Positions 1-64,000 of a DNA stretch of 64,000 nt are shown here, one piece after another. Under the pieces are notes generated by a model that saw only the letters and a list, made by a program, of their open reading frames with translations, did no database searches and was not told the DNA's origin. The stretch is taken from positions 1 through 64,000 of the forward strand of contig NW_005434662.1 of assembly GCF_000315625.1 (NCBI RefSeq), in the 5' to 3' direction. Source of the stretch: Guillardia theta CCMP2712. Taxonomy: Eukaryota > Protista > Cryptophyta. Position 1 is the first letter of the stretch, and each line of letters opens with the position of its first letter. The position numbers were made by a program, and so were the translations under genes.

Positions 1-20
1 GCGCCTGCCGAAAATAACGT

Positions 21-146
21 AAACCCTAAACCCTAAACCCTAAACCCTAAACCCTAAACCCTAAACCCTAAACCCTAAACCCTAAACCCTAAACCCTAAA
101 CCCTAAACCCTAAAACCCTAAACCCTAAACCCTAAACCCTAAACCC
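21..146 (+). repeat. Terminal telomeric array (CCCTAAA)~18
   Basis: Near-perfect heptamer tandem array at the window start, C-rich strand on +, with one CCCTAAAA variant; TTTAGGG-type telomere. Confidence 0.95.
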
Positions 147-1265
147 TCTTCTTCCAATTTCGCAATTCTCTATTCAATGCCAATGACTGCAACGATTCAC
201 AAGTCGATTCTTTACACCTGGCATGCAAGAGTTCAGCGATCTGGATCTCTAACGGCCCCATCCTTTCGTGTGCTCCCACAACACCTTGAATACTATCCTT
301 GAGATTCTTAAACAGTAGCTTGATTTTGTCCACGTTCCTCCAGAAGGCTTCTTCAGACTCAAGTGGCTGTTTCGCTAGCGCTCTGAGCTGATCTCTCCCT
401 TCGTCCTCACGGTAAGCTCGATAAGCTCAGCTCCACTTCGTTGCTTCACATTCCAGCGTACCAGTGCCAAAGTTTTGAAGAATGCCAAAGGATAGTTGCC
501 TCCTCCTGACATCTGCCACTCTATGTCGAAATCATCCTTTAGCTTAACTCGAAAATAACTGTTCGTGCTTACAAGTACCTCAGCAATATCCTCAAATAAG
601 ACTTCCACCTCTTGTCGATCAGCTGAGGATCTGAACAACCTCGGTGATATTTGGTACTTGTGTGGAGAGAAAACCACAGATGAATCGAGTGGATTACCCA
701 TCTCTCCATCCTCTGAAGCACCATCAATCACATCCTCGCTGGCTGCGATTGCCTCCTCCTCGAATTTTCCTCGCAACTTCTTAAACTTGTCAAGAGCATC
801 CTTGAATTTCTTCCCATTCTTCCAAATGTACCCAGCATGCAGAAACAACGCCGTGACCTGAATCTTCCACTCCAGCGAAGAGAATTTTTCTAGACCTTCT
901 GGAGACGACTCCCACATTTCATGAAATTCTCCAACAAACGATCCAGTCTCGTCAATCGGAAACAAGTCCAACAGTTTTAAGAAACAAGCCCCAAGATTCG
1001 GACGAAAACGACTCATGGCACCTGAGAAAGGAAGGAACAGGTCCTCGAGTTTTTCCTTGGAGGTAACCTTCCCATGCTTCAGCTTGTCGACCTGAACATC
1101 ACCATGGCTTCGTTTCAACTCCTCTTGCAGATCTGGCATGCTCATGATCGTTAACTTGGAGTTACCAATACCGTTCCAAAAAAAATGAGTAACAGCGTAC
1201 AGTACAACAACCAGGAGCCTTAAAGAGCCTTCAAACTCGTTGTCGATTCGACGCACAAAGACCAA
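139..1265 (-). CDS. Hypothetical intron-containing gene whose reading frame ends in the telomeric repeats (possibly truncated or a pseudogene)
   Basis: ORFs 375..1265 and 139..333 join in frame through a 44-nt GTGAGG...CAG intron (367..410), giving ...IELT|PLESEEAFW...; the stop codon TAG comes from TTTAGGG; no recognisable domain; start uncertain. Confidence 0.5.
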
Positions 1266-1591
1266 GAGTCCTCAAACTCGTTGTCCTTGGAATCTTATCG
1301 TAGAGTCTTTTTGTATTCCTTTGTTCGTGAATACAAAAAGAAAATTTTCTTTTTGTATTGGAATCAATTCCTGACTCCTAGAGTCTGTGCACAGATGAAT
1401 GACTAGTAGAACAGCTCAACAGCTGACTGATAAGCCCAAAGACCAAGACTCACAGATGATGTGCGCACGAAGACACCAATGACTTTCACAGCCAACCAAA
1501 CACCTCAGATAACTCAGATCAACTTCCCAACAATCTCCAGCACTTTATTCCCAACACTCGTAGCAGCAAGACCAACCAAACAGCTCAGCTG

Positions 1592-1622
1592 TTAGGGTTT
1601 AGGGTTTAGGGTTTAGGGTTTA
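1592..1622 (+). repeat. Internal telomeric repeats in inverted orientation, (TTTAGGG)~4
   Basis: ttagggtttagggtttagggtttagggttta on the + strand, opposite to the terminal array. Confidence 0.9.
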
Positions 1623-2048
1623 AGTTCCCTTCACACACCACCGCCTTACTTCGGACCACTGTACGAGTGCTGCCTCTTCGACAGCCGGCGCCTCTTGATT
1701 CCTCCGGCGCCGCCTCAGCTTCCCCAGGCTCCAACCAACCGGATCTTCTAAGTCACAGACTAAGCTCCAGCCCACTAGCTTGGACCTGCAGGCTTCACTT
1801 GGTTCACAACCTGATTAGACGCATCCCTTGAACTTATCGCGTCTGAAAGAACTTCTGAGAGGTTTGTCAGAACCCAAGTTCTTACAATTAGATTGCTAGA
1901 ATGTTGCTCGGCCTCGTTGTGGGCTTTTGCAATTTGATCCTAGTCTAAAGAGGCGCTCGAGCACTGGGAGTACACGGCCTACAATGCGAACCCTGCTTCT
2001 GAGGCGTCTTTCTACTTTCTACTTCTGCTATCTTCTCTTGGCTTCCTC

Positions 2049-2342
2049 AGCCTCAGTCAGGAGAGTTGCCTCTCCTCACCTTGGCCTTCGGTCGCCACCT
2101 ACTCTACCTCCCTTCAGCTTCCTCAGCCTCAGTCCGAGAAGAGTTGCCTCTCCTCACCTTGGCCTTCGGTCGCCTCCTACCTTCTCTCCTTACCTTGAGC
2201 TCAGCTCAAGCTCGGTACGGGCTCGCCCCGTCTTCTTCCTCGCCCTCGCCTTGCTCTTCTTTCATGTCTTCCTCTTCTTCGCCATCTTCCCTCATCTCCA
2301 CCCGCAGTCGGTCCTTCTTGTCCACCTTCAGCGAGCAGGCCA
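2049..2342 (+). repeat. Subtelomeric ~295-bp direct repeat, copy 1 (contains an internal ~75-bp tandem duplication)
   Basis: Highly similar to 3169..3466 (agcctcagtcaggagagttgcctctcctcacc...ccttcagcgagcaggcc). Confidence 0.9.
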
Positions 2343-3156
2343 GCACATGCATCTCTGCGAATTTACTCAGTGCTATGAACAGGAAGCTAAGAGATCGACG
2401 CTTTATGTCGTCGCTCTCCGCCTCCTGCTCAAGCTCAGCAGCTGCCGTTGCCCGTGGCGAGAACGCGCTGCCCCTCCTTGCCTTCTTGCTCTCTCCTTGC
2501 ACGCGAGTCCAGCGCTTGCTCTGCAGCCACTTCCCCAGCTTCTCCTTGAGCGCGTTGCGTCCCACTCCCTGCTCCTCTGGCGTCTTCGCCCACTCTCCCA
2601 GCGACATGAACTCCAGGCTCCCCGGAGAGTAGAACGTGTCGTGGAGGTTGCCAACGGCCTTGTCCAGGACCAGCTTGATCGGCTCGCTCGTCCCCGCCTC
2701 GTTCAAAGAAGTTGCATCTTCGATGACTGCTGACAGCTCGCTGACGAGCTGCATGTCCTCTTGGCTTGACGGAGATGCTGCCTCCATTGTGATCCTCTCC
2801 AGGTCTGTGAACTCCAGCCACTCTCCCTCGCTCTCCTCCTGTCGCTGCGCTGCGTCGCTGGTGCCCCGCTGACCAGCCGCCTCAGGCTCCTTGTCGAAGC
2901 CGACTGCTTCGAGCTTGGTTGCTGCGCCTTCGAGATAGAAGGGCAGCTCCTTCATCATGCATCGAGCATCCTCCGTGGAGCCGAGGAGGATGCATAGCTT
3001 GGACCCGTTCCAGGACTTGGTGTTCAAATCCTCCTCCATGTCGATGCCTTCAACTTTGATCTCGAGCCTGTTAGCGATCTCCAACAAGACTCTCTTGACT
3101 CTTGCGATGGACGTGTTGCCGCCGTTCAGTGCACAGCCCCTCCATCTCCTTCCTCG
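2206..3156 (-). pseudogene. 5'-truncated hypothetical ORF (acidic C-terminus)
   Basis: 293-aa ORF; the frame stays open upstream to the telomeric seed at 3157-3169 with no ATG in that extension; its 3' part is duplicated at 3169..3466; no recognisable domain. Confidence 0.4.
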
Positions 3157-3169
3157 CCCTAAACCCTAA
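3157..3169 (+). repeat. Short internal telomeric seed CCCTAAACCCTAA
   Basis: Two heptamer units exactly at the junction where repeat copy 2 begins. Confidence 0.75.
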
Positions 3170-3466
3170 GCCTCAGTCAGGAGAGTTGCCTCTCCTCACC
3201 TTGCCAGTTGGCCTTCGGTCGCCACCTACTCCTCCTCCCTTCAGCTTCCTCAGCCTCAGTCAGGAGAGTAGCCTCTCCTCACCTTGGCTTTCGGTTGCCT
3301 CCTACCTTCTCTCCTTACCTGGAGCCCAGCTCAAGCTCGGTACGGGCTCGTCCCGTCTCCTTCCTCGCCCTCGCCTTGCTCTTCTTTCATGTCTTCCTCT
3401 TCTTCGCCATCTTCCCTCATCTCCACCCGCAGTCGGCCCTTCTTGTCCACCTTCAGCGAGCAGGCC
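3169..3466 (+). repeat. Subtelomeric ~295-bp direct repeat, copy 2
   Basis: Matches 2049..2342 with scattered substitutions and small indels. Confidence 0.9.
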
Positions 3467-4033
3467 ATGCTATCTCCTTCGTGTGCTTTGCGCCATGGGA
3501 GGGGGAGGAGACTCGGCGGGCTGCAGTCGGCACTCCGCTCTCCCTACACGCCGCTGATCCCAGTCCCCCGCGGGGCAGGATACTCGCCAGTCAGGAGGTT
3601 TAGTAGACGGTAGCCCGGCCTGTCGGGGGAGGCCCGGGATAGGCGGCTCACCAGTCTGGCAGGAGGCGGGGAAGCTTGTCACGCCCCCGTCACGGTGCAG
3701 CCTATCATCAGGCTCGCCAGTCAGGAGGCGGAGTAGCATTTGCTACCCATTTTTGAACCACCCCTTCAATACAGCTTTACCAAAACCCTTCTGTCGTGAA
3801 AGAAGTTGATAATGAGAAACAATCTCATCATTACTAATCAGATGGGAGAGAAGCACACGCCGGGGGTTGTTGCTTGCGCAGCAAGTCCAATTCATCCCTC
3901 AGGGGACTGAACTGCTTCTTCACGAACCAGATGCCTTGAGCTACGTTGACTGTGAGGGACGTAAATCTAAACACTGAGAGGCAAGCAAAGGTAGAATATT
4001 TAACTGCATTTCTTCGATCGATCTGCTTGTGCA

Positions 4034-4175
4034 GGTTATCTTCTTCGTGTTTTAGAAAGTTGATCGTCTACAAGCCTCGGCGGCAGATCAGAGAGACCAG
4101 AAGATGTACGACGACTGCTGGAAGGACTTGCTATCCCGGGAGGAAACTCAGCAGCTCCTGAGCTCCCTCAAAATC
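4034..4175 (+). pseudogene. Inverted, frameshifted fragment of the neighbouring RelA/SpoT-like membrane protein gene
   Basis: Reverse complement of 5298..5442 (region encoding VIFFVLNRRFIVYKSRRQIRGDQKMYDDCWKDLLSREETQQLLSSLKI) with small indels. Confidence 0.85.
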
Positions 4176-4223
4176 TTTTGATGACTTATGAGTTCCAACG
4201 GGTAGAAACAGAGCAAAGAGAGT

Positions 4224-4308
4224 CAAGCGAGAGGATTGAAGGAAGGGACGTGGGAAGGGAAAGACAATCAAGCAAGAGGATTGAAGGAAGGGACGTGGGA
4301 AGGGAAAG
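4224..4308 (+). repeat. Tandem duplication of a ~42-bp purine-rich unit
   Basis: caagc(g/a)agaggattgaaggaagggacgtgggaagggaaaga occurs twice. Confidence 0.8.
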
Positions 4309-4556
4309 ATTTAAAAGGCAGCAGAAAACGAAGAAGAGTAGATTGCAATTGATGAGAACGATGAGGAGGGATGTGGCTTGATCACAGCATCACTGAGATG
4401 CTTTTCGCATCTTTTTGTTGCTGATTTTATGCTTTTTTCGTTCCACTTTGATTTTATTTCAATTACCTCAAAACTTCACAAATCGGGCGAATCTTCATGA
4501 GAGCACACCTTTGTTCTCCCTTCATGCACTTGATTCATTTGTATCACCTCCATTCT

Positions 4557-7500
4557 CTACTCACATCGTGAGTTTCTAAAGATCACGTATCTCTTGTGCC
4601 CCTCCGCTGATTTCAGTGCCGCGAACTCTTCCAGCAGCAGCTGCAGCTCGCAGACGTGCCCAGCTACCCCCCACCTCTTCGCCCCCTCGTGGATCACCCG
4701 CAAGTTTATCCCCACGTCCCTGTAGCCTCCCGACGTCGACGCGTCGTAGTCCGGGTCGAGCCGGTTCTTGATCCTCACCACCTCCACTTCCGGGTCTTTG
4801 ATGATGACCTCCACGCACTCGACAAGCTGCCGCAGCTCTTTGAACACGATCGTCTGACGGACCACGTCTGTGAGCTTCAAGACTCTCCCAAAGTAAGACC
4901 TGACGAGCTTCTCGATGGCTCGGTTAGCGTTCTTGATGGACGCCCACTTGACCTGCGACGCCTTTTCTGCCTCCTCTGCGCACTCCCTCCAGCGAATTAG
5001 ATCCCCCTCCATTCCCTGAAAGTGTCCGTCGCTCGCCTCCGCCCAGGACTGCACTTTGCTCAAGAACATTGGCTCCAGCAAGATCGCCTGCGCGTACAGC
5101 TGGTCGAGGGACTCAATCTCCCTGTCCTGCTTCATAATCGTCCGCTTTGACCGCGTCAAGTACGTCCTAGCAAAGCTGCTGTTCTTTTGTCTCCTCAACA
5201 CGCTCGACAGCGGGTCAAGAATCGTAAGCTCCACCTCGCACAAGGCATCGAAGATCTTCAACTGCAGCGCTGGCTGCGGCCTTACCCGCCCGCATGTGAT
5301 CTTGAGGGAGCTCAGGAGCTGCTGAGTTTCCTCCCGGGATAGCAAGTCCTTCCAGCAGTCGTCGTACATCTTCTGGTCTCCTCTGATCTGCCGCCGAGAC
5401 TTGTAGACGATGAACCTTCTGTTCAACACGAAGAAGATAACCAGAGCAAGCAAGACTAGGCTGCTCAACCCGATGTCTGACTCCTTGAGCTTGGACGCGT
5501 CCCAATAGTATTGAGCCAGAGGAGGCAGGAAGGCTGAGATCGTGCAGTAGACGACGAAGGCCTTGAGCATGTAGCGCTCCTGGAACTGAACCACAAGACC
5601 CACCCACACGTCGAGCACTCCCCATGCGATGAAGAAGTCTCTCCGATTGGCATACAGAGACTCGGGGGACAAAGCAGCAAAGATCTCAAAAAGTCCGACA
5701 AGGTGGAACGCAGAGGTAAACAAGAGCTTTGCGAGCTGAACCTTCCCAAGCCGGGCGAAGATTGCGGCTCCTAGACAGCATATGCTCTGCAGCATCGCCA
5801 TGAGGAATATGCAAGTCGCTTGCCAGGTGAAGCGCAAGTCAACAAGAAGAGACTCGTCAGCACGAGGCAAAAAGTCTGATTGACAAAGAGGCAACAAAGG
5901 GAAAAGTTTGCAGCTTACTGAAGGAGGAATGACATATTTCCATTCCTTTCTGTCAACCGCCACGTCCTCAACGCCCTCTTCAGTCAGGTAGTGGAATGTG
6001 AGCGCATCTGTCTTGAGGTACGACATGAGCGCCGGAGTCAGCTTGATTTTGAAACCATTGGGATAGACCACATGAGGGAACGTGAAGAAGACCTTGTTCG
6101 CGACTGTCACGGATGAAGTCCAGTTGTACATCTGACAAGAATCTCTGACGAGGAGAAAGTCTTCTATCCTCACGCTATGGTCTTTGATAGAGATGTTCAT
6201 GTTCTTGTACCCTTCAAATGTGAACCTGGCATGCCTAACAGGTAAAACATGATTGGTGAAGATTAAATTCAACCGAAAGTTGTTGCTGTAAAGAATGATA
6301 AATCCGATCCCCGCAAGCAGCAGCAGCAGCTGAAACAAAGTCTTGTGCAGAACGTTCTTCAGCGGGTGTGACGAATACAGAATGCTCGTTGTATCAGCTT
6401 TCGACACGCCATGACCAGAAGATGTCAGGTATCTGTCCAGAATATTGCCGGGATACATGCTCTTGTAGATAAGCAGCGAAATGTCGGATTTCTCCTGCGC
6501 GAGAGACTTTGAGTAACCCATGGAGCTTGACATGTGGGTAGGAAGCAATGTCGCCGACGACGTCGACGACCGTCTCCTCCTGTCCTGATTTCTCTCTGTT
6601 TGCTCGTTCCCCCTCATAACTTCCGTCTCTTGTGATTGCCTGAAACGAAGAACGGTCTTCATCGACAAATACAACGCATGATGCTGCGAGTCTATAAGAG
6701 CATGGAGCGATTGTACCGCCAGTCTCAGCTCGCAGACGTGCCCAGCTACCCCCCACCTCTTCGCCCCCTCGTGGATCACCCGCAAGTTTATCCCCACGTC
6801 CCTGTAGCCTCCCGACGTCGACGCGTCGTAGTCCGGGTCGAGCCGGTTCTTGATCCTCACCACCTCCACTTCCGGGTCTTTGATGATGACCTCCACGCAC
6901 TCGACAAGCTGCCGCAGCTCTTTGAACACGATCGTCTGACGGACCACGTCTGTGAGTTTCGACGTGTCGCCATTGCACAACAGCAAAATCTTCTCGATGG
7001 CTCGGTTAGCGTTCTTGATGGACGCCCATTTGATTCGAGAAAGCTTGGAGCTGTCGTCCTTGCAGTCTCGCCATCGAAGGTAGTGCTTCCTCTTTGCCGA
7101 CGGGATGTTCATGAGAAAATATCCGTCGCTCGCCTCCGCCCAGGACTGTACCTTACTCAAGAACATGGGTGACACAAGTACCGCCTGAGAATACAGCTGG
7201 TCTAGATCCTTGCCCTCACACTCCCGCGCGTACTGAACTATCATGCTCGGCTGTGACGACGACGGAAGGGTAGATGTCGAAGAAGACAGCAGGGACTGTC
7301 TTCTCAGCCATGTGATCGAGGTTCCCCCCCCATCTCCTTCTACTTCTTCTTGAGACATTGTTGATTTAACCTGAGCCCGGCAGACAGCCTCCTTGAGCTC
7401 CTGTACCGCATTGAGCTCTCTCAGCTGCCTCCACTCCTCGTCGAATTGCTCTCCGAGGCCCGCTGCCTTGTTCATCATCCGCCTCCGAATCCCCTCTCGC

Positions 7501-8479
7501 AATCCAAGCAACGTCGCAAAGAAAACAAAGATGGCAAGGCACTTGTACGGTACCGTCGAGCTTGCAGCGATGCTGATGATTCGAATGAGCGACCCCACCG
7601 CTATCAGCTCAATAGTATATGCTTCCCATCGGATCAAAGGCAGGGGAAAAATCAACAAGTCCTGCCAATACAAAGTTCAATCAACATCCTTGACAACTGC
7701 CTCTGTCTCACCGTAAGCATGGCGATCAAGAACACATACCATGCGGTCCCCATCACCGTCCTTTCGCGTGCGGTGAGCATCATCTGTATAAACACACACA
7801 AGTTGCAAGCCGCATCTATCAGTCCACCCACCATGATGATCTGCAGGCAAACAAGACAGCTTGAGCAATCAAAATCACTGCCCACACAACTTCTCACCTG
7901 CTTGACTAGCCTCACACTCACCATGCTCAACATTCCTGCAGCCATAGCAATCACACCAACAAGGAAGTTGGTGAACACCTCCAAGAACGACTCCCAACCA
8001 CATGCTAGCTTTCCTGTTTCCGTCATGTCTGCCATGGAAAACTGTCGCACTCTCTCCTCAATCAGGTACGCGAAATACCCCGACCCGTGCACCTCCTTTA
8101 CCTTGAGCGCTATTGCAACAATCCAAGCAAACCCCCCGGCACCGAGCAAGAAGCGAAACCCAGTGAGCGCCATCGCTGCTGAGATCGGATCTTGTGAGAA
8201 GAGAACAAGCTTTGGCCTCTTCTGGTATATGACATTCTTGTTGAGGCTTCGCTGCATGTTGTCTCCTGGCAGCTGAGTGTACATTCGGACGAAGTCGGAA
8301 GTAAAATCTTGTCGTTGATCCCAGTAATCTTTCAAATCTACCGGGGAGATGAGAACTGGAGTGGAGTCCGATTGGATTGCCACGGATACTTCCATGTCTT
8401 CATCGCGGATCGAGCCAGCAGAGCCGCTGATGTCTTCAGCAATCATTCCTACTTCGGGAGAAACCTGATTGCTTTCCAT
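4557..8479 (-). CDS. Polytopic membrane protein with two RelA/SpoT synthetase-like (Pol-beta superfamily) nucleotidyltransferase domains, ~1,290 aa
   Basis: ORFs 7652..8479 and 4557..7673 join through a 50-nt GTGAGA...CAG intron (7662..7711; IAMLT|DLLIF); probable in-frame 57-nt intron at 7841..7897. Two hydrophobic blocks, each followed by a domain with IKNANRAIEK / LTDVVR / RIKNR / SGGYRD / CEL(Q/R)L / HxxY, in the order of the Rel synthetase motifs. Confidence 0.8.
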
Positions 8480-9932
8480 CGTATTTCGAAGTTGAGTGTG
8501 TCGATCTTTGTTACAAACTTGTATTCGTCGCCTACTCGAGGTTCTTTCTTCCGGCCTTCTTCCTTTTCTTTCCTCTCCTTTTCTCTCTTCGCCACCTCCC
8601 CCCTATCTCACTCTTCTCTCTTTCCCCCTCTTCTCCTATTCTCTCCCAATCTGTCTCTGCTCTGTTCTTTCCTCACTGCTACCCTCCGAGCATCTGGTCT
8701 CCTGCCCCTCCTCAGATCGTCTGTCCAAATGGAGAGGAGGGTACATTCTTAGTAAAGGGGCTAAAACATTGTACACTTAATAATGCTTTACTAGTAGAAT
8801 GATACTTGGCTGCGAGGAGTCCGCAGTGGTAATCTGAAAAAAAACAATATCCGATCCATCGTATTGACAGTCGCGGAGGGAGAGAGTACCCCTACTTGTG
8901 TGGCGTCAAAGTAGTTTTTAAAAAGGCACGAGTGACTAGCGCAGCGCCGAAGTGGCTAAAATCTTACTAATAAAACAATATATTTGTAGCACTTGTGTAA
9001 TAAAAATATCCTGGCACGGCAGTTATTATTATTAATAAAAGTAAAAGCATCACTCGAGGTCTTTCCAACTTTAGTTAACCTGGAGAAAGGGGTTTTAAGA
9101 TCTAGGTTAAATGCAGGTGACCCTAGCTAAAGATTCCAGTTATCAATTTGTACCACAACGATTGCTTTTTTTAAACTGTCAACGATTTGTTCCATCGATG
9201 CATTCATGCGGTTGCCATGCTATCCAGAAAGAATGCAGATCTGATGCGTATGCGAAGGTTGCGTTGCTGTCATATGAGATTCCAGCTGTCAATGCAGGAA
9301 ATCAACAACATGAAACGTACAGTATGAAATCTTTTATTGCATGAACTTCCTAAATTCAAGCAAATGCTCACAATATTTGTGTACCCTTCAGGATTCATGT
9401 CTCCGATCCATGGTGACCGCAGATGAACTCACTGGAATCTGCTTGGCTTGACACATGCACAGGAAGCGGTGACGTTAGCCCGTTGGAATATCCTCTTCAC
9501 CTCTGCCTGTTCTTGAACATATGCATGATACTATGGAAAGATGCTGTATGTTAATCATATGTACCGTTGAACATTACATTTGGATTCGTTATCATTGTCC
9601 TCGTTGAACACACAACAGGAAAGCTTTCAGTAACACAATCTTGCTGTCTCAGGATGATAGTTGATGTTATGTTGTCAGTCAGATGGAGAGAAAGAGGTAC
9701 ACGAGAAGGAAGTCGGACGAGGCTGCGCACGCCATGCAGTGTACGCTATGTGGAACGCCCTGCCAGGGCGCCGCTCGTCGGCTTTTACCGAGATATCGAA
9801 ACGTTGCGATTTAACCATTCAAAAACGCTATTCAGGCCCTGAGAATAGTAGTGACATAGTGGACCAAGTTAAGTAAACCTTTAGTACCTACGGATTCAGA
9901 GCTTCCAGACTCGAGGCTCTCTCGAGTGTCCG

Positions 9933-9989
9933 ACAGGGTCAAGCCGGGTTGATTATACTCGTACGAAATTTAACTTAACCTGACTAAAG
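9933..9989 (+). repeat. Degenerate partial copy of the dispersed ~155-bp island repeat
   Basis: cagggtcaagcc...tgattatactcgtacgaaatttaacttaacctgactaaag resembles the 3' half of the consensus. Confidence 0.55.
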
Positions 9990-10114
9990 ATATCACCGTG
10001 ATGACGGATGATTATTGAATTATCCTTTTTTAAAATGAGCACCTACCAACCAAGCCTGGCCTGGCACTCCAACACCCGTAGCAGCAAGACTGACCAACTT
10101 TGAAATAGGCTCCA

Positions 10115-10245
10115 GGATTGGGTTTGGTTCTCGCTGTCTTTTCTCTTCTCGCCGTTTGGCCTGTGCGACAGTGTCAGGGTCAAGCCTCCTCGCCGAGTCT
10201 CTCCTGATTGTCCTCGTACTGATTTTAACTTAACTTTGAGTAAAG
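10115..10245 (+). repeat. Dispersed ~155-bp island repeat, copy A
   Basis: gtttggttctcgctgtcttttctcttctcgccgtttggcctgtgcgacagtgtcagggtcaagcctcctcg...ctcctgattgtcctcgtactgattttaacttaactttgagtaaag. Confidence 0.9.
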
Positions 10246-10249
10246 AGGG

Positions 10250-10790
10250 CTCCCCTTCACACACGGTGGCACTCCGACGGGCCACCTCCTTGCGGAGGCT
10301 TCCCACACAGCCGCGCGGCACGAGTGGCCCGGGCCGGGGCTCAGTTGCGCAGTGCGGCGGCCCTGATCCGACTCTCAGCCAGGCCTGACTCCCCGAGTCC
10401 GGGAGTCCCGGTATCCCGGGGGCCCATCATTGTCAAAAACACTGATGATGTGACATAGTACTCGTAGAAAATCCAGGATTAACTTCCCATCATGGCATGC
10501 CATCCGATCCGCCGGGAGTGGGCCACCTCCAGTAGCCTTCCCGAGTCCGTCCGCGCATGATCGGCCAACCCGGCCGGGCGGCGATGGCCGCGAAGTACGG
10601 CCGGCGGCGCGGCGGCCCGCCTCACTGCCGGCCCGGGCCCGGGCCGGGCCGATCGTAGTGATCGGCCCGCCACTCGTCAGCCGCCGGCCCGGGCCGGCCC
10701 GGGCCGATCGTAGTGCTCATTCCTTCGGCGGCGGCCACCGCGACATCGCTGGCATGGCCGCGCGGGGGACTTGTCCTGCGCGCCGTTAAG
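10250..10790. other. GC-rich palindrome-dense intergenic island 1
   Basis: Dense CCGG/GGCC/CCCGGG motifs, between divergent genes, flanked by direct copies of the dispersed repeat. Confidence 0.75.
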
Positions 10791-10798
10791 TGAAGGTA

Positions 10799-10955
10799 TC
10801 AGTTAAGTTTGGGGGACAGCAGTCGGCAGGTTTAGGTTTGGTTCTCGCTGTCTTTTCTCTTCTCGCCGTTTGGCCTGTGCGACAGTGTCAGGGTCAAGCC
10901 TCCTCGACTCTCCTGATTGTCCTCGTACTGATTTTTCACTTAACTTTGAGTAAAG
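10799..10955 (+). repeat. Dispersed ~155-bp island repeat, copy B (most complete)
   Basis: Near-identical to copy A and to the reverse complement of 29031..29194, including the cagttaagtttgggggacagcag extension. Confidence 0.9.
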
Positions 10956-11849
10956 ATCTGCGTTCGCATTCAGAAGGACCCCCGAACACGTGCCATCGAT
11001 TTTACCTACCCACCCCAACAACAACCAGCATTACCACTCTAGGGTACGATTGAAGAAAAGCACCCCCACCCTCTTTTTCTATATACTCTTTCACTCCCTA
11101 CCCCTCCCCTAGAAGCAGGGCCATTTAAAAAGCATGATGAGAGAGCAATTCACCTTTACTCACTTATGTCCTTCTTTGAAATCAGAGGTACCCCTGATTT
11201 TCTCTTTCGCACTACCCCTAGGGCACCGCATCTACCACAGGATGCCATTGCTACCCTCCACCTCCAAGTTCACCACCCACTCACCCTTCTCCAAAGCTTC
11301 AATCACCCCCACCCTCTGTTGGTCAGTACTACCCCCAAGTATGAAGAAAACCCCGTCTTCCCTCCAAAATGTCCACCTGTCCATGCAGGGTTCGAGATCC
11401 CATTGGGGCCGCTGCCGGTTCAGACTTGCAGATGCTGCTCTTACGTTAGCCTATCTCCCTTGCCTGCGTACTGCAGGCTCCGCTCTCACGTGTTTGTGGA
11501 ACCTCAACCCTGTATCCTTCTCTTGCTTACTTTCTCGAATTTAACCAGATTTCATGTGTTTTTGCTTTCGAATCGTGTACCATGATTTGCATGTTTGTCC
11601 AAGGAAATAAATTCAGTCGAAATGGAACGAATTGAACTGAAAGTCGGGGAGACTTTGTTTGACGTTGGCTCTGGTCTGACTATTTCGACCAGTTTTGATT
11701 GCTTTCGTGATGTCGGTTGTATCTATCTCTGTGAAGGGAGCATTAAGAGTGTTCTGCTCTCGATTTGATTTCAATACGATTTACTGCACAAGTGACATGC
11801 TTAGATGGAGGCATAGAATCCAAAGAAATAATGAATATTTCATTTTCAG

Positions 11850-14800
11850 GAACCACAGTAAACTTCCTGGTTCAGCTTTCACATCGCATGCAGGATGTTT
11901 CCTGGAGGTTCAACCTCCCATGATTGATGGTGCTGAACTGAATTGGCCTAAGCAGGAAGAGGATATCCGGGGAAGAAACCAGAGGCGAAGAAGACCGGTC
12001 CAGCTGCTGCATTTCCAAAACCTATCAACCTACCTAGTCGTCGCAAGGAGAACAACGGATTCGATCCTAATGTTCAACTGGTTGGCACAGGCTCTTGGGC
12101 TGCTTCACAGAAATCAGCGAGTGGTACATTGGTCTCCAACTCGAACAGCCCCCTGCGCTCGGCAACTGTATCTGCTGCACCCGAAGTGCCACGACCTTCG
12201 CAGCCCATGGGTTGGAACACATCATCAGTGCAACCGAATCCTGTGTTGAATTCTGCGAATGCTAAACCAGATTCAGGGGCAGAATTTCCTAAACTTGGCG
12301 AAACTTCAAGTCGTCCAGCGATGACATTGACACAGGATTGGCAAATTGGCAGCCGTGAAGAAGCCAACTCATTTCCACGCCAGGAGCCTCCACAGTCTCG
12401 TGCCAATGCAAAGGAACAAGAAGCATTTAAGAAAGATTTGTCACCTCCACCTCTTGTTCAATTTTCCAATCATGATTGGGCAGAAGATGATGACGATGAA
12501 ATGGATTTCCAACAACCGATTGTCATAGCTGGTTCAGGAAATGATTCGTCTAAATCTCAAGTGAAGGCAGCTCCCATCGATCCAAAGGAGGAAGCAATTA
12601 TTCTGGCGAGGAAAAAACAGGTACAGTCAATTGTCTACGCTTTGAATTTTCTGAGAACGAATCAATCGACAGCAAGAGCTTGAACGAATGCAGGAAGAAT
12701 TGATCATCCAACAACGAAGAGCAGACATAGAAGCTTATGAGCGCGAAAAGAGATTGCAAGAAGAAGCAGAACAACGAAGACGGCAAGAAGAGATGGAACA
12801 GAAAAGACAGATAGTTGAAGAGCGCGAAAGACGATTTGATCGAGAGCGTGAAAGAGACAGATGGGTACTGAATATTACTTTGGTCAAAGGGTGTTCTAAT
12901 TGTGTCACCTCAACAGAGAAATGATGAGCCCAGGCGATCTGAGGAAGAGCGATGGTCTCGCACTTCTGATTTTCACAGAGTTGATGAAGAAAAACGATTG
13001 CAAGACCGTGAAGTCGCGAGCCAGAATGAATTGATGAAGAAGTCAATTGAGGCAGCAAGGAAAAGAAGAGAGGAGGAGGAGCAGAAAATGGAAGCTGAGC
13101 GAAGAGCTGCTGCTCAGGCTAGACTTGCTGCAATTGAAGAGAAGTTAGCTGCTCGAGCGAAACCTGGACAAGATGAAGGGCATAAGCAGAGTGATAGCAG
13201 AGAGTCTGAGGTAATGAAGGAATCATAATTTGAAAGATATTCATGGCATTTTCAGGAGAATGTGGATTCTTCAAATTCTTTGAAAGCCACGGAAGTGGAA
13301 CAAGGAGAAAGAAATGAATCCATCCTGGAGAGGCCCAACCTACAGTCCAGACAGGGTAATGCGGCAAATTATTGGAGAATTGATCAACGAAACCAGAAAG
13401 TAGAATGGCCTGATGCAGACCAAGAAGCTTGGAGGAAACTTCGTGAAGAAGAACGACCAGAAGCTCGTGGCATTCTCGAACAGCATGCTCCATCTCACAT
13501 GCAAAGAATGCAAGAAGGAAGAGGTTACCGTAGGGGATATGATGTCAAGCAGGAGAAATTTTTCAGCACAAACAGGTGAATTTGAAAATGAACACTTGTC
13601 TGAACCCTGTGCAACTGATTCCAAGTCTATTTGAATTTGCTAGATACGAGGTTGAAGATCAGACTGCTGCAAGCTTGAGGCGATTCATGGCAGAAAGGGA
13701 AGAACGAGAAATCAAGAACAAGGACAAGCAACAGAGGGATGTGACTTACAGAGATCGACAAAATGAGAAAGAAGTTGAAATTGTTGATAGAGCAACTTTG
13801 AAAAAACAGGCGTTGGAAGAGAGGCGCAGGCGCGAGGAAGACCTTCGAGCAAGGCAGGCTGAAGAATTGGAACATGAAAATCCAAGTAGGGAAAGGTTTC
13901 CAGTTCGAACAAAATTACAGTTAGCGAAAAGGACTTTGCCTCTGGATTCTTCAAGACAGCCACCAGGTTCTGTAGCTATGTGTTTGAAACTGTAATCTGA
14001 GTATATGATAGACGGAGCGAACAGTACAAATGGATCTCACGTGCAGAGAACAAAAGCAGATGTTCCTCCACCATCAGAAATGCCCATAAGCAGTGAATGG
14101 ATGGATCACTCGCAAACAGCATGCATACAAACGTTTGGAGCTCCTGAACTTGTCAACCAACTGGGTGCAAAAGCGTGGTCGTCTACCACAGTTACAGTGG
14201 CCCCAGGACGCAATGTTACTGGAAAAATGGCACCTCCTTTGGCACAGGGTTTACTATCAAATCCCGTAATCGGCATGCACACCAAACCTGATATTGCAAG
14301 ACAAGAAATTATGAATGGAAGTGCTTCTATGCCTGTCCGGTCGAAAATTCAAGATGCTAGTGATGTAGCAACAGGAGCAGCTGACTTCATCCTCGGTGAG
14401 GATGACGTCCGTCGAACGAATAATATGCAGAATGTTGAGGAGTCCTACACAGCAGTTCCAGAATCGGCCAATGTGATGGGAACTGATGCTGCATTCCAAC
14501 ATCTGCCCAGCTCAGAATGGACATCATGGCAAGGATGGAAGTATGATCAAACATTCAGCTCTTTCACAACAGCGGGTGTAAATTTAAATCTTAGTGATCT
14601 CCCTCTTCAAATCCCAAGTGATCAATCTCTTTGGGTCCCAAAGCAGGATCCAACTGATTCTTCCAAGGCGAACTCACTCTTCAAAGGTACTCCTTGGACC
14701 CCGATTTGGCAAACAGACACTTCAGTTGATCAAGCTGCGATTAGGCTGCCCGCAAATCAAGGACGGGGCTCTAATGAGAATGCGGGTGGGTCGGATTACT

Positions 14801-15216
14801 CTGTCTCTGGACAAGGCATGAGCAATCTGAAGAATACGAGAGAAGTCAAGGCTCTCAGGAAGTTCTCTCCACAGGCTGGTGGGCCAGTAAAGAAAGATTT
14901 GGGTACATTTTCCCCTCAGGTGACGAATATTGCAAATAGTACCGATTCCCCAAGGAATTCTTTTAGCTCTCAAGGGCCGAGGCCGAGCGGGAGGAGTGTC
15001 GCCACCATGAGCTACGGGAGAGTGAAGAAGATAATGCCACGACCACAAGGTGATGACTCGTCCAGGGAGTCAACGTCGGGAAGCAATATCGATGGAATTG
15101 GAATGGAAAGCGGAGATATCGCCCGTGGTGGATCTAGGGGCAAACTTTATGTACCGCAAAGTGTTAGGGAGGCTGCACATGCTCTTTCCAAGCAGCGGGG
15201 AGTTGTGGACCAGTGA
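11850..15216 (+). CDS. PRRC2/BAT2 (plant MOS1)-like low-complexity RNA-associated protein, multi-exon
   Basis: Frame upstream of ORF 12129 reads FPKPINLPSRRKENNGFDPNVQLVGTGSW (BAT2_N signature); later AARKRREEEEQKMEAERRAAAQARLAAIEEK (PRRC2-type coiled coil); start uncertain. Confidence 0.75.
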
Positions 15217-15471
15217 GGTTCGCAGCATCCAAGGGTAGGGTGCTTTGGAATGGCTACATGCCTTTTGTTGCTTTGAGATGGGATACGATCAACACAAAAT
15301 ATTTACAGGCTGTCCTACATGGAGATCGTTTATTTTGAATACCTGCATGGTACTTGCAGTTTTAAACGAATGAGACGGCTAGTACAAAAAAAATCAATGA
15401 AGAGCGTGTGGAAGCCATAAAAGATCGATGAAAATTAGATCTTGCAGTTTAGTGAAACCGTTTCAAAACAT

Positions 15472-16715
15472 TCAGCACCAGCTATATCTAAAGCACTTGT
15501 GTCAATTCTTCAGTTGTGTCGATCGGTGAATTTACCTGCCCGTCATAACAATCCTTGAGGACCCCCATCTTGATAATGCTCTCAGGGATGTTGTCGCGAC
15601 GAACAGGTTTGTTGCCGCAGGCTCCATTCAAATACCTTGCATCAATGTGACAAGATGGTCGAGATCAGACAGATAGTACAATTCTTTGAGGGTGGTAAGC
15701 TGTGATAAGCCCTCGGGAATGTGTCTTAGACTACAGTTGCAGAGCGTGAGGTCCTCTCTGACAGCGACATCAGAACAATCGCTGTGTCTTTATCGCCAAT
15801 TACATCTTCGGCATCTTGTAGAAACCGCCTGGAAGCTCCTGTGATATAAAAATTATTTCACAGGACATGAAAATGAAATAGAAGTGAAAGACCGTAATGG
15901 GATTTCCGTCAAGGTAAAACCCACGCAAACAAGTGAGCTGTTCCAGTCCGTTGGGCAACGATGTTAATCTGTTGTTAGACAAGAATGCAAACTGAAGCTT
16001 CGGAATTCTACAGAACTCTTCTGGAAGCTCAGTGATAAAGTTGTTGTAGATCTGCAGAGAAGGGGATCAGAAGAATTTCCACAGAGCCAGCTGTTTCTCA
16101 CACTAAGCTGAGTTAAATTGTTGAGCCGATGTATTGATTTTGGTAAACTTGTCATGATGTTGTCATAGATGCAGAGAGTTTGCAAGGCCGTCATCTCCTG
16201 AATTTCTTCAAAACTCGTAAGAACTTGAGTTCAGGATACGATCCGTCCGCTTACCTTCAGGCAGCATCTGAATTCGGTTCTGATTTATTGACAACTTGGT
16301 GAGTGAGGTTGCCAAATGTCCATCGCGCCACACACATTGTTCAGGCAGCTGATGCAATAGTCACAGACATAATCAAGTGTGTTGCACATGAAAAGCGCAC
16401 TTGTGTGTACAGATTCATGCTCAAATCCAGCTCGCGCAGATTTGTGAGAACGGACAAATCCCATGGCAGCGTCGTCAACCTGAATCTTATCAGTCAAATC
16501 GAAAAAAGTCATCAAAGAGTAAGAAGGATAATTTGGCAGAGATTCACAAACAACAAGCGCGTGTGACTTAAAGAACGTTGGGATAAGGTAAACCTTTTCA
16601 GGCGAAGATCAAGATGGGTCATATCGGCATCGATCTCAAGTTCCTCACTCCCTGGTGGGAGCGATCCTGTTCCTATCTGATTCGAGAAGTCGTTCTTGCT
16701 AGAAGAACCACCCAT
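15472..16715 (-). CDS. Cytoplasmic leucine-rich repeat protein with a predicted N-myristoylation start, multi-exon
   Basis: MGGSSSK start; LRR exons LQTLCIYDNIMTSLPKSIHRLNNLTQL and LSNNRLTSLPNGLEQLTCLRGFYLDGNPIT; GT-AG introns. Confidence 0.75.
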
Positions 16716-16989
16716 CCTTGTCTTGTCGAATGTTATGCCCTGTTGCTTATGCCTCCTCTACCCAAGAGTCTCCCTGACCCCGTCGTGCCACTGAAGAACG
16801 GCAGCCCTTGCCAACTCGGAACACAGAGTTTTCTGCACTGTCCTTGAAGCAGCTGATCGAGCAAGAAAAGACGTGAGGCTTGTGACTTCTCCTCTCCTCC
16901 CTCTCCTCTCTCTCTCCTCTCTCTGCCTCAAAGCCTTGCTCCTCGTCGATCCCGTCCTTCCGCTGCTGACGACGACACCCCGCTGCCCC

Positions 16990-17650
16990 ACCCGGACTCA
17001 GTCGCCAAGCAGTGCGGCCCGGACCCGCCTCCCGGGTCCCCGGCCCGGCCCGGCCCCCGCGGCCGCCGGGCCCGGCCGGGCCGCCCACGCAGCCTCCAAG
17101 GCAAGGCCCGGGGACTCAGCCGAAGGGCCCGGGAACATAAAAAGTAAACCCCGGGCCTGGCCGCCGCTTGACAGGCTCATCATGGCATCACTTCCAAAGT
17201 TCCGGGAACGGCCCGGGGCCCAGCCTCCGGGCGGCGCCGCGGCGGCCTGGCAGGCCGGGCTGGCTGGCGGCGGCCCAGCCGCTCAGGGGCCCGGGGCCCG
17301 GGCCCACCCCCGGTCACTGAGTCACGGCGTGACCCGGAGGCTTCAGTTCCGATGACTCCTGGCAGCCTGAGCCCCGGCCGCCACCAGGCTCTCCTGATCA
17401 TCGGATTGTCCTCGGGGGCCTCGTACTGATTTTTATCTCATAGCGTATGTAACTTTGAGTATTTCGGAGGCTCTTGCCGGTCCGATCCGATCCGAAGCCT
17501 TGACTCTGTGAAGCCTCGGATGATGCATGTCCGCCGGCCGGCCCCCGGCCGGCGGGCCGCGGGCGGGTCACTGAGTCACCGGGCCGGGCAGTGGCCGAGT
17601 CGGACCCGGGCCCTCAGGCCAGTCGGGTTGGGCCCTGAGCGTCCGATGAC
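16990..17650. other. GC-rich palindrome-dense intergenic island 2, containing an interrupted partial repeat copy (17389..17461)
   Basis: CCGG/GGCC/TGAGTCA-rich; ctctcctgat[catcggat]tgtcctcg[ggggcctcg]tactgattt...aactttgagta. Confidence 0.75.
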
Positions 17651-17819
17651 TCTTTAACTTGAAACCTTCACTCAAAGAATCCCCAAGAAAATGACGGAGG
17701 TTACGGAGGCGAGGGAACCAAATGGGAGGAAGAGGAGGAAGAGGAGGTAGAGGAGGTGTTGGAGGGGACGAGGAGGTGATGGAGGACGAGGAGTGCTGAT
17801 GGTCGAGGACGAGGGAGAG

Positions 17820-17866
<47 letters not shown>
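17820..17866 (+). repeat. (GAGGAC)n microsatellite
   Basis: Hexamer tandem run within a purine-rich stretch. Confidence 0.85.
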
Positions 17867-18221
17867 AGAGTGGAAATGCTTACCTGAATGAGGAAAAGAG
17901 GTGATGAAGAGGAAATTTATACTGTGACATTAGCGGTATCCAAAAATGGTGGGAGTAGTGAAGATGAAGGATACGCTGGACAAGAATTATGTCAGTATTT
18001 AACAAAACATATATCTCAAGGAGTCGGCGGTAGATCTTGACTGATTGACGATTGGATAGCAGAACATGAGCAGTGAAATGACGATCATGATACCAGGATG
18101 CATGAATAATGTGATGGAGAGAATTTCAATTAGAAAGAATAGCTTCTTGCTGCTGTGATAATATGTTTGATTCATAACATGCATGCTTCAGGTCGCGGGA
18201 GGTTTACAAAATCGAGACAGC

Positions 18222-21200
18222 ATGCAAGGAGGTCAGTCTTGATAGTTTCTGTGAGAAATTGCTGGTTGTGACATTTGCAACAGGGTCAGAGCAAGCACGT
18301 AAGACGAACAGCCCAATTACGGTCATTCTTTGATGCATTTGTACCAGCGCGGAAGAGGAAGCGGAAGAGTGGTTGGGATGTTTCCAGTGAAGGTGTTTTC
18401 ATCAACCTTGATTGAGCACTGAAGTCAGATAGATGCGGCTTCTAACAAGACTGCAGGGAACCTCGAGGACGGTCTCACTCCCAAACAAATTGAGGCCATA
18501 CGAGCGGCAAAGGCGGTGCATGCGGCGAAGACGGCAATGGCGATGGCGAAAGGTGACTGACTAGGACCCCACAATCTCATGCTGACTTGCGTTGACAGTC
18601 AGCGTCCCAGTGGTTAACCCGCTGCTAGGTTTGACAGTGATTGCGCAACTGGCGCTGGTAACGATAGCAGGCATGGTGAAGCCGCCGCAGCGAAATCGGC
18701 TGTATGTGGGGAGCTTGCACTTCGACCTCAAGGAAGCCGATGTCCGCGCCATCTTCCAGCCGTTTGGGCCCATCAAGACGATGTGACCGAATCTGAGACT
18801 TCACCGTCTGTCCGTGATATGCTGCAGAGAAATGTCGTATGAGCCAACCACCGGGAAGTCCAAGGGATATGCTTTCATAGAGTACATGAATGATGCTCAA
18901 GCCGACGCGTGTGAGAAGGCGATGGATGGCTTCATGATTGCTGGCAGGTATGTTCTGCGAGGCGATGCCTGCGATGTTTTTTCTTTCCGAATATCAAAGA
19001 TGTATTTGTGCTCTTGAATTTCACTGTTCTCAAAATTAATCAAATTACGTTTTTTTTCTCTGTTTTTTCTTCTCTTTTTTACTCTCTCTTGTTCTTTTTC
19101 TTTATGTTCTTTCCCCCCACTCCTTCCCCCTTGTTCTTCTCTCCCTGCGTGACTTTCTTATTCTTTCTCCCTCTCCCCCCCCCCCCCCCTTCTCTCTCTC
19201 CTCTTCTTTTCTCCCTCCCTCTCCCTTCTCTCGCTTTCAATCAATCTTTTGCTCTCTCTCTCTCTCTATCTCATTCTCTATCTCTATCTCGATCTCTATC
19301 TCTCCTCCCTTCCTCTCCCTCTCCTCCCTTCCTCTCCCTCTCCTCCCTTCCTCTCCCTTTCCCTCCCTCCCTCTTCTCTCTATCTCTATCTCGTTCTCTC
19401 CCTCTCTCCCTCCCTCCCTGACTCGCTGACTCCATCCCTCCCTCCCTCCCTCTTTCTCTTTTTCTTTCTTTTTCTGTGTCCTGCAACCCCTCAAACGCTT
19501 ACAACTTTTGTCGTAAGTCAAGCTGTTTTTCTGTTGTTTTATCATCAATCATCTCGGTTTCAGCTTGCGTAGCTCGAAGAACTTGTTTTGTTAACTCTTT
19601 GAGTATGAGTGTGAGAGCTTGGAAATTCTCCATGGTTGGCGAATTTACTGGCATCTCTATTGAGGAGCTTTTTAGACCCATCAAAGTCGGCAGACCGCAC
19701 AATACAGTCTCCGCCAACGCACCTGTGGTAAGATGGATACGCTCTCTGTACGGCTGATGTAGCATCGAAGACTATTCTTCCTCCTCAACTTCTCGTCAGT
19801 CGACCTCCAGCCATGGCCCCCCTCGCTGCCGCAGGTTCTTATTCTTTCCGACCTCAACCCTCGGCCCTGTCATCCACTTCCAAGAGCTCATTGCACTGCA
19901 TTCGCCCAGGCCTAGGAGTTCCCGGGCTGCTTCCCGGCATGGCTGGTTGAACTCTCTTTTTCCTATCCTCAGCGCAAGACAAACATTTCACCCTGGCAGG
20001 CATTCCTGGGCTTGCTGGCCAGCACTTGCTTCAGGTAGAAGCCCACTCAGTCGCTCCTTGAGTCTCACGTCTGTGCAGCAACGAGCTGCCTCCCTGCTTG
20101 CCGCACAGGCAAGATTGATTGAGATGTCGAGAGAATGATTGAGATGTCAAGCTGAAGTAAGATCGTTCTTGCAGCAAGCGGCACTTGCAGCGCAGAAAGC
20201 GCAAGCCCAGCCGCTGAATGTCAGTTGCTTCCCTGTTACTCTCCTTCATCACTCCCATCCAGACACCAGTCGCGGGCCCTCCAGCTCGAATTTACATTGG
20301 CTCCGTCCTCTTCGACGTGAAGGAGTCAGAGGTCAAGCAGATCTTTCAAGTGCGTCGCAGCCTCTTCGCTTGTCCCTCGTCGTGCACGAGGTAGTGCACG
20401 AGTGACAAGCGCTCGCAGGTTTTCGGGAGCATCAAGCAGATCTCGATGATTCCGAACCCTGAGAACGGGAAGCACAAGGTGACCTCGAGCCCTCTGCTTG
20501 CTCCGGCTGCTTATGCTCTCGCCGATCTCAGGGCTACGGATTCATCGAGTATGAGAAGCATGACGACGCCGTGCAGGCCATCCAGGTGACGGACTGACCT
20601 GGAGGCAGCCGTGTTAAAGCTGAGCAGGCTATGAACGGCTTCCAGCTGGCCGGCAGGCCACTAAAGGTTGGAAGAGAAGAGTGATCTGATTTCTGGTGAG
20701 GTGAGAGGGTAGGTGGGGTGGGCGAGCTCTGCCATGCCCGACTCGGCACAAACTTCATCGGTGCGGGGGATGGGAGAAAGTGATTGTGGCTGATGTTGCG
20801 GCAGGAGGATAAGACCAGCAACCCGATCATTGTAGCAGCAGCGAATGCCATCGCAGATAAGGTGAGGCTGCGGGCTAGTGACGGTGAGCTGACAACCTGC
20901 TGCGCAGGTCACAACAAGCCTTGTGACAAGCTCGTCAAACGACATCACAACAGTAGAGGACGAAGAGAACTTGAGTGTATCAAGCGTCCTGCAGGTACCT
21001 TGCGCTTTGAGAAATCTGTTGCGCATCAAGATGTTGGCGATGCTGTGACAGCGTGGATGACAACTCTTTTCAGCGCAAAGAGATCATGTGCAAGCTAGCA
21101 AATCGACCTTCTCGGGTGAGCGATCTCTTCTTCAGGTCTGCCTGTGATGTGGCACAAGGTTGTCCTGCTGAAGAACATGGTGGAGCCCGAGGACGTCGAC

Positions 21201-21616
21201 CCGCTGGTGACGCGTGACAACTTTCGCCTCCTGTGTGTGACCGTCAAACAGCTGGAGCAGGAGATTGCAGAAGAATGCTCCAAGTTCGGAAAAGTGAGCT
21301 CAAGCCACCCTCTTGCCTTTGTCCTCCCTCACTCCCACTCTGACACTTCCTACCTTTCCTTCCATGTTGACCGTTTGCAGGTCAACAAGGTTCTCATCGT
21401 CACCATGGTGGAGCAAGGATCTCGTCTGGTCAAAGTGTTTGTAGAGTTTGGGGATCAGGAAGCGGCCACCAAGGCTGTAGCGCGACTCGACAAGCGATGG
21501 TTCGGAGGAAAGGTCGGTGCTCTTGCAGAGAAAGCAAACAGTTGACTTTCTCGCAGATTGTAAATGCGAGTACATATGAGGAGGAAAGGTTCGTTCGACA
21601 AGACTTGTCGGGTTGA
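18222..21616 (+). CDS. PUF60: Poly(U)-binding splicing factor PUF60/half-pint (RRM-RRM-UHM), many exons
   Basis: RRM1 RLYVGSLHFDLKEADVRAIFQPFGPIK...TGKSKGYAFIEY; RRM2 RIYIGSVLFDVKESEVKQIF...NGKHKGYGFIEY; C-terminal UHM VVLLKNMV...EEC.KFG...VKVFVEF...RWFGG; start approximate. Confidence 0.88.
19040..19475 (+). repeat. Polypyrimidine/microsatellite tract in a ~730-nt PUF60 intron (18948..19676)
   Basis: CT, CTCTAT and CCCT low-complexity runs; the intron splits G-R|PIKVGRP. Confidence 0.85.
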
Positions 21617-21779
21617 GATGATAGGAAAGTTTCTTCAAAGTTGATGAATGTAAAGACGTTAACGATTCACCTACACACAAGCTCGGCAACATCATGAATA
21701 ATACTCTGTGCGTGGTTGGATCAGCATTCATCATTCTGAATATGCATGGATGAGTTTCAACAAAAGCATCAGGAGGGCT

Positions 21780-23025
21780 GGAAGAGTAAAGTTAGCGCCC
21801 GAGGTCAACTTCAAGCACAAGAACCTGAGAGAAGCAACCCCGGCCTACTTCCCTCAGCTGAGTTCAAGACGATGGAGAACGTGCTGCAAGCAAAGATGAA
21901 AGTTTGGTAGGTGAGAGGTCCAGGCGCACCTGAAGGATTGTGTAGTCTGGTTGACTCCGCACGAGAAGGCATATGGCGCTCCTCCTACACGAAGGTTGTC
22001 AGGCTCACTAGCTCTAACGCTCCTTCGCCATGCCCTACCCAGTCGAAGCTTGCAATAGTCCAGCTGGACACCTGATGAGAGCTCAGATAAGGATCGCAGC
22101 TATTGCTCGGAACCTCGAGATCCATAGCGGTTGGCAGCGATGCTGTAGGAGAAAAGCGAATTCAGCCTAGGAGCAAGGGGATCAAGTGAGCAGAGAGGTA
22201 GAAAGAACCTGATCCCTGCAGAGAAATACGCTGCATCATCCCTAGTACGTTGGTGACTTCTTCTCCTCGCAACTTGCACGTGTCACCTTGCCAGCTCCAC
22301 TGTTGGTCCGTAAAGAGTCTGGATGGCTAGATCCAGGCTGCACGGCATGTCGTCCATGTACGATCCCCAGCACGGTCGTGCTCGAATGTTTGCAATTTTT
22401 GCTCTGCACTCTCCTCAATCGTAAACACGATTCAGAGCATCTAAGAACCTCGTCAACACGCCTGGGCATCGTGCTGTCGCTACTTCCACCGTAGCATTGA
22501 CCGGCATGTAGCACTCCCACGATGTAATACTGCTGCGAAATGAGCGATCGAATGTTGCACTGCATGTGCTGCAGTTCCATCACCCGACTCCTTGTCCTGC
22601 TGTATCGTTTGTGCTTCCAACATTGGATATCAAGATCGGTCTGCAGAAGTCAATGTCGAAGCTGCAGCCGTCAGGAACCTGAATGTGTCGCAATCAAGAT
22701 TAGCCAAGCCATCACAGCAAGAAGCTGTACATCCAAGAGATAGATGAAGAAATACTTGGAAGCTTTTTGAGAACAAGCGGCTTCCAGAGGCCATACTGTC
22801 CGAGTCGCGGCATAGCATGAATGCAGCAATAAAAAGGTTATACAAAGCATGATGTCGACAGCAACAGCCCTCTCCGCCGGTAGACGAAATGGAAGAAGCA
22901 CCATGCTGTCGAATACAGTCGCCGCTCTTGGAGACTAAGAGATTCAGAGACCGTAAGAGATAGGGAGATATGCCAGCATCGCCTGTAAAACTGATGGTGA
23001 GGCTCGAAACTGATGAGCGACATCA
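21780..23025 (-). CDS. Hypothetical multi-exon gene, possibly a membrane protein
   Basis: Short minus-strand ORFs with hydrophobic segments (YFFIYLLDVQLLAVMAWLILIA) and minus-strand splice-like sites; exon structure not resolved. Confidence 0.3.
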
Positions 23026-23074
23026 ATGTTCATCATCATTGACAGTCAGGAATCAGTTAGAGTCAGTTCTCAAG

Positions 23075-23560
23075 TCACTGAGTGAATCCGAGCGGCCTGA
23101 CTCGCTTGAGGACCCTTGAAGTTTGTCGGCCCTGCAACGGTCGCCACCCTTCACTAAGCTTCAGCGGGGGGCGCTCACAGGCTTGGCAGGCAGGCAGCAC
23201 TAGCCGCTGAGCCGCTGAGGACCACTCCCCGGACTTCCGAGCAAGGCTCAGCGGCGGCTTGAAACCGTTACTTTCCCTTCCTGGACTCACTCGAGCGTCA
23301 GGGCAAGTCACTCCAGACGTTCTGCCTGTCTGATCGCACTGTCTCAGTGAAGTACTGATTGTCCTCGTACTACAAACAAGCCTGACGGTCGCGGCTTGAC
23401 AAGCTCTTCTCTCACAAGCAGTGAAGGCTGCGATTGAAATATCCTTTACTCAAACTGAGTTAAGTTAAAACTCAGTACGGAAATCTGTTGATCCGGATGA
23501 GATCGGCAGAACTTCAGTAGTCATCAGAGCCGGGTCGGGCGACCGGGCCCCGGCGAGATT
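23075..23560. other. Intergenic island 3 with two fragments of the dispersed repeat in opposite orientations
   Basis: ctgattgtcctcgtact at ~23355 (+); ctttactcaaactgagttaagttaaaactcagtacg at ~23443 (-). Confidence 0.65.
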
Positions 23561-23609
23561 CTTTTTAGCAAAATTTATCAGAGTCGCCTGTACTACGTTA
23601 CGTTGACCT

Positions 23610-23730
23610 CGCTACTACTACTGCTACTACTACTGCTACTACTACTGCTACTGCTGCTACTGATGCTACTGCTGCTACTGATACTACTGATACTACTCCT
23701 GGTACATATATATATATATTACTACTACAC
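23610..23730 (+). repeat. (CTA/CTG)n and (TA)n microsatellites
   Basis: Tandem trinucleotide and dinucleotide runs. Confidence 0.85.
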
Positions 23731-24435
23731 CTTGTCCTGGAGACTACTACCTCTACTGCTTTGGTACTACCCTCCCCCCTCGAGCACAAATTGGGTTGGG
23801 TCAAAATGAACCCCCGACCCCGTCATACAGATTGGGCAGTCCGCATCCCGTGTCGGAAACACGAGGGTGGAGGGGTGTAGACACCCTGGAGTCACAGCTC
23901 TCAGGTAGGGTGGGTGGATACGACAGCAGCAGAACTTCGAGAAGACTAGATTTAAAAAATGGTTTTATATCACAACAAAATTGATTCCACAAAACAGTGC
24001 AAGTTTCAAAATGAAGCGGAAATTTTACATATTTTGACTAAATTTCGGGAGATTTGGAGAAGCCTGTCTAAGCCGAGCCACGTGTGCCAATCAGCAATGG
24101 AATAAATAATCTAGACCTTCTCTCGAACTACCCCTACCCTCTAATTCAGACAAAATATTGACAATCAGATGGAACATTTTAATCACCGTCCACTCCTTCA
24201 AGAACAGAGTTGGCGTACCCAGATGAAAAGTTTTTTTTGGGAGGGTTTAGATGCCGGATTGGACGCTCTTCATACCACCGTCTTGCAGGGATCCATACTT
24301 TTTTTTAACGAAATGAAGGGCCCATCCAATGGAGGGGGGTGGGGCATGTCAAAAGCGACCTAGATGCGGGGGTGGGGTGGGTTGGGGGGAAAGGCGGGAA
24401 AAGAAGTGTGAGGAGCTTCGGACACAGCACGCGCC

Positions 24436-25278
24436 ATGTCCAACAAGGTACGCCACGCGTTGATAAGAGAAGGATGTAAACCCTACTGCTCCTTGTGTCT
24501 GCTTCTATGCAGGCACAGTTGTTTTGCTCGTCTGTTTTGTATTCCCTCTCTGTTTTAGCATACATTCGTAATGCTTTACTTTCCGAATATTGCCGTTGCT
24601 TGCTGTTGAGCCTTGCTGACTTGCTTGTAACAGAAAATTGATGGCCCAGCCATTGGCATTGACCTTGGAACCACCTACTCCTGCGTAGGAATTTGGCAAA
24701 ATGAACGTGTGGAGATCATCGCCAACGACCAGGGCAACAGGACTACTCCATCGTGGGTTGCCTTCACAGAGTCAGAACGCCTTATCGGAGACGCTGCCAA
24801 GAACCAGGCTGCGATGAATCCCCACAACACCATTTTCGATGCCAAGCGTCTCATCGGTCGCAAGATGGATGATCCCTCCCTCCAGGCTGACTTGAAGCAC
24901 TTTCCATTCAAGGTTGTCACCAAGGATGGCAAGCCTCATATCCAGGCCGAATACAAGGGAGAGAATAAGACCTTCTCTCCTGAGGAAATCTCCTCTATGA
25001 TTCTCACCAAGATGAAGGAGACCTCTGAGGCCTATTTGGGTAAGGAGGTCAAGCACGCTGTCATCACCGTTCCAGCCTACTTCAACGACTCCCAGCGTCA
25101 GGCCACCAAAGATGCTGGCTTGATTGCTGGTCTCAACGTTCTTCGTATCATCAACGAGCCTACTGCTGCTGCCATTGCCTACGGTCTCGAGAAGAAGGGT
25201 AGCGGAGAGCGTAACATCTTGATCTATGATCTTGGAGGTGGTACTTTCGATGTTTCTCTTTTGACCATCGACGATGGA

Positions 25279-25313
<35 letters not shown>

Positions 25314-26577
25314 CTTGGGAGGAGAGGACTTCGACAATCGTTTGGTTCAGTTTGTTCTCCAAGAATTCAAGAGGAAGCACAAGAAGGATCCATCTGAGAA
25401 CGCTCGTGCTCTTCGTCGTATCAGGACGGCTTGTGAGCGAGCCAAGCGAACCCTGTCATCAGCGGCCAACACTACCATTGAGGTTGATTCCTGCTTCGAG
25501 GGAATTGATTTCTACACCAACATCACTCGCGCCAAGTTTGAGGAACTTTGTTCTGACTTGTTCCGTGGAACCCTCGACCCTGTCGATCGCGTTTTGAGGG
25601 ATTCCAAGATTTCTAAAGGCCAGGTCCACGAGATCGTTCTTGTCGGAGGTTCAACTCGTATTCCCAAGGTCCAGTCTCTCCTTCAGGACTTCTTCAATGG
25701 CAAGGAGTTGAACAAGAGCATCAATCCAGATGAGGCCGTTGCCTACGGAGCTGCTGTTCAGGCTGCCATCTTGGCTGGAGTCGACTCTGAGAAGACGCAG
25801 GATCTTCTTCTTCTTGATGTTGCTCCCTTGTCCCTCGGTATCGAGACTGCCGGAGGTGTGATGACTAAGCTCATTGAGCGCAACACCACCATTCCCTGCA
25901 AGAAGTCCCAGGTCTTCTCCACGTATGCGGACAATCAGCCTGGTGTGCTCATCCAGGTTTATGAAGGAGAGCGTCAGATGACTAAGGACAACAATCTTCT
26001 TGGCAAGTTCCAGTTGGATGGAATTCCCCCTGCCCCTCGTGGTGTTCCACAGATCGAGGTGTCGTTCGATCTCGATGCCAACGGTATCATGAACGTTTCG
26101 GCCCAAGACAAGTCCACCGGCAAGCAGAACAAGATCACCATCACTAATGACAAGGGTCGTCTCAGCCAGGATGACATTGAGCGCATGGTCAAGGAGGCTG
26201 AGCGCTTCAAGGAGGAGGACGAGAGGCAGCGCAAGAAGGTTGACGCTAAGAACTCTCTTGAGAACTACGCTTATTCTCTCAAGAACACGCTCAACGACGA
26301 GAAGGTTGCTGGCAAGCTCGACGAATCAGACAAGTCTTCGCTCACCAGCAAAATTGACGAGACCATCTCTTGGTTGGAGAGCAATGCCAATGCTGAAGTT
26401 GAAGAGTTCGAGGCAAAGCAGAAGGCTCTGGAGGGTGTCGCCATGCCCATCATGACCAAGCTCTACCAGGGTGGAGGAATGCCTGATATGGGCGGCGGCA
26501 TGCCTGACATGAGTGGTGGTGCTCCTCCTTCTGGTGCTGGTGGCGCTGGCGGACCTCACATCGAGGAGGTCGACTAA
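24436..26577 (+). CDS. HSP70: Cytosolic heat shock protein 70; join(24436..24447,24634..26577)
   Basis: MSNK|[41 protein letters not shown]-terminal GGMP repeats and EEVD; intron GTACGC...GCTGAC...CAG keeps the frame. Confidence 0.97.
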
Positions 26578-26683
26578 GTCGTACAACATCTTCAACTCCT
26601 GTACTAGTAATAAATGATTTCGATATCATTCATATGCAGTGGTTTGTCTTGATTGGTGCACACATTTCGGTTATTTCTTGATA

Positions 26684-28360
26684 TCACTTCTTTCCCAAGA
26701 AAAGTGCCATGTTGGCAACCATGGCGGGTGGCCATCGGCGCACAGTGGACAGCCAATCAAGGTCTCTGCAGACTAGTCACAGAAAAGTCTACCTGGAGAT
26801 AAGGGATTGCCTGTAGAGACTGCATCCTGTCTGGATCTTGTTGCATGCGAATTCCCACTGGATTCAAATCAGAACCTCCCCTTCTAGGTTGCTTTCACCT
26901 CCGACTCAGCAGTCTCGCGATCCCCCGCACTCCATGCGATGGCGGCAAGAGCAACGTGCATGTCCGTGTAACCTGACAACTTATGACCATTTACAGCACA
27001 TTCCATCAAACAGTGTTACCGGGATTTCTCCGGATGATGTCCGACATCATCTGTTAGAGGCATCAGTACTAGTTGGTAGCGTAATCGCTTTTTTTTTACC
27101 TTGGTAGCTTCTTTCGTCTGTCCGACCTGTAGGTGGTGCAATGGGTCAGCAGTGAACATGGTCAACCTCAAATCATCTGCCTGGTAGAGAGCGAGCGCAT
27201 AATTCGCTCTCACGTCCAGTGCTCGAGCTTCATCTCTGAGCTGCGAATGCCAGGCGGTCAGTATGAGGAAGGAGGACGGCGAGAGATGTCATCGAACTAC
27301 CGCGACAAACAATCGGTCGGAAGCTTCGTAGTCCACCAGTGCCTCATCTTGCAATGTTTAGACCCCACCGAGCTCAGGTTCAGCTCTCACTATATTTCCC
27401 CAGCTTGGCAAGAGCGTTCGCGCGAAAGGTGAGGACGTAAGGATTAACGCCTGTGAAGGATCATGCAGGAAAGAGGTCCTCCACTCGACCTTGCTCTCGA
27501 CCTCCTCCCCACAGTTGGATGGCGCGAGAGTAATCTGAGGTGAGATGAGACAAGGAGATTCGCATCACACAACACGACCTTGGATTGCATCTTCCCAGTT
27601 GCCCAACCCTTCACTACACAATCCTCGCTGTCTCCTTGTCTCAATGCACATGCCTCATCTTGCATGCCTCACCTGAACGAAGGTGTCTGGGTACTCCATG
27701 TATATAGCCTTTCCATTCTTCTCCTGTAGCCACCATGAGCATATCTCTCTTTAGCTTCAGTTCAACATTCCTTTTGCCCTTCCTCCATGATCGCTAGGAC
27801 TGTGTCGTAATCCTGCATCGGCGGCCTTGAGCAGGTACACAAGATTTTTCTAGTTCACCTGCTTGGCCTCTGAGAACCGTTTCAGATCCACCCGAGCATT
27901 TGCTCGAAACTGGAAACAGCATCATGAACATTGAGCGGGAGTGAGTGTGAGACACCTTGAAGAGCTCTGCCAACTCATCACGAGGACGCTTCATGCGTTG
28001 CCAGCGCTCGATCGCTGAGGAGAACAAACTCTCGGCTTCAGGCAGTCTCTTCCCATCGAACGCTCTGATGCCTCGCTGCACTATCTCTATGTCTTCATCT
28101 TGCGGCTTGTCCCACTTGACCTCCGCTGTCGCTGCACGGACGGGCAGCGACGCGGCTACGCAGATACCGACAAAAGCACGACGAGACCATTGAAGGGTCG
28201 CTTTGTCCCGAGCAGTGCAGGAGAGGGCCTGCAAGGGTCGGGAGGGAAGGCTCTTGAGCAGCCACAGAGGAGAGAGAGGAGACAGGAGGGGGGCTCGCAG
28301 AACGAAGGAGTCAACCGAGGACAGAAGCAGCACGATCCCCAAGACGCTTCTTTCCGCCAT
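26684..28360 (-). CDS. Plastid (probably thylakoid-lumen) TPR-like protein, multi-exon
   Basis: Signal peptide ending VDS-F, Ser/Pro/Leu-rich transit peptide, SRRAF...VRAATA twin-arginine signal; TPR-like RGIRAFDGKRLPEAESLFSSAIE; last exon DLDWLSTVRRWPPAMVANMALFL resembles the end of a cyanobacterial/plant TPR family. Confidence 0.75.
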
Positions 28361-28404
28361 GATAAGCCCTTTAAAACTCCCAGATGTATCGCTCATACTT
28401 CCAT

Positions 28405-28769
28405 AGTACGGCGGCCCGGCCCGCCGAACGGTCCGGTCACGGGAGTCCGGCAGACCCGGCCGCCGGCCGCCGGGGCCCGCGTCACCGTGGCACGCCCGGC
28501 TGACGGCGTGCGGGAGTCGGCCGTCACGGCCCGGCGTGACCCGGCCCAACTAAAAGTTGAGCGACGGGTGACCCCGTACCCGGAACAGTCACGGCGGATC
28601 ATGGCGAGTCAGGGCTGCGGCCACCGGGTGCCCGGCGGCCAGCCTGGCAGGCCGCGCCGGGGCCCTCCGACTGCGGCAGCACTGGCCGGGGCCGCCGAGT
28701 GCCACGGTGTCTGGAGTCCCGGCCCGGGAGAAGCCAGGGCGGGCCGCCCGGCGCGGCAGCAGGCCCGCC

Positions 28770-28824
<55 letters not shown>

Positions 28825-29330
28825 ATGAGCCTATGATGCCCGGCGGGCCGGGGTCGGACGGTCCGGAGCCGTCACGGCGACGGTCCGTCGGGACTGGGAG
28901 TTCCGAGTCCGATGCCATGATGATGACCCTCACTGAAATCAGACTCAGTCTGACTCAGTGGCGCGGGGGCCGGGTCACTCCGATGATGATCATAGCCTAG
29001 TAGCGGGCGGCGTCACGGTGTGACAGTCATCTTTACTCAAAGTTAAGTTAAAGATCAGTACGAGGACAATCAGGAGAGTCGAGGAGGCTTGACCCTGACA
29101 CTGTCGCACAGGCCAAACGGCGATCAGAAGAGAAAAGACAGCGAGAACCAAACGGGCCCAATCCGGCCAACTGCTGTCCCCCAAACTTAACTGACAGTCA
29201 CTGACTCGGTGCCGGCGGCGCACTCCGCAGTGCCCGGCCACCGTTCGGTACGGTGCCCGGTGGTCAAACGGCGGGCCGGGGCCGTGACCGTGACTGCAGT
29301 AGTGCTCCCGGGCCAGCCTCAGCGAGTTTG
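28405..29330. other. GC-rich palindrome-dense intergenic island 4 with a (GCC)n run
   Basis: CCGG/GTCAC/GTGAC/CTGAGTC motifs; (GCC)n at ~28770..28823; between divergent genes. Confidence 0.75.
29031..29194 (-). repeat. Dispersed ~155-bp island repeat, copy C
   Basis: Reverse complement of copy B with two micro-insertions. Confidence 0.9.
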
Positions 29331-29509
29331 TGCGGAGTCAGCAAACTTGACTCGTACCCGTTACAGTCTGTTTGTGTGCGATCGGAACCTCAAATAAATT
29401 TTGAAATCACCTCTGGTTATTTCATGTTTTAAAGCAAAAAATCAAAGCCTGCTCTCAAATTTCAATTTGAGTTTGCATGGCCGGGATGCCTGTGCGTGGA
29501 GAAGGTTGA

Positions 29510-29785
29510 AGGAGGAAGGGAGGGAGGGAGAGACAGAGACAGAGACAGAGACAGAGACAGAGACAGAGACAGAGACAGAGACAGAGACTGGCAGGCAGGC
29601 AGGCACAGAGACAGAGACAGAGACTGGCAGGCAGGCAGGCAGGGGTGGGGGGGGGGGAGAGGGAGGGAGGGAGGGAGGGAGGGAGGGAGGGGAGGAGGGA
29701 AGAGAGAGAGACAGAGGCAGCCAGGCAGCCAGGCAGGGGGGGGGAGGGAGCGAGGGAGCGAGGGAGCGAGGGAGAGAGAGAGACA
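29510..29785 (+). repeat. Compound purine microsatellite (GAGACA, GGCA, GGGA)
   Basis: Tandem runs seen directly. Confidence 0.9.
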
Positions 29786-30411
29786 GGTTGGTAGATGCTG
29801 GTGAATTTGACGACATTGTGAGAGGAAGAAAAAGGCAGCATCCTTAAGATCACAGTGTTGATGTATATAGAATCATTGGCTTCTCAAGACTTTTAGTGGG
29901 AGCAAGGAAGGCAGGAGGATGTGCGAAGGCAAGGTGAACAAATCGACGATGATGTTGAGGACAGAAGCGAAAGCGATGCTGATTTGGGAAGGATGATTAA
30001 GATTAAAACAGAAGATGCTTCAGACGATTAGAGTAATAGGGCATAAGATATAATTAGAAGACAAGCATGGCTTTGCCATGTCAGATGGGCTTGAGAAAAG
30101 CGATTGGAAGCCGGCAGAGTAGACGATGAAGATGTGTGCACGTCTGACATGGAGGAGAGGTCATTTAGAAAGGAACAAGGCAATCAGAGCATTGGTTTTA
30201 TATGGCGTTGAATGCCAACAAGACTCAGTCTGTTGAGCCTATTTGCCCTCAATTAGAGGCTCACTTTGACATCAAACAAGCAGGTCATTTCATGAACATC
30301 AAGAAAAACTCTCCAAACATCGGGCAGATCTGACATCCGTTTCATCACACTGTTCCCATGTTTTCTTAGAAGTGAGTTCTCCAAGGTTTCTCAGCAGTTT
30401 GAGCAGTCGAC

Positions 30412-33400
30412 ATGAAGAAGCTCTTGAAAGTAGCAAGTTTTGGGATGTCAAGATCCAAGAACAAGGGTTCTAAAGACAAGGCGGCTTCAAGTGATGTTGC
30501 ACCGCAGAACAATCAGGAGGTGCAAAAAGCTTCTTCTCAACCTCCTCAGCAGATTGCAAGTGTGCAGAAGCAAACAGTCCCTGCGCTAGATCTTGCTCGG
30601 GCTGAACGACAGCGAGATATGGAAGAGAAATCGAGTACGAACCAGTCCTACACCTCTGACAAGATGCATAAGGCTCAGAACAGCAGTCAGACAACGCATG
30701 AAACTGCTGTACTTGCAGAGGAGAAGCTGAAGAAAGATGCAGCGAGGAAGGAGGAGGCGAACAATCAAAGAGACGAGAATCTTGAGAGAGCAATCAACGA
30801 TTCGATGGATTTCCTCGCCAATGAGGGTCTCAACTCTCCTGGTCTTTTCAAGGAGAAATGTAGCGAGCAACTCAAGGTTTCTGTGATGCAGGCAATCCTG
30901 GCAGGAAAACAAGTCGATTTCATCTCAATGAACAATGCAGCTTTGGCGACGACCATACTCGAAGAGTGCTTCATGCACAGTAGCTCTCCGATCTTTCCTG
31001 TCAAGTTGTTGGATCCCTTATACGAAGCCATGTGTATCCAGGGGGTGAAGAAATCGCATGCTCGAGTTCAGAGCATCCTCCTAGAAGCGATCCAGACGAA
31101 CACGCTCTCGCCCGTCTTCCTCAATCTCCTTGGATTGCTCAACCTTGTCGTGCAACACTCGGATCATAATCACTTCACCTTACATGACGCTTCCGAGCAC
31201 TTCGCACGCTTCATGGCGCAAGACAAGCAACAAGTGCTGTCGAACGGCGATCGCAACGAGCGGGCAACTCAAGCAGCTGTCGTCCTCAAGGAGCTCATTG
31301 AGCATGTCTACACCATGTTCCCTTCTCCCAACGCCCAAGAAGAGCCCTCAGCTGGCGCAGCATCTGCCGATCACCAGCAGGCAACCGAGACATCTACTGC
31401 TGACGATGAGGATGCCGAGAGCAAGACCGAGGCGCTGGAGACGCATGCCAACGATAACCAATGGGTTCACTTCCCTGAACCTGAACGCCCCTCACAAGAA
31501 GAGGATGCCACAGCACCCGTGGAAAGTTTTGACGAGCATAGAGATGATTCTCTTGTCAGCTCCAGCGATGCTGGGCAAGACGTCGAGCAGTCGCTCAAGC
31601 AGCCAGCAGCGACGGGGGAAGAGGATGCGCAAGAAGAGTTTGTGCCTGTTGACTTCACAGCCATCGCCAAGTTCAACTATGACGCCACTGAGAGCGACGA
31701 GCTGACGCTTCGGAAGGGAGACAAGATCAAGCTGACGCATCGAGTCTCGTGGGATCATGACACTGACCAGGGCTGGTACATCGGGCGGATCGGGGACAGG
31801 AGCGGGCATCTCCCCTCAACGCACATTCAGATCGTTTACGAGGACGTGTTCGAGGACGAGGGGGCTGAGCCTATGACTGAAGCGATGGATGCTGAGGCGG
31901 GGCCAGCATCCGAGCCTCCCAATCAAGGAGAAGCCTCGGGATCTGACGAGCAAGACGCCATGGGCGAGAGCGAAGCGCCCAGCAGTCAACGTCCTCAGCT
32001 CGCGGATATGCATGACGAAGAAGACAAGGAGACAAGCGTCGACATGGAGTGGAATGATGATGGCAAGCACAAGGAGCTGGAAGGCAACAGCAAGACGGAG
32101 GATGAAGAGTCGTTAGTTGCCTCGCTGTCAAAGAGGGAGAGCGATAAGGAGTCGTTCGAACTCGACGCGAATCATCCGTCGCCCATGGAACATGAAGATG
32201 CCGAGTCGCTCGATCTTTCAAGAAATCTACATCTGGATCAGTATGACGTGCTTCTCGCTAGTGCCACAAGGTGTTGTTGGATACTTCCACGCTGCTGTTC
32301 TGATTTTCTTGCAGTGACGTCGAGGAGAGCCAGCACAGCAAGGAGTACGTCACGGCAACCCTTGAGCTTGTCGACGGAGCACATCCTGAGATCAGAGGGA
32401 CGGAGGTGGGAGGGAAGGTGCCCCAGGAGATCGCCTACTTCGACGACCTCCAACGTGATCTCATAGGAAGCCTCTTTGACGCGAGCTGCAGCCTCGAACA
32501 GAAGAGCTCGACCAACTCTGTGATCGACGACAAGCTCAAGAGGGCCTGGAAAGACGCCTTGACCCAGTACGTGAACAAGAACAAGTCAAACGACAGGCTG
32601 CCCAAGCAGGAAGCAGCCCCGAACCCTCGGAGGCTCGTCAAAGCTGACTCCTTCTCTTCGAGCGTGATGCGCATGACCAAGAGTGCTCGGATAAAAGACG
32701 AAGAGAAGCGAACGAGGATCGAGCAGCTGAAGCAGCAAAGCGTGCAGGCTGCGAGCGCGAAGCAGGCAGCTTCTCTCAAGTCGCAGGACACGAAGAAACT
32801 CTCTCTTCAGACGGAGGTGTACTCCAAGACCACTCAGCGACCTCAGCCACGTCCCTGGAGGAACCCTCCCAGCGGGTTCAAGGCGTCCTCCTCCCAGAAG
32901 GTGCCCAGGTATGTTGACCCCGACGTTGTCATGGAGAGATGGAGGAAAGAGTGGGAGGAGAAGGTCATGAACGACCCGGACGTCAAGTTCCCCTCAGCGG
33001 CTGACAGCAGCAGCTACGCAGAACGTCTGCGGAGCTTCTCGCACTCGTTGGATGGCTCTGATGACAAGCCGGTGGAGCAGGAGGCGTCTACCTCGCTCTC
33101 GCTCTCGCTCTCTCAAGTCCATCAGATCCGTGAGAGTCAACGCGAGCGCATCAAGGAGTACAACAGAGCCCTGGTGAGCACCCCGAGGCCCAAGTCTCGT
33201 CCTGCTACTTCCAGGCACAGCGATGGAGGCTCTTCGGTCACGGTGGAGCAGCAGGCCGACAGACGGTCTGAGCGAGCTCGCTCGTTGAGCGCCGGGAGGG
33301 CTCGGTTAGAAGACGCTGAGGTCAGCGACGGGGATCGAAAGCCCCGGAAACGAGAGCTTATGAGCGAGAACGCTGCCGTCAGACACATCGCTCGCCAACG

Positions 33401-36400
33401 AGCTGCCTGGGAGCGGCAACATGAGGGCCGGTCGTCCTCGGTAGAGCCTCCCAGCAAGAACAGAGCTCCGGCTCCCGCTGAAGCTGCAGACAAGCCCAAC
33501 CAGGCGACAGTGGCGGCGAGCAAGGCGTTGCGACTAGCAGGGACAGCAGCGAACGCGAAGCGGGGGATCAAGCGAACCCCTGGCAAGTCACCCAAGGCTG
33601 CAGACGCTCCTGCGCTTGCCGAGAAGTTCCACATGCTCGAGGCTCACCTTCAGCGAGTCTCTCCCATCCAGTCTGCCTCGCTCAACTCCGCTGAGCCCTC
33701 CAAGGAGAAGCTGCCGATGTCCCATCCTCCCGCTGACCTCCCGGTCGACTACCTCTTCAAGGAGGACGCACCTGTCAGCGGCTTGCCACATGTCGACCCC
33801 AGCAGCTCAGCCTCCATCGCCAACCGAGCGAGTGGATCTCAGAGGTTCTCCTCCAGCGCTGATCTCTCCGTCACCGCAGTCCGTAGAGCAGACAAGCACG
33901 ACCTGCTGAGACGAGACGACCGCAGGGGTCCAGCTCAGTCCCAGGAGAAGCTCACCTGGAGCGTGCTTGACGCCAGCTCCTCCTCCAAGGATGACCCTGC
34001 CAGGTTTGCGCAGGAGGTGCAAAACCTCATCGACGCTGTGGGGGTCGTCAGCCTCCACAAGCGCCCTCTAGAGCCTCTCCTCTCCCCTCCCGTCGCTGCT
34101 GGGCTCGAGCACGCCCTCCGCAAGGACTCGCAGTTTCTTGATGGCCCCTTCCGGCCCCAGCTGAGGTGCCTGGAGACGGTAGGAGCGTTTTCGCTTCCCA
34201 AGGAGCCGCTTCCTACCCTCGTGCTGCCGTGCGGTGCTCTCATCTGGCGCTCAGATCGGGGCTGCGAGACGTACACGACCTTCCTGCCGGAGGGGACGGA
34301 CAACGGGGTCTACCTGCACTGTTACTCGCGGTACCGGGAGGAGATGAAGGAGGGGATGTGGATTCCCGAGGCTATCTTCGTCGCCTCTCGCACTCAATTT
34401 CATGCCTCCATCCTCTTCGCTCTCACTGCTTACGCCTCGAACTTGCCTGCCTCGGTGCCCTGGGACACGTCGCACGTCAAGGAGCTGATCTCCATCCTCG
34501 CCATGCCTGTGCCCCTCCCCGGACAGCCGCTGCATGTTCAGATGTACAGTCAGATCGTCCACGTCCAGCGCCCCTCCGCCAAGGAGCTCCCGCTGGCAGA
34601 CATCGACTTTGCCGTCCTCTTCCGCTGCCTGGACCTCGTCACCATTCGCCGGGTCCTCCTCCTCCTCCTCCTCGGCGAGCCACAATTGCTGGTTGTGGCA
34701 GACGATGCCAGCGTGCTGTTCCCGATCCTCGAGGCCTTGAAGCTGCTGCTCTTCCCGTTTGAGTGGCCCTTCACTATGATTCCTATCCTCCCTATCAACT
34801 TCTTGACCGAGCTTGACTCCCCCTTCCCCTTCCTCCTCGGGGTCACCAGACCTGCCCTTCCGCGAGGAAGAGTCCCTTCCAACGTGTCGGTGCTGGACAC
34901 AACGCACAAGACTCTCTCCATCCCCCCGGCCCTCAGTGCTCTCGAGCGCAGCAGCGCAGGAGTCGCTCTCGCCCGGGCCATGGACGAGCGTCTCCTCGCC
35001 TTCGAAGAGCGAGTCCTCCACGTGCTCCAAGGACACGCCGCGTGTGATCCAGCCAAGACGACCAACGACGAGATCTGGGCTGAGGCAATCACGGTGAGGG
35101 AACAGGTGACGTCAGCATGACTGGGTTGACCTGGTTGACAGGCACCTGGGACGTGGAAGTCTTTGAATGAGAACCACGTCTCTCCGCTGCAAACTTGTGT
35201 AGATGTTCTGAGAAACAACCTCCTGTTTGACCTCGGTGAGGCGAACAATGCATGCACCTGACCTCTCTTCCCTTGCGCTCTTGTGACTTGTGATTCCAGT
35301 CAGTTTGGTCTTCCGCTTTCCTCTCTTCGTTCAGAACGCTGTTGACGACGATGCGGTGATGGAGATCAGACAGAAGAAGCTTCTCCCTCCCAGCGGTACG
35401 AATGTCGTCCATGTCGACACAGCAGGCCTTGTCGGCGCGTCGGAGGAGCCGGAGATCCTAGAGGTTCTCTGCCGGACTCGCATGTTCAACCTGCTTGTCG
35501 CCAAGAGGATGCCGTACTGGGAGGCCGCGTTTGGCCTCCGGACGAGGTACAGTTGTGTGCCATGCATGCGAGCGAGTGAGGTCACCTGAGCAGAGGCAAG
35601 GGCGCGAGGAAGGCGAGAGCGGGCGACCTCGTGGAGACGTACATGAGGGCGAGGCTGGAGGCGGAGGCACACGAGGTGGAGGGTCGCTGACGGGGTGAAG
35701 TCAAGTCACGTGCCTGGCAGATCGCGAACTTGGAGACGATCCAGATGTGTGGGTTCTTGTTTGTGCAGGAGGACAGGCGGCAGCAGGCAGGCACGAGTGT
35801 GCAGGGAGAGCGGAGCCTCACGCGATCGGAGAGGAGCCATGAGAGCGGCTGGCAGTTGAAGTGGTGCGAGCTGGACGGGTGAGTAGCAAGAGCTTGCGAG
35901 GAGGAGGGGGAGGGAGCCTGAGACTTTCTTGCAGCCTCTCCTTGAAGATGCTGGTCTTTCAGAGCCCCGCAGGTGCCCCAGTCCTCCTTGACCTGCCCCT
36001 CCCTCACTTGCTGCACAGGTCCAGCTCCTTCAGTGGTCGGTGGGGAGGCGTCGGAGGACGATGTGGTCTTCCTTCTGGAGGAGCGAGAGACTTTCATCAA
36101 CGCCTTCGAGTCGAGTCGCAGGCACTGAACTTCTCCTCCTCCTCCCTCACTGACAACCTTTTCAGGGACCCGACCTCCTTCAACTTCGAGATCTCTGTGA
36201 GAGGACAGGGCTCGGTGACAGATCTTCTCCTCCCCGCTCCCGTTCATCCCTCCCCCTCTCCCTCCCCTCTTCCTTGTGCTCCATCTCTACTCTCAACTCC
36301 ATCTGGTGATTGATCCCAAAGGTGCAGGGGAGTGGGCAGGACGTGATACGGTCACTTCGCATCTGCGCCAAGGTAGCCTTCAGCTGCAGCTCCTGCTGGC

Positions 36401-36603
36401 TGACCTGTTGCCAGGATGCCGCGTCTCGAACAAGCTGGATAAAGCACATCCGAGCTCGATGCATGGGACCCGAGGTGAGAAAACGCTCTGCTGGACTCGA
36501 CCCGGGGCTGATCGAGACGCAGCCGCTACACAAGTTGGCAGAGATGGTAGGAACTCATGGAGGAGGAACAGACGCGAGCTCACCCCAGGGCCCGCGGCGA
36601 TGA
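30412..36603 (+). CDS. Large multidomain GTPase regulator: RhoGAP-like, SH3, low-complexity linker, DENN, possible C-terminal PH-like domain
   Basis: RhoGAP-like DFLANEGLNSPGLFKE...SPIFP; SH3 AIAKFNYDATESDELTLRKGD...GWYIG...GHLPSTHI; DENN DFAVLFRCLD...LLFPFEWPFTMIPILP...SPFPFLLGV; final exon ...SWIKHIR; linking of all ORFs into one gene is inferred from short introns. Confidence 0.7.
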
Positions 36604-36688
36604 AGAGGCGATTGTACACATAGGATTGAAGTGAAACATCTCAAACGTTCATGTCTGTTAAGTTCGCAATTAAATGTTGAAGCTCTGG

Positions 36689-37369
36689 TTATGTTTGCCT
36701 CTTGCTGTGCGTCAAGATGCCGTTGTAAGGATCTACCAGGTCCAGGAACTCAGCGAAGGAGAATTCTTTCTCTGTCTCCTGTACGCTCTTACCAAACAAC
36801 TGATCTGTCAGCTTCCCCATCACCTGCTCGCTCAGGTCAGCCCTACCCTCCAGCTCCTCGGTCGCACCTCCTTGCCATAGCGATGGTAAAGGATTTCCAT
36901 GCACTCGTCTTCGCTCATCGTCCCTCCGCCATCCTTGTCGCACACCATGAACTCTATCAGGTTGTAAAGTCGTGTCGGCTCTTGGCCCGTCCTGTCCTTT
37001 CGGCATCGCACGTAGAGCTGGACGAAGTTGTCCCAGTCGATCCACCCGTTAGCGTCCTCGTCCACTTCCCAGATGATGTCTTCCACCTCTGACAGCCCGT
37101 ACTCCGTCCTCTTCCGCGGCTGGTACCCGAGATTCTGCCGTCGAAGAGGTGAGTTGAAGCAGCAACAGGACGAGGAGAGCACTAGGGAGGTTTACCTTGT
37201 ACGCCTGAGTCAGCTCTTGGACGTCGATCTTGCCGTCTTTCTGCGACATGCTCAGAAGCCAGGTGAAGCCCAACAGAGATCTCACCTTGAGATCCATCCT
37301 CTCGAAGACGCGCCCTAGGTTGTCATAATCCACTCGCTTGTCCAGCCCATACTTTTCCCACTCTTCCAT
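36689..37369 (-). CDS. Calmodulin/centrin-like EF-hand protein, multi-exon
   Basis: EF loops DLKKDGKIDVQE, DEDANGWIDWDN, DKDGGGTMSEDE. Confidence 0.85.
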
Positions 37370-37789
37370 CTCAGACGCCTCTCACAGGAAGCAGAACGTA
37401 AGGACGTCAGGCCACTGGAAACAAGTCTGAGAGTCAGAGCGTCGCCGTGGCTTGTAAGTTGGGCAAGTCTACTCCTGTCTCAACACATCTCCTTTGCTCT
37501 CCCTCGCATTGCTACCTCTTCCTGCTCTCTTTCCTCCATCGAGGACTGCACTAGTTCCTGAATCAGCGCTCTTTCCTTTCTCAACACCCTCCGGCAGTGA
37601 AGCCGCCCAGCTGATTCTTTAGCAGAAAGATCATCAGGCTTCAGGCTCAGGTTCTCTCATCTATTCTTCAACTTCATCTTCAAGCAAGACAATCGGCTGA
37701 GCGGCCCTCGTCTAGTCTTCTCCCGGATCTCACTCGGTCACTAGCTGAGTCTGCCAGTAGCTGAGCTGAGCCTCAGCGGCGTCTCTCCT

Positions 37790-38040
37790 CATCATGGCGC
37801 TGAGTCGCCCGAAATTCGTCTGGTGCCAGCCTAGTAGGATCACTCGATTTCCGTTGGTCGGTCCAGTACCAGTACCTCAAAATTACTCAACAGCCCGGCC
37901 TTGGAACCAAGGCGGCGGTTCACGGTCACTGACCGTGCAAGAGCCGGGCCCGGCCCACGGCCCGGCGATCGGCGATGATCATGCCTATCGGATCGGGCCT
38001 CCGGTCCGGCTGTTGAGCGGCAGGTCGGGCCAACCCCTCT
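37790..38040. other. GC-rich intergenic island 5
   Basis: gccgggcccggcccacggcccggcgatcggcgatgatcatg motifs between divergent genes. Confidence 0.6.
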
Positions 38041-38079
38041 GCACTTTGTTGCAGGCCTGCTTTCGACCACCTCTCATTT

Positions 38080-39365
38080 GGTGGGAAATGAAGGGGGTAC
38101 TTTATGTGGGCCTTCAGGCAGGCATCATGGCTGGGGTACAGTATAGTATCAAGTTGATCTAAGTGAGGAACTAGTAAAAATTGCATATCCTCTTACCCTG
38201 CATTCAACGCTCCAAATGACCTCGCAGGCTTCCCACCCTACCCTGCTTCTAATGTGCCATCCCATGGACCCCCTCTAGTGCTTCGGTTTCCGTTGCCCCT
38301 ACATCACCGTCGCGTCATCATCCACCCTCCATTGTTCCTATGACAAGCACCGGTACTCAATGAGAAGCACCACCCCACCCCTCTCCTTGAATAGCTTATT
38401 TCACCCCACCCCATCTCTGAACTGTATGTGACCCTCGGCACAAAGCGTCGCAATTCAACAGTGAGTCATTGGCTGTACCCCTCCCCTCCCACCCCACCCT
38501 AGATACTTGATCACCCCTATGTTCCAGACATAGCCCATGGTGACCCCATGGTGAAAGAGTCACGTGCAAACAAAAAGCACATTGGTCCGGGAGGAGAGAA
38601 CCAGATGGTATGGGGTAGCCTCTCAGAACTTAGGAGGCTACTTAGAAAACTACAGTGGGTAAGGTACAAAGTGCATGACCTGTTCATGAGCGCCTGTACA
38701 TAAAGGCTCACATGCAATTGAACCCAAGGCAATGGGTGGGGGTGATCTTTGAGTTGGTACCTAGTTTCATCACCGGTCATTGTGTGTCCAGGGGTGTTTT
38801 CCAAAGCAAAGGGGTGGGGGAGGTGTGCCTGCTTCTAGAAGGATACATGTGGGTGGATGAATGACTGGGGGTGATGCGTCCGAGAGGGATAAATTTGATG
38901 GGTGGGGTCCAGTGATCATCCAAATATGGGGGTGCTTTACTGAGCCAAAATAGTATTATGAGAGGGTAGGTCATGAGGGTCCAGCCGACATGCAAATCGG
39001 ATATTGTGGATTGGGGGTAGGGGTAGCTATGTGAGGGGTCCACAAAAGAAGTGATGGGGGTGGGATATGAAGGGGTCATGAAGGACACGGGTGGTAAGTT
39101 TGTGGATCTCAGAGAGGAGCCAGTGGTAGGGGTAGGGGTAGGGTCATTGTTTGACAGCAAGGGTCCTCATCAAGCGGACCATTAAATGTTAGGGGTTAAA
39201 TGAGGAAAAGGAATAAAGGATGGTCTGGGGGTGGGTGAAAATATATAACGAAAGGGGGTGATGCCAATTTAAGCTTGTAAAGTGAGGTGGGTGAAAATTT
39301 GAATGTGGGTAGGGTCTATTGAGGACCGGTACTTTGATTTTTGTGCAGGGATGGGGTAGGGTGGT
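38080..39365. other. GGGGT(A/G)G / C(T/C)ACCCC motif-rich intergenic tract
   Basis: Many short G-runs; C-rich on + in the first part, G-rich in the second; no credible ORF. Confidence 0.6.
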
Positions 39366-39820
39366 TTGCCAAACTTCCTCCCGCGCAGTCCTCTCTCTCC
39401 CGCCCTTCTTTCCATATCCATGTCGTGCTCGCTCTGTTTCTGATTGCTTGCCCTGCTCTTGCCTCCTGCGTCAAGTGCTAAAGAACAGTTGTATTCAAGT
39501 CAGCATGCTGTAACACGATATCCTCAAATCTCTCTCTTTCTCCTCTCTTCGCTCTCGAAAGTTTCAAACTGACGGAAACGTGGGTCTAACAACAACCTTG
39601 TCATTTCGTTCTCTTTCATGCTTTCAGTCGAATGTTGCCATGAAGTACTCAAGCTTGATCAAAGCGAATCCCTCAACTTGGTTTCCCTCTACAAACTGTT
39701 CTTTGTAAAAGCTCTATGTCAGTGCGAAAGTGTAGTTGTGCTCTGCGAGTGTTTGTTGGTTTCTCTAATTTGCATACTGATTGTTGAAGCCCCTCAAATC
39801 TCATTCATGTAATTGGTTCC

Positions 39821-42800
39821 ATGACACGTGTTGAAGAGAAACCTTCACGGCGCAATGAAAACTCGACTGACATCCTAGTTTTGCTTGAGCAGGCAGCGGC
39901 TTTCTCGGCAATGCTTGCCTTTGGTTTGAAATTACCAAACCAGGTCAAGAAGGGAGCAGCAGAGATTCAGCATGAGGAAAAGAAGGCAAGAGGAGAGCTA
40001 GTAGACTATGTCGACCCTACAGCCCACCTTCCCTGGAAGAAAAACAAAGGTGGTACATGGGGTGTACAATCAAACGCTCCTCAACAAAGTAACCCTCCCC
40101 ATTCATCTCCACATGCACCCCCCAAGGATAAGAGTAAACCTGCCTGGAATGTAGAGAATATCCAACAACCACCTCAATTATCTCTCGAGGATGAGCTTGC
40201 CAAGGTTTGTTCCCTTTTGTTTTTGTTTTTGTGAAAGGTTCCTCCTTACAACATGATCAGGAGAATCCTACTTCCCCCAAAGCAGCACCTACATCTCCAA
40301 AGGTTGCAAAGCCTGCATGGGGTGGTGCGGGGCTTCCAAAAGCGCCTGTTGAGATTAAGAAAGAAATTCCTTCGTTCTCAGGGTCCGCCTGGGCTGATGA
40401 ATGCGACGACGATGATGACGATGTTGAAGTCAAGAAACCTGTCCAGACTTCCTCAAGTCAACCCGTGTCTGATTTTTCGTCGAATGGGTCTCGATTCTCA
40501 GGTGCAAGGGTACCTTTTGCAGTCCATCCTGATGGCGATAGAACTAGAGAACGTGAAATGGACCCTACAGACAGCATGTTTAGGGGCGAAAGGAATGGTG
40601 TAAACGATCGTGGATTCGGTAACCGTAGAGAACATTACGAAAGATTCACTGATCGGCGAGAACAATTTGAAAGAGACTTCGAAAGACATGGTTATCAGAA
40701 AGGTTTTGAGCGAAGGGGATTAGATGATCGTTCAGCAGCTTTTGATAGATTCCGTGGATCTCAGGAGCGGGAACGAGGTTATTATGATCGAGACAGGGTC
40801 ATGCACGAACGAGAGAGAATTATGTACGATCGCGAAAGAGGACCTGCTTGGAATTCATCACATGATCAATGGAAACAAGGAAGGCAAGGTTTTCGTTCTG
40901 ATCCTTTCGATGGAGGTAGATCCTTTGATGGAGGCAGGCACGCAGGGGAAGCTTTCGAGAGGAACTTCCGTGACGATGGTGCCTACAAACGTGATCAAGT
41001 GGACACAGAGAGAAGTTCCATGGATGTTTCCCGAGATAGGATGGGAACTGAAGGATCCTCATCAAGATCTGGTTTTGTCGGGAGAACGCCTGACAATAGA
41101 TCACTGTACCAACCAGGGCAAGGTGCCCGGGGGCCGATTGAAACGACCAAACGATTGGATGGAGAAATGCCTCGAAATCCAGAACAAGATACGCTCCGAA
41201 GGGACAGAGCAGGAAGTACTGAAGCATTGGAAAGACAAATTTTGACTCAGGATGGAACTTCAAATGTGTTGATTGACCAAGGTCGAATTAACACCACTGA
41301 AGGAAGAGTTGAAGATGCGAATCCGAGATCTTCAGGGGAGCTGACAGACTCCAGGAATACTCCAGCATCACGCCACGACAAAAATGTTCAGGATCGGATC
41401 ACAAAGTCACAGCATGATCCCGAGGATCCAACCTGGGCGAAATTAGGCAGGGAACGACAAAATGAACCCCTAGAGAAATCTCCAACTTTGAGTCCTTCAA
41501 AGCCTCCAATCGCCATTATGAGAAGGCCGAATAAGGATCTTGCTAATCCAGAGATTGAAAGCGAACGGCATGCTGTGCTGCATAGTGATCAAAAAGCAAG
41601 TTGCACAAATAATTTATCTGCGTCCAAGCATCTGATCAAAGAGGTCAATACTACAACACGTGTGGAGCACACAGGTCTTTGAAAATCTTCTTCATTACTT
41701 TTTAACTTTCAATGTAGAAGAGAGTTCGACCTCGATCGGACCTCCTGTCTCAACGAATCCGACAAACTCAATCAAGGTATGTCATATTTTGATATTTTGA
41801 CCTGTGCCGCGTCAATCAAACAGTTGTGACGGTTCACTTGCAGGTGGATTCTGATCGAGAGGCGAAACAAATTTCAAGACCGAATTCAGATCCTATCAAC
41901 CAATCCTTGAACACAATTTCTGTACTGACTCGGGATCAAGATATCTCGAAACAAGGTACACCGTCAACTCGTTGTCGTCGAGTACATGCAATTGATAAAG
42001 TTTCAGATGTGCATGGCAACAATCCTGGAGAGAAGAAAATTGAAATTCTACCGAGATCTGTGGATGAAACGAAAGATGAAATTCTGACCGTCTCAGGAAG
42101 TAGGAAACATGATGATAATATGAAGCGGAGTCAAAACCATCACAATGAAGCGATTCAGCGTTATCAACCAAAGCAGATGCGCCAACGCAATACGGTATTA
42201 ATTTCTGCGTCAGAGACGGCAGTGGAGACCCTTCCAAAGCTACCCGAGCAGTCGCATGGTGAAGTCACATCAGGTGTAAATCCACCGAAAGATCTCAATT
42301 CACACGAAAAAGATGGAAGTCAAACGGTGAAATACAGCAAGAGTGGCAAAGTGTTAAAGACGGAGGCAAAAAGGAATATTGTCATACAGTCGGTTGAAAG
42401 CGTCATCGACTCGAACAATGACTCTCAACTCAATCATTCAAATTCTTTACAACTCAACAAGAGCAAGCAGGACAAGGGTCATAGGAGTGGAGTGATCCAT
42501 GAGATCGTGCCAGGCACAGACCTGCAGTGCGAGCCTGCGAAGGAAGTACAATCTAAGGGACAGGCACAGAAAATCCAATCCCAGCAGCATTTTCCAAAAG
42601 CAAATAATCCAAAACAGCAAAAGCAGAGGCCGAACAGTGCAATCCAACGACAACAGCAGCCTGTTGTAAAAGAGTCGCAATTTCAAACACAGCCAGCACA
42701 GCAATCAGTGGATAAGGGCAATGGGGCCAGAGACAACAAGAAGTCAGATGCTGACGACGAAAATATGAAACAACAAACAATGAAGATAAAACAGCACGCA

Positions 42801-43766
42801 ACAGCTGTAAAAAGCCCAAACTCAGCTGAAGGCCAGCCTCAAGGAGATCAGGTCAAGAAGCAACACAACTCTGGTCAACCTGCACAAGTAAATCGAGAAA
42901 AGCAAGTTGCTCCTTCCAAAGGAAACGCAGTAGTGCAATCTGAACAGGAGGGTGCAAATGTTCCTCCAGGGCGTGCAAGGGCATCTACACCAAGGAACAA
43001 ATACGGTAAAGGCGTGAATGTGGAGCAAGATCGTTCAGAAAAAGTTTTGGTAGCTGATGAGTCCTTGGCAAAGGATGTTGCAGGACAACCTGAAGAAACC
43101 AAAGCTGTCCATGGAGGTGACAACAGGAAGAAATTTGGTCGTGACAAGATCAAGACACCGCATTCTGAACAGGACCAAAGCTCAACCAAGAGCAAACATG
43201 CTTTGCAGTCAGCAGAGTCGAACAACTCGAACTCAAGTGCAATGGGCAAAGAAAATTCAGAATTGGAGGAAGCGGCAAAGCATCCCAGGAATAAGGAAAG
43301 ATCGATCGAACACTATGTTCCTCCCAAACTTCGACAGCAAAGGTCACAACCTAAAGAGCAGGCCCAGGAGGATTTACAACAGGATGGGCAGAATGCCCAA
43401 TCCAATCCATCAGTAGATGGTTCGCAAAAGCCTCTTAAAGGAGTCGACAACAAGAAGAACCGCAAGATCAACAGAGACTCTGCACCTTTTTCTGATGTTC
43501 CTGCGGATGGAAAGCTTCAGAATCAGGAGCCAAAATATTTGCCTGGTGAGAGCAACGGGAATGTTGTCAGCTGTAGTGCGCAAGAAGCTGGCGATTCAAA
43601 GGGCGAGGAAGGTCCTCAGACAAGCTCGTCGACGACGCGGGTGACTTTTGTGTGCGCATACGAAGTTAGAATACTCATGTTGAGTGTGCAGGGCTTTCGT
43701 CCGAGGGGGAGAGGAGGCAGCCGCTTTCGTGGGCGCGGAGGTCACAAACCAGCTATCGCAACATGA
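39821..43766 (+). CDS. Large intrinsically disordered protein with R/D/E/G-rich region and C-terminal RGG box, multi-exon
   Basis: Three long ORFs linked by short introns; KPAW repeats, SAWADECDDDD, HYVPPKLR, GFRPRGRGGSRFRGRGG; start uncertain. Confidence 0.65.
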
Positions 43767-43924
43767 TGAAGTTTCAGTGCATTGTAGTTGCGACGCCTCC
43801 CCGGCGGCGATGCCCACCGTCACGTGATCAGTGATACGTGAGTGGAAGCCTTGAACAGTTTCAAGTCTCAGTGTTGTCACAGTGTAGCAGTATATTATCA
43901 CAGAGTCAGTTCAAATGAAGCATC

Positions 43925-44090
43925 TCAGTCCGAATCACTCCCTGGCCGCGGGCGACGGTCACCGGGGCAGTCCGTACGGTCACGGTGACTCAGTCACAGC
44001 AGCGGCGGGGCCTCAGCCTCTAACGGTGGCAATCCCGGCGCCGGGCGGCCCGGACAACTGCACGCCGCCGTTACATTGGCCGTTACATTA
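43925..44090. other. Short GC-rich intergenic island 6
   Basis: ggtcacggtgactcagtcac and cccggcgccgggcggcccgg motifs, upstream of the 45299 gene. Confidence 0.6.
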
Positions 44091-45298
44091 TCAGTTGACC
44101 TCTTTAGCCATGAACCAAAAAGGTACCAAGAATAGCAGGAGGTTGAAACCCTTGTGATCCCCTACCCCCTAATATACAGGTAAATATAGGGGTACTTCAA
44201 TACCCCATTCAACTCTTCTGCCCGTGTTAAATGAGGGTGGTGCTCTAACGCCACCACCCCTTTATTCCCCAACTTGACTTGTGAGAAAGTACCTGGTAAT
44301 TTAGCTGAAAATTGTGGGTAAATTATGGGTAGTGGTCACTACCCCACCACCCTCATAGAATTCCTCTTCGCGACGAAGGGCCGAACCACCCTAACGGCTC
44401 CTAAGGCACGAACCCCTGTAAAGATTCCCAACAAACTATTCATTCACCCCTTCTAATCACTACAATAGTACCCGTATCAAATATAGTTTCTACCACCCCC
44501 ACCTGGTCTAATTCTCTCAAACAGCTCCGACCCCCTAGGCTGTCACCTAATTGTTGGAAGTTCACCCGGCCCCCACCCCACCCTCCTCTTCTAGTCAGGA
44601 AGGATCGTATTGGGCCCATCACCACCCACCCTAAGGTCCGGACCCCATGTGCCTGAAAATTGATGATTCGACTCCCCCAATTAAATTCAAATACCTTGAA
44701 ATTTCGCCTTTCATTTTGAACATTTGTACAACATTTGACGTCAACTCTGATTTTCAAAGTCAACTTGAGGACGACCCAGCCAATTTTCTGAAAACAGAGT
44801 ATCATTCATGAATGAATGAGTTTTCGTCTTGAAATCAAAACGTCGATGCGGCCATTCAGATATTGTGGTCAAATGTATGTAGTAAATAAGATAATTTGAC
44901 CGTTTCAGTCTCTAATTTTGGCTCTGATAATGCGACTACTAAATATTACTACACATGAGACCTCTTGGTATGTAGTAATTTGTGTCAGCTTTCCAGTCTC
45001 ACGCCAACTTTCTTTAGCATTTGAGTACCCCACCACACATACCCCACCCCTAGATACCTTCAGCGCCAACTCCCCATCGCAGAATCTCCATATCCACACT
45101 TGCTCATCCTCCTGCTCCCGTTCCCGCTGCTTCTGGTCTACAGCTTGCCTCTGCTTCCTCTACCTCTTACTTCTCATCTTGTCCCTTTTGAAACTCGATT
45201 CGTGCTATCTAGCACTGTTTCAAGTTCTAGTCCCTCACAGCCCCACCTTTCGTGCTAGCTCGAGTACATCTGTCGCCATCGTTTTTCCTTCCTGCACC

Positions 45299-45970
45299 AT
45301 GGCTTCCCTTTCAGTTCTCGTGCTCCTCTTGTCCTTCTCTCTCTCAGATGCCTTCGGTCCTTCCCCGACCTCCCTTCACTTCGGTCGAAACCTCCCGACA
45401 ATGCGCAGAGGGATCAACGAGGACCTCAAGATGTCCATGGGTGGTTCCCCCATCCTCCACTTGCTCCTTCCCTGCATGCACAAACTCTCGGGCTTCACCA
45501 AGAAGATCGCGCCATCCTTGTCGCTGAATCTCCACCGGTGAGACTTGGACCTTTGATGATTAGCTTCCTGCTAACGATCCTCGCAGTGATTCCTACGTGG
45601 ATCGATGGTGGATCGCTGGGAGCTCTGAGAAGCGCAAGGAGAGGAGGCAGCCTGTAGAGCAGGAGCAGAAGGCGCAAGTTTGTCAGCTCCTGTCAGTCCA
45701 GCAGCTCATGACGAAGAAGAGGCTCGCTGAGGTTTACCTGGGGATGAGCATGGTGAGCCAGGTACAAGCTTATCCTGCCTCTCCTCTCCCGTGCTGATGT
45801 CCTTGCGCCAGGAGTTCATCAAACCCGAATCTTTGATTGTAGATGGGAGGAGGAACGAGCAGGGAGAAGTAGTTGCACATAAGTACCTTGACAAGCTCCT
45901 GCAAGGCGTGCCGGACGTTCAGCAGCAGAAGCAGAGAATCAACGACAGCGTGGAGTCAAGCCAGCTATGA
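45299..45970 (+). CDS. Small plastid-targeted hypothetical protein, multi-exon
   Basis: MASLSVLVLLLSFSLSDA-FGPSPTSLHFGR: signal peptide, Phe at +1 and transit peptide. Confidence 0.65.
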
Positions 45971-46333
45971 TTCGATTCCGTGCAGCACTTTTTCTTGATT
46001 CAAAGATGTCAAGATTTTCCTTTCAACTGTTCATAGCCTGCTAACCATGTTTCATGTGCATTTTTCCATTAAATTCAGAGTTAATTTTATCATGTTTCAG
46101 TTAATTTCATTCAGATACATCTTTCAACCAAAAATTTACAGCACTGGAAGGGAGGGACAATCTTGGATGCCCTGTATGCAGCAGGAGCAAAAGGAGGAGG
46201 AGGAGGAGGAGGAGAAGGAAAAGACAGTAGTGAGGAGGAAGAGAGCTATACAGATCATGATAGCGTGCTTCCATCCTTGCCCACCCACGACACATGGGCG
46301 CCAGGAACGAGCTCGAATGCTCCCAGCCATGCT

Positions 46334-48700
46334 TTAGTCTGTAAGCTTGTCAGCATGAGGCACGGGGAGCACGAGGGGGGAGGAGAATAACAATAGTGAG
46401 AGGAGAGGAACACAAGAGAATGAAGGAGCTTCGACGACCTCATCAACGGAGTTAGCGGATAGGAAGTGGGTTGTTCCCTTCTTGTTCAGCTCTCCAGTGG
46501 TCTTCACCGTGAAGACAGTCCCTGTCCACATATCAGAAGCGGCAAGCCTTGAGCGGGGACAGAAGGTGTAATAACAAGCAGAGGTAGAGAAAGAGGGAGC
46601 AGCAGAGGCGGTAGAAATGTTTGTGCCGAAGCCTCACCTTGCACAAACTGGATGGTCGCGTTGGTCACATGAACTTTTTCCACCTTCTCGTCCCTCTCTG
46701 TGAAACACAAGGTTGAGCAAACCCAACACAGCACACGCCGAGCTGGATACCAGCTGCATGCCGATCATGATACAACTCAAGGAGATAAGCGAAGTCGATG
46801 TCATGCTGTTTGCAGATGAGGACGCAGAAGCTGCGGCACCCAGGTAAGGCAACATTCCCTCCCACCCTCCCTCCCCAAACTCACTGGTCATGCCACTCCT
46901 TCTGCTTCTTCTGCAACCTCGCCAGGTGTCCCGCCATCAAGGAGCCAGGGAAGGCCGCGCGATCTTCCAGGCTGCTCACCGACATGGACGGCGACTTGGG
47001 GGCTGAGGACATGTAGTGAGCTTCTTGCCCGTGAGGCGCCAGCTGGTGCCCCTGCTGAGACGCGAGATGACTGGGCGAAAACTGAGGCTCGGGGTGACTT
47101 GGAGGGACGGCAGGAGGGACGGCTGGGTTCGAGGGGGCGGGGGCGTAGCTCGTATGCTCCTGCCACAGAGTCAACGAGGTCCAGGGCACCGCAAGGTCAC
47201 CGGCTCCTGCAGACCCTCCAGCTGGTAAGGCTGGTATAGCTGATCTACACGCGCTGAAGATGCCACCGGAATGTCCGTCGGGATCTCATCAAATTGATCT
47301 GCTGGACCAGGTCAGGCATCTTCCAGCTGCACCTGAGCTAACAGATTCGGTTCTCACCTGCTTCCCTGTGGGGGACCTGGTGGCCCATGGTGAAGGAGTG
47401 GGAGTGTGCTCCGACAGCAGTCATCCCCTCGTTCAGTACTGGCATGCTCGATGAGAACGCTCCCCTACTCAGGTCGATCGCATGCCCGCTAGACAGTACA
47501 GGTCCACCATCTGCTCTCAGTCCGTTTGCAGGAACGGGCATGGCGGAAGGTTGCAGAGCATGAGAGTCTTGGACTGGATAAGAAGGTGCAGGAGTAGATT
47601 TCCATTGTGTTTGCAAGGGAACATCTTCGTTGAGAATGCTTATCCTCCTTGGAGGCTCGGCAGGAATGACGCTGTTGCTGCTGCTCCCAGGTTTCCAAGC
47701 TGCTCCGACACTGACGTGGTTGTTCGTCTCGCTGCTCCAAGCAGGTTCTACAGGGTTTACCACCTCGAATTCTGAATCAGCTTCGTCTGCTTGCAAGTCT
47801 GGAATGACAAACGCTGTTTTCTCGTCATCAGTAGTCAAAACAGGCTCAGAAAGAAATACCTGAGGTTTTGGTCTGCTTCAAGGGAGGAGAAGCGGTGGGC
47901 TTCAGCAGGGTGTACACATTCTTCACTTCTAGATCAAGTTTGGGCAGCGATGTTGCTTCTTCCTTGTTCACATAAGTCTGATTGCTTGAGTTGTTCAATC
48001 TGACCATGGGCGAGAGGGGAACAGTCCTGTTGCCATTCCAGGAATTCTCAATCACAGGGCCATTCGATCCAATCGGACGGCTGAGAATGTCAACATTCTG
48101 GATACCCTGAGGAGGTGTATATCTATTGAATATGTCATTTCCATTCCCATTCTCAATGTTATTTTCGTTCTTCTTCTCATATCTCCCCTTGAACACGCGC
48201 TGTTGCTTGATTCGTACTTCCTCCTTGCGGATCTTAACCTGATAGTCGTGGATCAGAGGTGACTGTGCTTCTAGTTCTCCCAGGTTACAAACTACAGTGG
48301 AGTGAATCTCTTGTGTTGGTGGATTGTACAGTGCAAACGGCTCTCTCCCGTTCGCCTTTGGGGGAAGTCCATTAGCATGAGTTGCCTTGGAAATTGCTTT
48401 TTGCGGGTTCACAGGGTACATACTTGCAACCTCATTCAGCTTCTGCGTGTTGATCTGGGGCTGCGGGATGTCATAGCCGTAGGGGATGTCGTAACTGATG
48501 GATTCATGATACTCAGCGCTGTCGTCTGCGGCACGCGATCCATTCCCGGATGACGCTGACCTAAGGCTGGTAGCTTGCGGGAGCGAACTCCTGCCCTGTG
48601 GAAGTGACGGAGGCGCATCATGTGATGTATGACCGTCTAGAAGTCGATCCGGGTGAGAATCGGACTTCCTGCCCTTGAACAGACGCTTGAGAAACCCCAT
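46334..48700 (-). CDS. Hypothetical protein with disordered N-terminus and a small globular C-terminal domain, multi-exon
   Basis: MGFLKRLFKG start (possible myristoylation); ORFs 47846..48700, 47338..47838 and downstream exons with GT-AG boundaries. Confidence 0.55.
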
Positions 48701-49261
48701 CTTCAGACTTGCCTCGAATCCTTTCTCATACCTCTCCCCCGAGCTTCTCCCTTGCTAAAACGCAGAGATACTCTATCCAAACAAGAGAGAGAAGGATTCA
48801 ACTCCAAGAGCTTCGATCCCTGCACAGCAATGTACAAGCTTCTTTTCTGATATGCTGGAACTGGGCAGGTGCCGTTATGGTGTCGCAAACTAGAGGCTTT
48901 AGTTCTTCACCAATCGTAGAGGTCTCGAGGTCACTGGCAGGACGGTATGTTGTGGAGGGCAAATAGATAGATGGGTGCAAGCAGTGAGAAGGGTTCAGAA
49001 AGCTCAACTGTGAGGTAAAGAGGGATGTGCTTGTTAAATAGCTGTAGGAGCTTGAAACGAAGAAGTGCAGCCAGGTTGACCGATTGTGGAGAAGAGAGAG
49101 TGGGAGGACGATGAGGACGGAGGATACAGACTGCAAGGACAAGGAAGTCGGAGAGGGAGAAAGAGAAGCTTCGAAAGAGAAGGGAGAGCAGCACTGCTAG
49201 ATGCGCTTGTTGCCTAGCCGATGCTGCATGAAGGATGAAGACGGCAAGGGGTAGTAGCAAG

Positions 49262-49992
49262 GCATCAGGGGGGTACTAGGTATATCCATAGGGTCCCATC
49301 GGCCACTTTACCCATGACTTTAGGGGTGGTAGATCGTGTCTCGTTTATACAAAGTGCAAGGGGTGGGTACTTAGGTCTATTGGGAAGGGGTACCAGAAAT
49401 TATCACCGGTTATCGTTTGAAAGATTGGGGTCCAAATATACTTTGTTGGAGAGTGCAGGGGTAGGTCAACAAATCTTGAAGGGGTGGGTTTCAGAATGAG
49501 GGTGGTGTGCATTCCGATGGGGTAGTCTCCTGTCAAATTAGGGTACCACAAGAAGGAAACAGGGGGTGTATACCATGAGGGGTAGTGTCAATTACTGGAA
49601 AATGAGGGGTAGTGAGAAATGAAGGGTCATTGGGTGGGGTAGATTTTACAGGGGGGTAGGGGTGAAACTTTCGGAGAGACTCTGGGACGATGATTGACCG
49701 AGGGTGGTCTAGGGGGTAGTAGCCTGGTCTAACGGCAGATCTTGAAGGTGGGGTAGATCATTGTGGCTGGGTGTGCAAAGGTAGGTAGTTTTCACCTAGA
49801 AAGAAGGGGTCGGGGAAACCTCGACCAGACAGGGGGTAGTTGGTGATGAGGGTGGTACAGCTGGGGGTGGAGTAGGAGGAATGGGGACTGGTGTGTAACC
49901 TAACGATGGGAGGAGGGTGGGTGGTTATGAGGGGTAAATGGAGCTCGAGAGATGGGTAGGGGTACTGGGGAGGTCGAGGATTGCAGGGGTAG
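49262..49992. other. GGGGTAG motif-rich intergenic tract
   Basis: Dozens of GGGGT/GGGTAG words on the + strand. Confidence 0.65.
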
Positions 49993-50099
49993 TGATTTCA
50001 CAAACTATTCAATTGTTATTTGAAAAACTTTACCAGAAATACTTACAGTTTGAACACAAAACCGGAAGGTTTGAGACTTTGGCTGAAACCATTTGACAG

Positions 50100-50785
50100 T
50101 GATGTCACCACACGTTGCCGGGTCACGGGGGTGCTCAATCGCAGACTGGCAGGCTTTGAGGGGTACTGACCGCGGCGGCTTCAGGCCGGTACCGGGGACC
50201 GTGACCCGGCCTACTAGGCCGCACGGTCCGGCGGGGCCCGGGCCGAGCCGCCTTACTACTACCGGCGGCGAGTTAGTTCCCTGCCAGTGCCAGCCTGGCA
50301 CTGGGCCGCCTGGGCCCCAGTCGAGTGGCACTGCGGCCCGGGCCCGGAGCGGCGGCGCCGATGATGGCGCCGGCGGAACTTCCCGGAATCCGGCGGCACC
50401 GGGGTGACCATCGGACATTACAGTGATGAGTCGTGGCACGGCGAGTCAACTTGGCTTAGGCTTCAAGGCTTGACAGTGACGGGCCCGGCCGCCCGGCCGC
50501 CGTTACGGCCCGGCAATCGCAGCCTGATTCAGTCACTGAGTGAAGTTCGGAGCTTCAAGTCAAGTTTTGCAACCGTTTAGTACTAACGGTTAGCAGGACA
50601 CGGTGACCCATCCCAGTCACTGAGTGACCGGGTGCCGCCACTGCGATGATAAAGCCCCGGCGGACCGTGCTCCGTGACTCCGAGGCCGCCGGGCCGAGTT
50701 TCAGTCGGCTGAGCGCTCGGCCCGGGCCGGACCGCCGCGCCGGGGCCGCCGGGGCCGGCGGCCACGGCGCCGCCGACTCGATGCC
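50100..50785. other. GC-rich palindrome-dense intergenic island 7
   Basis: CCGG/GGCC/AGTCACTGAGTGA motifs between divergent genes. Confidence 0.75.
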
Positions 50786-51298
50786 ATCAAAGTTTGGCGT
50801 CAGTTTGTAACTGTCTAGTCAGAAAGTTGTAACGGCGCCTCCGGAACATGTTTGGGCAGCGATCAGGCAGTGGGGATGGAGACGAACGGGAGAGGACGGG
50901 AGGGAGTTGGGACTTGTTGGACAGACTCAGAGGATACTGGCCTGGTAGACAGGAGCCTTGAAATAAGGACAGGGCCACGCATGTAAGGCGAAGAGGGAAG
51001 AAGGAGGCAGATATCAGGATGGCGCCAGTTCATCCTAGGAACAAGGGAGCCTGAGAGTTGAACGCAGGGAAGAACTTGGAAGATGATAAGAGGAGGAAGA
51101 TGAGAAGAGGAGAGGGCAAGGAGAAAGGAATGAGAAAGGAACCATGAACAAGGGAGGAAGCTATAGCATGTAGGAGTTGCTTTTTGAATCTGTCATCTCG
51201 CTCTAACTTGTTTTGAAACAGCAACGACAAAGAAATGTCTCTCTGCCTGTGCATGACCTTCACGCCCGTGCTATCCCAACAGGCTTGAACGAGTCTGC

Positions 51299-57650
<6,352 letters not shown>

Positions 57651-57862
57651 CTCCTCTCCTTTCCTTTCCTCTCCTCTCCTCTCCTTTCCTTTCCTCTCCT
57701 CTCCTCTCCTCTCCTCTCCTCTCCTCTCCTCTCCTCCCCAGTCCTGTCCTGTCCTCTGCTCTGCTCTCCTGTCCTCTTCTGTCCTCTCCTGTCCTGCTCC
57801 TTCTCCACCTACCTCCCTCTCCTCCTTGCTCTGTCTGCAGCCTTTCCCCCTGCTTCTCCTGC

Positions 57863-58423
57863 NNNNNNNNNNNNNNNNNNNNNNNNNNNNNNNNNNNNNN
57901 NNNNNNNNNNNNNNNNNNNNNNNNNNNNNNNNNNNNNNNNNNNNNNNNNNNNNNNNNNNNNNNNNNNNNNNNNNNNNNNNNNNNNNNNNNNNNNNNNNNN
58001 NNNNNNNNNNNNNNNNNNNNNNNNNNNNNNNNNNNNNNNNNNNNNNNNNNNNNNNNNNNNNNNNNNNNNNNNNNNNNNNNNNNNNNNNNNNNNNNNNNNN
58101 NNNNNNNNNNNNNNNNNNNNNNNNNNNNNNNNNNNNNNNNNNNNNNNNNNNNNNNNNNNNNNNNNNNNNNNNNNNNNNNNNNNNNNNNNNNNNNNNNNNN
58201 NNNNNNNNNNNNNNNNNNNNNNNNNNNNNNNNNNNNNNNNNNNNNNNNNNNNNNNNNNNNNNNNNNNNNNNNNNNNNNNNNNNNNNNNNNNNNNNNNNNN
58301 NNNNNNNNNNNNNNNNNNNNNNNNNNNNNNNNNNNNNNNNNNNNNNNNNNNNNNNNNNNNNNNNNNNNNNNNNNNNNNNNNNNNNNNNNNNNNNNNNNNN
58401 NNNNNNNNNNNNNNNNNNNNNNN
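57863..58423. other. Assembly gap (N run)
   Basis: Run of N flanked by simple repeats. Confidence 1.
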
Positions 58424-58571
58424 CCTCCTCCCTCCTTCCTCCCCCTCCCTCCCTCCCTCCCTCCCTCCCTCCCTCCCTCCCTCCCTCCCTCCCTCCCTCC
58501 CTCCCTCCCTCCCTTACCCACCCTCCTCTTCTTCTTCCATCTTCCTCCCTTTTCCTGCTCCCGGCCTCTTA

Positions 58572-59141
58572 CCTTGCGATATCTTCATAGAACTCTTTGA
58601 AGTAGAGCCCGATCCCTGGCCCGCACTCGATGGGGTCCGAGATGTCCATAATGATCACGTCGAACTTGGGCCCGTCCCACTCCTGCAGGAAGGCCATGGC
58701 GTCCTTGTAGTGGATCTCAAACCTCTTGTCCTCGTACACGCCCTTGTTCCACTCGGGAAGATGCTCCCTACACATCTTACAGGCGATCTCGTCCAAGTCG
58801 CACATCACGACCCGCTCGACCGACTTGAAGCGCAGAACCTCCCGGGCCGTCGCTCCCTCTCCTCCTCCCCCGATGAACACCGTCTTCGGGCTGCCATGCG
58901 CGAGGATCGCAGGGTGCACGAGCGACTCATGGTAGATGTGCTCGTCCGTCTGCGAGCTCTGCGTGTGGTCGTCGAGGACAAGGGTCTTACCAAAGGGCAC
59001 GGTGGAGACGATCTGAACCCTCTGGAAGGGAGAGACAGCGTCGAAGTTGATCTTTGTCAAGGACATCTTGAGCAGAAGCTCCTCTGTCACTTGCTCCTCG
59101 TACCAGAACCCATTGCATCGAACGTTTGATTGGAGAGCCAT
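58572..59141 (-). CDS. Polyamine aminopropyltransferase, thermospermine synthase (ACL5)-like; 5' exon only, remainder in the gap
   Basis: FGKTLVLD..TQSS..DEHIYHESLVHPA, VFIGGGGEGATAREVL, VVMCDLD, FDVIIMDISDPIECGP..LY..EFYE; ends at a GTAAGA donor. Confidence 0.85.
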
Positions 59142-60074
59142 TATCCCACCGGCACCTGTTCAGCAGTGTGAGATATCAGAGAAAGCGCAGGAGCAGCAGA
59201 GGAAGCGATTCAAGTCTTTGACCGCAGAAAACAACGAGACGGCTCTAAGAGCCTCAGTGAACGGGACGACAAGAAAGACTTCATGCGGAGACAAGAGAAA
59301 ATGATTGCAAAGAGCGCACAAAGGAAAAATCCCTGGAAATCAGTTGACCGTGATGAGCAGTGGAGATAAATCACGATCGAGAGATGATGTAGAGAGGAAG
59401 AAATGAGTAAGATAGCTTTGATAAGGAGGACGTGGAGGGTAGGAGTGCCGGTATAAGGAGGCCGAGGCTACTTCGAAGTTTTCAAAGTAGCACAAACATG
59501 GCAGAGAAGACAAGACGGCGGGTGTAGCAGGGGGAGAGGACTCTGGTGTGAGTTCGCTAAGAGGATGAGAGACGAGAAGAGGTGGCGAGCAGGAAGCAAG
59601 AGGCTGCGATGACGTAGTGCAGGAAACAAACAGCAACCACGCGCACGGCCCCAAAAGTGGAGGAGGGGAAGGTGTCGGCGAGGGAGCAGGAGCACAACGA
59701 CAAGGAAGGAAGCGAGAGGAGAAGAGGGAGGGAGTAGAAAGAGCTGTGCTGCATCACAAAGTTGCGCTGCTGCTGCAGGCACGGCAGAGCCAGGGAGAGC
59801 GGAGGATGGAGGATGCCGGCATACACAACAGGATCTTGAGCAAGTCAGGGGGTAGGGGTACTTCTAATCCACCCTAGTACCCTATATTTTGACTCTAATT
59901 TTAGGGTAGTTAAAAAGGAGTAAGGGTACTTGTTGGGACCACTAATGCACGTGAGGTTTAGCTCATACCAAAAACCTCAAACAAACACGATGACCACCCA
60001 CCTCAGTCATAGTACTGAGTCTATGAGGACCGGTTCTATCAAGGGACAAAGTACCCGTACATCGGTGGAATAGA

Positions 60075-60520
60075 TCACCCCGACGGCCATACCGTCACTG
60101 CCGCATCGGCTCAGTAGCAACTGGGGGAGTCCCCGACTCGAGCCCGATCAGCCTTCACGGTCACGTCAACGGTTGAGTAAAGTTATTCCCCCACTGAGGC
60201 TGCCAAGCTCGGCGGCGTGACGGCATGACCGTGACTCACCGTGCCGGTCAGCCTTTCAAGCCGGGCCGGGCCGGGCGGACTGAGTCCGGGAGCCTGAGGC
60301 CTCAGTGAGTCCCCGGATCGGAGTCCGGCCCAATGACGGTCCCGGACCGTCACCCCGGCGGCGGCCGGGTGCCCGGGCCGCGGCCCGCGAACGGGGGCCA
60401 GCCGCAGGCCGCGGCGCGGCGGCTGCGCCCCGCACTGCACTCAGTGACTGCGGCAGCCTGCCGGCTGACCGTGAGTGAGGACCCCGGCCCCAGTGCCCGC
60501 CGCCGCCGTACTAGGCTACT
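60075..60520. other. GC-rich palindrome-dense intergenic island 8
   Basis: CCGG/GTGACTCAC/CTCAGTGAG motifs between divergent ORFs. Confidence 0.75.
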
Positions 60521-61790
60521 AGTGATCGAGGTTGATGGTGGCGTGTTTGCTGGGCTCAAAAGCTTGCGCACAATCAATCTTCGAAGGAACCACATCACCA
60601 ATCTATCTGCGAGTGTGTTTCAAGGGCTGCCGAATCTAAGTGAGATATACATAGATGCCATTGCGCTGGTGAGCGTGTTTCAGAATGACATCTCAGTACT
60701 CAACAACATTCACAACCTGAATGTATACAACAACCCTTATCAATCTGTGAGGCAGCTTCCATCAGGAATCTTCAGCAACATGACGAGAGTGACGGGATTG
60801 AGGATGGAAGTAGTTGACGATGAATTCTTGTATGAGGACATGTTCATTGGGCTTTCGAGCTTGCGGAATCTCATGCTTTCCTACAATCAAATTTCCACTC
60901 TACCGAACGGGGTTTTCAACGGGCTGTCAGGTTTGCAGACTCTCGACCTTCAAAGAAATCGGATATCAAGCTTGTCTGCTAGTGTATTTGACGTGCTTTC
61001 AAACCTGGACCACCTCACTATCGATGCTAGTGCTCTGGCGATTGTTTACCAGGAACAGGATTTCATGTCGTTGTTGGAACGCCTGACACGCTTTGATGTT
61101 TACAACGATCTGCCAAAAGACTTTTTGCCAATCTTTCAAGACAGCGTGAGGAATATGTCGCGACTGAAAACCTTGACGTTGAGAGGTATTGATGATACCT
61201 GCTTGCAGACGGACATCTTTGCAAGGCTGTCGGCCTTGACTACTCTTGATTTAGCCTGGAATAGTCTGTCGAGTCTTACAGAAGGTGTCTTCAACGGTCT
61301 GTCGAGGTTAGACTCCCTTTATCTCGAGTCGAACCGACTCATTGACATCTCGACGGGCGTTTTCTCTCCGCTGTCAAGCTTGCACTCTCTCTACCTCTAC
61401 AGAAATCAGCTGACCAAGATTTCAGCGGGCGATTTACGCGGGTTGTCCACCTTGACTCGGCTTGACCTCAGCAACAACCTGCTCACCTGTGTCTCCTCGA
61501 ACGCCTTCACTCAGCTCACGAACCTTGCAGATCTCAGACTCAATGCAAACGATCTCAACTGCTCTGACCCTTACTGGCCTTCCTTCACTGTGCTAGACTC
61601 AGGCCTCGACCGCTGCACCGTAGAGACATTTTGCCCAGATCCTTACAGCTCTACTTTCAGCTCTACTTCCAGCTCTACTTCCACATCCGAGCCATCTTGC
61701 TCCCTCCAAGTCTCCTGGCAATTCATCGTTGATAATGAGCTTGACGACTCTCACCTCGCCAGCTTATTTCCCCAGCTACATCACAGGTGA
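60521..61790 (+). CDS. Extracellular-type (24-aa) leucine-rich repeat protein, apparently lacking its N-terminus
   Basis: Repeats such as LSGLQTLDLQRNRISSLSASVFDV, Cys-containing cap and Ser/Thr stalk; LRR begins right at the island edge with no signal peptide. Confidence 0.75.
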
Positions 61791-62467
61791 GTTGCCCCAG
61801 AGTCGCTCCAAGCAATGACCAGGTGCTGGCGCCTGCAGGGGGCCTGGGCAAGCGAATGACGGACGAAGAGGAGGTGTGGGTGTGCGAGTACGGGCATGTC
61901 TGCGCCATGGTAGACGCCGAGAGCCTTGAGAGGAGGAGACGTTTGACACGTACTTAGCCGCAGGGCAGCAACGCATCGGTAATAGACGCTTACTGCTTCA
62001 TCTACAACGAGCAACGGTCAGGAGGGAGGCGGAATGGTAGGAGGTGAGGGAGACTGACCAGATTCGTCGCACACGCAGGGGAGCGTTTCGGGCGTGGGGG
62101 CTGGCTTCAGAGCTGGGACTTGCACAGCACAACACGTGGGCAAGGTGATGAGAGCAATGCGGTCGGAGTTTGTATTTTAAGGATGAAATGGTAGAATGGT
62201 ATCTGATAAAGTGTTGAGAATTGAAACGAGCCGAGGCTCTCGACCTGGTGGTCTTATCTTCCTTGTTGAACTTTTCTTTGAGGGTGCGAGGAGGAGAACG
62301 TTCAGAAGGATGGGAAAGAGGATTGGGAGAAGGATTGAGGTGTCGGACTCAACAATGGCACTTGAAAATGAGGATGAACGCTGTGCTGGATTCCTAGTTG
62401 CCGCGTGTAAGTTGTCGAATGTCCAGGATTTTTGAAGAATCAAGAGGAGAACGGGCATTGAATGCAA
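61781..62467 (-). CDS. Possible small multi-exon hypothetical gene
   Basis: Protein-like minus-strand segments (TNSDRIALITLPTCCAV..., EAVSVYYRCVAALRL...) separated by a GTCAGT intron-like stretch. Confidence 0.25.
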
Positions 62468-62582
62468 GTTTCATTAGCTGACCACAATAGGTAATCAAAA
62501 AGAAAAACAGAACGTGTGCCAACCTAACGCGTTACTTGAGTCAGGGGGGCATGAGCATACCTGGTCGCACATCAACCTTGGC

Positions 62583-63284
62583 TTATCTCGAACCCTTTCC
62601 CTCCTGCCGCAAGAAGTGCTTCTGCGCGTGCGACCGAACTTGCTCTTCTGATCTCGTCCCAATGTACTCTGAAATCTTCCCCGCTACTCCCATTCCAAGT
62701 CCCACCGACCTCCTCCCGTCCGGTCGCACCCGCCGGTCGGTATCTGCGAACATGGCGAGGGCCTCTAGGAACTTCGCCTCCTCCTCTGGTGACCACTGGC
62801 TGGAGTTGAAGATCGCCTTCTCCAGCTGCCGGCAGTAGTTCTTCAGCTCGTCCTGCGACTTCCTTGGCTGGCTGTACACGTCCGAAGGAGGAGGGCAGGG
62901 CTGGTGCTGGGAGAAAGACCCGCAGGAGGAGTTGGACTGAGGAGCGCTGAGGTGCGTGGATGGAGACGACACTGTTGAGTCTAGCAGCGAACGTGCATAT
63001 GAACAAGGGCCTTCGACGTCCTCATCCATGTGGATCGGCTCCGTTGATGACTGTGAGTCGCTATATGAGAGACCCGCTGGAAGGAGCAAGAGGTGTGAAT
63101 GAGGGGTGGTCTGAGAAGAGTCGGCTTGATGCATACTGTCAGCGCTGTCGATGGACAGCTCCAATGTCTCCTCGTTCCTCAGATATGCTACAAACGAGTC
63201 GAGGAGACCGGTGCTGGACATGGCAAGGTCGGCAACCGCATCGTCCACAGAGTGGGCGGGGGAAAGGGGAATGTGATGGCACAT
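62583..63284 (-). CDS. SHAQKYF-class single-repeat MYB transcription factor
   Basis: WSPEEEAKFLEALAMF...ISEYIGTRSEEQVRSHAQKHF; start uncertain. Confidence 0.88.
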   Translation of the reverse strand: MCHHIPLSPAHSVDDAVADLAMSSTGLLDSFVAYLRNEETLELSIDSADSMHQADSSQTTPHSHLLLLPAGLSYSDSQSSTEPIHMDEDVEGPCSYARSLLDSTVSSPSTHLSAPQSNSSCGSFSQHQPCPPPSDVYSQPRKSQDELKNYCRQLEKAIFNSSQWSPEEEAKFLEALAMFADTDRRVRPDGRRSVGLGMGVAGKISEYIGTRSEEQVRSHAQKHFLRQEGKGSR

Positions 63285-63569
63285 GCTCGAAGAAGATGTG
63301 GAAGGAAGAGGAAGAGACAAGGTCTTGATGGGGGGCAAAAGAGTGAATGCGAGAGGAGGATAGAAGTAGCAGGAGGGGAGGGGCCGACGGGGGGAGGGAG
63401 GGGGAGGCGATTGAGAGCATGTCGAGGTCGGCAGGTTTCTTGATTGACGGCAAGAGGGGAGACAATGTCAGCAACTTGTCAGCAATGAGAACTCCGAGTG
63501 CGAAACGATGCGTTTGAGTGTTCTTTACCATCTAGTCAGATTTATTTTTAGCTACGTTTTTGCGGTTAA

Positions 63570-64000
63570 CTCCGCTTCCGCGTTCTCGGGCCTTCTCCGA
63601 CCCGACTGGTTGGAACTCCGGGCCGGGGAAGACTGAAGGGCCGGGCTCGGAGAGACAAGACCCGGTCAGGGTGATGAAGTAAAGGCCCCTCATCAGCCAC
63701 GGTCGCTGACTCAGTGACTGCTTTACTCCAAGTTAAGTTTACGAGCATTTATCACTGAGGAGAGTCGAGGAGCACGGAGCCTCGGAGGCTCAGCTTGATC
63801 GGACCCTGGCAGTCACGTTACTGCCAAAGTGACCGGGGCCCTGACACTGTCGCACTACTGGCCAAACGGCGCCGGCGAGAACTTCAAGGCTTCGGAAGAC
63901 TCGGAAAAAACCGTGACGGGCCGATCCGGCGGGCCCCGGGTGGCCGCCGGTACGGTAGGCCACTCGGAACGGTAGTCAGTACCGTACCGTACCGCTGGTG
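63570..64000. other. GC-rich island 9 containing a heavily interrupted copy of the dispersed repeat (63721..63910, -)
   Basis: Consensus blocks ctttactc.aagttaag / ggagagtcgaggag / ccctgacactgtcgcac / ggccaaacggc / gagaa remain in order, separated by insertions. Confidence 0.75.

Follow-up and report, generated by a model that had tools for sequence, protein, structure and literature searches.

Rel-type alarmone synthesis is known from bacteria and plastids. Some members of this group produce ppGpp or ppApp and others modify tRNA, and the fold does not reveal the acceptor. Among them, Tas1 is a secreted bacterial toxin, a (p)ppApp synthetase of type VI secretion that has an immunity protein. 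Animals have been reported to contain ppGpp and the hydrolase Mesh1 and are not known to possess a synthetase, so that a cytosolic eukaryotic synthetase family would be a useful precedent. Exported synthetases show that Rel-type enzymes also function in non-classical places and are able to produce both ppGpp and ppApp (PMC12691689), and fungal NLR receptors have an N-terminal RelA_SpoT domain for which an effector role has been proposed (PMC4986451).

We analysed a window of 64,000 nucleotides from the cryptophyte Guillardia theta CCMP2712 (contig NW_005434662.1, positions 1 to 64,000). What differs here is a large nuclear-encoded family with two Rel-type domains on 12 predicted membrane helices and a loop predicted to face outwards, whose members may be eukaryotic receptor enzymes of a new type. 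Literature searches on RelA/SpoT, alarmone synthetase or ppGpp in Guillardia, cryptophytes or transmembrane eukaryotic proteins returned no description of the family. The initial annotation's view of the system as undescribed holds for the literature searched and not for UniProt, where some paralogues carry the automatic name 'RelA/SpoT domain-containing protein'.

RelP and RelQ (PDB 6FGK, 6EWZ, 5DEC/5DED) resemble the window domain with Z scores of 12.5-13.6 over ~150 residues (3.2-3.3 Å rmsd), and share with it a size of ~190 aa and the order and, for the most part, the identity of five synthetase motifs. However, sequence identity is just 13-16%, and RelP and RelQ are free tetrameric enzymes, whereas the window domain is doubled, tethered to 12 membrane helices, encoded by a eukaryotic nuclear gene with introns and below the PF04607 threshold. 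The second motif reads D-x-x-R in the window family and D-x-x-G-x-R in RelP/RelQ, and the third GYRD..N instead of GYRS.H. Compared with stand-alone small alarmone synthetases (SAS), which consist of a single soluble domain of ~200-250 aa, the domain is SAS-like but embedded twice in 1,271 aa. Tas1 (PDB 6OX6) shares the K...R...K and D-x-x-R-x-T patterns (20-21% identity, Z 11.0-11.7), but neither a secretion context nor an immunity gene accompanies the window protein, whose domain is tethered to the membrane and present twice. The exported synthetase SaEAS (PDB 8VX3) is a structural match with a Z of 11.8; proteins of its type are soluble, signal-peptide-bearing and extracellular, in contrast to the window domains, which are predicted to be cytoplasmic.

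Plant and algal RSH proteins (RSH1-4, CRSH), as well as the two of this alga, are likewise encoded by eukaryotic nuclear genes and have a Rel-type synthetase domain. However, canonical RSH carry an HD hydrolase and pass Pfam thresholds, whereas the window protein has 12 TM helices, two synthetase domains, no signal or transit peptide and, in Pfam and NCBIfam scans, no HD, TGS or ACT domain, as had been noted at the outset, and no RRM domain either; the genome has only two canonical RSH genes (HD_4 + RelA_SpoT, on contigs C47 and C24), and these are indeed separate from the gene described here. The fungal NLR receptors, compared by description only, are alike in that a non-plastid eukaryotic Rel-type domain serves as the output part of a protein resembling a receptor. 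They are soluble proteins with NACHT/NB-ARC and repeats whose domain passes Pfam, whereas the sensor part of the window protein would be a membrane module with an outer loop. By analogy, the layout also recalls the class III transmembrane adenylyl cyclases (6TM-C1-6TM-C2): a set of six helices with a catalytic domain occurs twice, one of the two catalytic domains is conserved and the other divergent, and a long helix runs from TM6 to the catalytic part. However, catalytic fold and chemistry are unrelated, and there was no cyclase among the fold matches.

Gene model and membrane architecture

The coding region is a long reading frame on the minus strand (8479-4557), which also carries all the gene features given below. 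Exon 1 (7898-8479) starts with the ATG at 8479, paralogue P0001 beginning with identical residues, and encodes an acidic N-terminus. It is followed by a 57-nt intron (7841-7897, GTGAGA..TGCAG), placed by its canonical ends and paralogue gene models, exon 2 (7712-7840, from paralogue gene models and splice ends), a 50-nt intron (7662-7711, GTGAGA..GGCAG) whose removal joins two ORFs in frame, and exon 3 (4557-7661, stop codon included), which codes for the end of membrane block 1, the first synthetase-like domain (D1), the linker, membrane block 2 with its ectodomain and the C-terminal synthetase domain (D2). The positions of both introns are conserved among paralogues; the 50-nt intron differs among them in length and sequence, with constant GT/AG ends. 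In the window copy the 57-nt intron is in frame and stop-free, so that reading through it adds 19 residues. The same position holds in-frame stops in paralogues C86 and C56, the intron is absent from the products of annotated paralogues, being spliced out in their gene models, and one contig of uncertain type keeps it. With this second intron spliced, the protein has 1,271 aa and its gene two introns, which corrects the ~1,290 aa and single intron of the initial annotation, where the 57 nt had been read through.

Raw RNA-seq reads accumulate at 4433-4761, and a poly-T loose end just before 4433 represents the poly(A) tail of a minus-strand mRNA, which places the 3′ UTR at 4433-4556 with a poly(A) site near 4433. 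The reads at the locus are 3′-biased and may partly be attributable to a 97.5%-identical copy on C286; with this coverage, no splice-junction reads were found for either intron. The gene is subtelomeric, since a terminal array of 18 CCCTAAA repeats lies at 20-147, ~4.4 kb from its 3′ end. No Pfam family was found in the neighbouring ORFs at 375-1265, 1927-2733, 2206-3087, 11695-12249 and 14005-15216.

The protein is a polytopic internal duplication, in which each of two units consists of six predicted TM helices (12 in total) and a Rel-type synthetase domain of ~190 aa. This agrees with the TM-NTase-TM-NTase arrangement proposed earlier, and the two homologous halves with their quoted motifs are present, FDEEWRQL/YDDCWKDL included. 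The homology extends to the membrane part (hhalign probability 99.3-99.8%, E 4e-20 local and 8e-27 global), and hydropathy places a hydrophobic block in each half. Membrane block 1 (7485-8167, a span that takes in both introns) has six predicted helices and a short first outer loop, and membrane block 2 (5400-6353) again has six, both being drawn from hydropathy, the AlphaFold model of paralogue P0003 and the homology of one block to the other. Each is accompanied by a conserved Y/F-D-x-x-W motif: FDEEWRQL (7422-7445) sits on a long helix extending from TM6 into the cytoplasm, and YDDCWKDL (5343-5366) on the cytoplasmic extension of TM6′.

The full-length model of P0003 (pLDDT 74, moderate) and charge rules, the stretches following TM6 and TM6′ being strongly basic, predict a cytoplasmic location for the N-terminus, D1, the linker and D2 and an outer one for the ~150-aa beta-rich loop of block 2; the acidic N-terminus, which has no signal peptide, and the Cys residues and sequons of the loop fit this topology. 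The two NTase domains would thus share one side of the membrane and the loop could be extracellular, both as first suggested. In structure searches with the full-length model of the paralogue, synthetases predominated among the matches; the best membrane match, TMEM45A, had a Z of 10.2, under the stated noise level for helical bundles, and we therefore claim no kinship with it.

The loop itself (5823-6269, between TM1′ and TM2′, predicted to be extracellular or lumenal) carries conserved Cys residues and the N-glycosylation sequons NIS and NWT. It is possibly discoidin/F5-8-type-C-like, given a weak profile match to part of a GH92 mannosidase (E 0.027), a weak match to PF00754 in one of 26 loop members (E 0.066), and language-model neighbours of a typical member's loop that were all F5_F8_type_C with a score of 0.88, under the 0.9 mark. 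The window protein's own loop had no F5_F8_type_C neighbours by the language model.

The synthetase domains and gene conversion between them

By structural modelling and profile comparison, both soluble domains, D1 (6645-7217) and D2 (4560-5120), are of the RelA/SpoT (small alarmone synthetase) fold. With the AlphaFold model of D2 (pLDDT 93.3), the top 50 Foldseek matches were all Rel-type (RelP, RelQ, exported SAS, CapRel, Tas1, FaRel2, SpoT and Rel), and so were the top 11 of an exhaustive VIA search (Z 8.3-13.6), the next fold having a Z of at most 7.2. D1 was recognised by its motifs and by the D1 of paralogue P0003, which matched RelP/RelQ/Tas1 with a Z of 11.7-14.1. Against solved structures, the family profile matched Tas1 best (E 4.5e-4), along with RelP/YwaC (E 3.8e-3). 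In the RelP profile alignment the K..K..R, Asp, GYR, ExQ and H..Y motifs pair residue for residue; within the third motif G, Y and R align, Ser is replaced by Asp and the His is unmatched. Both halves carry IKNANRAIEK, LTDVVR, SGGYRD, CELQL/CELRL and GHKRY, and the motif residues of D2 are intact (K..R..K..R, D..R, GYRD, ExQ and H..Y). The Rel-synthetase fold and motif order read from the sequence at the start were thereby borne out. The family also has invariant residues of its own (D..R for D..G.R, a KNR strand, GYRD..N and a terminal R.R), which to our knowledge are lacking in canonical (p)ppGpp synthetases. At the gathering score of PF04607 (RelA_SpoT) the window protein gives no match, Pfam and NCBIfam scans of it and 14 homologues returned no significant family, and the best homologue match to PF04607 had an E of 0.017 and 15.8 bits against a cut-off of 27.

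D1 and D2 were scored separately in 37 two-domain relatives. D2 shows the consensus residue at every motif position covered, barring one or two exceptions at a few positions: K67, R71, K75 and R78 of the first motif are invariant (37/37), the Asp is kept in all 37 and the Glu in every D2 covering that position. With an overall identity of just 40-50% and the lowest dN/dS in D2, this is the pattern expected of an active enzyme. In D1, K75 and D89 are kept in all relatives and E162 in 36 of 37; Arg at position 78 is found in just 9/37 D1 sequences, Tyr137 in 19/37 and Gln164 in 16/37 (Arg instead in 13/37). The catalytic Asp and Glu align to those of RelP. The window D1 has Leu at position 78 instead of the basic first-motif residue, and the change from ExQ to ExR that the initial annotation had pointed out is real (E567/R569, read-through numbering). 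Its proposal of an asymmetric pair also stands, D2 being strictly conserved and D1 relaxed at substrate-binding positions.

A tract of 235 nt in D2 (4644-4878) is 100% identical to its gene-conversion partner in D1 (6726-6960), which ends right after the CEL codons. Gene conversion homogenises the D1 and D2 cores in all eight paralogues examined, always with the boundary after CEL, and because it stops there the D1-specific ExR and C-terminal helix persist. D1 as a simply decayed copy is ruled out, its core having been repeatedly overwritten by D2. The locus is a clear natural case of gene conversion with a fixed boundary, the two catalytic cores being kept identical and a few functional D1/D2 differences being spared. 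A complex prediction of D1 with D2 scored 0.00, which says nothing for or against binding.

Family distribution and selection

The G. theta genome holds about 29 two-domain and 19 one-domain loci of the family, and a six-frame PF04607 search of it recovered no locus other than the two canonical RSH genes. The named relatives come exclusively from cryptophytes, and the same D1/D2 layout occurs in transcriptomes of other cryptophytes. A single-domain search returned 2,105 clusters at 50% identity, with many proteins from marine samples; being so abundant and often marine, the family may matter to plankton biology. No relatives were found in GTDB genomes (single protein and 12-sequence alignment) or in IMG/VR, by searches that are pattern-limited and blind to distant relatives.

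In comparison with three paralogues, dN/dS was 0.03-0.43 over all regions with the minimum in D2, and 0.13-0.35 in the ectodomain, and no in-frame stop codons were found in paralogues. Judged from these sequences, the gene is functional and under purifying selection; positive selection was not found, dN/dS staying under 0.45 in every region. The earlier suggestion of a fast-evolving, perhaps defence-related family finds no support in these values, all well below 1. The subtelomeric position on which it drew is confirmed for the window, and an association of the family with telomeres is not, arrays being present at only two (C5 and C21) of 16 family contig starts, which with the window's own contig (C12) makes three loci.

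A putative receptor-type synthetase and its alternatives

We consider it moderately probable that the protein is an alarmone synthetase of receptor type that works in the cytosol, with D2 as the active domain and D1 as its partner, under control of the outer loop and membrane helices. According to this model, D2 would be a pyrophosphokinase that transfers the beta,gamma-pyrophosphate of ATP to the 3′-OH of a purine nucleotide, yielding (p)ppGpp and/or (p)ppApp. D1 has retained the fold, the Asp and Glu that bind metal, and the same core as D2, but it differs at substrate-contacting positions and is therefore likely a regulatory or dimer partner; the pair would resemble C1/C2 of membrane adenylyl cyclases. 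The control signal would pass from the outer loop and membrane helices to the long TM6/TM6′ helix with its Y-D-x-x-W motif, and synthesis would take place in the cytosol, apart from the two canonical RSH enzymes of the alga. The more specific version, in which a ligand at the discoidin-like outer loop switches on cytosolic (p)ppGpp/(p)ppApp synthesis by the asymmetric D1/D2 pair, making these the first receptor-type alarmone synthetases, is proposed tentatively. If active, the enzyme would show that in eukaryotic cells a signal from outside or from a lumen can be linked directly to (p)ppGpp/(p)ppApp chemistry in the cytosol. In the ligand-switched version, a second-messenger pathway from membrane to nucleotide, parallel to adenylyl cyclase signalling, would exist in cryptophytes and other marine protists, and eukaryotic alarmone synthesis outside plastids would have a precedent.

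It is also conceivable, though rather unlikely, that the protein is an effector of death or immunity whose synthetase domains, once activated (for instance by a virus, by a predator or on meeting non-self), act like the toxic alarmone synthetases of bacteria, with unchecked synthesis of (p)ppApp/(p)ppGpp draining ATP until growth stops or the cell dies. The closest solved structure by sequence is after all that of the toxin Tas1, with CapRel, FaRel2 and exported toxic synthetases among the structural matches, and even exported synthetases that make only (p)ppGpp are toxic once in the cytoplasm (PMC12691689). The genome search recovered no stand-alone HD_4-type hydrolase that could reverse the product, HD_4 being present only at the two long RSH loci; this result also counts against the receptor model, in which a cytosolic signal would have to be switched off. 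The family has many members, some of them clustered and some subtelomeric, one metagenomic relative joins an ADP-ribosyltransferase, leucine-rich repeats and a Rel-type domain, and RelA_SpoT has been proposed as an effector of fungal NLR immune receptors (PMC4986451). However, dN/dS never exceeds 1, even in the ectodomain, among the contig starts examined telomere arrays lie only near the three loci given above, no immunity or antitoxin partner was identified, and the adenylyl cyclase-like two-domain design suggests graded regulation.

An improbable reading is that the target is not a free nucleotide and that the domains pyrophosphorylate the 3′ CCA of tRNA (as do CapRel, FaRel2 and PhRel2), or another target, and block translation instead of producing a diffusible messenger. 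The tRNA pyrophosphokinase CapRel, with a Z of 11.8 to D2, does lie near the nucleotide-specific enzymes, and the family's own invariant residues are missing from canonical (p)ppGpp synthetases, but the top fold and profile matches (RelP, RelQ and Tas1) act on nucleotides, FaRel2 is a far poorer match (Z 5.9), and a tRNA substrate sits oddly with an enzyme tethered to the membrane. Catalytically dead nucleotide-binding modules, which would make the protein a sensor or scaffold or have it regulate a transporter, are more improbable still: several substrate-binding residues are gone from D1 and the Pfam RelA_SpoT model misses both domains, but D2 keeps the consensus at all catalytic and substrate-binding motif positions in essentially all 37 relatives and is the region with the lowest dN/dS. 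Finally, it is hardly credible that the feature is an artefact, be it a pseudogene, a repeat wrongly assembled or bacterial contamination, for although the 235-nt identical tract might signal assembly collapse and the exact protein is absent from database entries, the gene has a poly(A) site, two spliceosomal introns at positions conserved among paralogues and a frame that is open and under purifying selection across them, the identical D1/D2 layout recurs at about 29 loci and in the transcriptomes of other cryptophytes, and independent contigs from DNA runs span the locus.

Fold and kinship of the soluble domains

The two soluble domains of the window gene, D1 (6645-7217) and the C-terminal D2 (4560-5120), are on structural modelling Rel-type synthetases, with a catalytic activity that is predicted. 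Pfam and NCBIfam scans of the window protein matched no family, and a single-sequence search of solved structures returned Tas1 as a weak match (E 0.66). With D2 as the query against 1.84 billion cluster representatives, 2,105 proteins were retrieved at E <= 1e-3, many of them 1,000-1,700 aa long with two matched stretches each. A profile built from 44 D2-like domains (A2) matched Tas1 (E 4.5e-4) and RelP/YwaC (E 3.8e-3), and in the alignment with RelP the K..K..R, Asp, GYR, ExQ and H..Y motifs were matched residue for residue. The AlphaFold model derived from A2 reached a pLDDT of 93.3, and its best 50 Foldseek matches were Rel-type synthetases (50/50). The best 11 hits of an exhaustive VIA search were likewise Rel-type, at Z 8.3-13.6 as against Z <= 7.2 for other nucleotidyltransferases; they included RelP (13.6, 152 aligned residues, 3.2 A), RelQ (12.5), an exported small alarmone synthetase (SAS; 11.8), CapRel (11.8) and Tas1 (11.0). 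D1 of P0003, a paralogue of the window gene, again matched Rel-type enzymes, with Z up to 14.1. Since the profile, model and structure matches are all Rel-type, the Rel nucleotidyltransferase fold proposed in the initial annotation was upheld over any other fold.

As far as modelling goes, the catalytic domain is a divergent synthetase within the RSH superfamily, predicted to be active; it has the fold and the motifs and stays below the Pfam threshold. Unlike the long RSH enzymes, the window protein lacks HD, TGS and ACT domains, as first noted and as the empty domain scans agree, and therefore it is not a long RSH. Neither is it a stand-alone SAS, and what it shares with membrane adenylyl cyclases is only the layout. 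Some paralogues have been automatically labelled 'RelA/SpoT domain-containing protein' in UniProt, and Jimmy et al. scanned eukaryote genomes in their broad survey of RSH proteins; our literature search found no published description of these membrane proteins.

Membrane layout and gene model

In a profile-profile comparison, the region preceding D1 and the inter-domain region matched each other with a probability of 99.3-99.8% (E 4e-20 local, 8e-27 global). The membrane regions are thus homologous, and therefore the whole unit of membrane module plus synthetase was duplicated. Topology was modelled on the full-length AlphaFold prediction of P0003 (1,195 aa, ~63% identical to the window protein; pLDDT 74, pTM 0.57), which has six hydrophobic helices in each half, TM1-TM6 and TM1'-TM6', and a beta-rich domain inserted between TM1' and TM2'. 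TM6 and TM6' continue as long helices into the cytoplasm and carry a conserved Y/F-D-x-x-W motif, found in the window protein as FDEEWRQL and YDDCWKDL, and the stretches that follow them are strongly basic. The loops of the second half all conform to the positive-inside rule, and in the first half the short TM3-TM4 loop violates it. The N-terminus of the window protein is acidic and without a signal peptide; the outer loop (5823-6269) has a Cys that is nearly invariant as well as other conserved Cys, and that of the window protein also carries the sequons NIS and NWT. Because each block has six helices, the N-terminus, D1, the linker and D2 lie on one side, predicted to be the cytoplasm, with the beta-rich loop outside. 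The arrangement suggested earlier, with both synthetase domains on the same side and the loop outside, is accordingly what the P0003 model, helix count, charge and sequons predict.

The outer loop may be discoidin-like, which we regard as a lead only. Its profile matched part of a GH92 mannosidase weakly (E 0.027) through a DP..W.L.GS.DG..W-type pattern, one of 26 loop members matched PF00754 (E 0.066), and the loop of a typical member had uniformly F5/8 type C neighbours by language model, though at a score of 0.88; the window's own, more divergent loop had no such neighbours. A structure search with the P0003 model gave no convincing known relative of the membrane block, TMEM45A (Z 10.2) being at the noise level for helical bundles.

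The window gene comprises two minus-strand ORFs (8479-7652 and 7673-4557); removal of a 50-nt GT..AG intron (7711-7662) joins them in one frame. Comparison with paralogues pointed to a second intron on the same strand, of 57 nt (7897-7841, GTGAGA..TGCAG), which in the window copy is in frame and without a stop and therefore reads through. Three comparative lines identify it, at the sequence level, as an intron: it is absent from the annotated paralogue products (gene models), in-frame stops occur at its position in the paralogues on contigs C86 and C56, and both introns have diverged much faster than the exons with their GT/AG ends kept. Counting it as an intron gives a protein of 1,271 aa; the ~1,290 aa of the initial annotation apply if the 50-nt intron alone is removed, but not once the 57-nt intron is removed as well. 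No intron junction reads were obtained for the gene among the RNA-seq raw reads. A contig from run X1, a run whose type was only guessed to be RNA, covers 7789-7991 without a mismatch and with the 57-nt intron unspliced, which means either that the intron was retained or that the run contains DNA. RNA-seq raw reads stack at 4433-4761, although part of them could derive from a 97.5%-identical copy on C286. A loose poly-T end ahead of 4433 places a poly(A) site ~124 nt past the stop codon. Just beyond this site there is a tandem repeat of a 45-nt unit (4215-4309; 2.1 copies, 94% matches). On the other side of the gene, reads at 8766-8900 have their first mate on the plus strand and end sharply at 8854 (12 molecules), so that a neighbouring transcript probably ends there, upstream of the gene.

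Asymmetry of the two domains and exchange between them

Residues of D1 and D2 were compared in 37 proteins that have both domains, with numbering within a 191-aa D2 piece. Wherever D2 covers a motif position it has the consensus residue, apart from only one or two proteins at a few of these positions; the residues are K67, R71, K75, R78, D89, R92, K122, R124, G136, Y137, R138, D139, N143, H159, E162, Q164, H179, Y182 and R186. D1 retains K75 and D89 in 37/37, R92 and E162 in 36/37 and K67 in 34/37, but has the consensus residue less often at Arg78 (only 9/37), R71 (26/37), Tyr137 (19/37), Gln164 (16/37, with Arg in 13/37) and His179 (22/37). The ExQ-to-ExR change reported for D1 of the window protein is indeed present, together with a Leu at position 78. 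A Rel-type fold is found twice, with an intact catalytic constellation in D2 and a divergent D1, in a 6TM-cat-6TM-cat layout.

Within the window gene, 235 nt of D2 (4644-4878) are 100% identical to D1 (6726-6960). Such a tract, of 137 to 391 identical nt, was present in 8/8 G. theta paralogues examined, with D1/D2 identity reaching 99.6% over 478 nt, whereas the paralogues are only ~66-72% alike among themselves in this region. In several lineages among the 37 proteins, D1 is nearer to its own D2 (60-94% identity) than to any other D1; in most of the remaining lineages D1-D2 identity is only 24-38%. These patterns reflect recurrent, independent intragenic gene conversion. In paralogues that could be placed on the window-gene coordinates the tract ends directly past the CEL codons, and therefore the ExQ/ExR difference and the distinct C-terminal helix of D1 survive. 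We infer that selection preserves a few edge differences around an otherwise homogenised core.

Relatives, possible role and chromosomal setting

In the G. theta CCMP2712 genome (87.1 Mb, 669 contigs), the A2 profile gave 110 matches, which by position resolve into ~29 two-domain loci, with domains ~2.1 kb apart, and ~19 one-domain loci, counts that rest on six-frame matches. Gene clusters of the family lie on C30, C206, C1 and C62. At least 25 additional loci matched the first two synthetase motifs only and are a second, more distant G. theta family. The three inspected (C4:1071678-1071890, C229:10029-10202 and C524:2793-2960) encode multi-TM proteins of ~850-1,500 aa in which a first helix and a long loop precede a cluster of helices and, at the C-terminus, a synthetase-like domain; GYRD is also present in one, and none has a Pfam family. 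A six-frame search revealed only two canonical RSH loci, with HD_4 ahead of RelA_SpoT (C47:131263-132737 and C24:131220-132315).

The named homologues are all from cryptophytes (Guillardia, Hanusia, Hemiselmis, Rhodomonas, Chroomonas, Cryptomonas paramecium and Proteomonas), and pattern-limited searches of GTDB genomes and IMG/VR found no close relatives. The two-unit layout recurs at 3492-8885 of L017, a 59-kb Tara Oceans marine contig from an uncultured gene-dense eukaryote, with an additional long loop within the first membrane block; its neighbours encode a cNMP-binding protein, an FKBP, an ML-domain protein and a CAD-like carbamoyl-phosphate synthase. A metagenomic relative, P0128 (1,959 aa), combines an ADP-ribosyltransferase (PF01129), LRR_6 and LRR_4 and a C-terminal synthetase-like domain, a layout that resembles an immune or conflict protein.

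Some related Rel-type enzymes modify tRNA. The products of related enzymes are ppGpp, ppApp or both (PMC12691689), and fold alone cannot tell the identity of the product. In the mechanism that we favour, D2 would move pyrophosphate from ATP onto a purine nucleotide, D1 would serve as a regulatory or dimer partner, and the outer loop and helices would gate activity via the TM6 extension helices. The chief competing reading, a toxin-like effector of immunity or cell death, is supported by the resemblance to Tas1, a genome search for HD_4 that found no stand-alone hydrolase, the ADP-ribosyltransferase and LRR partners in P0128 and a fungal NLR precedent (PMC4986451).

Compared with paralogues at 97.5%, 89% and ~71% DNA identity, none of which has stop codons, dN/dS was 0.03-0.43 in every region, lowest in D2 (0.07-0.19) and, among the folded parts, highest in the outer loop (0.13-0.35). 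By these substitution patterns the window gene is functional and constrained, and the region-wise values showed no sign of an arms race. The gene is subtelomeric because an array of CCCTAAA x18 occupies 20-147, as had been recognised. The idea of a fast-evolving family was not supported, given purifying selection throughout and telomere arrays near just three family loci: those on C12, the contig whose first 64 kb make up the window, and on C5 and C21, the only ones of 16 fetched contigs to start with such an array. Between the telomere and the gene lie long ORFs at 375-1265 (minus), 1927-2733 (plus) and 2206-3087 (minus), candidate genes that matched no Pfam family. An interstitial run of TTAGGGT x4.4 lies at 1592-1622, ~1.45 kb inward of the terminal array; it is the G-rich strand and is thus inverted relative to that array.
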